DNA of 64,000 nucleotides from a virus (lineage: Duplodnaviria > Caudoviricetes), in the IMG/VR virus record IMGVR_UViG_3300046615_000115, positions 1-64,000 of that record; one strand, given 5' to 3'. Numbering within the stretch: position 1 is the first letter of the stretch; each line of letters starts with the position of its first letter. Positions 1-64,000 of the stretch are shown in pieces. Under the pieces are notes generated by a model. That model had not been told where the DNA came from and did no database searches. It was given only the letters and a program-made list of their open reading frames with translations. The translations under genes and the position numbers were made by a program.

Positions 1-591
1 ATCTATGAGGTGTCTTCCAGTCTATATAAATACTGGCTCTATTGCTGATGCGTTTAACAGTTCTTGACCCGGCTACTGCCTCAGCTTTTAAGATCCCAAA
101 ATATCTCACACGATTGTCTTGTGCACTAACCGTCAGCGTCCCTTCTAATCATTGGCCTAGGCAGCAACCATAGGACAAACCTATCATCAAACCCTGTAGT
201 TACTTCACTCTGAATATAGTTTATGATTATGTTCAATTGACTATTGAGTCAACTTATAGGACTAGACTATGACCTATCGATTATCCTGAGCTGTACCACA
301 GCCATACTTCACAGCTTTATGTCAAGACATTCTGTGCCAGCCATGTAGGGAATGCTTATTGGGCTAGTGTTTGGTGTGTCCCATATGTTGGGATGATGTA
401 AGGAGTGGCGAGGAATGTGTCCGTGCTTAACCCGATAGGCAGTCTTAGGTCACTAGAATAGGCTAGAAACTACACTGATCAGTGTAATAGAAGTAGTCAT
501 TTAGACTAGATGGGATGTAGCTTAGAGGGTATTTGTTAGTATCGACGGAAGAGATACTTGAGATGTGTTCTATTAATACTGTTGATAACAT

Positions 592-615
592 TAAGCCTCT
601 CAAGTGAGAGGCTTA
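592..615 (-). terminator. Hairpin downstream of leftmost early gene
   Basis: TAAGCCTCTC-AAGT-GAGAGGCTTA perfect 10-bp stem just past the stop at 637; weak U tract. Confidence 0.6.
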
Positions 616-636
616 TAATTCCCTGCTAGTTTACCT

Positions 637-867
637 TTAGTACATATTGTGTTTAGTCATAAATTTGCTGATATCGTCACCTTCTTCAGTTGCCAGAAAC
701 CATTTAGCAGCATCAAATGCGCAAGAGAAATTCTCTACACGTTCCCGCCCAACATAACCGATCCAGTTACCGTGGTTGTTCAACTTCAGGGATTTGAAGC
801 CTGTGATAGCTTCCATCTCACCTTTGTAGTTTTCAACTTGGATGGTCACTTTGGTGGTCGATTTCAT
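637..867 (-). CDS. Hypothetical early protein (76 aa)
   Basis: ORF downstream of promoter 914-941. Confidence 0.7.
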   Translation of the reverse strand: MKSTTKVTIQVENYKGEMEAITGFKSLKLNNHGNWIGYVGRERVENFSCAFDAAKWFLATEEGDDISKFMTKHNMY

Positions 868-913
868 TTTCGTATTCTCTTTGGTTGGTTAGAAGCACTG
901 CTTCAGTAGGTAT

Positions 914-941
914 AGAATACCACAATAGAGATTGAAGTAAA
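914..941 (-). promoter_or_regulatory. sigma70-type early promoter
   Basis: Minus strand TTTACT-16-TATTCT with TGn extended -10. Confidence 0.55.
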
Positions 942-1169
942 CACTTATTTGAGGATATTTTGAATAATGATTTCTATTAGTTCATAGGTGTACAATAGAT
1001 TTTATTAAATGGCCTCTACAAGGCTCTATAAGCCTCTCTGGGAAGGGGTAAGTTGTAGTCTTGATGCTGCTATGTCTTTCTTGTTAAAACAGCGTGCCAA
1101 TAATCATGCCAGAATTACATGTTATTAATGTTTATTTTACAACTATTTCTTATCTTTTGGTAACAGCTA

Positions 1170-1325
1170 TTAAAGGCTTTCAAACTTGATTGGCGTATAC
1201 AAACAGTAATCATCCCCATGAGCCAAGAAAGCCTCATACAAACTGGCTCTTGACGTATCTTCCCACAACACTAGAGAGCCATGAATAGTGTGTTTGATTA
1301 CTGGGGTTATGATAGAGGTTTTCAT
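1170..1325 (-). CDS. Hypothetical protein (51 aa, MKTSII...)
   Basis: GGAG RBS before ATG 1325; start moved from track 1364. Confidence 0.6.
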   Translation of the reverse strand: MKTSIITPVIKHTIHGSLVLWEDTSRASLYEAFLAHGDDYCLYTPIKFESL

Positions 1326-1329
1326 GTTC

Positions 1330-1569
1330 TTATTCTCCAAACAGTTCATTAAGAAGATCTTCATCAGTCAGGGTATTATCAGCCGTTGATTGATAAACAT
1401 CTATCCCTTTAGACTTGAGGAACTCAGCTTCTTGTGCTATCTCTTTCTCAATCTGTTTAATCCAAACAGAACGTAGTTCGATTTCAGATTGTTTGGTAGC
1501 CAGTGCAAGATAGCCTCTCTCATTGCTAAGGCGAGTCATCAGGGCTGTGTAGTGAGTGGTGTCGTACAT
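1330..1569 (-). CDS. Hypothetical early protein (79 aa)
   Basis: Helical ORF with acidic tail, directly after promoter 1605-1633. Confidence 0.75.
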   Translation of the reverse strand: MYDTTHYTALMTRLSNERGYLALATKQSEIELRSVWIKQIEKEIAQEAEFLKSKGIDVYQSTADNTLTDEDLLNELFGE

Positions 1570-1604
1570 GGCTTTTGTCTCTGTTTGCTTATCTGGTATG
1601 AAGA

Positions 1605-1641
1605 ATTATAGACAAAAAGAAAGGAGCAATCAAGCTCCTTT
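1605..1641 (-). promoter_or_regulatory. sigma70 promoter whose -35 is the loop of a terminator hairpin
   Basis: TTGATT-17-TATAAT; arms AAAGGAGC/GCTCCTTT (1620-1641) flank the -35 exactly, followed by a U tract. Confidence 0.75.
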
Positions 1642-1652
1642 TAAGATTATTT

Positions 1653-1778
1653 TCAATATTTATCACTCATTATAGCCTCTCCACTATCACTCCATATCCT
1701 GTGATAGACAGGCTCTGTCTTTACATTCGTGTTGTCTTTAGTAAGCGAATAGAGAAGAAAAGCTATTGACAAGATCAT
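1653..1778 (-). CDS. Small protein with hydrophobic N-terminus (41 aa)
   Basis: Manually translated MILSIAFLLYSLTKD...; below track cutoff. Confidence 0.5.
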   Translation of the reverse strand: MILSIAFLLYSLTKDNTNVKTEPVYHRIWSDSGEAIMSDKY

Positions 1779-1779
1779 T

Positions 1780-2013
1780 TTATTTACTCTCCTTTACACA
1801 ATTAATTTCCCAACTCTTAGCCTTCCCATTCATGTGCTCAGCCTTGAAGCTTTCCATGTATTCTTGATAAGCTTTCTCTACAGGCAATGACATAAGAAAG
1901 TTACGTTCTTCTTGCATATGTTCAATACAGTCAGAGCGTGTCAGATTGTGATCAACAATGTACTCTTCACAAGTGATAGCTGAACAGAAGGCAATGGAAA
2001 GAAGCATGCTCAT
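1780..2013 (-). CDS. YebW/DUF1482-like small Cys-patterned exported protein
   Basis: Hydrophobic N-terminus, C-x4-C, LTRSDC, C-terminal C. Confidence 0.55.
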   Translation of the reverse strand: MSMLLSIAFCSAITCEEYIVDHNLTRSDCIEHMQEERNFLMSLPVEKAYQEYMESFKAEHMNGKAKSWEINCVKESK

Positions 2014-2036
2014 GATCTTTATTCCTGTGTTTGTTT

Positions 2037-2083
2037 AGTATGTGCTAAGTTTACACACAAAACAATGCCCGCACAAGGCGGGC
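2037..2083 (-). terminator. Terminator whose U tract doubles as -35 of next promoter
   Basis: GCCCGC-5-GCGGGC (2067-2083), then TTGTTT-17-CATACT (2065-2037). Confidence 0.6.
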
Positions 2084-2110
2084 TATTAAATAATTCACTA
2101 AAAGATTCTA

Positions 2111-2371
2111 TCAACAAATGTTCACTGATTCATAAATTGTATTGCTACCATAAGCTGTCAAAGTGTAATCCTCTACAAGATCCCAACTCTGCATAGCTTT
2201 ATTCCAGTGATGTAATTTCCCACCCTTCCTACTATAACGATAATCTGTCAACGTCTCTTGCCCATGTAGCTTCAGATAAGCTGTTGTGTTATCAACGTAT
2301 GTCACTTCTAGGATGTGACGATTGAAGATGGATTGTTCTAGGAGGTATTTGGAACCTTCGGTGAAGTTCAT
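2111..2371 (-). CDS. Hypothetical protein
   Basis: Tightly packed ORF in early operon. Confidence 0.7.
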   Translation of the reverse strand: MNFTEGSKYLLEQSIFNRHILEVTYVDNTTAYLKLHGQETLTDYRYSRKGGKLHHWNKAMQSWDLVEDYTLTAYGSNTIYESVNIC

Positions 2372-2373
2372 GA

Positions 2374-2574
2374 TTAGATATCCATTTTAACACAAGTGAA
2401 AACAGCTTTGGTCTTATGATAATTTCCATCTGAGGGAATTACAATCTTGTTGCCTGCATTGATACAAGCTTGCTCAGTAGAGAAACCACTGACAGAATGT
2501 GTACTCACATTACCTCCCGACTGAGGGTGAAATGTAGGGATCAAGGCTGTTACAATAACCAGTGTGTATAGCAT
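2374..2574 (-). CDS. Small exported two-Cys protein
   Basis: Signal-like N-terminus, FSTEQAC motif and C-terminal C. Confidence 0.6.
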   Translation of the reverse strand: MLYTLVIVTALIPTFHPQSGGNVSTHSVSGFSTEQACINAGNKIVIPSDGNYHKTKAVFTCVKMDI

Positions 2575-2575
2575 C

Positions 2576-2776
2576 TCAATTCATCTCCCAATCCATTCGT
2601 TTAGCATTACGCTGTGTTTTATAATCATTCTTCACCCTACTATCCTTATCCTTTGCCTTGTCATATGTCTCTTTAGAAGTGTCCTTGGGCACCCCTTTAG
2701 ACACATGTTTACGCTTACTTGTGTATTTTTGTTTATATTCGTATTGTTGAAAAGAGTCTGCATAGATGTTATTCAT
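2576..2776 (-). CDS. Basic hypothetical protein
   Basis: Lys-rich ORF coupled to neighbours. Confidence 0.65.
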   Translation of the reverse strand: MNNIYADSFQQYEYKQKYTSKRKHVSKGVPKDTSKETYDKAKDKDSRVKNDYKTQRNAKRMDWEMN

Positions 2777-2967
2777 TTGGCTTGTTCCTCAGTCCCTTGA
2801 GCGTAAACTTTAGAAAGCCCTTCAGAGCTAACTTTTGGTACGTAGTAGCTGACGTCGCCTTCGACATCCAGACGACTTGACATAGATGCAAAATGAACAC
2901 CTTCTGACTCGCATTCTTTAAGAACCTTCATCAGTTTACGTAGAACTACAGCTTGTGTGTGGTTCAT
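2773..2967 (-). CDS. Hypothetical protein
   Basis: ATGA-coupled ORF. Confidence 0.65.
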   Translation of the reverse strand: MNHTQAVVLRKLMKVLKECESEGVHFASMSSRLDVEGDVSYYVPKVSSEGLSKVYAQGTEEQAK

Positions 2968-2969
2968 GA

Positions 2970-3599
2970 TTAGACTTCCTGTAAAGTTTTAATGTATCGT
3001 TTAGTTGCTGAAGAGAATCTTACCAAACCACGTACAAGCTTGCAACCCCTCTGAAGAATCTTTTTAAAAGAATTTTTATCACTCAACCCATCAACCACTT
3101 CTGCGAAGAATCCTACCCCTACAGGTGACGAATAGCTTTCCCTGTGTCTGTTGTTGTCTGAGGGATTGGAGGAGCTAGCGTAGTGGATTTCTTCCTCATC
3201 TTCTTCATTTTCTGGACGAATTGGCTTAGTGGCTAGAGCCTTTTCCAATAGGACTTGGGCGCGATCCCTCTTAACAATCAAAATGTCACGCAATTGAGAG
3301 TAAGTACGAATGTCTAGGCCAGCTTTCTTTTCAGCTTCTAGTTCGTAGAGTTGTTCTGTTAACACACGTACACGGCGTTGTTGAGGAAGTACTCTGTCAA
3401 CTAGTGGAACAGAAGTTTTCTTTTTCTTCAGCGCTTCGATAGCTGAATCAGAGAAGGCTTCAACACGAGCACGACCATTCTTGTCAAAGGTTGCTAGGTC
3501 AACAGAACGATCACCACGATACTGGTCATTACCGCCAGACCATAGGCCATGTTCTTCACAGCTATTTAAGAAACTGGGTTGGATGTAAAGTCTTGTCAT
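2970..3599 (-). CDS. Hypothetical protein (209 aa, MTRLYIQ...)
   Basis: AGGAG RBS before ATG 3599, downstream of promoter 3639-3667. Confidence 0.75.
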   Translation of the reverse strand: MTRLYIQPSFLNSCEEHGLWSGGNDQYRGDRSVDLATFDKNGRARVEAFSDSAIEALKKKKTSVPLVDRVLPQQRRVRVLTEQLYELEAEKKAGLDIRTYSQLRDILIVKRDRAQVLLEKALATKPIRPENEEDEEEIHYASSSNPSDNNRHRESYSSPVGVGFFAEVVDGLSDKNSFKKILQRGCKLVRGLVRFSSATKRYIKTLQEV

Positions 3600-3638
3600 G
3601 ATAAAAGCTCCTAACCTAAAACACCTTTCGATGTAGAG

Positions 3639-3667
3639 ATTATGGAGCTTTGGGGTGTAGCTGTCAA
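3639..3667 (-). promoter_or_regulatory. sigma70 promoter
   Basis: TTGACA-17-CATAAT. Confidence 0.75.
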
Positions 3668-3675
3668 GATTTATT

Positions 3676-4311
3676 TCACAACATAAACAAACTGCGTTTA
3701 CTAAGGATTTCACCAGAAGGTAAGATACCTGTTGGATTCTCTGTGTAACCTTCAAACCAAGGCCCGTTATTGGGCATTGACAAACGAACAAACTGACGTT
3801 TTGTATCTTCTTCAACAGGAAGACTTTCATGCACACAAGCTCCATCTACCCAATATACCTCATTGGCTTCAAATAGCGTGCCTGAGTTCGGAAGTTCCAA
3901 GTGCTCGCATTCTCCTTCTGGGCCGGGTTCACCATCAAACATGCCAAGATAAGCTTTACAATGACTTGTGCTACTAACAGTTAACATGCCGTTACCAACT
4001 GAACCCCAACCACCTCCACCACCCCAAGCTCCACATTTACCATGATAATAACCATCTACATGCAAGCCGCTACGACGTAGAGAATTACCCTTGATAACTT
4101 CACGTTCATCGATTGTTAGGTAGCCAATCTTACCTAGGTGACGACTCTCTGTCATTGAATAGAGGTAATCGACAAACATTTGATAATGCTTTGGAACACC
4201 TTTTACACTGCCCAATTGAACAGGCATCATCATAATTCTTGTACCACTGAACTCGGGAAACTTCATTTTAGTATGATTCCAAAGCTTACGGAATGTAGAT
4301 TCAAACATCAC
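3676..4311 (-). CDS. 2OG-Fe(II) dioxygenase-superfamily protein
   Basis: H84-x-D86 (GLHVDG), H161 (CVHES), R172/R176 (KRQFVRL). Confidence 0.7.
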   Translation of the reverse strand: MMFESTFRKLWNHTKMKFPEFSGTRIMMMPVQLGSVKGVPKHYQMFVDYLYSMTESRHLGKIGYLTIDEREVIKGNSLRRSGLHVDGYYHGKCGAWGGGGGWGSVGNGMLTVSSTSHCKAYLGMFDGEPGPEGECEHLELPNSGTLFEANEVYWVDGACVHESLPVEEDTKRQFVRLSMPNNGPWFEGYTENPTGILPSGEILSKRSLFML

Positions 4312-4481
4312 TTCTCCTCCTCCTTCTTAGGTCCACAAATAATACTTGCAGGCTTGACACCTGAGCTCTTAATAGTTAGTTCCACACTCTCATAACACAG
4401 CTCTTTCGTAGGATAGTCCACATAAATAATCCTATCGCACAAGCCCCACGTCAATGTGGTGCATACCATCATTGTCCACAT
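4308..4481 (-). CDS. YebW/DUF1482-like small protein (57 aa)
   Basis: Manual translation MWTMMVCTTLTWGLCDRIIYVDYPTKELC...IIC; GGAG RBS. Confidence 0.6.
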   Translation of the reverse strand: MWTMMVCTTLTWGLCDRIIYVDYPTKELCYESVELTIKSSGVKPASIICGPKKEEEK

Positions 4482-4654
4482 TATTTCTTCTCCTTAACTA
4501 GTTGACGTAACAGTTCAAGCTCTTCCTCACGTCGCTTATCTTCTTTCCTCTTGCGTGAGTTACCTGCTGAGATTGCACATAGAATCCAGACAATAAGCCA
4601 CGGGAAGAAAATGATAGTGATTATTAGGTGAATGAAATGGCTGAAGGTGCTCAT
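4481..4654 (-). CDS. Single-TM membrane protein (57 aa)
   Basis: Manual translation HFIHLIITIIFFPWLIVWILCAISA plus charged tail; TAATG coupling. Confidence 0.7.
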   Translation of the reverse strand: MSTFSHFIHLIITIIFFPWLIVWILCAISAGNSRKRKEDKRREEELELLRQLVKEKK

Positions 4655-4656
4655 AG

Positions 4657-4896
4657 CTATGCATCCCGGTCTGTGTCAGAAGGTGCTTTAGGCATCTGCA
4701 TCCAATAGGGGTACTCTTCAGCAGCGACTTCATCAAACAATCTGTTGTCTAAGAGTTTCAGACTCAACCAGTGTACAGCAACCCAACGACCATTATGGAA
4801 GGCTAAAACGTGCCCATCCCATTGAGTGTCAGCTTCTGTTGGCCGAACTTTGGCAGTTTCAAAGTAGAACATCTGTTGATGCATTTTCATGATCAT
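4657..4896 (-). CDS. Hypothetical, DUF551-like C-terminus
   Basis: YWMQMPKAP ending. Confidence 0.6.
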   Translation of the reverse strand: MIMKMHQQMFYFETAKVRPTEADTQWDGHVLAFHNGRWVAVHWLSLKLLDNRLFDEVAAEEYPYWMQMPKAPSDTDRDA

Positions 4897-5066
4897 TCAT
4901 CCAAGATAGCAATAATAACGAATTCAATGTTAGGGTTGTTCTGACGTTTGTTCTCAAGGAATAGTCTGCAAGACTCAAGCTCCATAGACACTGATAACTG
5001 TTGGTAGTCGTCTAAGCTGTAGCTAAATTGAGCAATATAGAGCTTTGACACACGTAAATTATCCAT
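4893..5066 (-). CDS. Hypothetical protein (57 aa)
   Basis: Manual translation MDNLRVSK...; TGATG coupling. Confidence 0.6.
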   Translation of the reverse strand: MDNLRVSKLYIAQFSYSLDDYQQLSVSMELESCRLFLENKRQNNPNIEFVIIAILDE

Positions 5067-5263
5067 CACACATCCTCCAACTCATACTTAAAGTAATTAG
5101 CCCACTTATGTGGCCCACAACACATAAACTTATGCAGACAGTTGTCAGTGAAACGTTCGATATTTCCGTTAGACTTTAGGCTAAACTGATAGCTCTCACC
5201 AGCTTTGAAAGCTATAGAGCCGTCTGTCATAATGACATCAGCAAAGCATTTGAGAGTGATCAT
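5066..5263 (-). CDS. Hypothetical protein (MITLKC...)
   Basis: GGAGG RBS before ATG 5263. Confidence 0.65.
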   Translation of the reverse strand: MITLKCFADVIMTDGSIAFKAGESYQFSLKSNGNIERFTDNCLHKFMCCGPHKWANYFKYELEDV

Positions 5264-5264
5264 T

Positions 5265-5435
5265 TCAGTTAACCTCCACACGACGTTTACCATACTTGTA
5301 TCCGCCATAAGCATTATCCCGACGATCTACAGAACGGATAGCTGCTTTGAACGACATTGGCTTGCTTACTACTGCGCCAGATTGGCGGTCGATTACTACA
5401 TAGAGGTCTTTGATAGCGTCGGTTGAAGTGGTCAT
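5265..5435 (-). CDS. Hypothetical protein (MTTSTD...)
   Basis: AAGGAG RBS before ATG 5435. Confidence 0.65.
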   Translation of the reverse strand: MTTSTDAIKDLYVVIDRQSGAVVSKPMSFKAAIRSVDRRDNAYGGYKYGKRRVEVN

Positions 5436-5476
5436 TTCGTTCTCCTTAGGAAGCCCCTTGCTTCCTTCTTGTAGTA

Positions 5477-5504
5477 ATCTTAGCACACTGAGCAGACACG
5501 TCAA
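5477..5504 (-). promoter_or_regulatory. sigma70 promoter
   Basis: TTGACG-16-TAAGAT with TGn extension. Confidence 0.65.
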
Positions 5505-5534
5505 CAAGAATTTTCAAATTATTTTCACACAGAC

Positions 5535-5560
5535 ACAAGAAAGCCCGCACGAAGGCGGGC
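5535..5560 (-). terminator. Intrinsic terminator
   Basis: GCCCGC-CTTCGT-GCGGGC plus TTTCTT; same stem as 2067-2083. Confidence 0.75.
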
Positions 5561-5564
5561 GATG

Positions 5565-5918
5565 TCATTCCTGTGGAGCTAGGATTTTCTTACAAGAATC
5601 ACCTATGATTATCAGCTTGCTTCGGCACTCAACAGAGCTGTGACTAACCACATCTGTCAACTCAACTATCCCCTCAACCACTTCAACAAAGGCTTCCAAT
5701 CGTTGTTTCAATAAAGCTATCTCTTTGTCTTGCAATTGGAAAAGCTCATCCATCAACTGAATACGTTCCTGTGTATCGTCTGTACTTGGGAGAGTTTCGT
5801 CCTGCACAACCTCTGAAGAGAGCTTTGTTATCTGGTAATCCTCAGAATCAGCCCAGTCAGGGACAGCATCCATCATGTACTCACGACCATCTCTTACAAT
5901 CAAGTATTTGATAATCAT
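5565..5918 (-). CDS. Hypothetical coiled-coil protein
   Basis: 117-aa ORF ending at terminator. Confidence 0.7.
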   Translation of the reverse strand: MIIKYLIVRDGREYMMDAVPDWADSEDYQITKLSSEVVQDETLPSTDDTQERIQLMDELFQLQDKEIALLKQRLEAFVEVVEGIVELTDVVSHSSVECRSKLIIIGDSCKKILAPQE

Positions 5919-5921
5919 GAT

Positions 5922-6128
5922 CTAGTTCTCCCGACGAATTGTCTTAAATGCATCGCTGAGGTAGCGTTTGGTTCTGCGTTTCCCATCTTTGAGACGGAAT
6001 ACTGAATAACCTTTGTTACTATCAAGCTTTGTAATCGTGCCGAGGAACATACCTGAGTCATTGAAGACTCTACGCACCTTGCTGCCGGTTACAGGACTAA
6101 AGCTACTTTTGATCTGTGTGGTTGTCAT
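5922..6128 (-). CDS. Basic hypothetical protein (MTTTQI...)
   Basis: AAGGTG RBS before ATG 6128. Confidence 0.65.
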   Translation of the reverse strand: MTTTQIKSSFSPVTGSKVRRVFNDSGMFLGTITKLDSNKGYSVFRLKDGKRRTKRYLSDAFKTIRREN

Positions 6129-6249
6129 TTCATTCACCTTAAAGATTAGGTAATCAGCACAAAGAACCATTTCCTTGCGCCGTGACTCCTTGGTCTGTCA
6201 GATGGCTAATTCTTGTCCGCCAACTCTTGAATCTCCTTGTATGATTCAA

Positions 6250-6278
6250 AGGATAGCGAATGTCTTACACGAATGCAA
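6250..6278 (-). promoter_or_regulatory. sigma70 promoter with hairpin over -35
   Basis: TTGCAT-17-TATCCT; CTTGCA-TTCG-TGTAAG stem-loop. Confidence 0.6.
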
Positions 6279-6298
6279 GCAATTTTTGAGTTTATTTT

Positions 6299-6547
6299 TC
6301 AGTTATAAATAAGTCCTTGAATACAAAGGTATTCTTCGATTTTTGCCAGCTCAAGATAGTAAGCGTGCTCGCCAGCGTCATATTCAGGAGCTTCATCATC
6401 TGGGAACCATAACCAGCTTTGAAAATGAGCAAGCAACGTATCCAAACTCAGATTCAATAGGTTACGGCAATCTATCAATGCTTGGTTGTAAATCAGTGGA
6501 TCATTCAAGGATTCCAGTGCGGCTTTGACTTCTGTGGTCATTTTCAA
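6299..6547 (-). CDS. Hypothetical protein
   Basis: AGGAG RBS; ORF. Confidence 0.7.
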   Translation of the reverse strand: MKMTTEVKAALESLNDPLIYNQALIDCRNLLNLSLDTLLAHFQSWLWFPDDEAPEYDAGEHAYYLELAKIEEYLCIQGLIYN

Positions 6548-6584
6548 GCTCCTACGGTTTGTGTAAGGTTGGTGTTACAGGTTT

Positions 6585-6612
6585 AGTTTACATCTGTTGG
6601 ATCCTAAAGCAA
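6585..6612 (-). promoter_or_regulatory. Possible sigma70 promoter
   Basis: TTGCTT-16-TAAACT. Confidence 0.45.
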
Positions 6613-6631
6613 CATATTTTTCACAAAATTT

Positions 6632-6895
6632 TCAGAAGAAAGAGGAATCTCTCCATTGAAGATATTTATTGATTCCCTTAACGAGCAAGCTTTTCTCTTT
6701 GTAGAATTTCACAGCTTTAGGAATGATTACTCTCTGCGTATGACTCTGCCCTGAAGCAATCTCATAAACTGTTGCTGCTGTGTGAAAGAGAGCTTGTTGA
6801 ATACTGTTCATTTTACCTTCTGAATTGCTTAAGAGTGTGGTTAGGAAACGTTCTAAATCTTGTTCTAGTTGAGAGGGAGCGTGTTGGGGTTTCAT
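6632..6895 (-). CDS. Hypothetical protein
   Basis: ORF in operon. Confidence 0.6.
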   Translation of the reverse strand: MKPQHAPSQLEQDLERFLTTLLSNSEGKMNSIQQALFHTAATVYEIASGQSHTQRVIIPKAVKFYKEKSLLVKGINKYLQWRDSSFF

Positions 6896-7027
6896 TTAGT
6901 AGCAACCCTTACAAGTTGGGCATTGCCAATATATCAATCCCGGTTTCTCAACCTTAATCAGTTTTGGATAAACTTTTACATCACCAACCCATTCACCACA
7001 ACATTTGACTTGTGAGATTGGAATCAT
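6896..7027 (-). CDS. Small Zn-finger-like protein (43 aa)
   Basis: Manual translation ...KCCG...YP...WQCPTCKGCY. Confidence 0.55.
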   Translation of the reverse strand: MIPISQVKCCGEWVGDVKVYPKLIKVEKPGLIYWQCPTCKGCY

Positions 7028-7058
7028 TATAACATCATCACCATCACAATCTTCGTAG

Positions 7059-7241
7059 TCAATCATTACTACCTACTCCATAAACTTCTCTGATATGGTC
7101 CGGAAAACGATTTTCAAAGGATTGTAGAAGCCTGTAAAGTGTTTTATATTCTACCTGAAGCCTTTCGTAATCTTCGTAAGAGACAAACTCTCCATCAGCA
7201 TCTTGTACCATAAAAGCTTGCTCATGCCTAAATCTTTTCAT
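7059..7241 (-). CDS. Hypothetical protein
   Basis: AGGA RBS; ORF. Confidence 0.65.
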   Translation of the reverse strand: MKRFRHEQAFMVQDADGEFVSYEDYERLQVEYKTLYRLLQSFENRFPDHIREVYGVGSND

Positions 7242-7251
7242 AGTGCTCTTC

Positions 7252-7500
7252 CTAAAACATCCCGGTAATCTGATGCCATTTGTCTTCTACGAACTTGACA
7301 CCTTTTTGATAATCTTTTTCACACCTTGTTATTTCTACGATATGTTGGCTCCATGACTCTATCCACTGGACAAGTGCCGCCTCAGTTTCCCAATCGCAAG
7401 AGTAAATTCCATCTTTAAGTGCATCGGCAAAATCTTCGCTCTCAGTCGATTCACTCAAAGCATTCTGTAGCTGTGTTTTTAATAGGTCGAGAGGGTTCAT
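7252..7500 (-). CDS. Hypothetical protein
   Basis: Abutting ORF. Confidence 0.7.
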   Translation of the reverse strand: MNPLDLLKTQLQNALSESTESEDFADALKDGIYSCDWETEAALVQWIESWSQHIVEITRCEKDYQKGVKFVEDKWHQITGMF

Positions 7501-7812
7501 TTAAATTCTTTCCTGTATCTTTGTAGATAGATTAGTCATCAACTCTTGATAGGACATTGAGCTTGGGTTGTGTTTCTTGCGCAAACAACTTTCTAAGAAA
7601 CAAATCTCTCTTCCGTTTTCGTCCCCCAGAGGGATATCAAAGCAATAGGTATACCTATCAACAAGATTTACCCTGAGAAGGGTTCCTGTCAACCGACATG
7701 CAAAGATTTCCTCAGGGTTGGAATAGACCCTAGAAACTGTGTACTCACCGTTATAATGTGGAAAACGTCCAGATTGCAGAATTACAATTTCACCTTCTGA
7801 AAATTTATTCAT
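7501..7812 (-). CDS. Conserved-type phage hypothetical protein
   Basis: KFxxGExVILQS N-terminus and LRKKH...ELM C-terminus. Confidence 0.7.
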   Translation of the reverse strand: MNKFSEGEIVILQSGRFPHYNGEYTVSRVYSNPEEIFACRLTGTLLRVNLVDRYTYCFDIPLGDENGREICFLESCLRKKHNPSSMSYQELMTNLSTKIQERI

Positions 7813-7813
7813 T

Positions 7814-7993
7814 CTAATTCTCCTTAATTAAAGCTCGTTGAGCGACATTTCCTAGAATATATCCGCTAACAATCACCATAGTGATTGATTGGAACACGTC
7901 AGCAGGAAGTTTACCACACCAAAGGCATAGGAACAATAGGATCTGTACGACACAAACCAGAAAGAATTTCCTAGACATAAATTTATCAGACAT
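7814..7993 (-). CDS. Two-TM small membrane protein (59 aa), holin-like
   Basis: Manual translation MSRKFFLVCVVQILLFLCLWCGKL...MVIVSGYILGNVAQR. Confidence 0.6.
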   Translation of the reverse strand: MSDKFMSRKFFLVCVVQILLFLCLWCGKLPADVFQSITMVIVSGYILGNVAQRALIKEN

Positions 7994-8399
7994 TACAGCG
8001 CCTCCAAAGTTTACTAATTGCCCACCACAGGCTAGCAGTTACAGAAAGAGAATGCAACGTTTTAAGTTCATCTTTCACCGCCAATAACTCCTTTTCAAGA
8101 GGCTTTACACGCCTATCCGTAGCTGCCTGAACATCTCGTTCAAATTTCTCTTGAGAACAGCCAATAATTTCTCTCAATTCTTCATCGAATGCTGCAAAGA
8201 TTTCTCGTGTATAATTCCCTTTCCCGTCTGCCCAACAGAATCTTTCGATAGGCAAATGATGAATTTCCACTTCTTGTTTGTCTAGAATAATGTCTGAATT
8301 ATAGACAGGCATTGGCTCACGAACATAGTGTGGAATGTAGTTCCTGTCGTAAGATTGCACAGTCTTTTTAGTGGTTGAGTAGATGGTTACTTCAATCAC
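7986..8399 (-). CDS. Hypothetical protein
   Basis: 137-aa coupled ORF. Confidence 0.7.
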   Translation of the reverse strand: MIEVTIYSTTKKTVQSYDRNYIPHYVREPMPVYNSDIILDKQEVEIHHLPIERFCWADGKGNYTREIFAAFDEELREIIGCSQEKFERDVQAATDRRVKPLEKELLAVKDELKTLHSLSVTASLWWAISKLWRRCNV

Positions 8400-8596
8400 T
8401 GGACTTCTCCAATAGCATCATATGTTGTCTCTGCACTATAAGGACGAACAACCCACTTAGCAATAAGATTCTTTTCATATTGATAGTTATGCCCATTACA
8501 GACATAAATCCACTCATCATCCTCAGTGATATCAATGATAGGATCTACCCAGTCCCTTGAACCATCTTTAAACTCCACTACGAACTCATTATACAT
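8396..8596 (-). CDS. Hypothetical protein
   Basis: Coupled ORF. Confidence 0.7.
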   Translation of the reverse strand: MYNEFVVEFKDGSRDWVDPIIDITEDDEWIYVCNGHNYQYEKNLIAKWVVRPYSAETTYDAIGEVQ

Positions 8597-8790
8597 TACG
8601 CACCATCCTCAAACAGAGTCTCTTCAACATACTGCTCACAAGCCTTCCCATAAGAAAACCTTGCCTGTTTAAGCGTTTCCTTGGCTAACAAGAGCTGCAA
8701 ACTACCCTCAAGCGATGTATGGGCAGTGTAGTATTCTTGTTCAGCTTTCTTTAAGTTGTTTCGTAGTTCGATTAGGTCTTTCATTTCCAA
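8596..8790 (-). CDS. Hypothetical protein
   Basis: Coupled ORF. Confidence 0.65.
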   Translation of the reverse strand: MEMKDLIELRNNLKKAEQEYYTAHTSLEGSLQLLLAKETLKQARFSYGKACEQYVEETLFEDGA

Positions 8791-9014
8791 CCACTCACTT
8801 CATACCAGAGGCATGGACGATTCCACTCTACTGTATAACCCTGTTCACGAAGGATAGCTACTTGAACCTCTGTGATTTCATCCTCCTCTTCGTTACCCCG
8901 ATGATTGAAATAAACTTCTTTGTTTCCATTTTCAGCATAACTTTTGATTTTATAATAGATGTCACTCATGTCAACTTCTGCTCGGATACTTTGTTTCAGC
9001 TCTTGTAGATTCAT
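8781..9014 (-). CDS. Hypothetical protein
   Basis: Coupled ORF. Confidence 0.7.
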   Translation of the reverse strand: MNLQELKQSIRAEVDMSDIYYKIKSYAENGNKEVYFNHRGNEEEDEITEVQVAILREQGYTVEWNRPCLWYEVSGWK

Positions 9015-9229
9015 TTCACACCCTTCATAGCCAAATCAATCGCATTATTAATATCTTCTTCACTAGATTCTGTCGATCCCATTACTGCAAAGAAGTCTTT
9101 AGAGTTGTCGCTCAATTTTTCCCATTCAACTTTACATTGGGACAGGAAGAATGTCCAACGTTCAGAATTCTTAAGCTGAATGTCTGAAACCTTCTTCGAC
9201 ACCACAGTGGTTTTAGTCTTGACTGCCAT
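9011..9229 (-). CDS. Hypothetical protein (MAVKTK...)
   Basis: GGAG/AAAGGA RBS before ATG 9229. Confidence 0.65.
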   Translation of the reverse strand: MAVKTKTTVVSKKVSDIQLKNSERWTFFLSQCKVEWEKLSDNSKDFFAVMGSTESSEEDINNAIDLAMKGVK

Positions 9230-9395
9230 TTCCTTTCTCCTCATTACTAATATGAAATTTACACTCTCCCACCACCTTAACAGAAACAGACATACAAAGC
9301 CACGCCTGATAACGAATTAATGGTGTTTGTGTGAAACGGGCACAGGATTCTTTGCGTAAGCAAGCTGTGCCTTCGCATTTGACCAGCTGATTCAC
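9213..9395 (-). CDS. Cys-rich hypothetical protein
   Basis: KCEGTACLRKESCARF motif. Confidence 0.6.
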   Translation of the reverse strand: MNQLVKCEGTACLRKESCARFTQTPLIRYQAWLCMSVSVKVVGECKFHISNEEKGNGSQD

Positions 9396-9568
9396 TCGTC
9401 TTCACTCCATTCAACAGTGACTTTAAAAGTTCCTTTCCAAAACCCTTGTTCACTAGGAATCTCAGACATAACAGGATTGAACATCTCATCCCACAACTCT
9501 GAGAAGTCACGATGTACATCAACGACACTTTCACCATCGTATTCTTGTGCAAATAGAATCTTATTCAT
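9392..9568 (-). CDS. Hypothetical protein (58 aa)
   Basis: Manual translation MNKILFAQEYDGES...; AGGAG RBS. Confidence 0.65.
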   Translation of the reverse strand: MNKILFAQEYDGESVVDVHRDFSELWDEMFNPVMSEIPSEQGFWKGTFKVTVEWSEDE

Positions 9569-9849
9569 TTCAGCCTACTCCTAATCTTTTCAGCATCAAC
9601 ATGAAACCCGAGGTCAACATAATCTGCAAACGAATAACGGCTATCGGCCGTTTCACACAGAGGATACTCCTGTCCCGGATGTTCTGCAAGCCATTCTTCA
9701 TAATGAACATCCCACGTTTTAGGGTTCAAAACCTCTAGTGTGATGGTTTGGGGACCACCGTAGGAGTCGCCTTCTATTTCTAATGATGCTCGGTACTCCT
9801 CAAACAATTCGGACAATTTAGTGAGAAATTCTTTTGTGGCACTATTCAT
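9565..9849 (-). CDS. Hypothetical protein (94 aa)
   Basis: GAGGTG RBS; coupled to HNH gene. Confidence 0.7.
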   Translation of the reverse strand: MNSATKEFLTKLSELFEEYRASLEIEGDSYGGPQTITLEVLNPKTWDVHYEEWLAEHPGQEYPLCETADSRYSFADYVDLGFHVDAEKIRSRLK

Positions 9850-10447
9850 AGTTCACCTCTGGTGCATAACGTTTTAGGATAGCTTCTGCAACCCGCTGAT
9901 CGGTTTGGGTTGCAGCTAACTCAACCGCCATCTTAGCTTTATACTCTTTGTAGGCTTTGTGTGCAACATCTGGGTCATCAAATAGGCCAAGATATTTAAT
10001 ACCGCCACCGGGAATTTGACCAGTAGCTGTAAATCCCTTAGCAGCTTTATGCCATGATACGCCGATAGGCCATTTGCCACGGGCCAACGTATGTTCCGTA
10101 AAGAAGTTATTAACGGCTTGACTTACGAAAACACACTTTTCAGGGCAATATTCTTTATTACCTTGTACTAAAATGTCCTTGTCTAAATGTTTGTCTTGCC
10201 AATCCTGCGTTTCCATCCATGCCTTAAAGTTACTGAAGGTTAGCCATTCCTCACAGACGAAGCAGTCTGCATAAGTGGGCTGTCTCTTTTTGTATGCTGA
10301 TGAGTAACATCTAGCCAGCATAGTATTCCATTTTCTAAAGAATGGACAAAAGGGCAACGGCCCTTCGTGATTTTTAGGCCTAGGTCGCGTTACGTAATCG
10401 GCATCATTAATACCTACACCCTGAATTAACTTCTTACCTCTTTGCAT
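9842..10447 (-). CDS. Free-standing HNH homing endonuclease with AP2-like C-terminus
   Basis: W..ML.RCY, LDKDILVQGNKEYCPEKCVFV, PIGVSWHK. Confidence 0.8.
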   Translation of the reverse strand: MQRGKKLIQGVGINDADYVTRPRPKNHEGPLPFCPFFRKWNTMLARCYSSAYKKRQPTYADCFVCEEWLTFSNFKAWMETQDWQDKHLDKDILVQGNKEYCPEKCVFVSQAVNNFFTEHTLARGKWPIGVSWHKAAKGFTATGQIPGGGIKYLGLFDDPDVAHKAYKEYKAKMAVELAATQTDQRVAEAILKRYAPEVNYE

Positions 10448-10532
10448 ATAAGCCTCTAAAATTTAAGTTGCAGCGGTATTCTTCCAGTAAATCAGCTAGT
10501 TTGATTAGGAATTCTTTGGTGTGGTTGTTCAC
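10434..10532 (-). pseudogene. Truncated duplicate of the 5' end of gene 9565-9849
   Basis: VNNHTKEFLIKLADLLEEYRCNL vs MNSATKEFLTKLSELFEEYRASL. Confidence 0.7.
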
Positions 10533-10699
10533 TTAATGTCTCCAATATCTTTAGAATTGTCTGTTGTTCGCCCATCATCAAGCATGGCAATGATTAGCTC
10601 GATTTGTACAATAAGTTTTTCTGCGTTATATGTTGGACCGCCAGTGTTTGACTTACGTAGGGCTTGTTCTAATAACCTTTTAATTTGTTCAGGTTTCAT
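10529..10699 (-). CDS. Hypothetical protein (56 aa)
   Basis: Manual translation MKPEQIKRLL...; GGAG RBS. Confidence 0.6.
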   Translation of the reverse strand: MKPEQIKRLLEQALRKSNTGGPTYNAEKLIVQIELIIAMLDDGRTTDNSKDIGDIK

Positions 10700-10905
10700 T
10701 TCACATCTCCTATAATAGCAACCCTACGAAACTCTCTTCGCCACAGCTTATGACTAACCATTGGAATTTTCATCCATGCAAAGCAAGGAGTTATTTTGAC
10801 AACTTCTCCCGAATACAAATAAGATCCATTGTCAGCACCAAAGACAACTTTGTCTCCTTCTCGGATTTGCTTACCGTTTACATCTAGTGGTAGATTCGGT
10901 AACAT
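10696..10905 (-). CDS. SH3/KOW-like small protein
   Basis: DVNGKQIREGDKVVFG pattern. Confidence 0.6.
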   Translation of the reverse strand: MLPNLPLDVNGKQIREGDKVVFGADNGSYLYSGEVVKITPCFAWMKIPMVSHKLWRREFRRVAIIGDVK

Positions 10906-11095
10906 TTCCTTTCTCCCCCTGTGATGTCAAATATAAAGCTGTTCCAAACAATGTAACAGCCGTTAGAATAAAAGCTAATGACCAATTCTCACATAGTCTT
11001 GTGGTTCTGTAAAGTCTACATCCGTCAGCAATTATTCCAAAGATTAAAGATAAGATGAAGAATACTAGGCCGATGGTCCATAGGGTTGTGATCAT
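10871..11095 (-). CDS. Two-TM membrane protein
   Basis: Two hydrophobic segments. Confidence 0.65.
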   Translation of the reverse strand: MITTLWTIGLVFFILSLIFGIIADGCRLYRTTRLCENWSLAFILTAVTLFGTALYLTSQGEKGNVTESTTRCKR

Positions 11096-11286
11096 TTATT
11101 CACCTTCTTAGGTGGCTTCAGTAGATTATATGCAGCGATCCAAGCGGCAACAGTCATTACACACAGAAATCCGCCAAAGTTAAAAGCTGCTGATGAACCT
11201 TGCATCCAAAGAATTGGAACAACCCAAGCTGTCAGGCCCGTAAAGAGCGAGGTGATTACCAGCACAACTAACCAAACTTTCCACAT
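11092..11286 (-). CDS. Two-TM membrane protein
   Basis: Two hydrophobic segments, basic tail. Confidence 0.65.
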   Translation of the reverse strand: MWKVWLVVLVITSLFTGLTAWVVPILWMQGSSAAFNFGGFLCVMTVAAWIAAYNLLKPPKKVNK

Positions 11287-11291
11287 ATTAA

Positions 11292-11492
11292 TTACTCCTC
11301 GTACTTAGATTTATCACAGGTCAAAATCATTTCAGCTTGACCTTCCCAATTAAAGTTAAGCTGCTCTTGCATGTCTGCATAAGAAAATCCTAGACGTTTC
11401 ATTGCAAACAAAGCTTCTTTGCGAGCTTCTAGGAAATCTCCCCACCATTTGTAAGATTCGTCAAACTCTTTTAGTTCTTGTTTGTTCATCAT
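11292..11492 (-). CDS. Hypothetical protein
   Basis: ORF in operon. Confidence 0.65.
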   Translation of the reverse strand: MMNKQELKEFDESYKWWGDFLEARKEALFAMKRLGFSYADMQEQLNFNWEGQAEMILTCDKSKYEE

Positions 11493-11570
11493 CTCACATT
11501 CCCCTCAATATAATCAAACATTTCTGAATAACTCGGACGTTCCCAAATAAGGTCACAGGGAGATTCTAAA

Positions 11571-11783
11571 TCAAGTGTTTGAGATATCCTTACTTACAAC
11601 TATCCACCCACAACCGTGATTGATTGTTAAATCCGTTGCTTGAATCTCTGCACACTCTTTATCCAGCCAAAAACAGGCACGTTCTAGTACACCTGTCCAC
11701 TCAACATCCTTAACAGTTGTATTGTAACCTTTGAAGAAAACATCTCCAATTGTCTCTGCGCACTTTAGTACGAAAACTTTCAT
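11571..11783 (-). CDS. Hypothetical protein
   Basis: Coupled ORF. Confidence 0.65.
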   Translation of the reverse strand: MKVFVLKCAETIGDVFFKGYNTTVKDVEWTGVLERACFWLDKECAEIQATDLTINHGCGWIVVSKDISNT

Positions 11784-11995
11784 TTCACTTCCTCAATCTT
11801 AAACTGGATTTGTTTATCAAACAATCCTTTTGAGCTTTCATCATACCACACTTTGAAATAATTCCTCATGTGAAGGTTGAAAGCATTCTTTGCAGCCATC
11901 TCAGAAGCCCAACCACATTTGCTACCGAACTTGATCAGCTCACCTGTGATGGATTCTCTGATAACATAAACCTTTGTTGTTTCCATTGTCTTCAT
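11780..11995 (-). CDS. Hypothetical protein
   Basis: Coupled ORF. Confidence 0.65.
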   Translation of the reverse strand: MKTMETTKVYVIRESITGELIKFGSKCGWASEMAAKNAFNLHMRNYFKVWYDESSKGLFDKQIQFKIEEVK

Positions 11996-12240
11996 TCCAC
12001 AGGTGGCTTAGGCAAATACTGCCAATGTGTGATCTGACTCTTAGGAATCTCTGAATACTTACTCCAATCAGACCACTGTTCCATACAATACCAACCAGAT
12101 TGAAATTCACAAGTGCATACATGAATACCGTCTGTCGCGATTACGTCAATAGAGTCAAATACTTTAGAGCCGTCTACGTTTAGTTCTGGTAGGCGGTGAA
12201 CTACGCTGATCCAATTGCCGCTCATATTATTAACCCCCAA
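11992..12240 (-). CDS. DUF551-family protein
   Basis: WISVVHRLPE ... ITHWQYLPKPP. Confidence 0.75.
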   Translation of the reverse strand: MGVNNMSGNWISVVHRLPELNVDGSKVFDSIDVIATDGIHVCTCEFQSGWYCMEQWSDWSKYSEIPKSQITHWQYLPKPPVE

Positions 12241-12478
12241 TCAATCGAGCGTCTTCGATAGGAAGAGAATCAATTCCCAATGTCTCACTACGTCCCCAAC
12301 AAGTTGTGCCGTCTGTAAAGCCTGCTGCAATAGGGTCACGAGTGATACGCACCCAACTACCATGAGATTGATTCTTCATGCGACCTACGCTGTTAGCAAA
12401 TACGTCATGATTCACAGATTTGGGGAAAATGAAAATTTCTTCAATGTCATTTTCGTCTAGGGTTACGATGTATTTCAT
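12230..12478 (-). CDS. Conserved-type phage hypothetical protein
   Basis: AAGF...CWGRSETL motif; coupled ORF. Confidence 0.7.
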   Translation of the reverse strand: MKYIVTLDENDIEEIFIFPKSVNHDVFANSVGRMKNQSHGSWVRITRDPIAAGFTDGTTCWGRSETLGIDSLPIEDARLIGG

Positions 12479-13800
12479 TTATAATCTACCTTACAAAAGT
12501 TAATTGCACCAAACTGTTTAAGCCAAGCCTTGTACATAAATCCCCGCACTTGCTCGGCAATTGTTTTCTTTACCATAAGGCCATCATGCCACGGCAACAG
12601 CACCTCGTCAATAGCCAATGTGTCACAAATCACGTTATCCAAAATTTCACTGTCCAAATACTGCAAATCAACGCCGACATCCTTGAAAAACTTATCGGCA
12701 ATCAATGAGTTATGAGCTTGCACAGACTCCAATACATCTTGAAAATCAACTTCATACATACCGAAGTATTTTGCTTTATGTTCTGAAGTTTGTCCCCATT
12801 TGCTGCGATCACGTCCGAAATGCTGCGATAACGCTTGTTTAGCTTGCTTCAAGTCTTTGGAATTTAGACCAATCATTACAGCCATTTTCACCAGATTACG
12901 ACTTGGATCATACTTGACAATCCCATGCTTCAGTTTGAACTGTTCAACAGCTTCAGCGTCCACATACTTATCCCACAGGTCAACACCATAAGGATCAAAA
13001 TCTGACGGTAATTGAGCATCAATCATCTGATAGCAGATATTTGGGTGGATTGCAGAAAAGTCGAGCTCCACTAAATCCTCTCCATCAATCTGTAGGAACG
13101 GACGAAGTGTCTTATCCATCGTCTGAATGCTGCCTACAGAGTTATACCAGCGACCTCCGGTTGTTAGATTTTCAATGAAAATACGTTTATAGCTTTGGTC
13201 AGGCAGTGTAACACCTTTCAGTGAGATACGTGCCTCAATCAAAGCTGTGTTGAATTGGCTGACTTTATCTTTAATTGCACTCACGCCTTTAACCCCTTGA
13301 GTTTGCATAGGTTTCTTTGTCTTACGTTCTTTGATTTCAACAGGAGATTTAAGATCTACACTCACATTGTACAAACCTACATTCTCAAACAAACCTGTAA
13401 ATTTATCTGTGACTTCTGTGATAGACATTTCAAACTCCTCTGCTTTCTTATCAAAACCATACACCTTAACACCACCAATGTAAAGATGAATAAATCCACC
13501 AGCCTCCAGCTTATCTAGTAGTGTGATCATCCTTGCATATGATATCTGTTGTGTGTTACCTGTGTATAGCTGTTTATTCCTTGGGATCTTTAGACAAATA
13601 GCTCTTGTTTTGATCATCCTAGCTATGTTAGTGATAAGAGCACGTATCTCTTTCTCTTCTTCTCTTCCATACTCAGATGTAAACATACTAACAATTGATT
13701 CATATTGCTTAGCTTTATTGTAATGGATATTGAAATGAGTAGATCTTAATTCCTTCCATAGAAGGTCTTCATCATTCATATCTTTAATCTGTATCTTCAT
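12475..13800 (-). CDS. PolA/T7-RNAP-superfamily polymerase-like protein (TV-Pol-like)
   Basis: GGRWY; motif A ELD247FSAIHP; motif B R301xxxK305; LQxxDS; motif C WH405D406G; AAGGAGG RBS. Confidence 0.7.
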   Translation of the reverse strand: MKIQIKDMNDEDLLWKELRSTHFNIHYNKAKQYESIVSMFTSEYGREEEKEIRALITNIARMIKTRAICLKIPRNKQLYTGNTQQISYARMITLLDKLEAGGFIHLYIGGVKVYGFDKKAEEFEMSITEVTDKFTGLFENVGLYNVSVDLKSPVEIKERKTKKPMQTQGVKGVSAIKDKVSQFNTALIEARISLKGVTLPDQSYKRIFIENLTTGGRWYNSVGSIQTMDKTLRPFLQIDGEDLVELDFSAIHPNICYQMIDAQLPSDFDPYGVDLWDKYVDAEAVEQFKLKHGIVKYDPSRNLVKMAVMIGLNSKDLKQAKQALSQHFGRDRSKWGQTSEHKAKYFGMYEVDFQDVLESVQAHNSLIADKFFKDVGVDLQYLDSEILDNVICDTLAIDEVLLPWHDGLMVKKTIAEQVRGFMYKAWLKQFGAINFCKVDYK

Positions 13801-14021
13801 ACTTAAGACCTCCTTAGAAGTGTATTAATAGTTAAGAGAATGAGTGTAACAGAAGGCTAATAGATATAATACTGTAAATAGAGCTAGAAGCCCGTAATAC
13901 GTGGTCTGTAGCCAATTTATCCCCCTAAAAGGTTGTAAATATCAACACAAATTCAAGTACATATAATCTCACACTCCACCCCCTCAAACACAAGGTTGTT
14001 TCCACTGTTTATTGGGTATTT

Positions 14022-14390
14022 TCAGGAGAATGTCTTGTTAAGTGAATCACAAATACTAATAGGAAGTCCCCAAATAGCCGAACCTATACGATAAACCTTA
14101 AGTCTCTTTTCAGATTCCACGACAACATACCGCTCATCAGAAGGTATGTAACCACTAACATAAGATCGAAATTTAGACAGATCATATTTATCTGAGAATA
14201 AGAAGTGTATTTCCTCTAGAACTAAACCTGACCAAACATAATCGCGTTGGTTCATCTTCTCGCACCATTCAACAGCCTTTAAGAAGTTATACCTTGCTGC
14301 TGTATTAGACAACCAATCTAGCATTTCTTCTTTAATGTCTGTGATCAAATACCAACCCTTTCTGTAAATAATTTTAGGTTTCATTTCCAC
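14022..14390 (-). CDS. Hypothetical protein
   Basis: ORF. Confidence 0.65.
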   Translation of the reverse strand: MEMKPKIIYRKGWYLITDIKEEMLDWLSNTAARYNFLKAVEWCEKMNQRDYVWSGLVLEEIHFLFSDKYDLSKFRSYVSGYIPSDERYVVVESEKRLKVYRIGSAIWGLPISICDSLNKTFS

Positions 14391-14701
14391 TCCTCTCGGT
14401 TACGATACTCAATAGTTCCATCCACAAAATACATTGGTTCTTTTGTGCTGTAATTCTTAAGCCAAACGCCAGTATTCACCCAATGGCTCCAAAGCATATA
14501 GGATTGTTCTAGTGTCAGCTTCCAACAATTCATCTTGACACTGTCTGGAATCTGTTTATTCCACGTATCCTCTGTGAACATCTGTAGAGTGATCTTGGCA
14601 TCCTCATTCATCAAACATCTGCCAGAATTATATCTTGTATACCAAGGATGGACGATTGGCGTTGGTTTAGGTTTCTTACTCCAGAATCTTAACAATTTCA
14701 T
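14381..14701 (-). CDS. Hypothetical protein
   Basis: Coupled ORF. Confidence 0.65.
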   Translation of the reverse strand: MKLLRFWSKKPKPTPIVHPWYTRYNSGRCLMNEDAKITLQMFTEDTWNKQIPDSVKMNCWKLTLEQSYMLWSHWVNTGVWLKNYSTKEPMYFVDGTIEYRNREEWK

Positions 14702-14910
14702 GGCCTTCCAATACCTTTATCAGACAGTGGTGTGAGGAGCATTACATGCCAAGTTTTAAATACTTTCCACTGCTTTCGTGACCCGCTGCGTACACTGAAC
14801 GGTGTAGGTTGTTTACTTCTATCAATAAAATTTAGTCCGTAGTTGAATACCCTAAAGCACAAAACTTCCTCAGTTTTGTTAAAGAAAAAGTAAGGTTGAA
14901 AGTTAATCAT
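14698..14910 (-). CDS. Hypothetical protein (MINFQP...)
   Basis: TGATG coupling; start moved from track. Confidence 0.6.
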   Translation of the reverse strand: MINFQPYFFFNKTEEVLCFRVFNYGLNFIDRSKQPTPFSVRSGSRKQWKVFKTWHVMLLTPLSDKGIGRP

Positions 14911-15123
14911 CACTCTTCTCCCACCCAAATCACTTCAAACCTAGGACAAACATCAGACAGCTTCCTGACATACGTATCATAATCCATAAAATTCCCTACT
15001 ATAAAGAACAACCCTTGACTATTCATCACCCATTTATGGAGTATCTCCCCTTCCTTGAGCTTGTATTTCTCTCCCGTAGAGACGTCGATTATTTTCGACT
15101 TCAGTCGAGCATTTCTTTTTCAT
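14910..15123 (-). pseudogene. 69-codon ORF out of frame with its ATG by one base
   Basis: ATG AAAAA GAAAT; removing one A gives MKRNARLKSKIIDVSTGEK... Confidence 0.55.
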
Positions 15124-15560
15124 TTCAAATTACTCTCGTCAAATACATCAAAGTCTGGATAAACTTGTTCAGGCACATTACGCCACTCTCTGTCAAAGTA
15201 GTTATCCCCATTAACATCAATATCTTCTTCATCATTCCTGTGCAGTGTCCAATTACTACACTCTTCGTAGCGAGTTTCTAGGCACCATTTCTTAGCCATG
15301 TAAGGCAGAAGCTTCATAAACTCTTGGATAGTCTGGTCATAATTCTTAAGCTCACTGTGAAACTTTACAATCTTACCTTCAATAGACTTTACACCATTAC
15401 CCGAGTGTGGTATCCAGTGACTACGGCTGAATGTGACGAACGGCTTAACCTTATCTAGTGTGTGACTCATCATTGCCCAGTGGTTTTCTCCTACGAAGCA
15501 TTTAGCGAGTGCTTCAGTTGTAAATTCAATAGTCCCTTGAATCTCTGTGTACATACCCAT
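15120..15560 (-). CDS. Conserved-type phage protein (MGMYTE...)
   Basis: GAGGAGG RBS; first gene after promoter 15588-15616. Confidence 0.8.
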   Translation of the reverse strand: MGMYTEIQGTIEFTTEALAKCFVGENHWAMMSHTLDKVKPFVTFSRSHWIPHSGNGVKSIEGKIVKFHSELKNYDQTIQEFMKLLPYMAKKWCLETRYEECSNWTLHRNDEEDIDVNGDNYFDREWRNVPEQVYPDFDVFDESNLK

Positions 15561-15587
15561 AACAACCTCCTCAATTAATGTAGGCCA

Positions 15588-15616
15588 ATCTTAAACCACC
15601 AGTTCAGTCGTGTCAA
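15588..15616 (-). promoter_or_regulatory. Leftward sigma70 promoter
   Basis: TTGACA-17-TAAGAT. Confidence 0.8.
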
Positions 15617-15708
15617 GCATAAAATTGAATAAATTCACTGGGAGGTTCCTCTAAAGAGGCGTCCTAAAGGGGTTCCATAAAGAGAGGATGGATTTCTTTG
15701 AAATACCC

Positions 15709-15736
15709 TTGACAGGGGTGGGGAACGTGTTAAAGT
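15709..15736 (+). promoter_or_regulatory. Rightward sigma70 promoter
   Basis: TTGACA-16-TAAAGT with TGn extension. Confidence 0.65.
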
Positions 15737-15773
15737 AGGTGTCATTGAAAGCAAACTTAACGAGGGAAGAGGC

Positions 15774-15929
15774 ATGAACGAGAAAGAAATTATTGATGCT
15801 CAGCAAAAATACATTGAACAGCTAGAGGCAGCACTTATCAAATTGACCGATGAGTGTCTAGCTAGTGACTTCAATGAACACTGGGATAGCTATCTGGATG
15901 CGTTGAAGCTGCTTGCAGATAATGCTTGA
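15774..15929 (+). CDS. Hypothetical protein (51 aa)
   Basis: Manual translation MNEKEIIDAQ...; GAGG RBS. Confidence 0.65.
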   Translation: MNEKEIIDAQQKYIEQLEAALIKLTDECLASDFNEHWDSYLDALKLLADNA

Positions 15930-16020
15930 CATCGCTGACATTTCGAAGAAACAATACACGTGTATACGTAATGCAAGATTAATTTAAATATAAATTGGGT
16001 AGGGATTGGGAGAGAAAGGT

Positions 16021-16293
16021 ATGAATTTGCACAGTGAGATTATGAATATTCCATGTGAAACAGGGCTGTCAAACCATGCTGAGCGATTGGCTTATAAAAC
16101 TGGACATCGTGATGCTCGCCATGTGGCTGCTGAATTATCTTTGAAGGCTGAAGCTCGGATTGAGGAGCTTGAAGAAATGCTCAAGTGGTACATTGAAGAA
16201 GATGAGATTCATGAAGGTGATCCTGATAACCAATATTGGATTGATGGGAAACATAAGGCTATGAAACTTCTTGGAATGGAGATTGAGGAATAA
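16021..16293 (+). CDS. Hypothetical protein
   Basis: AAAGGT RBS before ATG 16021. Confidence 0.7.
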   Translation: MNLHSEIMNIPCETGLSNHAERLAYKTGHRDARHVAAELSLKAEARIEELEEMLKWYIEEDEIHEGDPDNQYWIDGKHKAMKLLGMEIEE

Positions 16294-16694
16294 TGGCAAA
16301 TCTAGAAGGCTGGAAACCAAAGCTTGAATGGAAGAAGGAAGGGCGAGACTTCCTTGTGTCTGTGACTAAACACATTGGATGGGATGGAGAAAATAAGTGG
16401 TGCGTATACCTCTACATCTACCCTAAACATCCAGCATTTGCACGATTCAACCGAGATGGAACTATGTGGGATCAACCACACTTCGACTGCCACAGCTATG
16501 TAAGTTATTTTAATGCTCATATTGCTTTCAAGACAGGGGAAGTGTGCAGTTATCAATTGGGCTGGGATTACAATCACGATGGTGACAGCTATTACAATTC
16601 GATTGACAGTGTTGACAAAGCGGGAAGCATCTTCTATGATGCGGAACGGCTATTTGAACAGGCTGAATCTTGGAATGAGGAATTTGTAGAATGA
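16293..16694 (+). CDS. Hypothetical protein
   Basis: TAATG-coupled. Confidence 0.75.
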   Translation: MANLEGWKPKLEWKKEGRDFLVSVTKHIGWDGENKWCVYLYIYPKHPAFARFNRDGTMWDQPHFDCHSYVSYFNAHIAFKTGEVCSYQLGWDYNHDGDSYYNSIDSVDKAGSIFYDAERLFEQAESWNEEFVE

Positions 16695-16852
16695 ACGAAG
16701 AAAAAGAAATCCTATACAATGCTCTAGATTCCTTGAACGAAGCTCTCAATTATTTCAATGAGCTGACAGATGATGAAAAGCATGCTGATATTTATTGGGA
16801 AATTAAAGATGTTTCGGATGTGTTGGTGAAGAGAATTGGGGAGGTTGGGTGA
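16691..16852 (+). CDS. Acidic hypothetical protein (53 aa)
   Basis: Manual translation; ATGA coupling. Confidence 0.6.
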   Translation: MNEEKEILYNALDSLNEALNYFNELTDDEKHADIYWEIKDVSDVLVKRIGEVG

Positions 16853-17073
16853 TGTTGATTAATGACAATCGTGGTAAACAACGTAATCTGAAAATGGAAG
16901 ACCTCACGGCCGGAGAAGTCTACATCAACACACGTCTTCAGAAGTATTTGATATGCTGTGATGACACAAGTGTTGTCTTTGTTGATGTCGATGATGGAAG
17001 CGTGTATCGTACAGAAGATGTGAAAGATTATGATGAATATATTCCTGTGAAGGCTCGGATGGAGATTGAATGA
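16849..17073 (+). CDS. Hypothetical protein
   Basis: Coupled ORF. Confidence 0.7.
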   Translation: MMLINDNRGKQRNLKMEDLTAGEVYINTRLQKYLICCDDTSVVFVDVDDGSVYRTEDVKDYDEYIPVKARMEIE

Positions 17074-18062
17074 TGACCACACCACAACCAGCAACATTAG
17101 TTTTAAAAGTAATTTCTATCGATGACCTTGGCGTAAACATCGTTGAGCTTCCAGCAGGTACATACCTTGTTGATGGGGAAGTTGTCAGTCATGGTGGGTG
17201 GAATTCTTACAACACAAAGCATCAGATTAGTGCTAAGGACGTTGAGAATATTCGGGCTATTCATAAGACCAATATCCTTGTAGGTTATGTTCCAACAACC
17301 GAAGGGATCACAGACGACATTCTGTCTGTCGAAGCTTACAATGATTTCCTTCAAGAGCTGCACAAGAATGGTCATTGGATTGGTCCTGAGGATAACCGAG
17401 ACTTTGTATGGAATACTCTTGAAGATGAATTTGCTTTCCGTAAGTTTATGTCTCAATGGAAAGCTAAATACAAAGAGGAAACAACTTACTCAGAACCTCT
17501 CCTGATTGATCGTAGTCACATTCGTCAAGACTCTGGTAACCCTTATATTGTGGCTGGTTTTCTCACTGGACGTTCTGACGTTCCTTTGTACAGCTATGAT
17601 CGTTCAAATTCTGTAGCGTCTATGCTGGCTAAGAAGTTTGAAAGTCTTGGTATGGAATTCAAAGAAGGGTTGTCTTACGGAGCAACAGAAGGTAAGAAAG
17701 TTTGGAGTAATTCCACTCATTCTGGTCTTGAGTATGTGACAGCCTTTGGTAAGTATATTATTGGCAAGAATCTTGTCCCTAAAACAAGGGGTGAATTTAA
17801 AGGTTCATTTGAGCATCTTGAAAAGATTTATAAAGAAGATAAACAATGGATTGAGGATTTGATTCAAGTGGGCTATAATCTTCACTTCAGGGATGAAGGA
17901 GCTTCAACGGTATTGTTGGGTGATGTTTATAGTGGATTGAAGACTTGTATTAGTTATGTGAATACTCTTGATGTTAAGGTGAAGAGTGAGACTAGTAAGC
18001 GCAGTGCGCTTACACAGTTGAATAAGTTGCTTGATACGGTTAATGTGGAGGTTTTGAAATAA
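17070..18062 (+). CDS. Hypothetical protein (330 aa)
   Basis: Long ORF; no motif recognised. Confidence 0.8.
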   Translation: MMTTPQPATLVLKVISIDDLGVNIVELPAGTYLVDGEVVSHGGWNSYNTKHQISAKDVENIRAIHKTNILVGYVPTTEGITDDILSVEAYNDFLQELHKNGHWIGPEDNRDFVWNTLEDEFAFRKFMSQWKAKYKEETTYSEPLLIDRSHIRQDSGNPYIVAGFLTGRSDVPLYSYDRSNSVASMLAKKFESLGMEFKEGLSYGATEGKKVWSNSTHSGLEYVTAFGKYIIGKNLVPKTRGEFKGSFEHLEKIYKEDKQWIEDLIQVGYNLHFRDEGASTVLLGDVYSGLKTCISYVNTLDVKVKSETSKRSALTQLNKLLDTVNVEVLK

Positions 18063-18112
18063 CCCTTGCTATCCTTGAAGCAATTGGGTAGAATGGTTGG
18101 CTGGGAAATAAA

Positions 18113-19954
18113 TTGAATGGAGAGGATGATTTGAGTAATATCAGAAAAGTAATCTCTCACTATACAGATTTCTCTGGAGAGAAGCTTTGTTGCCCTATTC
18201 ACGGAGAGAACACACCATCCCTTCAGGTCTATGAGGATACAAACTCATGGTATTGCTGGGGTGCTTGTGGTGAAGGTGGTGACGAGATTGCATTTGTTAA
18301 AAGTATTGATGGTGTGGACTTTCCTGAAGCTGTAAAGAAGGTCTGTGAAATCCTGAATATTACCAAAGAGGAGCTTATGGAAAGTAAAGATAAAGAAAAG
18401 GTAGTTACTAAAGTTTCAGCAGAAAACGCTGAAGCTATGGACATTGGAGAAGTAAAGGAACTTATTCGTTCTACTGGCTATGTGAGTAATGGTTATCGTG
18501 GGATTCGTGATGAGGTGAATAAGTTCTTTGGTCACTTGTCTAAACTAGATGATCAAGGTAATGTCATTGCTCGCTATTATCCTGAAACAAACAACTTTGG
18601 TAAATTGACAGGCTACAAATGCCGTAACCATCCAAAGGACTTTAGTCACGGTAAAGTGGGAGCTACAGGTAATAAGAGTCAATTGAGCGGGCAGGTTAAA
18701 TTTAAATCTCCATCTAAATACGTACTCTATGTGGGCGGAGAAGAGGATAAGGCTGCTGCATACCAGATGCTTAAGGAGAATCGAAAGGATCAAGAGTTTG
18801 ATTCTATTCCTGTTGTTAGTCCTACATCTGGTGAAGGTTCAGCAGCAAAGCAAGCTGCAATGCAATATGACTGGTTTGACCAATACGACATCATTGTAAT
18901 TGGGATGGATCAAGATGAGGCAGGGATTAAGGCAGCTAAAGAGATTGCTGCTGTACTTCCAAAAGAAAAGCTTCGTATTGCTACATGGTCGGGCAAAGAT
19001 CCTAACCAGATGTTGATTGACGGTAAAGAGAAACAATTTGTACGTGATTTCTACAATGCCAAGGAGTTTATCAACAGCGGTATTTCATCTTCTGGTGATG
19101 CTGAAGCTGGTCTTGCTGAGTTTTTGACAGCACCTAAGATTGGTCTTCCTCCTCAGTTGAGTAAGCTTCAAACTGCAATGCGTGGTGGTATTAAATCAAC
19201 TGGTTCTGTAGTCAATATTATTGGTGACACGAGTATTGGTAAGAGCTTTCTATCTGATACTCTCATTTACCATTGGTTGTTTAATAGTCCTCGTGTTCCA
19301 ACTATTGTAAGTCTTGAGCGTACTAAAGAAGAGTTGACAATTGATTTATTGTCAATGCATCTTAAGAAAAATCTGATGTGGTTTACAGATGGTCATGATG
19401 CTGTTGACTATTTGAATCAACCAGAGGTACAGATTCTTAAGAATGAGCTTCTTTACAATGAAGCTGGCGAGCCTCGATTCTTCATCATTGATGAGCGAGA
19501 AGGTGATATTGAACTTCTTAAACGTCAGATGGAGAAAAGTGGTAAAGTAAACGATTCTCGATTGATGGTGATTGATCCACTGACAGACTTCTTGCGATCC
19601 TTGGGGACAGAGGTTCAAGAGAACTTTATGATGTGGCAGAAGCTACAAAAGAAGAATGGCTTTGTATTCATTAATATTCTTCACACACGTAAACCACCAA
19701 CTGATAAAGACGGTAATGTTCGTAAAGTGACTGAGTATGACGCTCTTGGTTCTGGTACATTTATTCAGTCGGCAGACGTGAACATTGTGATCAATCGTGA
19801 TAAGATGGCTAGTGATCCGATTGAGAAGAATACGACCTATGTTGATATGCCTAAGTGTCGTGGGGGTATCACTGGTGAGATTTGTGCGCTATACTATGAC
19901 GCTGAAACTCGTCAGCAGTATGATCGTGATGAGTATTTTAATAATCCAGTATAA
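18113..19954 (+). CDS. DNA primase-helicase (CHC2 Zn finger + TOPRIM + SF4 helicase)
   Basis: CPIHGENTPS...WYCWGAC; GGEEDK and MDQDEAG TOPRIM; GDTSIGKS Walker A; K.RGG arginine-finger region. Confidence 0.9.
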   Translation: MNGEDDLSNIRKVISHYTDFSGEKLCCPIHGENTPSLQVYEDTNSWYCWGACGEGGDEIAFVKSIDGVDFPEAVKKVCEILNITKEELMESKDKEKVVTKVSAENAEAMDIGEVKELIRSTGYVSNGYRGIRDEVNKFFGHLSKLDDQGNVIARYYPETNNFGKLTGYKCRNHPKDFSHGKVGATGNKSQLSGQVKFKSPSKYVLYVGGEEDKAAAYQMLKENRKDQEFDSIPVVSPTSGEGSAAKQAAMQYDWFDQYDIIVIGMDQDEAGIKAAKEIAAVLPKEKLRIATWSGKDPNQMLIDGKEKQFVRDFYNAKEFINSGISSSGDAEAGLAEFLTAPKIGLPPQLSKLQTAMRGGIKSTGSVVNIIGDTSIGKSFLSDTLIYHWLFNSPRVPTIVSLERTKEELTIDLLSMHLKKNLMWFTDGHDAVDYLNQPEVQILKNELLYNEAGEPRFFIIDEREGDIELLKRQMEKSGKVNDSRLMVIDPLTDFLRSLGTEVQENFMMWQKLQKKNGFVFINILHTRKPPTDKDGNVRKVTEYDALGSGTFIQSADVNIVINRDKMASDPIEKNTTYVDMPKCRGGITGEICALYYDAETRQQYDRDEYFNNPV

Positions 19955-20003
19955 GAACCACCGCAACATCATGCGGATGAGATTGATTTTTAAGGAGAAG
20001 GTT

Positions 20004-22199
20004 TTGGATAAGAAGTGGTTTGAATCGGATTTTATCTACGATTTAGAGTCGTACCCCAATGTTTTCTCTATGAGTATCATCCATGCTTCCGGGAAACACA
20101 TGCGAGTCTTTGAGATTAGTGATCGTAAGAATGAGATTGAAGGGATTGCTAAATGCTTGCGATATCTGGTTCGGAATAAATGTCGTATGGTGGGGTTTAA
20201 CAACAACTCATACGACTACACTCTTATCCATGAAATCATCAAGTCTCTCAAGGAAGCAAAACAAAGCGGTAAGACTCCAAACATTACAGCTCAGAAACTC
20301 TATAAACTGACAACACAAATCATTACAAAGATGCAGTCTGAAGAAAAGTGGTACGGTATTAAAGAAGCTGACCATTTTATTCAGCAGGTTGATTTATACA
20401 AGATCCATCACATGGACAATATGGCAAAAGCCACATCTTTGAAAATGTTGGAAGTGAATATGCGGTCTACTAACGTGGAAGACCTTCCCTTCCCTGTCGG
20501 TAAGAAGTTAACAAGCGATGAAATTGATATTTTGTTGCACTATAACAAACACGATGTTAACGAAACTCTGAAGTTCTATTATTATTCCTATGAGGCGATT
20601 CAGCTTCGTAAGGAATTGTCTGAGAAGTTTGGTTTCGACTGCACAAGCTTTAGTGATAGTAAGATTGGTGAAACTCTATTCATTAATCGTCTTGAGCAAG
20701 CTCAGAAGGGTTTGTGTTATGAATACAGTAAACATGGTGGTCGTAAGATCAATCAGACCAAGCGTGATAATGTAAAGATTAAAGATTGTCTTTTTGACTA
20801 TCTGAAATTTGAACGACCTGAGTTTAAAGCTGTGCATGATTGGTTAAGTAATCAAACAGTGCAAGAAACCAAAGGTGTATTCAATGACTATGAAGAACAT
20901 CAGATTGGAGAGCTTGCTAAATACGCTCAGATGAAAACCAAGAAGGTGTTGTTTAAGAATCGGTTGAATCTGGACAACAAAGATAAACCTAAAGCTGACT
21001 TTGACTTTACTGATTTAGATCATCTGGAAGAACTTCAACGTTTGAAAGATGAATTCTTGAAAGAACATCCTATGGGATATTTTGAAGAGAAGGAAACTAA
21101 AACTTCACGCTCTCACAAGCTTAAGGTTACAGCATTCTATCGAGTGGTTGAGGCAATTAACACAGTTATTGATGACAAAGTGTATGTGTACGGTACTGGT
21201 GGTATCCACATGTCTATTGAAAGTGAGACTGTGAGAGCGGATGATGAATGGACAATTATCGATGCAGACGTAACTTCGATGTATCCGTCGATTTCCATTG
21301 CAAATAACGTGTACCCTGAACATCTTGGTATTACGTTCTGTAAAGTGTACAAGGATCTGTTTATGGAACGTGGTAAATATCCAAAAGGTAGCGGTCCAAA
21401 TGGTGCAATTAAGCTTGCTTTGAACTCCGTGTATGGTAAGTCCAACAGCGAATTTAGTCCGCTTTATGATCCGAAATATACCTTAACTATTACCATTAAT
21501 GGACAGCTTTGTCTGTCTATGCTAGCTGAACAATTGATTGGTCTTGGTTGTAAGATGATTCAGTGTAATACAGATGGTGTGACAGCTTTGGTTCCACGAA
21601 GTAAGGAAGCTGATTATTATGCAATCACAAAAGCTTGGGAAAAAACTGTTGGACTTCAGTTGGAATATGCTGTATATTCAATGATGGCTCTAAATAATGT
21701 TAACAATTATATTGCCGTTTATGAAGATGGAAAGGTCAAGAGTAAGGGTCAGTACGAAGTCGCCCACTTTGAGAAACTTGGATGGTCTAAAAATCATTCT
21801 GCGATGATCGTTCCAAAGGCTGCATTGGATTATATTGTCTACGGTAAGGACATTGAAGAGACAATTCGTTCACACAAGGATGAATTTGATTTTCTTTTGC
21901 GCGCCAAGGTGCCTCGGAGTTCAAAGCTGTACCTGTGTTATGAGGATGGTCGTGAGGTTCAACAGCAGAATATCTGCCGATACTATCCGTCTGAGCATGG
22001 TGGTAAACTGGTTAAACTGATGCCACCTTTGGTGTGGGTAGAAGGTGGTGGAGACTGGCGTAGACTTGGCTTGGATACTGAATGGACAGTAGAAACCTGT
22101 AATAACATTGCAGAATTTGACTGGAATAAATTAAACTATGATTATTACATCAAGGAGGCTCAGAAGCTGATTGATGGTGTAGGAGTGGAAATTGAATAA
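20004..22199 (+). CDS. Family B DNA polymerase with 3'-5' exonuclease
   Basis: YDLESY ExoI, GFNNxxYD ExoII, YNKHDV ExoIII, DVTSMYPS, KLALNSVYGK, NTDG; TTG start after AAGGAG. Confidence 0.9.
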   Translation: MDKKWFESDFIYDLESYPNVFSMSIIHASGKHMRVFEISDRKNEIEGIAKCLRYLVRNKCRMVGFNNNSYDYTLIHEIIKSLKEAKQSGKTPNITAQKLYKLTTQIITKMQSEEKWYGIKEADHFIQQVDLYKIHHMDNMAKATSLKMLEVNMRSTNVEDLPFPVGKKLTSDEIDILLHYNKHDVNETLKFYYYSYEAIQLRKELSEKFGFDCTSFSDSKIGETLFINRLEQAQKGLCYEYSKHGGRKINQTKRDNVKIKDCLFDYLKFERPEFKAVHDWLSNQTVQETKGVFNDYEEHQIGELAKYAQMKTKKVLFKNRLNLDNKDKPKADFDFTDLDHLEELQRLKDEFLKEHPMGYFEEKETKTSRSHKLKVTAFYRVVEAINTVIDDKVYVYGTGGIHMSIESETVRADDEWTIIDADVTSMYPSISIANNVYPEHLGITFCKVYKDLFMERGKYPKGSGPNGAIKLALNSVYGKSNSEFSPLYDPKYTLTITINGQLCLSMLAEQLIGLGCKMIQCNTDGVTALVPRSKEADYYAITKAWEKTVGLQLEYAVYSMMALNNVNNYIAVYEDGKVKSKGQYEVAHFEKLGWSKNHSAMIVPKAALDYIVYGKDIEETIRSHKDEFDFLLRAKVPRSSKLYLCYEDGREVQQQNICRYYPSEHGGKLVKLMPPLVWVEGGGDWRRLGLDTEWTVETCNNIAEFDWNKLNYDYYIKEAQKLIDGVGVEIE

Positions 22200-22728
22200 A
22201 GAAAGTGAGAGGTCGTTGTATGAAGAATGTCATAAAAGATTTTTATATGTTGACGGGGATCTAATTTGTAAGTACAATATTCACCATACTCAGATGGAAG
22301 CCGAAAAAGCTGGCACGCTGTGCTCAAACGGATACATAAAAATCTGTGTTGACTATAAGCAATATTGGCTACATCGTATTATATTTCTAATGCACTATGG
22401 ATATTTACCAAATAAGATTGACCACAAGGATAGGGATAGATTAAATAATCGAATTGAAAATCTTCGAGATGCTACAGACTCGGTGAATAGTATTAACAAA
22501 GGAGTTCAGTCCAATAATACATCAGGTCAACCCGGTGTGAGTTTCAGCAAAGCTGTAGGTAAATGGCATGTTTATATTAAAATCAACAACAAGAGGACAA
22601 ATCTTGGATACTTTGAGGATTTAGAAGAAGCGATCAGGGTGAGAAAACAAGCTGAAATTGATTTTGGGTTCACTGAAATTCGTAGCGATTGGGAATTTTC
22701 AGAAAAAGAAATTAAAGAAACCCCTTGA
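22192..22728 (+). CDS. HNH_3 + AP2 homing endonuclease
   Basis: LHRII...IDHKDRDRLNNRIENLR; NNTSGQPGV. Confidence 0.85.
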   Translation: MNKESERSLYEECHKRFLYVDGDLICKYNIHHTQMEAEKAGTLCSNGYIKICVDYKQYWLHRIIFLMHYGYLPNKIDHKDRDRLNNRIENLRDATDSVNSINKGVQSNNTSGQPGVSFSKAVGKWHVYIKINNKRTNLGYFEDLEEAIRVRKQAEIDFGFTEIRSDWEFSEKEIKETP

Positions 22729-22753
22729 CGACACACTGAAATAGGCGCATACT
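22725..22753 (+). promoter_or_regulatory. sigma70 promoter overlapping HNH stop
   Basis: TTGACG-17-CATACT. Confidence 0.7.
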
Positions 22754-22782
22754 GTTACCTAACGAAATAAAAGGAGAGAAAG

Positions 22783-23172
22783 ATGAAAATCAGCACACGA
22801 ACAGAACAAGTCATTAATGTTGGTGATTGGGATCAACTTGTAATTGACACATACGGCAAACCTTACAGCTTTCAGCAACAAGATGGCTGTAAAGAACGCC
22901 AACGTGTTAAGATCACGATTCCTGATGAAGCTTACGACTACGAGAATGACACAGTTCCGGAGATTGTAAATCATGAAGACATGGGAGTGAGCTTTCAAGC
23001 TTGGCTTGATCGTGATCCTAAACAACCACTGAGCAGCGATCCAGAGTATGGTTTTGGTCTGAGCTTGTGGTGGGAACGTAACTTCTATCCAGATGTTCAG
23101 ATGATTGCAAACAGTCTTTACCGAATGGAGTTGATTGAAGCTGGCGAATACACAATTGATATTGATTGGTAA
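22783..23172 (+). CDS. Conserved-type phage hypothetical protein
   Basis: WERNFYP...EAGEYTIDIDW ending; AAGGAG RBS. Confidence 0.8.
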   Translation: MKISTRTEQVINVGDWDQLVIDTYGKPYSFQQQDGCKERQRVKITIPDEAYDYENDTVPEIVNHEDMGVSFQAWLDRDPKQPLSSDPEYGFGLSLWWERNFYPDVQMIANSLYRMELIEAGEYTIDIDW

Positions 23173-23197
23173 GTGATAAATCACAGGAGAGAAATAA

Positions 23198-23419
23198 ATG
23201 AAAGATAAACTACTAGCACTAATCAAACGTCTCGAAGAGCAACATGACTTTGAAAATGAATTCTACCTGACCTACACAGGTCAATTGAATGACGGAGACA
23301 TCTCAGATTGGTACAACAGTCACTTTGATGATAACGTGGAGCTTGGATTCTCTACTGGAGAAACAAGCATGGCTGAAGATATTATTGCAGAACTTACTAA
23401 AATTATTGAGGAGAATTGA
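23198..23419 (+). CDS. Acidic hypothetical protein
   Basis: AGGAG RBS. Confidence 0.7.
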   Translation: MKDKLLALIKRLEEQHDFENEFYLTYTGQLNDGDISDWYNSHFDDNVELGFSTGETSMAEDIIAELTKIIEEN

Positions 23420-23420
23420 G

Positions 23421-23585
23421 ATGAGCAACTACACCTATGCTGTAATAGAAAAAGCAACTGGTCTGACTCTGGAAGCAACCACTACAAGGGAAGCTGCACG
23501 AGAACTCAAACGAGAGTTTGAGAGCTACAATTCTGGTAATACTTTTCAAATTGTGCAGTTTGTAAAAAGTAAAGTGGTGCGATAA
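23421..23585 (+). CDS. Hypothetical protein (MSNYTY...)
   Basis: GAGGAG RBS before ATG 23421. Confidence 0.65.
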   Translation: MSNYTYAVIEKATGLTLEATTTREAARELKREFESYNSGNTFQIVQFVKSKVVR

Positions 23586-23586
23586 T

Positions 23587-23829
23587 ATGGGAAGTGTCCG
23601 TATTACAGAAACAACCTACGTAGGCGATTCAAGCTCATCTGTTGAATATGAGTTCTCTGATAGTGTGGATTTCCTAGCGTGGGAAAGCGACAAAACCGAA
23701 CGGTTGAATAATGCAATCAAGAGTTATGTTGGTGGGCTGAGTTCCTTGGGTGGTGAAAGTCCTTTTGAGAATGAAGATGCTGGGAATGTAACAGAAATCA
23801 AAGTAGCCGAGAAAACTACTAAACATTAA
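23587..23829 (+). CDS. Hypothetical protein
   Basis: ORF in operon. Confidence 0.7.
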   Translation: MGSVRITETTYVGDSSSSVEYEFSDSVDFLAWESDKTERLNNAIKSYVGGLSSLGGESPFENEDAGNVTEIKVAEKTTKH

Positions 23830-23842
23830 TTAAGGAGATAAA

Positions 23843-24139
23843 ATGATTCAGGAAATTATGCAATACATCAAACTGATTCCAGAGTTCAAGCCAGTAGCCC
23901 GTAAAGTGATTGATGGTTTGAAAGTTTACGAAGAAGAATACGATGAAATCGTGTCCTTTGTGATTGACTGCACTATTGCAAACAAGGTTAAAATGTATAA
24001 GGCTTTCCAAGCTGCTGGTATTAAGGATGATCATGCGCTAGCATTGACCACCAATGTGTATCAAGAGTTCCAGAAAGCTGCAAAAGAATTTGGTAGTAAG
24101 GTGCAGGCTAGTAAAGCTTCGGACAAGACTACTAAATAA
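23843..24139 (+). CDS. Hypothetical helical protein
   Basis: AAGGAG RBS. Confidence 0.75.
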   Translation: MIQEIMQYIKLIPEFKPVARKVIDGLKVYEEEYDEIVSFVIDCTIANKVKMYKAFQAAGIKDDHALALTTNVYQEFQKAAKEFGSKVQASKASDKTTK

Positions 24140-24207
24140 ACGAGTCCTAAACTACTCAACGTAAAATGTGAACTAAATACTATACACAACTAAATAGAGA
24201 AAATTAA

Positions 24208-24975
24208 ATGACTAACAAAACCGAAGTAATTGTACGCGATCTGCCTAAATCGGGCACTTTGGAAACAGCCAATGTGTACATCAAAAATGCTGTAGTGTTC
24301 TACGCAGCAGTGCATGAGCCCAAGCTTCGTTATCAATCGACTGACAAAGAGTTTAGCGCAACTGTCTTCGTGGATGAAGAAGCTAAGGACAATCTTATTG
24401 ATGTTGTAATGGTTAATAAGAACTTTGCACAAGTTGGAGTAACGAAGACCACTAAACCACCCCGCCGTCTGAAATATCCCTTGTCTTCGCAAGTTGAAGA
24501 GGGTAAAGGTAATTACGATTTGGTAAATGGTCTGTGGGGCTTCAACATTGCTAAGCCTGAGTTCTCGAAAAAAGGCCTGCCTATGTTGGTCAACGTGATT
24601 GATACAGAGGGTCAAGCATTTACTGAGAATGTGGGCAATGGTTCGGTAGTTAATCTGAAGTTGTTTGGTTATAAGAACCAAGATGGTCAACTGACTGTTA
24701 CTCTGGATACTATGCAAGTTGTAGAACACGTAGCCTATGAGGGCAAGTCTTCTTCGGATGAAGTGGTTGACGATATTCTGGGTAGCTACAAAGTGAAGAA
24801 AGTCGAGGCTAAGGTTGCTGAAAAGGAAGAGGATCAAGAAGTTCCAACTCCAGCAGCTAAACCAAAAGCTAAAGCTGCTCCACAGTCAGCACCAGACTTT
24901 GACAGCTTTGATGATGACATCCCATTTGCTCCGATTGGTCTGCAAGAAGGTCGTATGTTTCTACACATGATCTAA
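24208..24975 (+). CDS. ssb: Single-stranded DNA-binding protein (T7 gp2.5-like)
   Basis: NVGNGSVVNL pattern, acidic tail with DFDSFDDDIPF, replication-cluster context. Confidence 0.75.
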   Translation: MTNKTEVIVRDLPKSGTLETANVYIKNAVVFYAAVHEPKLRYQSTDKEFSATVFVDEEAKDNLIDVVMVNKNFAQVGVTKTTKPPRRLKYPLSSQVEEGKGNYDLVNGLWGFNIAKPEFSKKGLPMLVNVIDTEGQAFTENVGNGSVVNLKLFGYKNQDGQLTVTLDTMQVVEHVAYEGKSSSDEVVDDILGSYKVKKVEAKVAEKEEDQEVPTPAAKPKAKAAPQSAPDFDSFDDDIPFAPIGLQEGRMFLHMI

Positions 24976-24984
24976 ACAACAAAC

Positions 24985-25009
24985 GAGCCAAGGACGGCTC
25001 ACTTATTTT
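24985..25009 (+). terminator. Hairpin after ssb
   Basis: GAGCC-AAGGAC-GGCTC plus ACTTATTTT. Confidence 0.5.
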
Positions 25010-25020
25010 AGGAGAGATTT

Positions 25021-25332
25021 ATGACTGTAGACATTCAAGCTGTTCTAGATTGTCCGATGCAAAACAATGATTCTGGTGCCAACACTGTAAAAGGTTATCT
25101 GAAAGCCCTTTTGTTTACATTGTGGGAAGAAAATGAAGGCTTTTCTGGTAAACGACCATTCGGTAATTCTGGCTGGGAATGTGAATTGGCGATGGCACTT
25201 GTAAAAGGTAAATTCATCAAAGGTCGTATTTCTGGTGACTATGAAGATGGTGAAGTTGTTTATGAAAGTCTAGAAGATGCTGATTATCCAGCACTGAACA
25301 AATTAATTACTCGTGCTATTGAAGCACTTTAA
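25021..25332 (+). CDS. Conserved-type phage hypothetical protein
   Basis: GFSGKRPFGNSGWE motif. Confidence 0.75.
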   Translation: MTVDIQAVLDCPMQNNDSGANTVKGYLKALLFTLWEENEGFSGKRPFGNSGWECELAMALVKGKFIKGRISGDYEDGEVVYESLEDADYPALNKLITRAIEAL

Positions 25333-25344
25333 GGAGAACTAAAC

Positions 25345-25593
25345 ATGAAAGAACGTCAATCCCTGTATTCCCGCGCATACCAACTGGCTCAAGAGGCTAT
25401 CACCAATAAAGAAGATGTAAAAGAGCTAGTTGGGGAATTCACTTACGATAAAGAATACAACACCGATGGCTTTGATAAAGCTGAAGTGAAAAATATCGTT
25501 AAGGCTGCTCAAGCAAAAGCTAAACAAGATAATCTTGCAGAGAAAGTTGAAGAGTTGAATAAACTTCAGCAGATTCAGGAAGCTTATAGCTGA
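25345..25593 (+). CDS. GapR/DUF2312/T4 DsbA-like dsDNA-binding protein
   Basis: EDVKEL...GFDKAEVKNIVK pattern. Confidence 0.5.
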   Translation: MKERQSLYSRAYQLAQEAITNKEDVKELVGEFTYDKEYNTDGFDKAEVKNIVKAAQAKAKQDNLAEKVEELNKLQQIQEAYS

Positions 25594-25610
25594 GTAAAGA
25601 ATAATAACAG

Positions 25611-25634
25611 AGCCTCAGAAATGGGGCTTTTGTT
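25611..25634 (+). terminator. Intrinsic terminator
   Basis: AGCCTCA-GAAA-TGGGGCT plus TTTGTT. Confidence 0.65.
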
Positions 25635-25645
25635 CAGGAGGTTGA

Positions 25646-26647
25646 ATGACTGATAAGAAAATCGCCGTGATAGACCTCGACATGTTCAAACACGGAGTTG
25701 CTAGTGTTGGTGAGGATCGCTCAGTTCTAGTTAAACATAAAGAAACTGGCTGGTCTAAATCCTTTAAAACACGTACTGAATTCTACGGGCACCACAAGAA
25801 AAAAGCTGGTGGTTGGCTAGCCAATATCAATGAAGGTCGCGAGCCTGAGAAGATTGCACTTCCTGAACACTTCACTTACGAAGATGTGCAAGTAGCCCAA
25901 CCAATTGAGAATGTTCTTCACACAGCAAAGCTCATGGTTGAGTCTGCAATTGAATCTTCTGGTGCAACTGACTACAAAGCTTTTATTGGTAAAGGTGAAA
26001 GCTTCCGAGTACAGAAGAGTACATTGCTCAAGTACAAGGGGAATCGTGACAACACAATCAAAGCTTTGTTGCTTGATGAAGTTAGCGAATATCTTACCAA
26101 GAAGTTTAAAGCTGAGGTTGTTACAGGAATTGAGAACGACGATAAGTGTGTGATGGAAGCTTACAAGAAACCGGACCATTTTATCTTGTGCGAGGATAAG
26201 GATTTCTGGGGATGTCCGGTTAACGTCTTCAATGTAAACAGTCCTGAGCGTGGCATTGTAAACTGTGATAAGTTTGGCTCTTTATGGCGTGATTCTAAGG
26301 GTAAAGTACGAGGTGAAGGAAGGTTGCACCTCATGTGGCAGGTATGCGGACAGGACGATTCTGACCATTATAAAGCCCACGCTTTCTCTGATGTTTACTG
26401 GGGTGAAGTAACAGCTTATGAAGCTCTGAAAGATTGCATTAATGACAAAGAGTCTTGGATTAAAGCTGCTGAAATCTTCAAGACTTTGTATCCAGAACCT
26501 AAAGTTGTGACAGGCTGGAAAGGAGATGAGTTTGAGATTGATTGGAAGTATGTCTTGAACGAACAACTTCAACTGGCTAGAATGCTGAGGTTTGAAGGTG
26601 ATGAAGTCAGCGCTTATGATATTCTTAAAAAGATGAGGATTGAATGA
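25646..26647 (+). CDS. 5'-3' exonuclease (T7 gp6/RNase H-like)
   Basis: IDLD, YKGNR, ENDD, EDKDF, GQDDSD acidic motifs. Confidence 0.8.
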   Translation: MTDKKIAVIDLDMFKHGVASVGEDRSVLVKHKETGWSKSFKTRTEFYGHHKKKAGGWLANINEGREPEKIALPEHFTYEDVQVAQPIENVLHTAKLMVESAIESSGATDYKAFIGKGESFRVQKSTLLKYKGNRDNTIKALLLDEVSEYLTKKFKAEVVTGIENDDKCVMEAYKKPDHFILCEDKDFWGCPVNVFNVNSPERGIVNCDKFGSLWRDSKGKVRGEGRLHLMWQVCGQDDSDHYKAHAFSDVYWGEVTAYEALKDCINDKESWIKAAEIFKTLYPEPKVVTGWKGDEFEIDWKYVLNEQLQLARMLRFEGDEVSAYDILKKMRIE

Positions 26648-26988
26648 TGAATAAGATTTGCGAAGATGTACTGCTTGATTATGTATCCGATGTGGGTGAG
26701 TTTGAAAAAGAACATCGTAAAGGTCCCTCCTCCTGGTGCACACTCACACATACAATCACAGAAGCTGATGTAAAAGAGTTGGCTGAAGATGATGTTGATG
26801 CAAGTGACTTCCTTGGTGTGCTAATTACACGAAACGGTACTTGGGATGATTCTTGGGGAACTGAGTGGGACGATACCACTTATGAGCAAGTGGAAGAATA
26901 TCAAGAGCTTGTTCCAGAGGTTGTGATTCCTGAGCATTATGTTACACGTCAAAAGCTGTCTGCATTTAAACCTGTGTTTGAGGAGTGA
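26644..26988 (+). CDS. Acidic hypothetical protein
   Basis: Coupled ORF. Confidence 0.75.
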   Translation: MMNKICEDVLLDYVSDVGEFEKEHRKGPSSWCTLTHTITEADVKELAEDDVDASDFLGVLITRNGTWDDSWGTEWDDTTYEQVEEYQELVPEVVIPEHYVTRQKLSAFKPVFEE

Positions 26989-26991
26989 GTC

Positions 26992-27303
26992 ATGACCGAT
27001 ATTTACAAACTGTTTAAAGAAGAAACTTGGAAACCTGACAACCTTACTGATGTCCACTGGTACAGAGGCTGTATTGATGAGCTAACTTACAATAAAGGTG
27101 GTGATATCGACGAACTGATGAACGGAAATGGGAACACCTACACCTATCAAGTACAAGGTGAAGCAGAGAAAGAAGGGTTTATAATTTTCACTTTGCAAGA
27201 CGATTATGGTGGAACATCCTTCCAAGCTATCTTTGATCTTTCTAAGAAAGTTGATGAAGACAAGTATTGGGAAGAAGTTGATTCAGAAGATGAAGACGAA
27301 TGA
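26992..27303 (+). CDS. Acidic hypothetical protein
   Basis: GAGGAG RBS. Confidence 0.75.
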   Translation: MTDIYKLFKEETWKPDNLTDVHWYRGCIDELTYNKGGDIDELMNGNGNTYTYQVQGEAEKEGFIIFTLQDDYGGTSFQAIFDLSKKVDEDKYWEEVDSEDEDE

Positions 27304-27836
27304 AGGAGCCTTGGAAACAATCTCCAGATGTGTGGCCTACAAAGTCTTCCTTCTTCACTTGGTTAAGGGGCGCACTTAGGAAATCAATCTGGCAGTTCTA
27401 CCCACCAAAGATGCAATTCAAGAACGAAGGATGCTCTAAGCCACCAGATGATTATAAAGGTCGTGCAAAATCTGGAGCTTATTGTGAACTGACGGGGGAA
27501 TGGACAGGGAAGTCAGCTTTAGAGGTCGATCACCGCATTGGTAACGTAAAGTTCACTGATTGGGAAGATGTACTTCCGTTTATTCTTCACCTGTGCTGCG
27601 ACAAAGATGAAATGGCCTTGGTGAATAAGGAAGCACACAAGGTAAAATCTTATGCTGAACGGATGGGAATTAGTTTCGAGGATGCGCTTATCCAAAAAGA
27701 AATTATTTCTATCTGCAAAGCAAAGAAAGATGTTGCATGGCTCAAGGAACGTGATATCATCCCAGCAAGCAACGCCAAGAAAAGACGTGAACAAATTGAA
27801 CAGGAGATGAAAAATGAGCGAGATGGAACACAATAA
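27300..27836 (+). CDS. Core HNH endonuclease (possible resolvase)
   Basis: WLRGALR...CELTG...EVDH...H pattern; Zn Cys pairs degenerate. Confidence 0.7.
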   Translation: MKEPWKQSPDVWPTKSSFFTWLRGALRKSIWQFYPPKMQFKNEGCSKPPDDYKGRAKSGAYCELTGEWTGKSALEVDHRIGNVKFTDWEDVLPFILHLCCDKDEMALVNKEAHKVKSYAERMGISFEDALIQKEIISICKAKKDVAWLKERDIIPASNAKKRREQIEQEMKNERDGTQ

Positions 27837-28143
27837 AGGAAAACTTATTCCTTTTGAAATGAACGAGGAAGTTGCCAAAGCTTTGGTTGAAGCTAAAGGT
27901 GAAACTCTAGATGAAGATTACGATTCTTACCTAGAACAAGTTAAAGACGACTGTACTTGGTTTGATGAGGATCTTTGTGAAATTAATAGCAAATGGTACA
28001 AAGTAGACTTTGAAATTCGTCGAGGTGAGTTGTACGGATTTGCCGAGGCAAAGACTAATGAAGATGGTTCAATCGATTTTAATACTTACCACTACAATGG
28101 TGGTGCCTACTGGACCGAAGTTGTAGAAGGAGCCTTGAAATGA
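27814..28143 (+). CDS. Conserved-type phage hypothetical protein
   Basis: HYNGGAYWTEVVE ending. Confidence 0.75.
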   Translation: MSEMEHNKGKLIPFEMNEEVAKALVEAKGETLDEDYDSYLEQVKDDCTWFDEDLCEINSKWYKVDFEIRRGELYGFAEAKTNEDGSIDFNTYHYNGGAYWTEVVEGALK

Positions 28144-28316
28144 CTAACAAAATCAGTAAAGAGTTTCTGTTTACGGAACTGAGCATTAAGATTGCAACGT
28201 TAGAAATGAAGATTGATAAAGTGTTGGAGTTGCTGAGTGAGCCTCCTGTCGAATATCAAGTTGTTCAAAACATTAATCTTTCTGACGATGAAATCTTTTT
28301 GGAAGAAAACAAATGA
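28140..28316 (+). CDS. Hypothetical protein (58 aa)
   Basis: Manual translation; ATGA coupling. Confidence 0.6.
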   Translation: MTNKISKEFLFTELSIKIATLEMKIDKVLELLSEPPVEYQVVQNINLSDDEIFLEENK

Positions 28317-28401
28317 ACCCTTGGACAGCACAGATAGTTGCAGAAGTAATTCAATTTGGAGTTTTCTTTAATATCTTCTTAACTCAACTAGGACTTTAGG
28401 T

Positions 28402-28653
28402 ATGTCGAATGATAATGTTAGACAACTGTTTCCTGAGAAGAAGCCTATTACAGAGCCTCCACAAGTTATTATAGATAAGTTCCATTCCAAACTTGATGAA
28501 GTGATGGGAGAATTTCAAACTCTCGGAGTTATGGAGAAATACGAAGTTATGCTTAGTATTTGTGAAATGAATAAGAATTTGTTTCAGCTCTATATGGATC
28601 TTCGTAAAAGATATGACTTCAATATTGATGAAATTATTAACGGAGATGGTTAA
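28402..28653 (+). CDS. Hypothetical protein
   Basis: ORF. Confidence 0.7.
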   Translation: MSNDNVRQLFPEKKPITEPPQVIIDKFHSKLDEVMGEFQTLGVMEKYEVMLSICEMNKNLFQLYMDLRKRYDFNIDEIINGDG

Positions 28654-28811
28654 TGCGTTTACATCTTATAAAAATCTGGAATGATATTAATGATTCAGTA
28701 CAAGAGCTTGAAGGGGTTGGTTATGGGGATAATCGAGGTGTGATTGAGGCTCTGAAGGAAGCCTTGGGTTATTTGTCAGATGATATTGATGATTTGGAGG
28801 AAGAAGAGTGA
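28653..28811 (+). CDS. Acidic hypothetical protein (52 aa)
   Basis: Manual translation; TAATG coupling. Confidence 0.55.
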   Translation: MRLHLIKIWNDINDSVQELEGVGYGDNRGVIEALKEALGYLSDDIDDLEEEE

Positions 28812-29011
28812 GTGAACTAGAAGAGTTTATACAAGACTATCTAAGTGCTATTGTTTATTTAAGTCCCAGAAAGCTTCCTATGAATCGAGAAACCTTAGCC
28901 TATCTTTCTGGTAGGGTACATAGTGCATTTAGTTATGAGCTTGGGGACAGGAAAGTGGGTCTTCAGCTCGATCCTTACGACAATAGTAATATCATTCTTA
29001 CACTAATTTAA
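28808..29011 (+). CDS. Hypothetical protein
   Basis: Coupled ORF. Confidence 0.65.
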   Translation: MSELEEFIQDYLSAIVYLSPRKLPMNRETLAYLSGRVHSAFSYELGDRKVGLQLDPYDNSNIILTLI

Positions 29012-29033
29012 GAAATAATAGGAGTAGAAACTT

Positions 29034-29816
29034 TTGAGTAACCGACACTTATTTATTCCAGATGTGCAAGCAAAAGAAGGCGTCCCACTTCAGCACCTTG
29101 AAGCTCTTGGTAACTACATCGTTAAGAAACAACCTGAAGTTATTGTAATGATTGGCGATTGGGCCGACATGCCTAGCCTTAGTTCTTATGATGTTGGTAA
29201 GAAATCTTTTGAGGGTCGTATGTACACAAAAGATGTTGAAGCTTCTCGTAAAGCAATGGATGTTCTTCTTGCACCACTGAAAGCTTTTAATATTCAACAA
29301 TCACTTAATCGTAAAAAGCAGTATAAACCACGAATGGTTATGTGCTATGGCAACCACGATCAGGGCCGTATTGAGCGAGCAATTGAAAATGATCGTAAAC
29401 TTGAAGGTCTGATCTCTGTAGATGATCTTGGCTTCAAAGAAGCTGGCTGGGAGTGTCATGATTTTCTGGATATTGTTAATATTGATGGTATTCGATATAG
29501 TCACTACTTTGTAAACCCAAATAGCTTGCTGAAGAACTGTGTTGGTGGTAACATTGATGCTAAAATGAAGAACTTGGGCTGGTCGTTTAGTATGGGCCAT
29601 CAGCAGACACTTCAGTACGGTATTCAATACCTTCCTGACGGCATGTCTCGGCAAGGTCTTGTAGCTGGTTCGTTCTATATGCACAATGAAGGCTACATGG
29701 GCAGCCAAGGTAACGCAAGTCATTGGCGTGGCGTTGTGATGAAAAACCAAGTGCAAGATGGTAAATATGATCCTTGTTTTATTTCCATTCCATTTTTGTT
29801 GGAGAAGTATATTTAA
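29034..29816 (+). CDS. Calcineurin-like metallophosphoesterase
   Basis: PDVQ, GDWAD, GNHD, YSHY, GHQQ. Confidence 0.85.
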   Translation: MSNRHLFIPDVQAKEGVPLQHLEALGNYIVKKQPEVIVMIGDWADMPSLSSYDVGKKSFEGRMYTKDVEASRKAMDVLLAPLKAFNIQQSLNRKKQYKPRMVMCYGNHDQGRIERAIENDRKLEGLISVDDLGFKEAGWECHDFLDIVNIDGIRYSHYFVNPNSLLKNCVGGNIDAKMKNLGWSFSMGHQQTLQYGIQYLPDGMSRQGLVAGSFYMHNEGYMGSQGNASHWRGVVMKNQVQDGKYDPCFISIPFLLEKYI

Positions 29817-29987
29817 ATGTACAGAATCGTAGAGTCAGGTGGCGTATTTCAGATTCAAAAGAAATCATTCTTCTTCTGGACAAACTGTTACTATTTCAAG
29901 TCTGACTTCTCACGACACCTTGCGAGATATGAGACTTACGAGGAAGCTTTGTATTTCTTTGGGTATAAAGATTATTTGGAGAATTGA
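29817..29987 (+). CDS. Hypothetical protein (56 aa)
   Basis: Manual translation. Confidence 0.55.
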   Translation: MYRIVESGGVFQIQKKSFFFWTNCYYFKSDFSRHLARYETYEEALYFFGYKDYLEN

Positions 29988-30142
29988 TGCAAGACTTTCG
30001 ATTGTATGAACGAGTGAAAACACTGGAGAGTGAGCTTGACAAGACTTCGAAGCTCGTTCATACTCTCCGACAAGAACAAAGTGATATGTTAGAACAAATT
30101 AAATCATTGAAGGAGGAAATGAGTGATGGCAGTGGAAAATAA
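29987..30142 (+). CDS. Coiled-coil hypothetical protein (51 aa)
   Basis: Manual translation; TGATG coupling. Confidence 0.55.
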   Translation: MQDFRLYERVKTLESELDKTSKLVHTLRQEQSDMLEQIKSLKEEMSDGSGK

Positions 30143-30629
30143 AAAGTTTAAAGCTGGAGACAAAGTAATTTCTATCCGAGATACGTCAGAAGTACCAGAG
30201 GGAAGCATTGGATATATTCTTCTGCAACAGCTCCCGCCGTATGACTACACAGTTGATATCAACGGAAAACATGAATATTTTAATGAGGATGAACTGGAAC
30301 TGTTGCGTGTAAGTCAAGATAACAAACTTCGCAACCTTGGTTTGAACACAATTGAAGATTTGGAAGAGCACACAGGTGGTTCTGTTAATTATTACAAAGT
30401 TCACGTAGCCAACCCTACAACACTTCCTGAAGCTTACTATGCTGAAGCTAACGATATTATCGAATCTCTCGGTTTGACATTCGCTGAAGGGAATTTGTTT
30501 AAAGCTGTGTGGCGTATTGCTGCTGACCGTAACGGAAAGAAAAAGAAAGGTAATAATCCTGTCTATGATGCTGAAAAGTTGGTATTCTTTGCCGAACGTG
30601 TACTGATGCAGGAGAAGGCTAAACAATGA
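30123..30629 (+). CDS. DUF3310-domain protein (T7 gp1.7-like) with N-terminal SH3-like domain
   Basis: NYY...IIESLGLTFAEGNLFKAVWR...YDAEK. Confidence 0.6.
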   Translation: MMAVENKKFKAGDKVISIRDTSEVPEGSIGYILLQQLPPYDYTVDINGKHEYFNEDELELLRVSQDNKLRNLGLNTIEDLEEHTGGSVNYYKVHVANPTTLPEAYYAEANDIIESLGLTFAEGNLFKAVWRIAADRNGKKKKGNNPVYDAEKLVFFAERVLMQEKAKQ

Positions 30630-31066
30630 GACTACTTGGTATTGACGTTGATGGCGTAGTGGTAGACACACTAACCCTCTACAAACAAGCTTCACCTCAC
30701 TTGGAAGATCCTCTAGACTTCTGGCGAGATGAAAACCTTTACGATAACCTTGTTCCAATGGAAGGTGCTGTAGAGAAACTTGAGCAGCTTAGTAAATACT
30801 TTGGTATTGTATTTGTGAGTCGATTGAAGGGCAATCATCATAGATCTAAAGTGTATTTCTTGAAAGAACACTTTCCTTTTATGACTGGCTTCATAGGCAC
30901 TCACGAGAAGTATCTTTTGAATGAATCTCTTGTTGCAATGGTAGATGATTTGGAGGATAATCTATCTAAGTTTGAAGCTCACAAGAGGATTCATTTTGGA
31001 CAAGGTGAATATAAAGATTGGAATACATTTGATGTTCCAAAGTTTTGTAAGGAGTATTTGAAGTGA
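30626..31066 (+). CDS. HAD-family 5'(3')-nucleotidase-like protein
   Basis: IDVDGVV motif I; VDD motif IV. Confidence 0.75.
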   Translation: MRLLGIDVDGVVVDTLTLYKQASPHLEDPLDFWRDENLYDNLVPMEGAVEKLEQLSKYFGIVFVSRLKGNHHRSKVYFLKEHFPFMTGFIGTHEKYLLNESLVAMVDDLEDNLSKFEAHKRIHFGQGEYKDWNTFDVPKFCKEYLK

Positions 31067-31239
31067 TTAAATATGATCAAGATGAACTTTATTTGTTGGT
31101 TGACTTTCTGACCGAACAACTGGAAAAGCAACGAGAGAAAACTCCTTGGGGTTTGGATCTTGCTGAACAGGAAGAGTTAGAAGTGGAAGAATTTATGTTT
31201 GAACGTACATTGGAAATTATCCAAAATCTAATTAAGTAA
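31063..31239 (+). CDS. Acidic hypothetical protein (58 aa)
   Basis: Manual translation; GTGA coupling. Confidence 0.55.
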   Translation: MIKYDQDELYLLVDFLTEQLEKQREKTPWGLDLAEQEELEVEEFMFERTLEIIQNLIK

Positions 31240-31249
31240 GGAGTAACAC

Positions 31250-31681
31250 TTGAAAGTCAAAGTAAAACGTCTGTATGAATCCGCTAAACTTCCAACCTAC
31301 GCAACAGATGGCAGCGGGTGTTTTGATATCTACACAATGTTGAATGGTGATACAGACTACGGACAACCTCCCACTTATTCCACTGGTCTAGCCTTTGAAA
31401 TTCCAGAAGATCATGTGATGCTTATCTTCAGTCGAAGTGGCCATGGGTTTAAGAATGATGTTCGTCTAAGTAACTGTGTTGGTGTGATTGACTCAGATTA
31501 TCGTGGGGAACTTAAGGTTAAATTGTCTTGTGATAAACAAGGTTGGGGACTTGAAGTTAATGCTGGTGATCGAATTGCTCAGGGGATGGTAATTCCTTAT
31601 AAGAAGGTAATGTTTGAAGAGGTGGATAGTTTGAGTGAGACTGTTCGTGGAGAAGGCGGATTTGGCAGCAGCGGATCATGA
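31250..31681 (+). CDS. dut: dUTPase (trimeric)
   Basis: SGCFDI, FSRSG, GVIDSDYRGE, RIAQ, RGEGGFGSSG. Confidence 0.95.
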   Translation: MKVKVKRLYESAKLPTYATDGSGCFDIYTMLNGDTDYGQPPTYSTGLAFEIPEDHVMLIFSRSGHGFKNDVRLSNCVGVIDSDYRGELKVKLSCDKQGWGLEVNAGDRIAQGMVIPYKKVMFEEVDSLSETVRGEGGFGSSGS

Positions 31682-31869
31682 CATTAATTGCACACGTACC
31701 AACAGAACGTGGTAAACTAGTTTGGCAAGACGTTATTAAGACCAAAGAAGATTACCAAACAATGTACAAGACAGGACTTTTGTGGGTATACTTTCCCGAC
31801 ATTGGAACTTGGAAAGAGTGTGAAGAAGAATTGAATAAGGAGAAAGAAGTTGAGTCAAATCACAGCTAA
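31678..31869 (+). CDS. Hypothetical protein
   Basis: Coupled ORF. Confidence 0.65.
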   Translation: MTLIAHVPTERGKLVWQDVIKTKEDYQTMYKTGLLWVYFPDIGTWKECEEELNKEKEVESNHS

Positions 31870-32779
31870 GATTATTGCTGATAGTTACAGTGCAATTAAT
31901 GGTAAACGAATCACTACATTTGAACTACAATATCCACGATTTATCCACAGCGAGTTGATGACTCACCGGCTGTTTAGTCGCAATGCAATGAGCAGTCGTG
32001 CTGTTCCAATTGAGAAAATGATTGAGCAAGTTTGGAGTGACCCCGCGTTACCGATTCATTGGGGTAAAAATCAATCGGGTATGCAAGCTAAAGAACAATT
32101 GGAACACACAGATTCAGTAGAGATTGAATGGAGAGCCGCAGCTTGCGAAGCTGCAATTAGTGCAAAATTCTTATCGGAACAAGGTCTACACAAGCAAGTA
32201 GTGAATCGAATTCTAGAACCTTGGCAACTCATGAAAACAGTGTTGACAGCTACAGAATTCGATAACTTCTTTTGGTTGCGTAAACATGAAGATGCACAGC
32301 CTGAGATTAAAGAACTTGCTGAACGGGTGTACGAACAGCTAGAATGGAACAAATTGTTGACTGTTGAGCTTGATGCTGGTGATTGGCACACACCATATTA
32401 TGAAGCTGGATATTGGCTTAAGGAAGATGAAACACCGCTAGAAGATGCACTTGCAATTAGTTCTAGCTGCTGTGCTCAAGTAAGTTACCGTTTGCTTGAT
32501 GATAGTATTGAAAAGGCTCGTAAAGTTTATCAGCGTCTGGTAGAATCTACGCCTGTTCACGCAAGTCCTTTTGAACATCAAGCGACACCGATGGACTATA
32601 GCGATAAATGGGATTGTACGGACGATGGAGTAAATGTCCCAAAACTTACCCACTCTTGGGAAGAGGGCGTTACTCACTGTGATAAACAAGGCAATCTTTG
32701 GAGTGGTAATTTCAAGTCATGGGTTCAATACCGACAACTGATTGATGGTAATGTTTGCAATAAGTACGAGGAGAAATAA
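31850..32779 (+). CDS. thyX: Flavin-dependent thymidylate synthase
   Basis: RFIHSELMTHRLFSRNAMSSRA; HASPFEH. Confidence 0.9.
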   Translation: MSQITAKIIADSYSAINGKRITTFELQYPRFIHSELMTHRLFSRNAMSSRAVPIEKMIEQVWSDPALPIHWGKNQSGMQAKEQLEHTDSVEIEWRAAACEAAISAKFLSEQGLHKQVVNRILEPWQLMKTVLTATEFDNFFWLRKHEDAQPEIKELAERVYEQLEWNKLLTVELDAGDWHTPYYEAGYWLKEDETPLEDALAISSSCCAQVSYRLLDDSIEKARKVYQRLVESTPVHASPFEHQATPMDYSDKWDCTDDGVNVPKLTHSWEEGVTHCDKQGNLWSGNFKSWVQYRQLIDGNVCNKYEEK

Positions 32780-32780
32780 A

Positions 32781-32978
32781 ATGATTAATGTAGATTACAA
32801 ATTCTCTGACTTCGTAAAAGAATATCAGAATCTGCTAATGATTCGTTTGGGGATGAGTGTTAGCGAGTCAGCCAGATATATCGTGGACACTATTGAAGAC
32901 ATTGAACAAGCTACTATGCTAGATGTTTCAGCCTTTGAATACTTTCAAACAGAACTAGAGAATGGGGTAGATGTATGA
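32781..32978 (+). CDS. Hypothetical protein
   Basis: GAGGAG RBS before ATG 32781. Confidence 0.65.
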   Translation: MINVDYKFSDFVKEYQNLLMIRLGMSVSESARYIVDTIEDIEQATMLDVSAFEYFQTELENGVDV

Positions 32979-33376
32979 GTAAGGTAAATCACTTTCCAGT
33001 GTCAGAGTATGATCAATATCTTTCCTTTGTGGATGTAGAACAACACCCTGAGTGGCAAGAAGCTTGGAAGGCTCAAGATAAAGAAAAGGTAGATGCAATT
33101 CTTTATAGTCTGGGTGTTGATCTCCAAAACGGCTACGAGGTTGAAGTTAACACACATCGAACACGAATTAGTCAGCAAGTAGAATATGGTCCTCGATTCT
33201 CCTTCAGTGAGCGCACTGATAAAGAGTGGCAAAAGACTGGTATGTCTATTGAAGATCAGATCGCAAACTGTAGTGACATCTCCTTGCAGATTATGCTTAA
33301 AGGGATGAGTAAGCGAGGGTTTGGTAAGTGTGATACAGTTAAGACAGTTGAACAATTGGCTATCTCAGAGCTTTAA
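32975..33376 (+). CDS. Hypothetical protein
   Basis: Coupled ORF. Confidence 0.75.
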   Translation: MSKVNHFPVSEYDQYLSFVDVEQHPEWQEAWKAQDKEKVDAILYSLGVDLQNGYEVEVNTHRTRISQQVEYGPRFSFSERTDKEWQKTGMSIEDQIANCSDISLQIMLKGMSKRGFGKCDTVKTVEQLAISEL

Positions 33377-33404
33377 TAAATATTTATTTTAAATAAGGAG
33401 TTGT

Positions 33405-35624
33405 ATGAATACCGCTGGCAAAGATATGATGTCGTCCTCTAAATTTTACATGGGCTACTCTCGTTGGGATGAAGTGAAAGGTGGTTATGAAACTTGGGAG
33501 GAATCAGTTTCCCGTGTAATGAATATGCACCGACAGAAGTACGCTTCTGTAATGACACCAGAACTTGAAGAATATATTGCTTTTGCAGAACAAGCTTATA
33601 AAGATAAAGCTGTATTGGGGGCACAGCGAGCACTTCAGTTCGGTGGTGAACAACTGTTTAAACATGAAGCTCGTATGTATAACTGCTCTGTTAGTCATTG
33701 TGACCGAGCAACTTTCTTTCAAGAGTGCATGTATCTTCTGTTGTGTGGTTGTGGTGTAGGCTTCTCTGTTCAATCCCATCACATTGCAAAGCTTCCACAA
33801 GTACATAAGCGTTATGAAAAGAAAGTAAAAGTATTCCAAGTTCCAGATACAATTGAAGGTTGGGCTGATGCTTTCGGTGTATTGTTCAGTAGCTACTTTG
33901 TAGATGGTGGCAGCTTCCATGAATACAAAGGTTGTCAAGTACACTTTGACTTTAACAAGATTCGTCCTAAAGGTGCTTTGATTTCTGGTGGATTTAAAGC
34001 TCCCGGTCCAGATGGTTTGCGTAGTGCGTTGGTCAAGTGTGAAGCGTTGCTAGAAGCATTAGTTGAGGGGAAAACAGAAGCTGTTAGCGTTCCTACCATC
34101 ACAGCCTATGACTTTGTTATGCATATGTCTGATGCTGTTTTGAGTGGTGGTGTTCGCCGGTCTGCAACCATCTGCATGTTTGATAAAGATGATGAGTTGA
34201 TGTTGAAGGCCAAAACAGGTGACTGGTTTGTTGATAACCCTCAACGTGGTCGAAGTAACAACTCTGTAATGCTTGTTCGCGATGAATTGAGCCGTGAAGA
34301 ATGGGCTAACATTATGAAGTCTGTTAAGGACTTTGGTGAACCCGGCTTTATCTTCACTGAGAACAAAGAGTTCTGCTTTAATCCTTGTGTTGAAATTGGT
34401 ATGTTGCCAGTTGCAGAGAATGGAGAATCAGGCTTTCAATTTTGCAACCTAACAGAAATTAATGGTGGCAAGTGTGTAGATAAAGAATCATTCTTCCGCG
34501 CCTGCAAGGCTGGTGCAATTCTTGGTACGCTTCAGGCTGGTTACTCTAACTTCAAATATCTATCTGATGCGACACGTCGTATTACAGAGAAAGAAGCTTT
34601 GCTTGGTGTGAGTATTACAGGTTGGATGAATAACCCTGATGTGCTGTTTGACCCACAAAACATGATTGATGGTGCAACTGTAGTTAAAGATATCAACTCT
34701 GTTGTTGCTATTCTTCTTGGTATCAATCAGGCAGCACGAACTACAGCAGTAAAGCCAAGTGGTAATGCTTCTGTTGTGTTGGGTACAGCTTCAGGTATTC
34801 ACGGGGAACATAGCCCTAAATACTTGCGTAATGTACAAATGAACGTAGGAGATGAAGTTACTCGTATCATCACCAAGACTAACCCTAAAATGGTTGAGCC
34901 TTCGGTGTGGAGTAGTAACGGGACAGACGTTGTAGTTAGCTTCCCAGTTGAAAGTAAAGAAGGTAGTATTTACAAGTCTGATTTGATGGGCGTGAAACAG
35001 CTTGACTATGTTAAGACTGCTCAGCAATATTGGATTGAACATGGTACTAATTATGAACTGTGCGTTGACCCTGATCTTCGTCACAACGTAAGTAATACTA
35101 TTACAGTTGATGATTGGGATGAAGTGGAGGAATATATCTACAATAACCGTAAATGGTTTGCTGGTATTTCTCTACTTAGTTCGATGGGTGATCGTGCATA
35201 TGCTCAAGCTCCATTCACTGAAGTGTTTACAGCACAACAGATTGTAAATATGTATGGTGAAGCATCTATGTTCGCCTCCGGTCTGATTGTTGAAGGTCTT
35301 CATGCTTTTAATAATAACTTGTGGATGGCATGTGATACTGTGATGGGCTTTGGTTTGACACTTGATCCAGAAGATTCTAGTGATTTGCTCAAACGTGATT
35401 GGGTACGTCGGGCTACTAAGTATGCTAAGAACTTCTTTGATGGTGATGTTATGCGAATGACATTCTGTCTTAAGGATTGCCATAATCTACACAAATGGAC
35501 TAGCATCAACACAAAGTTCAAAGAGGTAGATTTTTCAACTGAACTTGAACAGCAAAAGTATACAGAAGTTGATACAATGGGTAGTGCGGCATGTGCAGGC
35601 GGCGTATGTTCAATCGAGTTTTGA
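33405..35624 (+). CDS. nrdJ: Class II (adenosylcobalamin) monomeric ribonucleotide reductase
   Basis: YNCS, GVRRSA, FNPCVEI, FCNLTE, VKPSGN, C-terminal CAGGVC; no NrdB alongside. Confidence 0.85.
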   Translation: MNTAGKDMMSSSKFYMGYSRWDEVKGGYETWEESVSRVMNMHRQKYASVMTPELEEYIAFAEQAYKDKAVLGAQRALQFGGEQLFKHEARMYNCSVSHCDRATFFQECMYLLLCGCGVGFSVQSHHIAKLPQVHKRYEKKVKVFQVPDTIEGWADAFGVLFSSYFVDGGSFHEYKGCQVHFDFNKIRPKGALISGGFKAPGPDGLRSALVKCEALLEALVEGKTEAVSVPTITAYDFVMHMSDAVLSGGVRRSATICMFDKDDELMLKAKTGDWFVDNPQRGRSNNSVMLVRDELSREEWANIMKSVKDFGEPGFIFTENKEFCFNPCVEIGMLPVAENGESGFQFCNLTEINGGKCVDKESFFRACKAGAILGTLQAGYSNFKYLSDATRRITEKEALLGVSITGWMNNPDVLFDPQNMIDGATVVKDINSVVAILLGINQAARTTAVKPSGNASVVLGTASGIHGEHSPKYLRNVQMNVGDEVTRIITKTNPKMVEPSVWSSNGTDVVVSFPVESKEGSIYKSDLMGVKQLDYVKTAQQYWIEHGTNYELCVDPDLRHNVSNTITVDDWDEVEEYIYNNRKWFAGISLLSSMGDRAYAQAPFTEVFTAQQIVNMYGEASMFASGLIVEGLHAFNNNLWMACDTVMGFGLTLDPEDSSDLLKRDWVRRATKYAKNFFDGDVMRMTFCLKDCHNLHKWTSINTKFKEVDFSTELEQQKYTEVDTMGSAACAGGVCSIEF

Positions 35625-35627
35625 GAC

Positions 35628-35819
35628 ATGGACTACGTTAATTTGATGGAAAAGGTTGGTACGCAATCTAACGTGACTCACTCCTGCCCTCACTGTGAAA
35701 ACCCTGTTCGATGTGACATTATGCAAGGTAAAAACACTTGCTGGTGTTTCAATGTACAGGGCAAAGGGCTAGAGCTGAACGACGTTTGTATGTGTAAAAA
35801 CTGCCTCAACAAAGCTTGA
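35628..35819 (+). CDS. Cysteine-rich CWC-family protein
   Basis: CPHC..C..CWC..CMCKNC. Confidence 0.7.
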   Translation: MDYVNLMEKVGTQSNVTHSCPHCENPVRCDIMQGKNTCWCFNVQGKGLELNDVCMCKNCLNKA

Positions 35820-35843
35820 CACAATAATCTGATGTGCTATATT
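35816..35843 (+). promoter_or_regulatory. sigma70 promoter abutting terminator
   Basis: TTGACA-16-TATATT with TGn. Confidence 0.65.
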
Positions 35844-35880
35844 GGCCTTATGCCCTTCGGGGCATAAGGCCTTTTTACTT
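35844..35880 (+). terminator. Strong intrinsic terminator
   Basis: GGCCTTATGCCC-TTCG-GGGCATAAGGCC plus TTTTT. Confidence 0.9.
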
Positions 35881-35894
35881 TAGGAGAAAATAAA

Positions 35895-36194
35895 ATGCAA
35901 GCAGTAACCAAAGAAGACGTAACCTTAACTCGTGGCGAACGTGTGTTCCCAGAATTTGTAATCCAAGCCTTCAATGATGAAATCATTGCTGTATCGAATG
36001 GGCGAGTAGCAACCGTTGATCAGAATAAAGTTATGGAACGTATTCTAACCTTGAAACCGGAACTGACCCGTAACGAGGTTTTTGAAAACAAGTGGCTTGA
36101 CGTAGAAGAGTTTTATCGTAAAGCGGGTTGGAATGTTGTGTACGTGAAACCGGCATACTATGAAACCTTCGCCGCTTATTTTGTATTTAGTTGA
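35895..36194 (+). CDS. Conserved-type phage hypothetical protein
   Basis: WLDVEEFYRKAGWNV...KP motif; AGGAG RBS. Confidence 0.8.
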   Translation: MQAVTKEDVTLTRGERVFPEFVIQAFNDEIIAVSNGRVATVDQNKVMERILTLKPELTRNEVFENKWLDVEEFYRKAGWNVVYVKPAYYETFAAYFVFS

Positions 36195-36204
36195 GGAGGG
36201 TATA

Positions 36205-36867
36205 ATGCGCTTAATCCAACGACGTACACGAGTGAATTACTGGTCACTCAGTAAGTTCTCTAAACGAATCCGTAAAGCCTTTGGGCTTGCAAACCCTAAA
36301 TGGTACACTGTAGGCGATGGCCCTGATTCATTTGATGCACATGAACAACGCTGCAAAGATAAGGCCCCAATTGTACACTGGATTACGGGCAGAGGTTTTA
36401 ACAAGCTTCAGAACATTTGGCTGTTCGTCCCAGACTTGATCTACACAATCAAAGTAGCACCCATCTGGAAATTCTTCAGAACAGTGTATAAGCTTCGTAA
36501 ATCTTTATGGTATTATCGTTCATGGGATTATGGTGGACTCCTGTACTTGATGGAAGACGCTACAAAGGATATGTCCAATACGCATAAAAACTACGGACAC
36601 TTGATGCGTTCTGAAGAGACAGCTAAAGAGTTACTGATTGTATCTACACTGTTGAAACGGATTCGTGAAGACAAGTACACAGATGAAGTTCAAGGATGGA
36701 AATAAAAAGGTACTGGAATGTGGAGTGGAGGTTTTTATCAGAAGCCTAATACTTTACCGAGTATTAATGCTAATAAATTCTATAAGATGCGTGAAGCTGT
36801 AAAGAAAAATGATCTTGACTATCTGTGCAAGATTCTAAATCGTAAGTTATTCACATTTTGGGATTGA
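36205..36867 (+). pseudogene. Phage hypothetical gene with in-frame TAA at 36703-36705
   Basis: Frame stays open 53 codons beyond TAA and ends ...DLDYLCKILNRKLFTFWD. Confidence 0.65.
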
Positions 36868-36878
36868 GGGAAGTTAAA

Positions 36879-37061
36879 ATGAAAAGCTGGACAGAAGCAA
36901 TAGCCTCTATTATCTGCATCCTTACTATGTTGTTTGGGATGTATTTGTATCTGGATTTTAAAAGGGGCTTGGAAAATAGTCAGAAAGAAGTGTTGCAAGT
37001 GCCTCAGAAGAGTGTAGAGGTTAAGACGTTTGAATCTAAAGTAAATGAGACTAAGGAGTGA
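36879..37061 (+). CDS. Single-TM membrane protein
   Basis: Hydrophobic N-terminus; GAGGG RBS. Confidence 0.65.
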   Translation: MKSWTEAIASIICILTMLFGMYLYLDFKRGLENSQKEVLQVPQKSVEVKTFESKVNETKE

Positions 37062-37327
37062 AGAATTTGTTGTTCTGCCTCATGACTGCACAGATTGATT
37101 GTAAGGAAACTAGACATGCTCAGATTGTTATGAAGGAACTTGGAATCACATACCAACATGCAGTTCCTCAAAGCATCGCTGATTGTTGGAATTTCTTTAA
37201 TTGTGAGGGTAACATTGAAAACTTACCTCCGTACCTGATTGAGATGAAGAAAGGACCACAGGATTATGTAGGACATGGATTGAGTCAAGAGATGGCTGAT
37301 AAACTGACACAGGGTAGTAAAATTTAG
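37058..37327 (+). CDS. Hypothetical protein
   Basis: AAGGAG, GTG start. Confidence 0.7.
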   Translation: MKNLLFCLMTAQIDCKETRHAQIVMKELGITYQHAVPQSIADCWNFFNCEGNIENLPPYLIEMKKGPQDYVGHGLSQEMADKLTQGSKI

Positions 37328-37329
37328 GC

Positions 37330-37360
37330 AAAAGAAAGCCCCGACCGCGAGGAAGGGGCT
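37330..37360 (-). terminator. Terminator facing the late operon
   Basis: AGCCCC-12-GGGGCT then TTCTTTT on minus strand. Confidence 0.65.
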
Positions 37361-37434
37361 GAAGTCATTTCTGAGATTAGGCTTTGGCGAGCCTACGTCC
37401 GCATAGCGGTTATTGTTTTTAGAATTAGGTAAAG

Positions 37435-37983
37435 ATGACAGATAAATATAGTGATGAAAGAACACAAATACTTTTAGAGTCGATATACTATGATATGTTG
37501 ACAGGAGACTTTTATTGGAGAACCGAACGTCCTATCTCCCACTTCAAAAACCAGAAAGGTATGAACATGTGGTTAGGAAGGGATGCAGGTAAGCGAATAG
37601 AAGGATTACATCAGACCAACAAAAAGACTCCATACCCAAGAATTAGGTTTAATGGTCGCCTATACCTGTTACATAAAGTAGCTTGGAGGATATTGTATGG
37701 TGTTTGGCCTGAATCCGAGCTAGATCATATTGACAGAAACGGCGGGAATAATGTTCCAACTAATCTCAGACTTTCTAACAGGTTTCAACAAAATCAAAAT
37801 AAAGCTATTTATAAAACAAATAAACTAGGTATTGCAGGAGTATATAGACTAGGATCTAAAAGAGTTAGGTGGGGTGTGAGATATGGAATGATGACACTAA
37901 CTTTCACTGACGATTTCTTTGAAGCTTGTTGTGTTCGAAAAGCTTATGAGCATAAACTAGCATTAATTCACAGCCCCACTTAG
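37435..37983 (+). CDS. HNH_3 + AP2-like homing endonuclease
   Basis: LHKVAW...LDHIDRNGGNNVPTNLR; NKLGIAGV. Confidence 0.85.
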   Translation: MTDKYSDERTQILLESIYYDMLTGDFYWRTERPISHFKNQKGMNMWLGRDAGKRIEGLHQTNKKTPYPRIRFNGRLYLLHKVAWRILYGVWPESELDHIDRNGGNNVPTNLRLSNRFQQNQNKAIYKTNKLGIAGVYRLGSKRVRWGVRYGMMTLTFTDDFFEACCVRKAYEHKLALIHSPT

Positions 37984-37998
37984 GGGCTGTTTATATTT
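37970..37998. terminator. Hairpin at convergent junction
   Basis: ACAGCCCC-ACTTA-GGGGCTGT plus TTATATTT. Confidence 0.65.
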
Positions 37999-38309
37999 CC
38001 TATCGTTTGTATATTGTTCTGAATCATCTTCTGATTATTCTTCCTGTCAGCTTGCAAAGCCTTAACTTGCTGTTCAAGAATATAAACTTTCTGACTCATA
38101 CCAATCTGATAAGAATCTTGGGATTCTAATCCCTTATTAATTTTAGTTTCCAAGTACATAACGTTATTGGACATCACCTGCTGAGATTCTTTTCTCAGGG
38201 CCTCAACTTCATTACTATTACTGTTTGAAGAAAACCTATCTGTCAGGATAACCAAGGCAGCTAGGAGAAGTAAGAACTGGGAAGTTCTCTCAAGAAATGT
38301 CCACACCAA
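37980..38309 (-). CDS. Single-TM coiled-coil protein at end of lysis cassette
   Basis: N-terminal TM plus helical domain. Confidence 0.7.
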   Translation of the reverse strand: MVWTFLERTSQFLLLLAALVILTDRFSSNSNSNEVEALRKESQQVMSNNVMYLETKINKGLESQDSYQIGMSQKVYILEQQVKALQADRKNNQKMIQNNIQTIGNINSP

Positions 38310-38322
38310 AACAACCTCCTTA

Positions 38323-38595
38323 TCATTTTGTTTGCCTGTTATAAGGACTCTGTAAACTAATCAAAATATCGAGCCTACCATTAACGTCTGCACGGATAGC
38401 TTCTACACTTTTAGTGAGCCTGTCTTCAAGGACTTTAGCTTTCTCTTCAGTAAACATCTGACCTTGCATAGTGTACATCCTATCTTCCATCTTTTGTTGG
38501 GCATTGTATTGCCAACCAACAATCAGAAAGAGGGAGCCTAGTGCTAGCTTCTCAAGAATCGCTGCAAGTTTAACTTCACTATTTGGTTGTGTCAT
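38323..38595 (-). CDS. Single-TM coiled-coil protein in lysis cassette
   Basis: LALGSLFLIVGWQY TM. Confidence 0.7.
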   Translation of the reverse strand: MTQPNSEVKLAAILEKLALGSLFLIVGWQYNAQQKMEDRMYTMQGQMFTEEKAKVLEDRLTKSVEAIRADVNGRLDILISLQSPYNRQTK

Positions 38596-38848
38596 AAATC
38601 TTTCCTTGTGCAGCTTTCCATTTACGCTGTTTCTCTAAGAGCAACTTGTAATCAAACACACAACCAGTATTCTTTACGTATCCAATACTAAGAGAACGAA
38701 CAGTGTCTCCAGCAGGAACAACACCACACGGATCGACCATTAAACTATCTGGCATCATTAGCGGAACTTCCTTGGTGACTATTAATTGCCTCGGAGAGCA
38801 TCCGCTGCAAATCAACAGGCAGCTTAGAATCAATATCAATTTCTGCAT
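38579..38848 (-). CDS. o-spanin (Rz1-like lipoprotein)
   Basis: Signal with lipobox CSGC, Pro-rich, overlaps i-spanin 3' end in another frame. Confidence 0.8.
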   Translation of the reverse strand: MQKLILILSCLLICSGCSPRQLIVTKEVPLMMPDSLMVDPCGVVPAGDTVRSLSIGYVKNTGCVFDYKLLLEKQRKWKAAQGKIYDTTK

Positions 38849-39143
38849 CTTGGTTTACCTGTGGAGCTTTCTTAGGAAGACTGTCAATCTTGGAAACAGT
38901 GTCCTGAACTTTACCTTGCATCACTTGCTTCTCAGCTTGATATTCAGACGTAACAGAATCACTTATTTCACAGGATTTAATCTGTAAGTTGAGGGACTTT
39001 TCACTGTCTGCAAGACGATCCTGAGCTTCATGGAGTGCTTGTACTGCTGCACCTTTTTGCTCGCTCAGATCATAACTAATGTAGCCAAATATGCCTGTTG
39101 AACAGATGAAGAAGAGAAGAGCACCAATAAGAATGTTATTCAT
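38745..39143 (-). CDS. i-spanin (Rz-like)
   Basis: N-terminal TM plus coiled coil next to endolysin and holin. Confidence 0.8.
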   Translation of the reverse strand: MNNILIGALLFFICSTGIFGYISYDLSEQKGAAVQALHEAQDRLADSEKSLNLQIKSCEISDSVTSEYQAEKQVMQGKVQDTVSKIDSLPKKAPQVNQDAEIDIDSKLPVDLQRMLSEAINSHQGSSANDAR

Positions 39144-39369
39144 CAGGTGTTTCTTCTATATTATTATCTGTCTGATCGATAAATCTGCCCAAGCCGCCTA
39201 GAACAGCAAAGATGATTACTAGAGTGGCCAAGACAGGCATTGACAGACCTGAGCCCAAGACACCAAGTGCAGACAGCCCAGTGACAGAGATTGCACTCAG
39301 CAAAATTCCTACAAGAGAGATGAAGCTATAACTTTTAAGGTGCTTCTGCCAATTACTTATTAGTTTCAT
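39136..39369 (-). CDS. Holin (probably pinholin)
   Basis: Two TMs, MKLISNW..K.YS start, RFIDQ tail, next to SAR endolysin. Confidence 0.7.
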   Translation of the reverse strand: MKLISNWQKHLKSYSFISLVGILLSAISVTGLSALGVLGSGLSMPVLATLVIIFAVLGGLGRFIDQTDNNIEETPDE

Positions 39370-39880
39370 TTACAGCCTCCTTTACTTCCAAGGGAACTTC
39401 GCCCATGCAAAACTGATACTCTTTGGTACGTCTAGTGACAAGCCCATTGAGCTTTTTACCTTTCGCATAAATCCACTTAGTAAGTTCTAGACAAGCACCA
39501 CCATAGTTACCAGCATTCAATCTCTTCAGCATTGTACTAGATGAGAAATTACCAATACCAACATTATAAACAAATGACAACATTGCAGCATGTTGGTAAT
39601 CAGACTTAAATGGAACCTTCACAACAGACATTAGTTGCTTATCGTGCTTGATAAGATCTTCAGCAAATACTTTATCACATTGATCTACAGTGAAGGTTTG
39701 ACCCAACTTAAGTTCTGGTCCTGTGTGACCTCTACAACTTGTGATGATGTTTACAGGGTCTAGATAAGTTTTAGTTACAAGACCCTCCGAGGGTGCAATC
39801 AAGAACGCACCTGCAAGGGCGAGTGATGAGGCCAAACCAACCCCAAGAAGTTTTTTATACAAATTAGAATTGGTTGACAT
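39353..39880 (-). CDS. SAR endolysin, GH24 lysozyme
   Basis: Gly/Ala-rich SAR helix; E32-D41-T47 triad with T4 lysozyme spacing; GLVTRR. Confidence 0.9.
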   Translation of the reverse strand: MSTNSNLYKKLLGVGLASSLALAGAFLIAPSEGLVTKTYLDPVNIITSCRGHTGPELKLGQTFTVDQCDKVFAEDLIKHDKQLMSVVKVPFKSDYQHAAMLSFVYNVGIGNFSSSTMLKRLNAGNYGGACLELTKWIYAKGKKLNGLVTRRTKEYQFCMGEVPLEVKEAVNETNK

Positions 39881-39894
39881 ACCTCACCCTTCCA

Positions 39895-40890
39895 TTAAGT
39901 TTGACTTACCCTCCCGACAAATACGCCGGGAAAGCTCTGAGTATTATAAGCAATATTAAACCTGTCTAGGTTTAGGTTTTGTACTGAAGTGTTGATTGTA
40001 GTACCATCAGTCCAAATAGGAACTGAGTTTCCATCATTAGGCAACCCATATCTACCAGCCAAGTACCCAAGAGAAACATTAGTATTAATACTCCCTCCCG
40101 TTACCACAAGAGGGTAACCACCCGTAAGTCCAGACTTTAATATAGAGATTTCAGTATTTCGGCAGTTTCTAATGTAGACACCATGACTACCAACAGTATC
40201 AGCCATGAATTGTTGAATGGTGGTAGCGTCACAGTTTTCTAGATATAAACCTAACTGCCCAGCCATACTACCACTAGTGGCATTACCGGTAACATCCCCA
40301 TAGTCTAATAGCAAGCCTTGGCTATTTAAGATGGTCCATGCTGGTGTATTAGCCAGAGCAAGACTTGTAGTGTTGATATAATCTGCTGTACAGCGAGTGA
40401 GGGAGGTGTAGGCATAGCATCTGGTCAAGTAACTGGCCCTTCCTCTGTGCTGGCGAGCCTTTACATCTTCCATTTGAAGACCAACCACAATGCCGGATTG
40501 GCCGTCATCAGCAATTAAACCTCTACTATGATAGGTTTGTACATTGCTGATCTTAATCCTGTCCCTTGATGTACTGGTATCAATGAGGAACGTATACCCA
40601 CCCGTAGAAGATTGTTCATTGGTGATCAACCCTTTCACTTCTAATTGAGTACCAGCTAAAAGAAACAAGTGGTCTAACCCATTCTTTACAATACTGTGAA
40701 CTCCAACAGAACTGGTCCAGTTACTTCCTGTCGTCATTGTGATCTTGAAGCCATTAGTAATAAAGGTTGTACCGGGATCAATAATTATTGATGAACGAAC
40801 AAGCAATGGTTCATCAATAACATAAGTACCATAATCAACCTTTATTACACCGCCGATTTTACAATTTACTTCTTGAGTAAAATCACTCAT
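39895..40890 (-). CDS. Parallel beta-helix (pectate-lyase-like) protein, putative depolymerase
   Basis: KVDYGTYVIDEPL start, periodic short beta-strands, NC/Asn repeats. Confidence 0.6.
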   Translation of the reverse strand: MSDFTQEVNCKIGGVIKVDYGTYVIDEPLLVRSSIIIDPGTTFITNGFKITMTTGSNWTSSVGVHSIVKNGLDHLFLLAGTQLEVKGLITNEQSSTGGYTFLIDTSTSRDRIKISNVQTYHSRGLIADDGQSGIVVGLQMEDVKARQHRGRASYLTRCYAYTSLTRCTADYINTTSLALANTPAWTILNSQGLLLDYGDVTGNATSGSMAGQLGLYLENCDATTIQQFMADTVGSHGVYIRNCRNTEISILKSGLTGGYPLVVTGGSINTNVSLGYLAGRYGLPNDGNSVPIWTDGTTINTSVQNLNLDRFNIAYNTQSFPGVFVGRVSQT

Positions 40891-41294
40891 AGACTAGCTT
40901 CTAAATTAGCATACTCGTCTTCCAGTGCAACTAAGATGTCTTTGTCTTGTTGACTACCACCATCGGCTGCGATCTTACGTAGGAATTTGACTGACAAAGC
41001 ATCAATTTGGACCATCCTTGCAATTATAGCTAAGATAGGATCTACGGTTGGAACAACAGCCGGTGCGAACACACCATCGACATATGTCCAATTTGGTTGA
41101 GGTTGTGGGATAATATCTGTAATATCTATTAGTGTGGCCACAATCTCTGCGGTAAATCTTTCTTCAATAGGTATTTCCAATCCAATTCTACTCGGCTCGC
41201 CTTCTTGCCTGTCTGGATGCTCTGCGTCATAAAATGCAGGTAGAATCAATTCCGCAAAAGTGTTATCAGTAATACGAGCATAGGTTTTAGGCAT
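40887..41294 (-). CDS. Tail fibre assembly chaperone-like protein
   Basis: PQPNWTYVDGVFAP motif; follows fibre gene. Confidence 0.65.
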   Translation of the reverse strand: MPKTYARITDNTFAELILPAFYDAEHPDRQEGEPSRIGLEIPIEERFTAEIVATLIDITDIIPQPQPNWTYVDGVFAPAVVPTVDPILAIIARMVQIDALSVKFLRKIAADGGSQQDKDILVALEDEYANLEASL

Positions 41295-42613
41295 TATGCA
41301 TACTCCCATATAACAATTTGCCCGGCTTTACCACTACCACCAGAGGAGTTAGTGCCGACTGAGGGGTTGTTACTGCCACCACTGCCACCACTACCGGGTG
41401 TTTCACCGGCATTGCCGACCTGAGTGCCTGATGTAAGAAATCCGCCTTCCCCGTAATAGCTAAACCCACCCTTGCCACTGATTGGAGGGTTACTGTAGAA
41501 ACTAGGACTTCCAGCACCGCCACGCGCATTGAAGTCCCCACCGGAGCCAATACCACCTACAGAACCTCCGTTGAATGTATTAGAGTTGACAGCCGCAGCG
41601 ATATTACCACCAGCACCACCGCCGGAAGCTGAAACCAAACCACCAAAAGAAGTAGACCCGCCAGCCACAGCGGCTGTACCGCCAGCACCGATGGTCATAG
41701 TGACGCCACTGAATCCTGTGGTAATTCGCTTACGAGCATATCCACCGCCAGCGCCACCTGATCCTGCACTTACCTGAGATGCTGTGGTAGGTAGAGCAGT
41801 GCCACCACCACCACCACCACCTACGAGTTCAACCTCAATAAAATTAGTACCCGCTGTCGGGGTATATGTGCCTGTGGAAGTTATCGTCTGAATATTCAAA
41901 AGCCGCCCAGTCGCTTGTCCAAGCTGCAAAGCATGGTTTGATTTAGTAGCTGCTGCTACTTGCAAACCACCACCACTTGCTGCAAGTAATACCCAAGAAC
42001 CACCGCCAATGGAGCTGTTCCATTGCAACCACAGATCACTATTAGCTACAATTTCACCACCTTGCAGGGCTGTATGCCCAGACCCCACAACAGCTGCTGC
42101 CGTAATAACGCCATTCGCCGGTGTGAAGGTTGATGCCCCTGTGTTAGCATTGAGTGCTTTTATTTTAAGCACCATACCATCAACAACAGCCTTGACCACT
42201 GGACTAAAGTCTGCTTTATAGGTGTTGGCTGTACCAGTATCTAACGCATATACATTAGAGCCTGTTTGGTTTTTAAACGCCAACTTCCAATAGGTGTTTG
42301 TTGTATCTGTAGTTGGGTTTTGGTTCAAACTATCAGCTTCGGCTACATATATAAGCCCATCACTCCCTTGTACATAGGAACGTACACCAGAGGTAGTAAA
42401 ATAATAGTTAGATGCAGCATCCCACTCACTAATACCCTTCTGGAACAAGTGTAGAATTGCATTGTCTTGACGATTCTGTGACCAGTTTTCCCATTGGAAA
42501 GGTGGTACTTCAGCAGTCCAACCAGTCTGAATTTTAACATTACTCGGAGCTACAATAGAGCCACCAGACGACCATTGGTAAGAGAAATCGGGTTTTGAAA
42601 CTTCGTTTGCCAT
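41294..42613 (-). CDS. Tail fibre protein with Gly-rich C-terminal domain
   Basis: Baseplate-anchor N-terminus (PPFQWENW), GGGGGGG/SGGAGGG repeats. Confidence 0.85.
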   Translation of the reverse strand: MANEVSKPDFSYQWSSGGSIVAPSNVKIQTGWTAEVPPFQWENWSQNRQDNAILHLFQKGISEWDAASNYYFTTSGVRSYVQGSDGLIYVAEADSLNQNPTTDTTNTYWKLAFKNQTGSNVYALDTGTANTYKADFSPVVKAVVDGMVLKIKALNANTGASTFTPANGVITAAAVVGSGHTALQGGEIVANSDLWLQWNSSIGGGSWVLLAASGGGLQVAAATKSNHALQLGQATGRLLNIQTITSTGTYTPTAGTNFIEVELVGGGGGGGTALPTTASQVSAGSGGAGGGYARKRITTGFSGVTMTIGAGGTAAVAGGSTSFGGLVSASGGGAGGNIAAAVNSNTFNGGSVGGIGSGGDFNARGGAGSPSFYSNPPISGKGGFSYYGEGGFLTSGTQVGNAGETPGSGGSGGSNNPSVGTNSSGGSGKAGQIVIWEYA

Positions 42614-42626
42614 TTAATTAAAATCC

Positions 42627-42654
42627 TTGACTTTACGGGAATTTGTTTTATACT
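42627..42654 (+). promoter_or_regulatory. sigma70 promoter for antisense HNH gene
   Basis: TTGACT-16-TATACT; -35 overlaps the fibre-gene RBS on the opposite strand. Confidence 0.6.
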
Positions 42655-42688
42655 CAACCATTCAAAACAAACTACTAGGAGTTTTATT

Positions 42689-43360
42689 GTGACGAGAGTT
42701 GTTAGAGGCATTGCTATAAATGATACTGAAATCTGTGGACCTGCGTGCACAACCCGCGATGAGTATGGCAGGAAACAAAATTACCCAGACTATGCCTTGT
42801 GGTACGGTATGCTTGTTCGGTGTACTTGTGAGAAAACTAAACAGAGAAACCCCACCTATAAGTGTGTAACTTGCCATCCAGAATGGTTACTTCGCTCAAA
42901 CTTTAAATTGTGGTACAACGAACAACCTTGTTATTTGTCTATGGACGGCACTCGTTTGGACTTAGATAAAGATATTCTAGTCAGAGGTAATACCGAGTAT
43001 GGACCCGATAGATGTTGCCTTGTACCAAGATATCTCAATACTATATTGGGTTCTGGTCTACACTCATCCTCTGGTATGCCAATGTGGGTAACATTCCAAC
43101 CAGAGGTCAACTCCTTAAATCCTTACAGGTCATCAATGAGCGGTATCAACAGTAATTATTTACATGTTGGCTGTTTCCCCACAGCTCTGGATGCACACAA
43201 AGCTGCGCAATTGGCAAAAGCAGAAGTGATTAGTCATACTATAGAACATAAATACAAGTTGGAGCCAAGTTATCGACAAGACGTTGCACAAGCTCTTAGA
43301 GACAGAGTAGACCAACTTCTCTCGGATGCTGCAAATAATATTGAGACTAAACTCCTCTAG
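42689..43360 (+). CDS. HNH homing endonuclease, antisense to late operon
   Basis: WYGMLVRC; LDKDILVRGNTEYGPDRCCLVP. Confidence 0.8.
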   Translation: MTRVVRGIAINDTEICGPACTTRDEYGRKQNYPDYALWYGMLVRCTCEKTKQRNPTYKCVTCHPEWLLRSNFKLWYNEQPCYLSMDGTRLDLDKDILVRGNTEYGPDRCCLVPRYLNTILGSGLHSSSGMPMWVTFQPEVNSLNPYRSSMSGINSNYLHVGCFPTALDAHKAAQLAKAEVISHTIEHKYKLEPSYRQDVAQALRDRVDQLLSDAANNIETKLL

Positions 43361-44122
43361 TTAGAGGAGTTGCCCATATTGGCCACCCACAGATAAATCA
43401 CTTAAGTCCCCATAGCCTTTAGCATTCAGGGCACCTTGAAAACCAAAATAATCTTCGGCTATAAACTCTCCAAAATTAATCCTTACGCCAATAGGTTTTG
43501 GAATAAATCTTGAAGGGTATCCTGAAGAATAAGATGTGTATGTAAGCAACACTTTCTCAAAACTAGATAACTCACGACCTAGCATTACAGTAACTTCTGC
43601 ATTACCTTCAGCGACTACCAAACTCAAGTCAATACCGAAAATGAATTGCATAAATTGTATGAATTGGTTAGGTGTCACGTTGGTGCTATTCTTAACAATC
43701 TTAGCTTTAATGAACAAACGGTACTGTTCATCTGTAAGTAGTGTGTTACCAGCTAATGGATTGTTAATGTCATAGTACGGACCACCAAGCGCAGAATTGT
43801 CTAAGTCACCATAAGATTGAGCATCGGGATATCCTTGAAACGCAAAGAAAACAAGAAGTGCTGTATCAATAAGTTCTCTAGGTTGACCTACAATCTCCCC
43901 TATAATATCTAGCTGAGCACCAACAGCGGTGTCGAGGGAGCGCTCTTGCATGAGTTGGCGGAAGACTTCTTGAAGTTCAATCTTCCCACCAATGAGCAGT
44001 TGGAGGTACTTGTCGAACACGATTGGTCCAGAACCATCAGCGTCTAACATAAATTGTTGCGTCACCCGTGAGCGGGCAACAGCAAGGTAATCCTCAACAT
44101 TGAAAATGTTCAACTCCGACAT
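43361..44122 (-). CDS. DUF2612-family baseplate wedge protein
   Basis: AVGAQLDIIGEIVG; LTDEQYRLFIKAKI. Confidence 0.8.
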   Translation of the reverse strand: MSELNIFNVEDYLAVARSRVTQQFMLDADGSGPIVFDKYLQLLIGGKIELQEVFRQLMQERSLDTAVGAQLDIIGEIVGQPRELIDTALLVFFAFQGYPDAQSYGDLDNSALGGPYYDINNPLAGNTLLTDEQYRLFIKAKIVKNSTNVTPNQFIQFMQFIFGIDLSLVVAEGNAEVTVMLGRELSSFEKVLLTYTSYSSGYPSRFIPKPIGVRINFGEFIAEDYFGFQGALNAKGYGDLSDLSVGGQYGQLL

Positions 44123-44131
44123 GAGAACTCC

Positions 44132-45571
44132 TTAAGTTATGATAATGTTTACACTGGACAGCGAAGCAATCTCGTCGAAGGCAATTACTACGTTACTTGT
44201 TCCCACAGGACTAGGTGAAGTTCCAATTGTAAGTGTGTTAACTTGATGGCCACTAATACTGTTGATTGGAGTATAGAGACGGCTGTAAATTACATCATCC
44301 CCAGTACCAAAATTAGCTTCGAAGTAAGAAAGCAGTGCTGATTTTATTGCATCATTCCCGTTAGGTGGGAAGTTAATATCGGTGGTGATATCCATACTAA
44401 TATAAATAACAACAGGATCAGGACGAGAGAAACTTACGTCATGTGGGAACCCCTGTACATCATTTATAGATACTGTAGTATTTCCATAGCTCAAAATACC
44501 AATTGGCTTATTATCCCAAATAGCATTAGCAATATCTGTAGACAGTCCGCCAGAAACAATTGGAAGGAAGCTGTGGGCAGGTACACCATTACCATCCACA
44601 ACACTTGTATCATTCTCATAGATAGTAACTTCACTAACATTATCGAGGTTGATAAGAGCTGAATAAATAGCATCTAATGTGTTAGTTGCACGATCAAACT
44701 TACCATTACGAAAGCGTAAACGAAGTTGTTCATCTGTCTCACGTTCTTCACCTGGAGTTGCTGCAACTGGGTTGATTACACTGTCCCAGCCAAGCATCGG
44801 TGTGAGGATGGTATCAATAGTGTTTGCAGGCTGTACAATAACACCGGAATTAATCGCAACCACTTCACCAACTGTTCTGACTTTAGTGATACCAAGATTA
44901 GCTGAGGTAGTGAAGTTTACTGTCTGGAATATATCATTGCGATTAACTACAAGATCCGTTGCAGCAACCGTTGCAGCAAGAGTTGGATGAGCACCAGCAA
45001 TAACACTTTGAAGACCAGCTAAGATTTCAGCAACCGTAGCACTCGCATCAGATGTATAAGTGATGGTGTTAGTGGTCGTTGTATTGGAATAAGTGATGGT
45101 GTAAGCTGTGCTATTCTGTAGGGTAACTACGGAGACGGTGATACCACTAGCGTTGCTAGGAGACAGAGAAATAGCGCCAACTGTAGTGAATTGCTCACCA
45201 GTTGTAGAGCTACTTACAGTCTGTCCAACAGGGATCAATGTGTTTGTATCACCAGCTACAAGAATAGAGGAAGTGGTGAAGGTTTGTTCTTTACGTGTCA
45301 AGCCTGCATACGCTACAAGGTTATCTAGAGCAATCCCTGTTGCTGAGTTTGGGTCAAAGGCTGCGTACACTTCTTGGGCAGCTTCCCAAAGGTCAGCTTC
45401 AGAGGGAGCAGCTAGGGAGATAAGGCGACCAAGTGCTGAAGAGTCGCTTGTGTCAACTTGGTCGCCGGGTTGTACTAAATCTTGAAAGAGTTGTACTGCT
45501 AAAGCTCGGTCATCGGCTAGGATGTCAGCCAATCTTTTTATTACAAACCCTTGGTCAGTAACACCTGCCAT
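44132..45571 (-). CDS. Baseplate J-like protein
   Basis: ATGIALD, ETDEQLRLR, PAHS motifs. Confidence 0.85.
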   Translation of the reverse strand: MAGVTDQGFVIKRLADILADDRALAVQLFQDLVQPGDQVDTSDSSALGRLISLAAPSEADLWEAAQEVYAAFDPNSATGIALDNLVAYAGLTRKEQTFTTSSILVAGDTNTLIPVGQTVSSSTTGEQFTTVGAISLSPSNASGITVSVVTLQNSTAYTITYSNTTTTNTITYTSDASATVAEILAGLQSVIAGAHPTLAATVAATDLVVNRNDIFQTVNFTTSANLGITKVRTVGEVVAINSGVIVQPANTIDTILTPMLGWDSVINPVAATPGEERETDEQLRLRFRNGKFDRATNTLDAIYSALINLDNVSEVTIYENDTSVVDGNGVPAHSFLPIVSGGLSTDIANAIWDNKPIGILSYGNTTVSINDVQGFPHDVSFSRPDPVVIYISMDITTDINFPPNGNDAIKSALLSYFEANFGTGDDVIYSRLYTPINSISGHQVNTLTIGTSPSPVGTSNVVIAFDEIASLSSVNIIIT

Positions 45572-45584
45572 ATGTTAGAATCCT

Positions 45585-45968
45585 TTAATTCAGGGGGTTA
45601 ATTACGATTGGGGCTGTAACTTCCCCTGTGACTACTCTAACCTTAAATGTAAGGGAGTATTGACGGTTTATAAAAGTAGAGTCAAAAGATACAATTTCTT
45701 TAACACCTTCTTCAGCTAGAATTTGCTGTTGGAATATAAGATCCGCCGCTGCTTTAGATGTTTGCTTGATCCCGAGGAGTCTTTGAAAATAGGGGACACC
45801 ATAGGTAGTGTCCATAAACCAATCACCATAAAAGCTGAGCAGTCTGATTTTCAACCTCTGACTAACAGTTTGAATCAGAGGTTGAGTTGTAAACTCTTTT
45901 GTCAGAGGTCCGTTATTCCACACCACATCCCAAGCCGTCGGGTCCAAAAGTAGATCCAAAATTTTCAC
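45585..45968 (-). CDS. Baseplate wedge / sheath initiator (gp25/gp46-like)
   Basis: QRLKIRL...GDWFMDTTYGVPY. Confidence 0.75.
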   Translation of the reverse strand: MKILDLLLDPTAWDVVWNNGPLTKEFTTQPLIQTVSQRLKIRLLSFYGDWFMDTTYGVPYFQRLLGIKQTSKAAADLIFQQQILAEEGVKEIVSFDSTFINRQYSLTFKVRVVTGEVTAPIVINPLN

Positions 45969-46671
45969 CTTCTTGCTCTTTTAACCAATCCAAGACTAGT
46001 TGATAAGCATCTTCTTCTGTGCGTCTAATACCTAAGTATTTTGTCGTATGTGCAACCCATTTACCTGTTTTGGTAACTTGTGAGACACCATAATACTTAG
46101 AAGTTTTATTTCGGTTTAGAAACCCTTTGCTTCCTGCAGGCCTTTTATCTAATACAAATTCTTTGTAAATCTCATCGTCTGTATACCCAGACAACTTTTT
46201 ACTTTTAGCATCCGCATAAACTTGTTCAGCTTCGGCTAATTTGTCTTCATCAAATCGACCAATACAAGTACGAGTACCATTTAAGGAAATTTGCACTAAA
46301 TAAATTAGCTCACGATTACACCAATGGACCCCTGCAACACCTGTCGTGTTATTTGAGTTTTCTTGGCGTGTATTATTCGCCTGCGTAGGTTTATCAGCCC
46401 AACGACAGTTCTCTTTTGTATAATTACCGTAAGGGTCAATACGGTCCAAGGTCAGACCATCGGGTCGGCTTCCCATATCCTCAACAAACACCCAGAAGCC
46501 ATTCGGACCAATCCAACTATCACAAACAGTAATACCCTTACCACCATAGTTTTTGTAGCCTGAGCACTTCTCGTTGTAACACCTACGAAGCATCATATGA
46601 TGTGTGGTATAAAGTTCGTGAGAAGTCCTACCATCCTTAATACCCTGAAATGTAAAAGATAATACGTCCAT
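45913..46671 (-). CDS. HNH + AP2 homing endonuclease
   Basis: RRCYN..YKNYGGKGITVCDSW; TLDRIDPYGNYTKENCRWA. Confidence 0.85.
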   Translation of the reverse strand: MDVLSFTFQGIKDGRTSHELYTTHHMMLRRCYNEKCSGYKNYGGKGITVCDSWIGPNGFWVFVEDMGSRPDGLTLDRIDPYGNYTKENCRWADKPTQANNTRQENSNNTTGVAGVHWCNRELIYLVQISLNGTRTCIGRFDEDKLAEAEQVYADAKSKKLSGYTDDEIYKEFVLDKRPAGSKGFLNRNKTSKYYGVSQVTKTGKWVAHTTKYLGIRRTEEDAYQLVLDWLKEQEGENFGSTFGPDGLGCGVE

Positions 46672-46699
46672 ACCTGCCTCCAATTAAATTTGAAGGGAT

Positions 46700-46728
46700 A
46701 GGATATCACGGATACATAGAAAACACAA
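46700..46728 (-). promoter_or_regulatory. Possible sigma70 promoter of HNH gene
   Basis: TTGTGT-17-TATCCT with TGn. Confidence 0.45.
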
Positions 46729-46730
46729 GA

Positions 46731-47498
46731 TTAGTTTGTGCTTGGACCGGAAGTGCCTGCACCTGTGGTTACACCGGTATGTTTGTGGAGATTAATATTA
46801 ATAGTGTTCAACACATAAGTTCCCGTTTGGGTCCAGTTTCCTTGTTGAACTACATCCCCAAGCCAGAGTGTGCTAGGACAATCAATAGTCATAGTCTGAG
46901 CATTCAGATTGATTGCACCACTAGCATTCACAGTAGCATCGGAACAATTAATCACAACAGGCTGATTAGACGTATTAATTTCAACACTACCATCAGCTTT
47001 AATTCTTACTTCGGCCTCAATGCCACCTAAGTTGCCAAAAATAACTGTGTCTTTGGTGTTATGTGTGAGGACATGTTTTGTTGGATTGTTTACAGCAACG
47101 CCGGGAGGTTGGATACCCGGAAGAAAAATGGCGTCACTTTTATCCATCTTGGCAAAATTCATAGGGCTTGCTGGACGACCATTACCAGCTTTCCAGCCGT
47201 CCATATTTCTCATGGAGAACATAGCAGTGCCGGTATCCCCAACTTCAATAGGAAAAGTGAAGCCAGCTTTCTTAGACACTTGGAAGGAAACAGGTACACC
47301 TGCAATAGTGGAACGTTCTGCAACAGTTCCATCTTGCTGTTTCTGGTTGATCGTAGGTTGTATATCAACCATCTGTCCGTTAAGGCCATCCCTTACAGCA
47401 ACTACAATACATGGCAAGATAGTGTAGATGTTATTCATCTGACTATCAAAAGCACTCATCATTGTAGATTGAATTGCTGCTACAGCTTCTGCGCTCAT
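46731..47498 (-). CDS. Baseplate central spike (gp138/gpV-like)
   Basis: OB-fold-like N-terminus; C-terminal HKH iron-binding motif. Confidence 0.8.
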   Translation of the reverse strand: MSAEAVAAIQSTMMSAFDSQMNNIYTILPCIVVAVRDGLNGQMVDIQPTINQKQQDGTVAERSTIAGVPVSFQVSKKAGFTFPIEVGDTGTAMFSMRNMDGWKAGNGRPASPMNFAKMDKSDAIFLPGIQPPGVAVNNPTKHVLTHNTKDTVIFGNLGGIEAEVRIKADGSVEINTSNQPVVINCSDATVNASGAINLNAQTMTIDCPSTLWLGDVVQQGNWTQTGTYVLNTININLHKHTGVTTGAGTSGPSTN

Positions 47499-48394
47499 TA
47501 ACTAGCTCCTTGCTGAACAACTTTCTCTAGACTAGTTGCACGTATCTCGGTATACCAACCAGAACTTCTCCAACCACCAGAGTGACGAAGGGATTCAACT
47601 TTAAGCCAGCCTGTGATTAATGTATCCTCTAACCTAATGATATCACCGGCACGGATGTCTGGATTAAGAAGAATCTTCATTTGAATACCCGGCTTCTTAG
47701 CTTTATCTTTCTTAGAGCGTTGTCTATCACCAGACACACGATATGGAGTTTCAATCAAACCTGTATACTTAGAAATGACGTAAGCTTGTTGGAAGTTCTC
47801 AGTATTGGCTCTATCGTTGTCATGAATATAAACCACACCATCATCAAGTTGCCAATTACAGGCATACTTCTCACACAGCTCATTCAACATCTCTTTTGGT
47901 GTACCACTGAGTGGGTAGCCATAAATAAGAGGATTGTTTAGGTTGGTTCCATTGAACACACCACGATCAGCACCAATAGCTTTGATAAGTCTATTGGCTG
48001 CATCTTTAGGGCTTTGGCCTTCTGGGACAAACTCGGAAAGTACCTGTTGATTCAATTCAACGTAACCAGTTCCCAGTTGAATCTGTGTAACGGTATCCGT
48101 ACCAGACTTACGTGTTGATACGTGGGTAACTTGTCCTGAGAACAGCCGCTTAGGTCCACCGGTGTCTAGATATCCAGCCTCAAAGACCGCTGCCGGATAA
48201 TCTGTATCTAACAGTTTTATATGTTCAGTAGATAAATTATAGACTTCAATCGAAGCACTATTGGTCTTTTTCTTATTATCAGAAGATTTGGAGATATCAA
48301 ACGTAACTTGTAACTCAGTTATTTCTAACCCAGCTCCCGTTTGATAGTCTCCAATAATCAACCTATAAACTCTGTTTCTTTGTATTAAGTCCAT
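47498..48394 (-). CDS. Baseplate hub protein
   Basis: Position between Dit-like and spike genes; LLNPDIRAG motif. Confidence 0.7.
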   Translation of the reverse strand: MDLIQRNRVYRLIIGDYQTGAGLEITELQVTFDISKSSDNKKKTNSASIEVYNLSTEHIKLLDTDYPAAVFEAGYLDTGGPKRLFSGQVTHVSTRKSGTDTVTQIQLGTGYVELNQQVLSEFVPEGQSPKDAANRLIKAIGADRGVFNGTNLNNPLIYGYPLSGTPKEMLNELCEKYACNWQLDDGVVYIHDNDRANTENFQQAYVISKYTGLIETPYRVSGDRQRSKKDKAKKPGIQMKILLNPDIRAGDIIRLEDTLITGWLKVESLRHSGGWRSSGWYTEIRATSLEKVVQQGAS

Positions 48395-48403
48395 CTACAC
48401 CGC

Positions 48404-49000
48404 CTAATCAGTTATTCTAATCTCCCAATTGATTAAAGCTTCATAGACAAAAGGGCTTATTTGGGATTTCCATTTTTCAGCACGATCTTTAATTACAGAC
48501 TCTTTAAAAGATTTGTAGACCAAGAACCCTTCTTCTGCTGTTTTATATTGTCCTAAGTAGACCTGTGCCCCACTCCCGTCTTGACATTGAGCATGGAACA
48601 TTTTATTATCTGATCGTTGAAACACACCAATCAAATCTTTACCACGAGCAAGCTTTCTCGATGTAAGCAGACAATTCAAGTCGTAAGGAACAAAGACACA
48701 AGTACTAGGACCGTATTCTTTATTATCCCTTACAAGAATATCTTTATCTAAATGCCAACCTTTTTGACGGAACTCATCTTTGTGCCAGAAGTCAGCAAAC
48801 TCTTGATAATCCATCCAAACGTCATTTACAAAACACCCAGCATAATTGGGCCTTTTAATCAACTCTTTTGGGTTGAAGCAACGACTAAACATGTGATTCC
48901 AGTTCTTATATTCCGGCAAGACACGAAAACCTTTACCTTCAACAAAAGCACTACAAGGATAGTTAAACTTCTTAGAATTAAAACCTCGACCAAATGGCAT
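48404..49000 (-). CDS. HNH homing endonuclease
   Basis: WNHMFSRC; LDKDILVRDNKEYGPSTCVFVP. Confidence 0.8.
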   Translation of the reverse strand: MPFGRGFNSKKFNYPCSAFVEGKGFRVLPEYKNWNHMFSRCFNPKELIKRPNYAGCFVNDVWMDYQEFADFWHKDEFRQKGWHLDKDILVRDNKEYGPSTCVFVPYDLNCLLTSRKLARGKDLIGVFQRSDNKMFHAQCQDGSGAQVYLGQYKTAEEGFLVYKSFKESVIKDRAEKWKSQISPFVYEALINWEIRITD

Positions 49001-49030
49001 ACAACCCACCTATAAAATAAATGAGGTAAG

Positions 49031-49059
49031 ATGATAACACTAAAATGATCTACAGTCAA
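49031..49059 (-). promoter_or_regulatory. sigma70 promoter of HNH gene
   Basis: TTGACT-17-TATCAT with TGn; -35 overlaps upstream TGA. Confidence 0.65.
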
Positions 49060-49394
49060 CCTTCCTCGGGTGTATAAATATAAAAGAGATTATAATATTG
49101 GTCAATTGAATCAGGATAAACTTTGTAAGGTTCACTAATGATATCTGCTTTCTCTTCCATCCAGATAAACCCTGTCAATGGAAAGATTGCATAGTCAAGA
49201 AACAATGGATAATTAGGAACTAAAGCTTCACCTAAAACAATTGGAACGTTATCCGCATCATACAGATTGATGAAGTATAACTTAGCCCTTTCATTGTAGA
49301 TAAACTCAAAGATGTATGAGTTACCTTGAAAGGCAATTGTGTAAGTGTAATACGCATCACTAAACAACGGCATTGAGATGTATTTATCAGCCAT
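49056..49394 (-). CDS. Baseplate/virion structural protein
   Basis: Operon position and beta-rich pattern. Confidence 0.65.
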   Translation of the reverse strand: MADKYISMPLFSDAYYTYTIAFQGNSYIFEFIYNERAKLYFINLYDADNVPIVLGEALVPNYPLFLDYAIFPLTGFIWMEEKADIISEPYKVYPDSIDQYYNLFYIYTPEEG

Positions 49395-50172
49395 TTGCTC
49401 TCGCCTGCCTTAGTGGATCAGTATCTTTAGGGGAGTCACCAGTACCTAAGTCTTGTGGTGTACTATCTTGTTTCCCTTTTGAGTTTTTACTTGAAGCTTT
49501 CTTCTTCAGAGCATCCTGTACATCTTTTGGGATAATGGTTTTCTTCAGGAAAGCAAAAGTCACTTGTTCAAAAGTAATGTCACAATAAAGACCATACCCT
49601 GTGTTTGGATCTTCTTTGAATGTGATCTTGGTCATTACAAGATTATTGATTACTTTACGCAGAAGTGTGTTGTCATACTCAAACAAACGAACCAATTGAA
49701 TACTCGGATCAAACTGACCAGTCTTGTCGTTAAAGATAACACCAGCGGTAAGGTCAATAAGTGCTTGTCTGATTTGTTCAAGAAGGTCAGCACGTCTACT
49801 ATCAACAACTACTTCAGGTTGACTGTCTGATAAGAACTGCCCAATGCTGTCAGGAATAAACTTCTTCAAAACACTTTGATCTGTAGAGTTTACACTGACA
49901 GCACTAGGGGCCTGATTACTGTTATACGGACTGTTGCCATCCAGATCTTGAATCAGGTAATTACCAGTGGAAATATCTACACCAGTAATTACTGCACCAA
50001 TTGTGAATATTGGGTTACTTTTAATGTAGTGGTCAGTTACATTGCCGCCCGCATCGATGGGATGTTTTGTAATCTGACCACTATAATTTTGTGTATAACT
50101 TGTAACAGCGTCACAGTAGATAAATCCACCATCTTGAACAGAGGAGTCGCCCCATTCGATTGCTAGCGACAT
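49387..50172 (-). CDS. Dit-like / tube-initiator baseplate protein
   Basis: ITKHPIDAGGNVTDH motif; follows tape measure gene. Confidence 0.7.
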   Translation of the reverse strand: MSLAIEWGDSSVQDGGFIYCDAVTSYTQNYSGQITKHPIDAGGNVTDHYIKSNPIFTIGAVITGVDISTGNYLIQDLDGNSPYNSNQAPSAVSVNSTDQSVLKKFIPDSIGQFLSDSQPEVVVDSRRADLLEQIRQALIDLTAGVIFNDKTGQFDPSIQLVRLFEYDNTLLRKVINNLVMTKITFKEDPNTGYGLYCDITFEQVTFAFLKKTIIPKDVQDALKKKASSKNSKGKQDSTPQDLGTGDSPKDTDPLRQARANG

Positions 50173-50181
50173 AAGCGCTCC

Positions 50182-52062
50182 TTATTGTTTTACAGGGAAT
50201 TGTACATTTACCTGATCAAACGACTGAACAAACATATTAGCCACAGCCTCACCAATAGCTTGGGCTTGAGCATTAGCATCCATACCGGCAAGGGTGGAGC
50301 CATCAACGTTCACAACAATATCAATTTGGTTGCTGTTGTTATTCACAATACCCATAGCTTTATCTTCAGCAGCAGCCTTAGCCATGTCAGCTTGTTGTGA
50401 ATCGTATCCAGCAGCGTCATGGTAATAGATCGATGTAGGATCATCATAAACAGCTCTACCGCGCTCACGGGCTTTATTCATGTTAAAGCCAGTGTTGTTT
50501 ATAATGTCGCCAACGATAGCGGCTGGAGATGCGTATTCCAAACCAAACAGATTAGCTTTTTCAGTGGAACTGGCGCTAGTCTCCGATGTGGGTAGTGATC
50601 CACTTTTCCACTTTTGAAACTCAGCAATTGCATTCATGATAGAGGCAATTTCTCTTGCTGTTGCTTCAAGAGTTGGAAGGAAATCGAACTTAATACTAGA
50701 GATATCTGTGAAGATTTGCTTAATATCAGTCCAATCTTTTCTAAGCTGTGCTGTCTTATCAACACCAAGCCAATCAGCCACTAAGCTATCTTTCCCTTCG
50801 AGTGCTCTGATAAAAGATTGAGGGAATAAAGCAAGGTCATCAGCCCATTTAGTAGCTTCATTAAAGCCCTCAGCCAACTTCTTAACCAAGTCTCCGCTTT
50901 CATTCAAACCAGCAGAAAGAGTACGGAAGATACGCGCAAACCCTTCTTCTACGCCTGCGTTTGAAGCGACAATAGCCATATCACTTACAGCATTCTGATA
51001 CCTAGCTTGTTCTGCTTGAGAAGCTTGGGAGGCTTTAACCAACCCCGGCTGAGCTTTCTGACTGGCAATGTTGGCTGCGTAGTTCAGAATATCACCACGT
51101 ACTTGCCCTTTCTTCATTGCAGCTTCAAGGGCAATGATTGCCTCACTTCCTGTGAGATTACCGCCAATCTTTTGTTGCCAAGCTTGAGCAAAGATATTCT
51201 TAGCGCCGGGCAAACTGTTACCCAATTGTTTGGTAAGCTCCTCAGCTTGAAGCTTATCCTTACCAGCAATTTGAGATAATGCGTTGAATACTAATTTCTG
51301 TCTTGCTGGGGAAAGTTTGTTAACTCGTCCGTATTCAGCAAAACCTTTAAAAATATTCTGAGACTGTGCAACTGTACCGCCAGAACCAAGAAGGTTAGAT
51401 GTCAGTACGTTGAAGTCACTAGAGGCATCCAAGTAATTGAAGCCTACACGGTTTGCAGTCTTACGCAACCAATCAAAGGACTTCTCACCTTGCTCAGCAG
51501 TACCACCATTGCCTGTAATAACTGCTTGTGTTTGGAGCTGGGCAGAGACAACTTCTTGATTACGCTTGTTTAACGCATTAAGACCATAGCCGCCAAGCCC
51601 TAATGCAATTGCAGGGCCGAGTAAGCTAGGCATTCCACGAGTACGGCTTACGCTACCAGCGACTGCGCCTGTAACAGCGGCTTGTCTTGTTCTACCGCCT
51701 TGAGGATTGACAGGTGGTAAGTTCGGATTGTGTGGTGGGCGTATTGTAGGACGGAGGGGATTTACAGCCCCGGCCCTCGCCATTGCAAGACCAACTGTCT
51801 GGTTAAGAGCAGCTTGATTGACAACAAACCTGTGGATATCTAGAACAACTCTGTTACTTGCCATATCCAAAGCATTACCAAGAACACGTTCAAGTTTACG
51901 TTGATCTATGGTAAAGTTACCGATACCGAAATTAAGGTTATTACCAAACCCATTAAATTTCTTTAACTTCTTCTCTAAGGTGGCTAAGGCTTTGTCAACC
52001 TTTTTGACACCCCGCATATCTACATCAAAACCGAGACTGGCGAAATACTTAGCGATCTGCAA
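50182..52062 (-). CDS. Tape measure protein
   Basis: Ala/Gly-rich helical; ALSQIAGKDKLQAEEL tape-measure motif; TTG start. Confidence 0.85.
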   Translation of the reverse strand: MQIAKYFASLGFDVDMRGVKKVDKALATLEKKLKKFNGFGNNLNFGIGNFTIDQRKLERVLGNALDMASNRVVLDIHRFVVNQAALNQTVGLAMARAGAVNPLRPTIRPPHNPNLPPVNPQGGRTRQAAVTGAVAGSVSRTRGMPSLLGPAIALGLGGYGLNALNKRNQEVVSAQLQTQAVITGNGGTAEQGEKSFDWLRKTANRVGFNYLDASSDFNVLTSNLLGSGGTVAQSQNIFKGFAEYGRVNKLSPARQKLVFNALSQIAGKDKLQAEELTKQLGNSLPGAKNIFAQAWQQKIGGNLTGSEAIIALEAAMKKGQVRGDILNYAANIASQKAQPGLVKASQASQAEQARYQNAVSDMAIVASNAGVEEGFARIFRTLSAGLNESGDLVKKLAEGFNEATKWADDLALFPQSFIRALEGKDSLVADWLGVDKTAQLRKDWTDIKQIFTDISSIKFDFLPTLEATAREIASIMNAIAEFQKWKSGSLPTSETSASSTEKANLFGLEYASPAAIVGDIINNTGFNMNKARERGRAVYDDPTSIYYHDAAGYDSQQADMAKAAAEDKAMGIVNNNSNQIDIVVNVDGSTLAGMDANAQAQAIGEAVANMFVQSFDQVNVQFPVKQ

Positions 52063-52076
52063 TGTTTGTTACTCCG

Positions 52077-52376
52077 TCATTTCGGTTTATTTTTATTAGC
52101 TTCAGCTTTATTCTTAGCTTGTTGCAACAAAGCATCATGGACATCAAGCAGTTCAATCAGCTTCAAAAGCTGTCTTGTAGAGTATTTCCACTCCATTTCA
52201 GCAGCTAACTCAAGACCCCCCTTCTCATGCATGGCGATCCTGTAGATACTCCAGTGCTGAGAGAATGTTCTATCAATTTCTTTTTCTAAAGGTGTTGGAG
52301 GTGTGCCAGCACTACTTCCCGATACAGACTTATCAATTATTCTTCTGTATCGGGTGCCTGAAAAAGTTCTTCGAAG
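52077..52376 (-). CDS. -1-frame extension of tail assembly chaperone (GT-like)
   Basis: 99-codon ORF missing from track, overlaps chaperone 3' end, ends before TMP. Confidence 0.7.
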   Translation of the reverse strand, partial: LRRTFSGTRYRRIIDKSVSGSSAGTPPTPLEKEIDRTFSQHWSIYRIAMHEKGGLELAAEMEWKYSTRQLLKLIELLDVHDALLQQAKNKAEANKNKPK

Positions 52377-52657
52377 TTAAAGTTCAACACTTCCTTGTAG
52401 AGCTTGTTTAGATGAGCATACTTGCGAGAGAAGAATACATCAAAAGTCTTTTCAGTGATTTGCATGTTGTCTTTAGAAACATAGTTACAGATGATTTGTT
52501 TCATCTGGCTAAGATCAGCCTTACCTTCATCAATAGCTGCCTGATGCTTTTCAATAAACATCAAACCTTTTGTTGCAGGCATTGCACTTACGAGATAATC
52601 AATATCATCAATCGTAATAGTTGTTTGTTCTAGTACTTCAAATTTTGGAGCTGCCAT
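52337..52657 (-). CDS. Tail assembly chaperone
   Basis: Position between tube and TMP genes. Confidence 0.75.
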   Translation of the reverse strand: MAAPKFEVLEQTTITIDDIDYLVSAMPATKGLMFIEKHQAAIDEGKADLSQMKQIICNYVSKDNMQITEKTFDVFFSRKYAHLNKLYKEVLNFNFEELFQAPDTEE

Positions 52658-52682
52658 TTATTTTATCTCAGAATTAAAACTG

Positions 52683-53180
52683 TTAGAAAACGTTACCTAT
52701 GAAGTTGCCAACCTCACTAAGCGCCCTGTCAAATAGATCAGTTGCAGGCTTAGCATTCCCGGCTACAACATAGGTGTTTGTGGACTGTGCGAACAGTTCC
52801 CAGCTACGATACTCAAACTGACCGGAGAAAGTAGCTACAGGATAGCCCGTGATATATGCTTCATTAGATGAAAACACACTCCGTCCTGAGTTATCTTTCA
52901 ACATCAAAGCAATCCTTGCTGTACCTTCTTCCAAATCAAGCTCATGAATATAGGAAAGTACATCATTACCTTGAGAAGTTTGCAGCAATGAAATAGTAAT
53001 TGTTGCTGATGTATCTACGTTAGGAACTCTTGTATTCTTACCCCTGATACCTCGGATAACAGTGAATCCTTTCACTGTTCGGCTGATGGTAATACTTTGC
53101 CAACCGGTAAGTTGATAACCACCAACTGTTAAAATAACGTCCTTTGGACTATAGCAATTCACAGTAAAACTATTAGTCAC
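52683..53180 (-). CDS. Tail tube-like protein (paralogue 3)
   Basis: YSPKDV start, TITISLLQTS pattern. Confidence 0.7.
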   Translation of the reverse strand: MTNSFTVNCYSPKDVILTVGGYQLTGWQSITISRTVKGFTVIRGIRGKNTRVPNVDTSATITISLLQTSQGNDVLSYIHELDLEEGTARIALMLKDNSGRSVFSSNEAYITGYPVATFSGQFEYRSWELFAQSTNTYVVAGNAKPATDLFDRALSEVGNFIGNVF

Positions 53181-53677
53181 TATAGTATCCCCTCTGCAAT
53201 CGAAGCTGCACCTGATGCAAGGTTAATCAAATCTTGAAGAATACCACTAGCATCTTGGTTGCTACCAATGTTGATAACAGCTTGAGATGACCGAAGAATC
53301 CAAGTGCGGGTATCCATACTAGTACTTTGAACCATGTTTGGTATACCTTCAATCCAAGTATTAGTTGAAAAGAAAAGGTCTGTACCGGACAAGTCCTTAA
53401 TAAACAGAGGAAATTTCCCAACCTGTGTAAATTCATCCAACTGCCAAAGCTTAGTGAGAATGTCGTTAGATGTGGAGCCCCGATGGAATGTCAATGAAAT
53501 TGTATATGTCTGACTGTTTGTGTACAGTCTGGATATAGAACCATCAGCAGTTTCTGTTGTCCCGAATGGAACTTTATCTTTACTAATACTAATGAAAGTT
53601 CCATCAGCAAAACCGCCGAGAGGGATACCGAAAGCTAGACAGTTTACATCATCTGGAAGGTAGTTAGCGATTGCCAT
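53180..53677 (-). CDS. Tail tube-like protein (paralogue 2)
   Basis: ANYLPDDV, GFADGTFI. Confidence 0.75.
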   Translation of the reverse strand: MAIANYLPDDVNCLAFGIPLGGFADGTFISISKDKVPFGTTETADGSISRLYTNSQTYTISLTFHRGSTSNDILTKLWQLDEFTQVGKFPLFIKDLSGTDLFFSTNTWIEGIPNMVQSTSMDTRTWILRSSQAVINIGSNQDASGILQDLINLASGAASIAEGIL

Positions 53678-53695
53678 AAATTCTCCTTAAATATA

Positions 53696-53727
53696 GGGGT
53701 GTTTGAGTTGACTCAGTTTATCACCCC
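53696..53727 (-). terminator. Stem-loop after tube gene
   Basis: GGGGTG...CACCCC with inner TGAGT/ACTCA. Confidence 0.5.
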
Positions 53728-53736
53728 AGATAAGTC

Positions 53737-54267
53737 TTAAGGATTCACACGCCACCGATCATCCACTTGACCTCCAAGAGCTTCCATTGCAGCAACTTCA
53801 GAGGGTGCAAGTGGAGTATTACCACCGATGAAAATGTCACTACCAAACAAATAAATAGCCCAGTCACGAGTCCCGAATTCAGAGCCGAACGAAGCATTAG
53901 CTGGGGCAACAATTACTGCACTGTTGCTAGAGGCTACTGTTTGACCACTCATATCTTTCATGGTGCAGTTAAAAACATAGCGGTTGTCCGGTACGTTAGC
54001 ATCTGCAATTTGAAGTTGTTGAAACAGTGTGTTAGACGGGGAACCTTGGTGCAATGTAATAGTAACATTCATTGCAGTTACACGACGTTTCACACGAGCG
54101 AAGGAGTTGTCACCCACACCCTGATAAGGCGTTGAACTTGGTACAATCCTGTCCATGCTAACGAAAGTCCCGTCAGCAAAGCCAGTTACACGGTGTACGA
54201 AATCACCTTTCGACAAAATGATAGTGAAATCATCCGGAAGGTAGTTCGCAATAAAATTATCTGCCAT
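53737..54267 (-). CDS. Tail tube protein (DUF3277-like)
   Basis: ANYLPDDF, GFADGTFV; follows sheath gene. Confidence 0.8.
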   Translation of the reverse strand: MADNFIANYLPDDFTIILSKGDFVHRVTGFADGTFVSMDRIVPSSTPYQGVGDNSFARVKRRVTAMNVTITLHQGSPSNTLFQQLQIADANVPDNRYVFNCTMKDMSGQTVASSNSAVIVAPANASFGSEFGTRDWAIYLFGSDIFIGGNTPLAPSEVAAMEALGGQVDDRWRVNP

Positions 54268-54297
54268 TAGTATTTACCTTATTAAGAATGACTATCA

Positions 54298-55581
54298 TTA
54301 TACAGAAAGGAAAATTTGCACATCTACGCTACGAATACTACCTTGCAGACGAGCGCGGATAACGAATACACCAGCGGCACGTTGTGCCCGCAGGGTTTCG
54401 GGGATGCTGAGAACAGGTGGCGTAGAAATTGTCCACCCAGAATCAACCAAACCATTACTCTGAGCAAGTGTCATGACTGCACGGAGTTCATTTTCTACAA
54501 TCAACAGCCCCGGATCAGTCATTGGGATCTTCAGGCTGTTGATGATCCGGAAATAAACACCTTCTTGCATACGTGCACGAAGCCAGTCTTTGCCGATAGC
54601 AACGTCGATTGGTTTTTCATCAAACATGTTACCATCTTGGAAGATATCAACACCACCTTTACGGCGGTAAAAGTTCCATGATTTCGCACGCAAGTTAACA
54701 ATCTGAGTGGAGCTAAGGATACTACGAGTAACGCCTACAGCACGCTTAAAATCCCAATCATTAGAGCCCGGTGTTACGGCAAGTTGACTGCCAGCCCAAG
54801 CTACCTCGGGAAATTCTGTTGCAGCCGTACCAGAGTAAACGCCGAAAGTGCGGCCTGCTGATTTGGCGTTGAGTTTATAACCAATGTCTGTGATGCCAGT
54901 AGTGGGGGCTACAGAATCAGGGGAAGAAAGACCGTAGATCTTTTCCATTGCTTGAATGGTATCAGACAGGGCTTCTTGTTCTGCTGTTACTTGAGTTTCA
55001 GCAGTCAAGCAATACCAGACATCATTCTCAGCATCTACAGCCAACAAGGCGTTTGGCCAAGTTTCAGTAGCAGTATTCACACCGATAAGGTTAGCAGAAG
55101 CTGTTACACTCCAAGCTGTACCGAGAACAGTGGTGGTCAGAATCAGAGTAGTGGTGCCAGTTACTGTAATACCAGATGGGCTGCCAATAGCAGCTTTCAA
55201 ACCGGTTACAATAGTGGTTGCAGTTGCACCAACACCGGAAGTGAAAGTGTAGAGAGTACCATTCAAGGTAACAGTATAGGCTGTACTATCAGCAACGGTT
55301 GGGGTGTAGGTTACGCTATCAACCTGACGACGACCAATAATAATTGAAGGTGGCGGAGCACCAATTACCGAACTTTGACCAAAAGCTTGGGAAGCCATTT
55401 TATAGACATTTGAGGTGGTAGAAAAATCTCCACCAACCTCTGTAATACTCAAGTAGGTACGAGCACGTTCAGAAAAATTTGTAAAAGTTGCAAGCACCAA
55501 GGGAATTGCAAAGGATGCTGTGCTGATAGCAGTAGATTGGTCAGTAATGACAATATTTACTACGTCGCTGAGGTCGGACAT
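54298..55581 (-). CDS. Tail sheath protein (DUF3383-like)
   Basis: GKDWLRARMQE, KIPMTDPG, GSIRSV. Confidence 0.85.
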   Translation of the reverse strand: MSDLSDVVNIVITDQSTAISTASFAIPLVLATFTNFSERARTYLSITEVGGDFSTTSNVYKMASQAFGQSSVIGAPPPSIIIGRRQVDSVTYTPTVADSTAYTVTLNGTLYTFTSGVGATATTIVTGLKAAIGSPSGITVTGTTTLILTTTVLGTAWSVTASANLIGVNTATETWPNALLAVDAENDVWYCLTAETQVTAEQEALSDTIQAMEKIYGLSSPDSVAPTTGITDIGYKLNAKSAGRTFGVYSGTAATEFPEVAWAGSQLAVTPGSNDWDFKRAVGVTRSILSSTQIVNLRAKSWNFYRRKGGVDIFQDGNMFDEKPIDVAIGKDWLRARMQEGVYFRIINSLKIPMTDPGLLIVENELRAVMTLAQSNGLVDSGWTISTPPVLSIPETLRAQRAAGVFVIRARLQGSIRSVDVQIFLSV

Positions 55582-55615
55582 ATTTAATGTTATCCTTTAG
55601 ATTGAGTAGCCATTG

Positions 55616-56155
55616 CTACGGATAAATGATACTTTCGGGAATTTTTATAATTACTGGAATCTCTGAAGTCTCATCAGCAATGACTACGCCTTCAACAACA
55701 TCAACAAGTTGATTTGTATTAACTGTATAATTAAACGTCACATCCATGTTGTGATATTCAACCCACTTCGTATCTCGTTTCTGAGGTGCTCGTCTAATCT
55801 GACTCTTCCTCATTAACCCTAAACGTTGTTTCTTTAATTCTTCTAGAGCAACGGGGTTGTTATTGATTCTTTGAGTAAAGCTTTGAGCCATATCACCGGA
55901 CAAACTACCAATGAAAGAAAATTGACAAAGGAGTTCGTACTGAACTTGTATTGAAAGTTCTTCGTCTGTGTTGGTCAGAGTTGAAGTAATGTGATGACCT
56001 TGTTGTTCAATATTAAGAATATTGATTACAACATAACTCTCAGCAGGTTCTGTACCCGAACTATGGCTGAAGATGACAGGGGTACTTGGGTACTCCGATA
56101 ACGCTGCAATAGCGCCAAGTCTGATTGCTTTTCGAACATCTGAGTAGATTGCCAT
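55616..56155 (-). CDS. Tail terminator / neck protein
   Basis: Position directly before sheath. Confidence 0.65.
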   Translation of the reverse strand: MAIYSDVRKAIRLGAIAALSEYPSTPVIFSHSSGTEPAESYVVINILNIEQQGHHITSTLTNTDEELSIQVQYELLCQFSFIGSLSGDMAQSFTQRINNNPVALEELKKQRLGLMRKSQIRRAPQKRDTKWVEYHNMDVTFNYTVNTNQLVDVVEGVVIADETSEIPVIIKIPESIIYP

Positions 56156-56167
56156 ATTTTGATGTCC

Positions 56168-56542
56168 TTAGTTTGGAGTAATTTCTACTCTCGTACACTT
56201 GCATTCTCGATGATCTTGGACTTGCATGACATACGTTTCAACTTTCATAATCTCGTACAAGTCACCTTGCCACATAAATCTATCGGCTCCGTAACCTACA
56301 CCAATTGGACCTTCCTTCTTCTGCCTAACCAAGTCAGCAGTAAATAACCACAGCCAGCTTTTAGTTCTATCTGTTTCAGGTAACATCATTACTTGATAAT
56401 CAGAAAATGGATGAACGTTTGCCTGAATCACAACCGACGTTTCAGAACCTTCGACCCACTCTCCATCAACATAACTACCCTCCGCATGACGTAGAATAGT
56501 AATAGGAGTTTTCTTAACCAATGAGAACTGTGCAATAGACAT
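56168..56542 (-). CDS. Head closure (stopper) protein
   Basis: G.YVDGEWVEG; ADRFMWQGDLYEI. Confidence 0.7.
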   Translation of the reverse strand: MSIAQFSLVKKTPITILRHAEGSYVDGEWVEGSETSVVIQANVHPFSDYQVMMLPETDRTKSWLWLFTADLVRQKKEGPIGVGYGADRFMWQGDLYEIMKVETYVMQVQDHRECKCTRVEITPN

Positions 56543-57045
56543 TAGTTACTCCCTTTCTTTTCTACTTTGGCAGTTACGTTAGCAATCAGTTGGCTAGTTT
56601 CAACAAGAGGGTCATCGAATCCTTTCATCTCAACAGTAAGAGGAGCATTTCGTGGGGTATCCCAATCAAGCATAACTTTCCTCAGAGTCCTTTCAAAGTT
56701 AGTTGTACTCTTCTGCATAGCAGCTAGGATTGATTTGCCAGTGAGAAGGGCTTCAATCATATCCTTGAAGTCATCCTTGTTAGCACCAGCCGCTAAGGCA
56801 CCTTTCAAACCAACCCTCATAAAAGGACGTGGTGGTGTAATAGCTCCCGGCACTAAAGAATCAGATCCATTAATATGACCTTCTTCGTTCAATTGAGCAA
56901 CAGTTGCCATTGGAAGGTTATTGTTATCCGGTCCGTAGACATTTTCAGGAAACCATCCAAGCTGAACTTCATTAGTGGCAGCTTGCTGAAGATTCTTCTT
57001 AACTTTTTCCCAACCAGACTTATCAATCTTCAGCTTAAACGTCAT
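56542..57045 (-). CDS. Neck / tail completion protein
   Basis: PPRPFMR; KGFDDPLVETSQL. Confidence 0.7.
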   Translation of the reverse strand: MTFKLKIDKSGWEKVKKNLQQAATNEVQLGWFPENVYGPDNNNLPMATVAQLNEEGHINGSDSLVPGAITPPRPFMRVGLKGALAAGANKDDFKDMIEALLTGKSILAAMQKSTTNFERTLRKVMLDWDTPRNAPLTVEMKGFDDPLVETSQLIANVTAKVEKKGSN

Positions 57046-57538
57046 TATCAAAAGCATCCAATTCCCATCCTACAAACTGGATGGCTGAATCAATACCAAA
57101 GAATGCCGAAGCATCTCGTGTAGAGTTACCATGATTATAAGGCTTTTGACCTTTATCAAATCCTTGGTAGATAGGTTGGATATTGTTATCTTGATTACTG
57201 TCATTGTTGAACATATCAACTTTGCTCACACCACCGGCATAAGGAATAATCCTTGAAGACAGGAGTGATGCGGGAGTCTTGATAACGTTCGTAAGAGCAG
57301 CTAAGTATGCTGTGGAATAGCTGTTCCAAACTTCATAATTACCTGCCCGTTCACGAGTAGGATAACTAGCAATTCGTAATGAAATAATGATTGCAGCTTT
57401 AATAGTAGCTTGCCAAACATCACCATTAGTTGTTTCTAAAAGATATTCGTAGGTTTCATCATCAAGAATAGGATAGAGTGGATTACCCGGAACATCACCT
57501 ACAATGATCTTAACCTTGTCTACATCAGTAAGGGCCAT
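57035..57538 (-). CDS. Head-tail adaptor protein
   Basis: VKIIVGD...LDDETYEYLL; PYAGGVS. Confidence 0.7.
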   Translation of the reverse strand: MALTDVDKVKIIVGDVPGNPLYPILDDETYEYLLETTNGDVWQATIKAAIIISLRIASYPTRERAGNYEVWNSYSTAYLAALTNVIKTPASLLSSRIIPYAGGVSKVDMFNNDSNQDNNIQPIYQGFDKGQKPYNHGNSTRDASAFFGIDSAIQFVGWELDAFDNDV

Positions 57539-57561
57539 GCAGCCTCCTTATAAATTAAAGG

Positions 57562-57580
57562 AGGGCAGACTAGCTGCCCT
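57562..57580 (-). terminator. Intrinsic terminator
   Basis: AGGGCAG-5-CTGCCCT then CCTTTAATTT. Confidence 0.6.
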
Positions 57581-57584
57581 TGCA

Positions 57585-57845
57585 TCAACTGGCAGGCATA
57601 ATCCCGGCAGTGATAAGTTTGGTCAACAGTGCGTTATATGCAGTGGTGACAGCAGTCAGGTCAGCAAACGCTGGAGACTGTTGAGGAGTAAAAGTAATTT
57701 GTTTTACTTTACCAGCAACAGTGGTAGTAGCTGCTGGAGTAGTTGCACCAGAAACAGCACTGTCGGTGTCAGTGATAACACGATCAATTACGGTAAAGAC
57801 ATCACCCCAAGAACGTTCTTGGATAGTGGTTTTTGCAATAGCCAT
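57585..57845 (-). CDS. Head fibre/decoration protein
   Basis: ATTTVAGKVKQ; NALLTKLITAGIM. Confidence 0.7.
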   Translation of the reverse strand: MAIAKTTIQERSWGDVFTVIDRVITDTDSAVSGATTPAATTTVAGKVKQITFTPQQSPAFADLTAVTTAYNALLTKLITAGIMPAS

Positions 57846-57872
57846 TCTAAGCTCCTAATCTATTTAAACTGT

Positions 57873-57894
57873 AAGGGCACCAAACGATGCCCTT
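57873..57894 (-). terminator. Hairpin after major capsid gene
   Basis: AAGGGCA-8-TGCCCTT. Confidence 0.55.
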
Positions 57895-57908
57895 TATTTC
57901 AAGACTTA

Positions 57909-58952
57909 TTAGGTCGAAGAAATCAGCTTAACCAGTACTTGTGGCTGAGTGACGAAGTACAGAGGAGAAGTCTCAACTTGCATTTCGTGGAACTCATCTT
58001 TAGGATCGGTGAACTCGTATGCGAACATCTCAACACCAACACCGTTAGCACCACCAAGCTTGTTGCTTGGGCCGTAGTAACCACGAAACAGATCATTTAC
58101 AACTGGCAGAACGTGACCAGTGTCAGTAGCAACAGCTACTTCGGTGGTATCATTTGGCAGTTTGAAGATATGATCGTAGGTGATGAAAGTTACACCTTTA
58201 TAGGTGAACTGATCAACCGAACCCCAAGCCATGAATTGGTTGGTGCTGTTACGGTTGATTTCAACTTGGGAAGCGTAGTACAGATAAGCTTGACGAATCT
58301 GTGGGTGACTAACCAGTTTGTCGAAGAACGAGCCGTCAACAACAACACGAATACCGCCACCGATGGTGGAACCAGTTTTCAAGTTGGTTTGCAGGTAACG
58401 CTTCAGTTGCGAGATTTTAGCGTTAACGTCGGTGGACGCATCACCAAGATCAAAGTCAATCACTTGTTGAGTGATACCGAACTGAGTGAACATGTCTGCA
58501 ATTACAGCACCGTCAGGGGTCTTCATGATACCCTTGGCAGCTTGCAACTTCATGTACTCAAGTGATTGCTCAACTTGTGCACGCATGTCGGTCAGTTTTT
58601 GTACACGAACACGGGCCAGTTGCTCAGGAGAGTCTGGGGTGCCCGGCATACGCCAGCCTTGAATATCTTCAGGAGTGATATAATCACTGTGTTTGAAGTA
58701 AGCCAAAGGCAGCGAGAAGGTTTCTACTTTCCGATCATTACCTTTAGTAGTATCGCGACTACGGCGGGAAACTTGTGGGAGCAGGGTGGTGTCATTCATG
58801 CTCTTATCGAACACGATTGCAGTTTGAGTAGTACCTTGGGTGCGGAACAGATCCATACCACCGATCAAACCAGCTTGGTTATCAAGGTTGTTAATTTCGG
58901 CGGTCCAATCAACTAGTTGGAAGCCATTACCAAACGAACGAGTAGTTGCCAT
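57909..58952 (-). CDS. Major capsid protein (lambda E-like)
   Basis: 347 aa; LEYMKLQAAKG; ETSPLYFVTQP. Confidence 0.9.
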   Translation of the reverse strand: MATTRSFGNGFQLVDWTAEINNLDNQAGLIGGMDLFRTQGTTQTAIVFDKSMNDTTLLPQVSRRSRDTTKGNDRKVETFSLPLAYFKHSDYITPEDIQGWRMPGTPDSPEQLARVRVQKLTDMRAQVEQSLEYMKLQAAKGIMKTPDGAVIADMFTQFGITQQVIDFDLGDASTDVNAKISQLKRYLQTNLKTGSTIGGGIRVVVDGSFFDKLVSHPQIRQAYLYYASQVEINRNSTNQFMAWGSVDQFTYKGVTFITYDHIFKLPNDTTEVAVATDTGHVLPVVNDLFRGYYGPSNKLGGANGVGVEMFAYEFTDPKDEFHEMQVETSPLYFVTQPQVLVKLISST

Positions 58953-58961
58953 TGTCTATTT

Positions 58962-59744
58962 TTATCCTATATTCATAATCTGTGGGAATTCTTTGCTCAG
59001 CCACAGTAAAAGTTCTGTTTCTAATTTGGGTTCTATAGTTTCTGTAAAACCATCTGGCAAGACATCTTTTGATATAACACCAGTCTTAAACTTCTTCTTG
59101 ATTTCATTTTCAATGTGGTAAATTAAACTACCATCTTGATCGTGTACTTCTAAAAGACAGTTTAAATCAGCAATTGTCTTTCTTTGCAGTTGCCTATGCC
59201 GTGACTTAACTTCACAGTTTGTTATACCGAACTTCAATCCCACAACTTCACCGAACATCTCAATTCTATGTATATAGAGAGCTGCGGGCTTATTTGTGTT
59301 GAAGCCTGTCTCTGAACATTTTCTACAACCTTGATTGCTGTAAATTACATTAGAGGCTTGTGTCTTAAAACTGCCATGTTCAAGACAAAGAAATTCCCAA
59401 GCAGAGCTTGTTAACCCGTCATAAGTGTTGAGAACTTTAAATCTTGTTTTGCTCTCAACTATATGAATCAAATCTTCAACGGGTATTTTCTTTTCTTTTT
59501 GAATCTTGATAAGATTACTTTCTCTCAAGCAGCCACAGGCAGTTACTGACGAGTTCAAATTGTTCGAGGGTAGTAGGACGACGTTTCCGCAATCACATCT
59601 ACAAGCGTACTGATTTTTCTTCCTTGAGTTTCTACCTGCATAGAAAAGAACCTCTATCATTCCATATCGATTACCAACTTTTGGAACATACAGATGGTGT
59701 ATTGGTTCTTCCTGCCTAAGAGAAAATATATCTTCTACAGTCAC
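58962..59744 (-). CDS. GIY-YIG-like homing endonuclease with Zn-ribbon modules
   Basis: CRCDCG..ACGC; CLEHG..GCRKC; ALYIHR..LKFGITN. Confidence 0.7.
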   Translation of the reverse strand: MTVEDIFSLRQEEPIHHLYVPKVGNRYGMIEVLFYAGRNSRKKNQYACRCDCGNVVLLPSNNLNSSVTACGCLRESNLIKIQKEKKIPVEDLIHIVESKTRFKVLNTYDGLTSSAWEFLCLEHGSFKTQASNVIYSNQGCRKCSETGFNTNKPAALYIHRIEMFGEVVGLKFGITNCEVKSRHRQLQRKTIADLNCLLEVHDQDGSLIYHIENEIKKKFKTGVISKDVLPDGFTETIEPKLETELLLWLSKEFPQIMNIG

Positions 59745-59762
59745 ATGAACCTCAGATCAGTC

Positions 59763-60191
59763 TCAGCTAAACTGATTTGGTTGATCCAAGACCTGAATTC
59801 CTACAGCTTCCATTTGTGCGTACACAGCAGCCAGTTCAGGAGCAGTGTCAACAGAAGCACCGAAAACAAGGTAGGATTTGCCTACGCCAGCAGGACCACG
59901 GAACAGAACAGTTACCGAAGTGTCAGTGGTAGCAGCGATGGTTTGCTTGTTATCACCATCTGGTTTGCCGATATAAATACCAGCGAAGTTTTGGCTACCA
60001 TCTACAGCAGTAGCTTCCAAGATTTTGTACTTACCGGTGGCAGTAACTTTACCCAGCACAGTACCAATGGTGTAGGTTTTAATTGCAGCTTCGTTAGCTA
60101 CAACTACATCACGGCAGTGGCCGTATTCAGGGTGATCTTCATATTGCAGTACAGCGCCAAGGCGAGTAGAGCGAGTGTCGATTGCAGCCAT
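59763..60191 (-). CDS. Head decoration protein (lambda D-like)
   Basis: GTVLGKVTATGKY; DGSQNFAGI. Confidence 0.8.
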   Translation of the reverse strand: MAAIDTRSTRLGAVLQYEDHPEYGHCRDVVVANEAAIKTYTIGTVLGKVTATGKYKILEATAVDGSQNFAGIYIGKPDGDNKQTIAATTDTSVTVLFRGPAGVGKSYLVFGASVDTAPELAAVYAQMEAVGIQVLDQPNQFS

Positions 60192-60233
60192 ATTATTTGA
60201 AACTCCTAGCTAGGATTTTATTGATAAACAATA

Positions 60234-61187
60234 TTATTGTTTTTTACTTTTGTTAATAAGTTCACCAACAAGATTCAGACCAGCTTCTTCTTGTTTCTTC
60301 GGTTCACCTTCACCGCTAACGCCTTTCTCTTTGAAAAGGTCAGAGTCTTTTTCTTCTTTGGCTTTACCGCCAAGAGATTTGAATACAGCTTCGAATGCTT
60401 CATCTGGCAAAGCTTCAGTTGCTTTGTACAGGGATTCAGCTTCTTCCTTGCTAACTACAGCTTCCAGTTTCTCTTTACGAGCTTTAGCAACAACTTCCAG
60501 TTTCTCAGCTTTGAATGCAGCAACTTCTTCAAGAGCTTTGGTCAGAGCAGCTTCTTTTTCTACCAATTGAGCTTTGAGAATTGCTTCAGCAGCATCAACT
60601 GCTTTCTTGATTTCTTGTTCCAAAATTTCTACCTCAGACTTTTTAAGTTCTTGTGCTTTGAACATCTCAACTAGATGCTCTTTAGTACTATCATTTTGAA
60701 GGGCTTTAGTTACAAGGCTATAGATTCCTTCTTCAAGTTTGTCTTCCGCATCTTCAGACAGAAGCATTTCCCCAGTTTCAGGTTCATAAGAAATAACCCG
60801 AGACATAGGTTTGGCCAAGTCACCTAAAGTAACTTTTCCATCTACAAGAGAGTAATCTACCGAGAATAGACCGCCCTCACTACAGAAGAGAACAATGGAA
60901 TCATTATAGTCTTCTACATACAGCCAACGATCGTCATCACCGAAAGCTTCACGAACTGCACTACTAAGTGCATCATTAATCTTGGATGCGTACATTGATT
61001 TGTTAACAATAGCTTTATCAAGCCCAAGAGCCTTCAAAGACTTTTCAACATCTTCTGTGATAGCCGCATCAGACTTCATGAGAAGTGATACATTACGTCC
61101 ATTTGCCGAACCACCCTGAAGCTCTTTATGGGTAAGTGCTAAGTGGGGGCGTTTGCTATCATCTTTCGTTTTAATAATCAGAGGCAT
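60234..61187 (-). CDS. Scaffolding protein
   Basis: Glu/Lys/Ala-rich coiled-coil C-terminal half; between protease and decoration genes. Confidence 0.7.
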   Translation of the reverse strand: MPLIIKTKDDSKRPHLALTHKELQGGSANGRNVSLLMKSDAAITEDVEKSLKALGLDKAIVNKSMYASKINDALSSAVREAFGDDDRWLYVEDYNDSIVLFCSEGGLFSVDYSLVDGKVTLGDLAKPMSRVISYEPETGEMLLSEDAEDKLEEGIYSLVTKALQNDSTKEHLVEMFKAQELKKSEVEILEQEIKKAVDAAEAILKAQLVEKEAALTKALEEVAAFKAEKLEVVAKARKEKLEAVVSKEEAESLYKATEALPDEAFEAVFKSLGGKAKEEKDSDLFKEKGVSGEGEPKKQEEAGLNLVGELINKSKKQ

Positions 61188-61888
61188 TATTCACCACCAT
61201 CAAATGTGACATTGGTGATTTCACCAGTCTTTTGGTTGATCTTTCCTTTACCACCGATACTTACACCGCCAATTACCCCAGCTTTCTTAAGGTTCCAAAG
61301 ATCCTCGCTGTTGTATTTAATCTTGGCAACCCAAGTACCAGCTTTAATAACTTCATCTGTTTGAATAACTTTTACATCCAATTCTTTTTGAACCCAAGTA
61401 GATTCAATGGTGAATGCGTCAGTTTCTTCAAGATGAAAGAGGTTAGAATTAACAACCCCTTTCTCAAGATTCTGATTAAAGTTATCACAAGCTTTCTCAA
61501 TAGTATCTTCAGACATCCATTCCCCGTGAGCATCCTTCACTAGAGGCTCATAAACAACTTCATAAGAAACCATTTCCTCATTAAGTTCTTCGACATGATC
61601 TTCACTAGAAGAACCACCGAAGACTTTCTCAATGAAAACAGAGAAGATATCCATGAACTCAGAAGCTTTCAGAATATCCGGCAACTCATTATCTGGATAG
61701 AACTTCTTGTACGCTGCACGAACTTTACGCTTAACTGCGGGAAGGTCAGCTTCGGGGATTTGTACTTTATTTCCCCGAAATCCCTTCCCCAAGGCCGCGA
61801 CTGCGGCTGCTGTATGTCGAGCATCTGAGATATTTAGCTTTGCTTTAGACTCATCTTCTGGGTCTGGATTATATGCATATACTGTCAA
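61187..61888 (-). CDS. Prohead protease (XkdF-like) with extra N-terminal domain
   Basis: VYEPLVKDAHGEW, FHLE, GTWV, GGVSIGG. Confidence 0.8.
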   Translation of the reverse strand: MTVYAYNPDPEDESKAKLNISDARHTAAAVAALGKGFRGNKVQIPEADLPAVKRKVRAAYKKFYPDNELPDILKASEFMDIFSVFIEKVFGGSSSEDHVEELNEEMVSYEVVYEPLVKDAHGEWMSEDTIEKACDNFNQNLEKGVVNSNLFHLEETDAFTIESTWVQKELDVKVIQTDEVIKAGTWVAKIKYNSEDLWNLKKAGVIGGVSIGGKGKINQKTGEITNVTFDGGE

Positions 61889-63361
61889 TTAAGTATTCTC
61901 CGTATTGGCAATAGAGTTATCTTTACTGCCCATAGGGCTTGTACTTGTACCAGCTCCAGCAGTTACCATACCTTCACCAGCACCTGATGTATTACCTGTC
62001 AAGCCAGCACGAAGTTCAGCGATATCCATACCAGAATCGTGGCGAGAAGGAAGACCAACCCAGTCAGCAACTTGGTTAATGTTCTCAGGAGTGATACTGA
62101 TCAGACCGACAGATGCAGCACGCTGGAGATACTTAGACAGGACATCCAAGTCTTCTTCTTTGATTTGATCGTACTCAAACTTAGGAAGACGATCTAGCGG
62201 CCAACCATTCAGTGCAAAGAGTTGTGGAATCAAATCAGTGTTAAGCGGATCTTGAATCTCTTTCAGATAGTTCTCAACAGCCATATGCACAATAGATGAT
62301 TTACTATCTGCAAGGTTGAACGAACCACCTTTCGAATTACCCATCTGCAAGATATCAGCAAACAATGCTTGAAGGATCTTGTTATCCCAACGAATGATTG
62401 CTTTGTCAGTGTCGTATTGGCTAGCGTTAGGAGGGCCAATCAATTCGAAGTCAAATAGGCTGTTATTCTGGTCGTCGTAAAATTTAGGAAGAATAATGCA
62501 GGCTTGTTCATTATTCTGAAGGTTACGACCAATATTCTTAAAGGCTTCTACTGTAGCTTTCTGGTCATCTGTACTGTCAGCTTTCAAGTAATCTGCTGGC
62601 AATTCAAACTTAGGAATACCACCAAGACCACGAGTGATGCCTACAGCTTCAGATTCTTCAATCTGCTTGCGATAACGCCATGCCTTGTAGACTTTGGAAA
62701 GAGGAGAACGACCTTGTGGGTTATCTCTGCTTACATCTGTGCGGAACAGAAGGAACTTCTTACGATCAATATCAATCTGACCACCGTATTCTTTACTGTT
62801 AGCTAAGCGATAGCCATCCATCAAGAAGCTAGTGTCTTGGACAACACCTAGAAGTTCACGACCAGCATCATCAAACAGCCAACGATAAATAGTGGTTTGT
62901 GAGCGGGTGGCAAGCTTGGAAATACCTACAAGACCATCATCGTACTTAGAGCCTGTAGACAAACGACGCCGACGATATACTTTCTCTTGAATCGCATATC
63001 CATAAGTGAACATGCTAGTTACTTCCTTAATAAAGGAGAACCAACTGTGTTCCATGTCATCCATACATTGTTGAAGGAATTTAACTTTCTTCAAGTCATC
63101 TTCTGTAGGATCAACAGGTGGTGTTACTTTCCAGTTAACACGGCTAATCATCATTGAGAATAGTGAGAGAGCAGAAGCAATAGTTGCGTCCTCTCCCATT
63201 TCTTGGTAAGTTCTATTAGCTCGTGGCCACTTCAAATTCTCACGCATTTCTTCTAAGATAATGCCGTCGAATTCGCGTAACCCCAACCAACCTTGTTCGC
63301 CTATCTTGATGCGCAATGCCGGATTATCTCCGGCTTGCAAATTCAAATCATCATTTGGCAT
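61889..63361 (-). CDS. Portal protein
   Basis: 490 aa; NPQGRSPL; GSFNLA; upstream of protease. Confidence 0.85.
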   Translation of the reverse strand: MPNDDLNLQAGDNPALRIKIGEQGWLGLREFDGIILEEMRENLKWPRANRTYQEMGEDATIASALSLFSMMISRVNWKVTPPVDPTEDDLKKVKFLQQCMDDMEHSWFSFIKEVTSMFTYGYAIQEKVYRRRRLSTGSKYDDGLVGISKLATRSQTTIYRWLFDDAGRELLGVVQDTSFLMDGYRLANSKEYGGQIDIDRKKFLLFRTDVSRDNPQGRSPLSKVYKAWRYRKQIEESEAVGITRGLGGIPKFELPADYLKADSTDDQKATVEAFKNIGRNLQNNEQACIILPKFYDDQNNSLFDFELIGPPNASQYDTDKAIIRWDNKILQALFADILQMGNSKGGSFNLADSKSSIVHMAVENYLKEIQDPLNTDLIPQLFALNGWPLDRLPKFEYDQIKEEDLDVLSKYLQRAASVGLISITPENINQVADWVGLPSRHDSGMDIAELRAGLTGNTSGAGEGMVTAGAGTSTSPMGSKDNSIANTENT

Positions 63362-63999
63362 TAATCCTCCATAAGACCAAGCTCTTGTAAGTGATCTTCA
63401 CAATATTTTGGCCAGAAGCCGTAGTAGTCAAAATGGGCTTTATATGAAACTATCGCAGCTTCTTTCTCAGAGTCATGTCTTTTTAGCCAAATCTGCTTAC
63501 CGTCTTCATCTAAAATGAATGCAGTCCACTTATCCTTGGTCTTGTGATAACAAACACCACGATATTTAGAGGATGTGTCATCAGACTTTCTTTTATTTCT
63601 TAGATTTACTTTCCGAGGAACCCAACGGCAATTTTCTTTGCAGTAATTACCATTATTGTCTTCCCTATCAAGATCATAACCTTTGACATAGGTGGGGAAC
63701 ATGTCTTCAATAAACTGTTTAGGTGTTTCAGACCAATCTTCACTCACAGATATGCCACGTCCACCGTAATTGTGGAAATCTGCATAATCTGGATTTGTAC
63801 AACGCCTAATCATATCTGACCAAGCTTGGTACAGCGGGTGTTTTGTTAGCCCGTGTGTGGTATTAGCTTCTGCAAGTGCTTTCAACCGATAACAGCCACA
63901 AGAAACAACCTTACCAGATTTTACATCTGAAAGATTAGGAGTTGTTGATTTACCACATTCACAGACACAAACAGCAACCTTCTTACGATAAGTACCAAA
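63361..63999 (-). CDS. HNH + AP2 homing endonuclease (5'-truncated by window edge)
   Basis: Frame open to the window end: CVCECG..SCGC, NYGGRGISV, LDREDNNGNYCKENCRW, SKYRGV. Confidence 0.85.
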   Translation of the reverse strand, partial: FGTYRKKVAVCVCECGKSTTPNLSDVKSGKVVSCGCYRLKALAEANTTHGLTKHPLYQAWSDMIRRCTNPDYADFHNYGGRGISVSEDWSETPKQFIEDMFPTYVKGYDLDREDNNGNYCKENCRWVPRKVNLRNKRKSDDTSSKYRGVCYHKTKDKWTAFILDEDGKQIWLKRHDSEKEAAIVSYKAHFDYYGFWPKYCEDHLQELGLMED

Positions 64000-64000
64000 G

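Follow-up and report, generated by a model that had tools for sequence, protein, structure and literature searches.

This locus raises the question of what an additional, minimal PolA/T7-RNAP-superfamily polymerase does in a phage already equipped with a PolB and a primase-helicase. All three are encoded in the window, a stretch of 64,000 nucleotides from an 88.8-kb phage genome, and the original prediction of such a combination stands. The 441-amino-acid open reading frame lies on the minus strand, a point that the prediction left unsaid, and comprises the following parts:

12475–13800, minus strand: divPolA2-family gene encoding P0001, 441 aa (open reading frame and translation; PHROG 4756)
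13366–13713, minus strand: N-terminal winged-helix-like domain, residues ~30–145
12478–13353, minus strand: minimal family-A polymerase core, residues ~150–441, with R-hairpin, palm and fingers
13150–13152, minus strand: codon of R217, the arginine of the GGRWY β-hairpin, invariant (n=62 homologues)
13045–13062, minus strand: motif A, from D247 (catalytic, invariant) to H252 (at least 90% conserved)
12862–12900, minus strand: motif B/O-helix with R301, K305, M309 and N313 (K305 invariant; at least 90% conservation of R301 and N313)
12580–12588, minus strand: motif C, H405-D406-G407 (HDS in the family consensus), with H405 and D406 invariant

The predicted motifs GGRWY, ELD247FSAIH252P, R301xxxK305, LQYLDS (Q380, D383 and S384) and WH405D406G are all found in P0001 in the correct order, and their conservation across homologues indicates that they are not due to chance. 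R217, E245, D247, H252, R301, K305, Q380, S384, H405 and D406 are invariant in 21 homologues, while R217, R233, D247, Y271, K305, H405 and D406 are still invariant in 62 more diverse ones; D247 and D406, whose conservation had been proposed as a check, are thus retained in both sets. By motif order, R217 is the likely counterpart of the TGR arginine of PolA and of the “absolutely conserved arginine” of TV-Pol (PMC2579912). Judging from motif spacing, H252 would occupy the position of the PolA steric-gate Glu, and N313 that of the O-helix Tyr carried by PolA and T7 RNAP. The invariance of the catalytic and triphosphate-binding residues at 22–30% identity argues for retained catalysis, and P0001 is probably an active enzyme. 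Its chemistry may differ from that of known PolAs, given an Asn in place of the O-helix Tyr and HDG or HDS instead of HDE in motif C. The His at the presumed steric gate hints at the use of dNTPs rather than NTPs.

The structure model of P0001 (pLDDT 91.5) consists of a separate N-terminal domain of ~150 amino acids (residues 1–150) and a palm/fingers core. The exonuclease domain is absent, in agreement with the predicted lack of proofreading. A single helix (residues 173–189) precedes the R-hairpin in the place of the thumb, the lack of which is read from the secondary structure alone. The N-terminal domain, suggested earlier to be a possible winged helix, has structural matches exclusively among winged-helix proteins and is probably a DNA-binding head.

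By its sequence, P0001 is a member of the divPolA2 family, which was named in 2024 by Yutin, Tolstoy, Mutz, Wolf, Krupovic and Koonin (Virol J 21:200; PMC11348598). The “undescribed system” of the original prediction had therefore already been published, and the novelty lies in features specific to this genome and not in the family. P0001 matches PHROG 4756 over its full length (E 4e-84), and its family comprises 2,596 cluster representatives at E≤1e-3. Searches with tblastn gave 115 matches to Rheinheimera Barba phages (E ~3e-11), the barbaviruses whose proteins founded the family; the A2 family profile matches Barba19A with E 3.9e-64, and the BFVD model of Barba31A is matched at E 4e-24. ORF100 of the cholera phage ICP1 (ICP1_2006_E, located at 58,951–60,618) matches the family profile with E 1e-104. 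Shared with other divPolA2 proteins are the N-terminal globular domain, the active-looking PolA palm and fingers without an exonuclease or a canonical thumb, the presence beside a regular replicase (here the PolB at 19797–22199), the occurrence of paralogues in some genomes, up to three per genome (PMC11348598), and the variable neighbours. Yutin et al. offered an RNA polymerase or a repair DNA polymerase as options and did not discuss an origin role (PMC11348598). To this description can be added that the N-terminal domain, for which they found no similarity (PMC11348598), looks like a winged helix, that the gene keeps its place at divergent strand switches, and that a leader hairpin or dyad accompanies it in a clade of phages of 80–92 kb.

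The surroundings of the gene contain the following features:

18113–19954, plus strand: primase-helicase of the DnaG-type primase/DnaB-type helicase kind (PHROG 239, E 1e-136; Pfam Zn_ribbon_DnaG, Toprim_2 and DnaB_C)
19797–22199, plus strand: replicative family B DNA polymerase (PHROG 1252, E 7e-177), the true start of which may lie further downstream
15561–16005, no strand: divergent strand switch (ORF orientation; global cumulative GC-skew minimum at 15,600)

The only matches of this PolB among solved structures are archaeal family B polymerase chains (E 3e-6 to 1e-3). The genome has two divergent strand switches, at 15.6 kb and ~77 kb, with one divPolA2 paralogue at or near each, the second paralogue being located at 75.3–76.5 kb, outside the window. 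The gene in the window starts ~1.8 kb to the left of the 15.6-kb switch, with four small minus-strand ORFs in between. In 27 of 40 IMG/VR loci the cumulative GC-skew minimum that marks the switch lies no more than 500 nt upstream of the divPolA2 gene, and no more than 900 nt upstream in 32 of the 40; in relatives L007–L010 and in M1 (Pseudomonas phage vB_PsaM_M1, an isolate of this clade), divPolA2 is the first gene past the divergent switch. As strand switches and GC skew follow the direction of transcription, they do not constitute independent evidence for an origin, and since the positional data come mostly from one clade of 80–92 kb phages, the synteny may reflect common descent and not selection. 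Presence of the gene does not depend on the type of replicase: a relative with an 81% identical divPolA2 protein encodes a PolA in contrast to the PolB of the window phage, and ICP1 encodes a T7-like PolA (PMC7145576). No conserved partner gene was found, and the neighbours are not conserved among the compared loci.

Upstream of the gene is a non-coding leader, composed of:

13801–14021, minus strand: 221-nt leader with conserved blocks (alignment with three relatives)
13876–13914, minus strand: conserved imperfect hairpin or dyad, GCTA-C-AGACC ... GGGCT-TC-TAGC (nhmmer and CM matches)
13917–13935, minus strand: upstream box CAACCTTTTAGGGGGATAA, shared with L010, L011 and L007, the closest relatives, in conserved form
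13859–13868, minus strand: downstream box TATATCTATT, an ACTATCT-type box in relatives (a block of columns conserved in both alignment A4 and alignment A6)
13809–13815, minus strand: Shine-Dalgarno sequence AAGGAGG, 8 nt before the ATG (read directly)

In the alignment with the three relatives, whose proteins are 71–81% identical, a block of ~80 nt is conserved and the remainder of the leader cannot be aligned. The hairpin or dyad precedes both paralogues of the genome; in relatives it is found almost exclusively upstream of divPolA2 genes, and in the seven loci left out of model building every match lies 30–120 nt ahead of the homologous gene. A single strong copy stands at the head of an operon that has no divPolA2 gene. 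The upstream box occurs once in the window, even when three mismatches are allowed. Visual inspection shows sigma-70-like promoters preceding the hairpin in many loci. A promoter scan of 13801–14021 gave no sigma-70 promoter above threshold. Rfam matched no family over 11.5–17 kb, a region that includes the leader. The RNAalifold consensus of the leader was weak or empty because MAFFT misregisters the stems. When sequences are folded individually the hairpin is modest (mean z -1.4) and its sense and antisense strands do not differ significantly, so an RNA hairpin, a single-stranded DNA hairpin and a double-stranded DNA dyad are indistinguishable.

Several further candidates were rejected. A third hairpin-like match, at 88,547–88,577, forms a stable stem on the plus strand, with a T-run behind it, where the rightward operon ends, and is thus terminator-like; a match at a convergent junction in another genome (G002) is probably of the same nature. 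Stray hairpin copies have large ORFs of 424 and 435 aa beside them, neither of which is related to the family. The only match of the upstream box elsewhere in IMG/VR has no adjoining homologue and is consistent with chance.

The explanation preferred here, held tentatively and at somewhat less than even confidence, is that divPolA2 is a dedicated, site-specific polymerase that initiates, or makes the primers for, the early phage DNA replication that depends on an origin. Expressed early, from a long and conserved leader of its own, the protein would recognise a specific site through its N-terminal domain, and would there start or extend a short nucleic-acid chain that the phage PolB replisome takes over. 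Such a mode of work would be like that of TV-Pol/CCPol and of the prim-pol initiators of mobile elements. The leader element travelling with the gene counts for this explanation, as do the fold and active site, the position at strand switches and the independence of the replicase type, and TV-Pol and CCPol-MP provide precedents. During theta replication of ICP1, a coverage peak at 8 min is found “near the 60 kb position” (PMC7145576), and the location of ORF100 by this early origin is counted toward the link. In PLE-like satellites, the position of the initiator is taken by either RepA_N or a protein with a “DNA Pol I domain” (PMC9410903). Origin priming, one of three functions originally offered, is somewhat favoured by context, while an enzyme transcribing from many promoters is disfavoured, since the sole element conserved upstream is present two or three times in a genome.

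Counted against an initiator are the distance of ~1.8 kb between gene and switch, the DnaG-type primase already present and the lack of an MP-like partner. The ICP1 peak, given as near 60 kb and coming from one phage, also counts on that side, as does the chance that the leader element is simply a regulatory hairpin of the mRNA, one strong copy heading an operon without divPolA2.

More doubtful is the proposal that divPolA2 and the adjacent hairpin or dyad leader together make up an autonomous origin module in large lytic phages. The initial primer would then be synthesised by a minimal PolA that its winged helix guides to its own gene or the vicinity, and two paralogues, as in this genome, would provide two start sites.

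It is unlikely that divPolA2 is a minimal single-subunit RNA polymerase, an option of Yutin et al., which would serve a few specific units and perhaps start at the conserved hairpin in the manner of the N4 vRNAP. On motif reading, the HDS consensus of motif C and the R-x3-K-x3-M spacing resemble T7 RNAP, and the gene-adjacent hairpin copies carry a CACTATCT-type box. The N4 virion RNA polymerase uses hairpin promoters, and the early promoters of N4 are comparable in number to the hairpin copies, of which there are one to three per genome, at operon heads. Such an enzyme is difficult to reconcile with the Asn that in P0001 replaces the O-helix Tyr selecting rNTPs in T7 RNAP, or with a bulky His where T7 RNAP has Gly and PolA the steric-gate Glu. 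Moreover, the 441-aa protein has neither a T7-like N-terminal domain nor a specificity loop, the element has few or no copies other than that upstream of the enzyme's own gene, the sigma-70-like promoters seen by eye precede the hairpin in many loci, and Pfam RNA_pol matches none of the 62 members.

An accessory DNA polymerase or nucleotidyltransferase without a tie to the origin, acting in gap filling, repair or lesion bypass or as an early anti-defence enzyme, is likewise improbable. Counter-defence genes are common among small early phage ORFs, and the gene lies among such ORFs that have no assigned function. The unconserved neighbours and the number of paralogues (two here, up to three per genome; PMC11348598) also favour an accessory role, as does the repair option of Yutin et al. 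(PMC11348598). However, a specific-looking winged-helix head and a gene-linked cis element are unexpected in a general repair enzyme, and the strong positional conservation at strand switches would be left unexplained. The finding that no defence or anti-defence family was matched, in databases that did not include Padloc, weighs weakly in the same direction. Least probable is a DNA- or RNA-binding regulator with a vestigial or secondary core that represses its own synthesis via the leader hairpin, comparable to T4 gp43, which binds an operator in its own mRNA: the hairpin and box follow the likely promoter and precede the ribosome-binding site of the gene in more than 25 loci and the N-terminus is winged-helix-like, but the catalytic and triphosphate-binding residues are all invariant despite the low identity, and autoregulation would be compatible with an enzymatic role too.

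The divPolA2 family is very large and is present in well-studied phages such as ICP1. If divPolA2 is an initiator, it would explain how lytic phages encoding PolB or PolA choose and fire their origins, and a PolA core without thumb or exonuclease could act as a site-specific starter enzyme. Were the origin module real, it would represent a third kind of replication-initiating primase in tailed phages, besides DnaG and AEP. Should the origin idea be wrong, the enzyme would still be a natural experiment on how sugar and template are selected in the PolA/T7-RNAP superfamily, with its Asn in place of the O-helix Tyr and its His at the presumed steric gate.

Searches of Pfam, NCBIfam and PDB sequences with the single protein gave nothing meaningful, and the 62-sequence profile had no match among PDB sequences. 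Across the 62 members Pfam detected no polymerase family, the lone sub-threshold match being to divDNAB in one member, and ten longer homologues (540–560 aa), which have another N-terminus, contain no Pfam domains. A search of the ESM Atlas yielded unnamed clusters only. Alignment of the family profile with single T7 DNAP and T7 RNAP sequences by hhalign gave probabilities below 1% (0.2% for T7 RNAP), because one sequence by itself offers too little as a target.

T7-like single-subunit RNA polymerases (T7, mitochondrial, N4 vRNAP/RNAPII) are about twice the size of P0001, which differs from them in having no promoter-recognition N-terminal domain, no specificity loop and no O-helix Tyr; their Pfam family, PF00940, matches neither P0001 nor the 62 members. 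The genome-wide repeated promoter of phages with such polymerases was not found, the upstream box being unique in 64 kb and the hairpin having 2–3 matches in the 88.8-kb genome.

From family A DNA polymerases (Klenow, Taq, Bst, the apicoplast apPOL and Pol θ) P0001 differs by the absence of an exonuclease domain and of a thumb. Where they carry the O-helix Tyr, the steric-gate Glu and HDE, P0001 would have, as judged by spacing, N313, H252 and HDG/HDS. Pfam PF00476, which represents this family, matches neither P0001 nor any of the 62 homologues at E≤1.

TV-Pols were described by Iyer, Abhiman and Aravind in 2008 and predicted to be primase-polymerases (PMC2579912). The original prediction regards TV-Pol activity as untested, but for one member, CCPol of SCCmec, work published in 2020 demonstrated both DNA polymerase and primase activity together with the partner MP, with priming from dNTPs (Bebel et al. 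2020, PMC7581432). P0001 shares with TV-Pols the minimal family-A core with the hairpin Arg (R217), the two catalytic Asp (D247 and D406) and RxxxK (R301 and K305), as well as the absence of a nuclease domain; in both cases the viruses keep their own replicase, and some TV-Pol members also have an extra N-terminal domain. A weak link may be provided by the 506-aa ORF of Microcystis phage Ma-LMM01, presumably the published TV-Pol member, which the A2 profile matches with E 1.5e-4 and hhalign with a probability of 40% (E 3e-4, 84 columns), D-x4-H in motif A being common to both. The neighbours typical of TV-Pols (D5-type helicase, integrase, resolvase, transposase) are not present in the window or in relatives. 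A small OB-fold partner resembling MP or SSB was not found immediately downstream, where the ORFs are unrelated even among polymerases of 71–81% identity. The TV-Pol thumb consists of two antiparallel helices, which in P0001 may be reduced to the single one (173–189) seen in the model. The two groups also differ in architecture in that the N-terminal domain described for TV-Pols is all-helical, in contrast to the α/β winged-helix-like domain of P0001.

P0001, the 441-residue product of the minus-strand gene 12475–13800, is a member of divPolA2, a minimal PolA-like family separate from the replicative polymerases PolB and PolA. Its translation reads GGRWY (R217), ELD247FSAIH252P, R301NLVK305, LQYLDS and WH405D406G, so that the ORF and the five motifs of the original prediction are real and stand in the order it gave, as are the PolB and primase it had noticed, both of which are encoded in the window. 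The relevant features are:

12475–13800, minus strand, P0001 gene (441 aa; ORF and translation)
13801–14021, non-coding stretch of 221 nt between the P0001 gene and the next upstream minus-strand ORF
13809–13815, strong Shine-Dalgarno sequence AAGGAGG ahead of the P0001 ATG
13859–13868, TATCT-type box (alignment block)
13876–13914, imperfect hairpin or dyad, GCT-nn-AGCC(C), 7–10-nt loop, (G)GGCT-nn-AGC
13917–13935, upstream box of the leader, CAACCTTTTAGGGGGATAA (alignment block)
18113–19954, DnaG/DnaB-type primase-helicase
19797–22199, replicative polymerase (PolB)
G000:C1:75256–76506 of the whole genome record (L058:1426–2676 in the locus cut from it), outside the window, minus strand, divPolA2 paralogue 2 (416 aa, 24% identical to P0001)

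The 19797–22199 polymerase matches, among solved structures, archaeal family B enzymes only. Its longest ORF shares 158 nt (19797–19954) with the 3' end of the primase-helicase ORF, and the true PolB start is probably downstream of 19797. HNH homing-endonuclease genes are found at 9842–10447 (minus strand, PHROG 953) and at 22192–22728 (plus strand, PHROG 99), the latter directly after the PolB gene.

The divPolA2 family was described by Yutin et al. in 2024, first in 110 barbaviruses, which have PolB as well, and next in further Caudoviricetes; a single genome can have as many as three paralogues (PMC11348598). In these proteins the palm looks active, neither an exonuclease nor a recognisable thumb is present, the N-terminal globular domain has a fold unknown to the authors, and the gene neighbours vary; a repair DNA polymerase or an RNA polymerase was suggested (PMC11348598). 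No mention of divPolA2 was found in the literature after that report. Searched alone, P0001 has no match in Pfam, NCBIfam or the PDB sequences, while in PHROGs it matches phrog_4756, a family of unknown function there, over its full length (E 4e-84). It is linked to the Barba phages by tblastn (E 3e-11), the family profile reaches Barba19A at 3.9e-64 and ICP1 at 1e-104, and the BFVD model of a Barba31A protein matches the P0001 model with E 4e-24. Homologues occur in 240 phage records (Rheinheimera Barba, Vibrio, Aeromonas, Pseudoalteromonas and Shewanella phages and Vibrio cholerae phage ICP1), and a search of 1.8 billion proteins gave 2,596 cluster representatives at E ≤ 1e-3. What had been proposed as an undescribed system is thus a new member of a published family, correctly recognized as a real and interesting enzyme. 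New here are paralogue 2, the interpretation of the N-terminus as winged-helix-like and a conserved leader element, which provide concrete substrates for decisive experiments.

The AlphaFold2 model of P0001 is confident (pLDDT 91.5, pTM 0.85), and its Foldseek list against the PDB is filled by family A DNA polymerases (best E 1.5e-6), with equal scores for DNA polymerases (apicoplast apPOL, Bst, Taq, Klenow, Pol theta) and single-subunit RNA polymerases (yeast mitochondrial, T7). The N-terminus is read as a winged-helix-like head, and a lone helix (173–189) between it and the core takes the position of the PolA thumb. Among 62 diverse homologues (22–63% identity), R217, R233, Y271, K305, H405 and both predicted catalytic aspartates, D247 and D406, are invariant, with conservation of at least 90% at G216, Q226, H252, P270, R301, N313, D383 and S384. 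One of the 62 shows a sub-threshold Pfam match (E 7.5e-5) to divDNAB, a divergent DnaB-like ATPase; a helicase fusion in a divPolA2 member, if true, would bear on function.

Judged from motif spacing, D247 and D406 would be the two metal ligands, R301 and K305 the O-helix triphosphate ligands, and R217 and Q380 the counterparts of the Klenow minor-groove sensors R668 and Q849. Three positions are unusual yet conserved: by spacing, H252 occupies the steric-gate position, which is Glu in PolA and Gly in T7 RNAP, and N313 replaces the O-helix Tyr of both; the third is motif C, which reads HDG in P0001 and HDS in the family, like T7 RNAP and not HDE. The bulky gate residue hints at dNTP use.

The virus record is 88,819 bp long with 127-bp direct terminal repeats, and paralogue 2 retains the motifs GGR, D..H, R..K..N, LQxxDS and HDS. 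The global minimum of the cumulative GC skew is at 15,600, with another trough at ~76–78 kb; the two coincide with the genome's two divergent strand switches. Leftward from the second switch, paralogue 2 is the first gene met; leftward from the first, four small ORFs come before paralogue 1, whose start is 1.8 kb away. In relatives the divPolA2 gene is usually the very first after a divergent switch, as in loci L007–L010 (deposited gene calls) and phage M1, and in Barba19A, ICP1 and PhAER-4 it lies 0.4–1.9 kb from one. Of 40 IMG/VR loci, 27 have the skew minimum no more than 500 nt upstream of the gene, and 32 no more than 900 nt. L010 (GCA_051652665.1, JBOFUQ010000029.1), a 76-kb contig binned as Bacteroidales, is clearly phage DNA and probably mis-binned; its protein is 81% identical to P0001 and its replicase is PolA rather than PolB, a case of the polymerase swapping that Yutin et al. 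describe, so the divPolA2 gene is independent of replicase type. On the 3' side, an 82-aa ORF (12230–12478, minus strand) overlaps the P0001 stop by 4 nt (ATGA) and therefore looks translationally coupled; it is not kept beside divPolA2 homologues, close ones included.

When the 221 nt upstream of the gene are aligned with those of three relatives, a conserved block of ~80 nt stands out in otherwise unalignable DNA. The box CAACCTTTTAGGGGGATAA is single-copy in the window with three mismatches allowed, and the hairpin and TATCT-type box also precede homologues whose proteins are only 35–40% identical. A sequence-only hairpin model, run over 244 kb from loci that had no part in building it, gave seven matches, all 30–120 nt upstream of a divPolA2 gene, and five whole genomes contain one to three matches each. 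In this genome the element precedes both paralogues (76,549–76,587 for paralogue 2). A third, weaker match, near the right genome end, resembles a terminator when read on the opposite strand. The right end itself (G000:C1:88447–88819, outside the window) is non-coding and adjoins the terminal repeat. Its six short AAGTGC-type repeats, at intervals of 12–25 nt, surround a stable hairpin with a T-run after it, and the region may serve as a terminator or as a site for packaging or replication. In a related 90-kb phage, a strong copy (E 2e-6; L059:3020–3057, minus strand, or G001:C1:23619–23656) lies in a divergent intergenic region and heads a leftward operon that begins with a 99-aa ORF and has no divPolA2 gene, so the link between element and gene is strong, not absolute. 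In many loci the stems differ yet pair (AGCCC/GGGCT, AGCCTT/AAGGCT, CCTAGT/ACTAGG); folding z-scores are modest (mean -1.4), with no significant difference between strands, and the element may act as a hairpin, in mRNA or ssDNA, or as a dsDNA dyad. In many loci, sigma-70-like promoters were seen by eye 70–110 nt ahead of the hairpin, which would place it inside a long 5' leader; a promoter scan of the window's own copy found none.

P0001 is predicted to be an active, site-directed enzyme, and the most economical role, put forward tentatively, is that it would initiate the DNA synthesis of early phage replication. The ICP1_2006_E homologue (ORF100, 58,951–60,618) coincides with the bidirectional theta-replication coverage peak seen at 8 min "near the 60 kb position" (Barth et al., PMC7145576), and in PLE-like satellites the initiator slot is filled by RepA_N or a "DNA Pol I domain" protein (LeGault et al., PMC9410903); these, the TV-Pol and CCPol precedents and the independence from replicase type favor an initiator. 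The same role is weakened by the fact that GC skew and strand switches track transcription, that the loci are mostly from one clade, that the ICP1 peak is coarsely described and that the phage already has a DnaG primase. An RNA polymerase is rather unlikely. A repair or anti-defence enzyme is likewise doubtful, and a mainly autoregulatory protein, binding the element ahead of its own gene, is improbable.

Across the R-hairpin, motif A (D-x4-H in common) and motif B, hhalign aligns the profile of the 62 homologues weakly (probability 40%, E 3e-4) with a Microcystis phage Ma-LMM01 ORF of 506 aa, which we take to be the TV-Pol of that phage. Kinship of divPolA2 with the older TV-Pol family (PMC2579912) is plausible but weak. 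TV-Pol genes are typically linked to a helicase or an integrase, whereas the P0001 gene has no such linkage. Nor does it have a counterpart to the small SSB-like partner of CCPol-MP: the ORFs 3' of divPolA2 genes are unrelated to each other, close relatives included. CCPol-MP is a demonstrated dNTP-using primase-polymerase (PMC7581432), which renders the earlier remark that TV-Pol activity is untested out of date.
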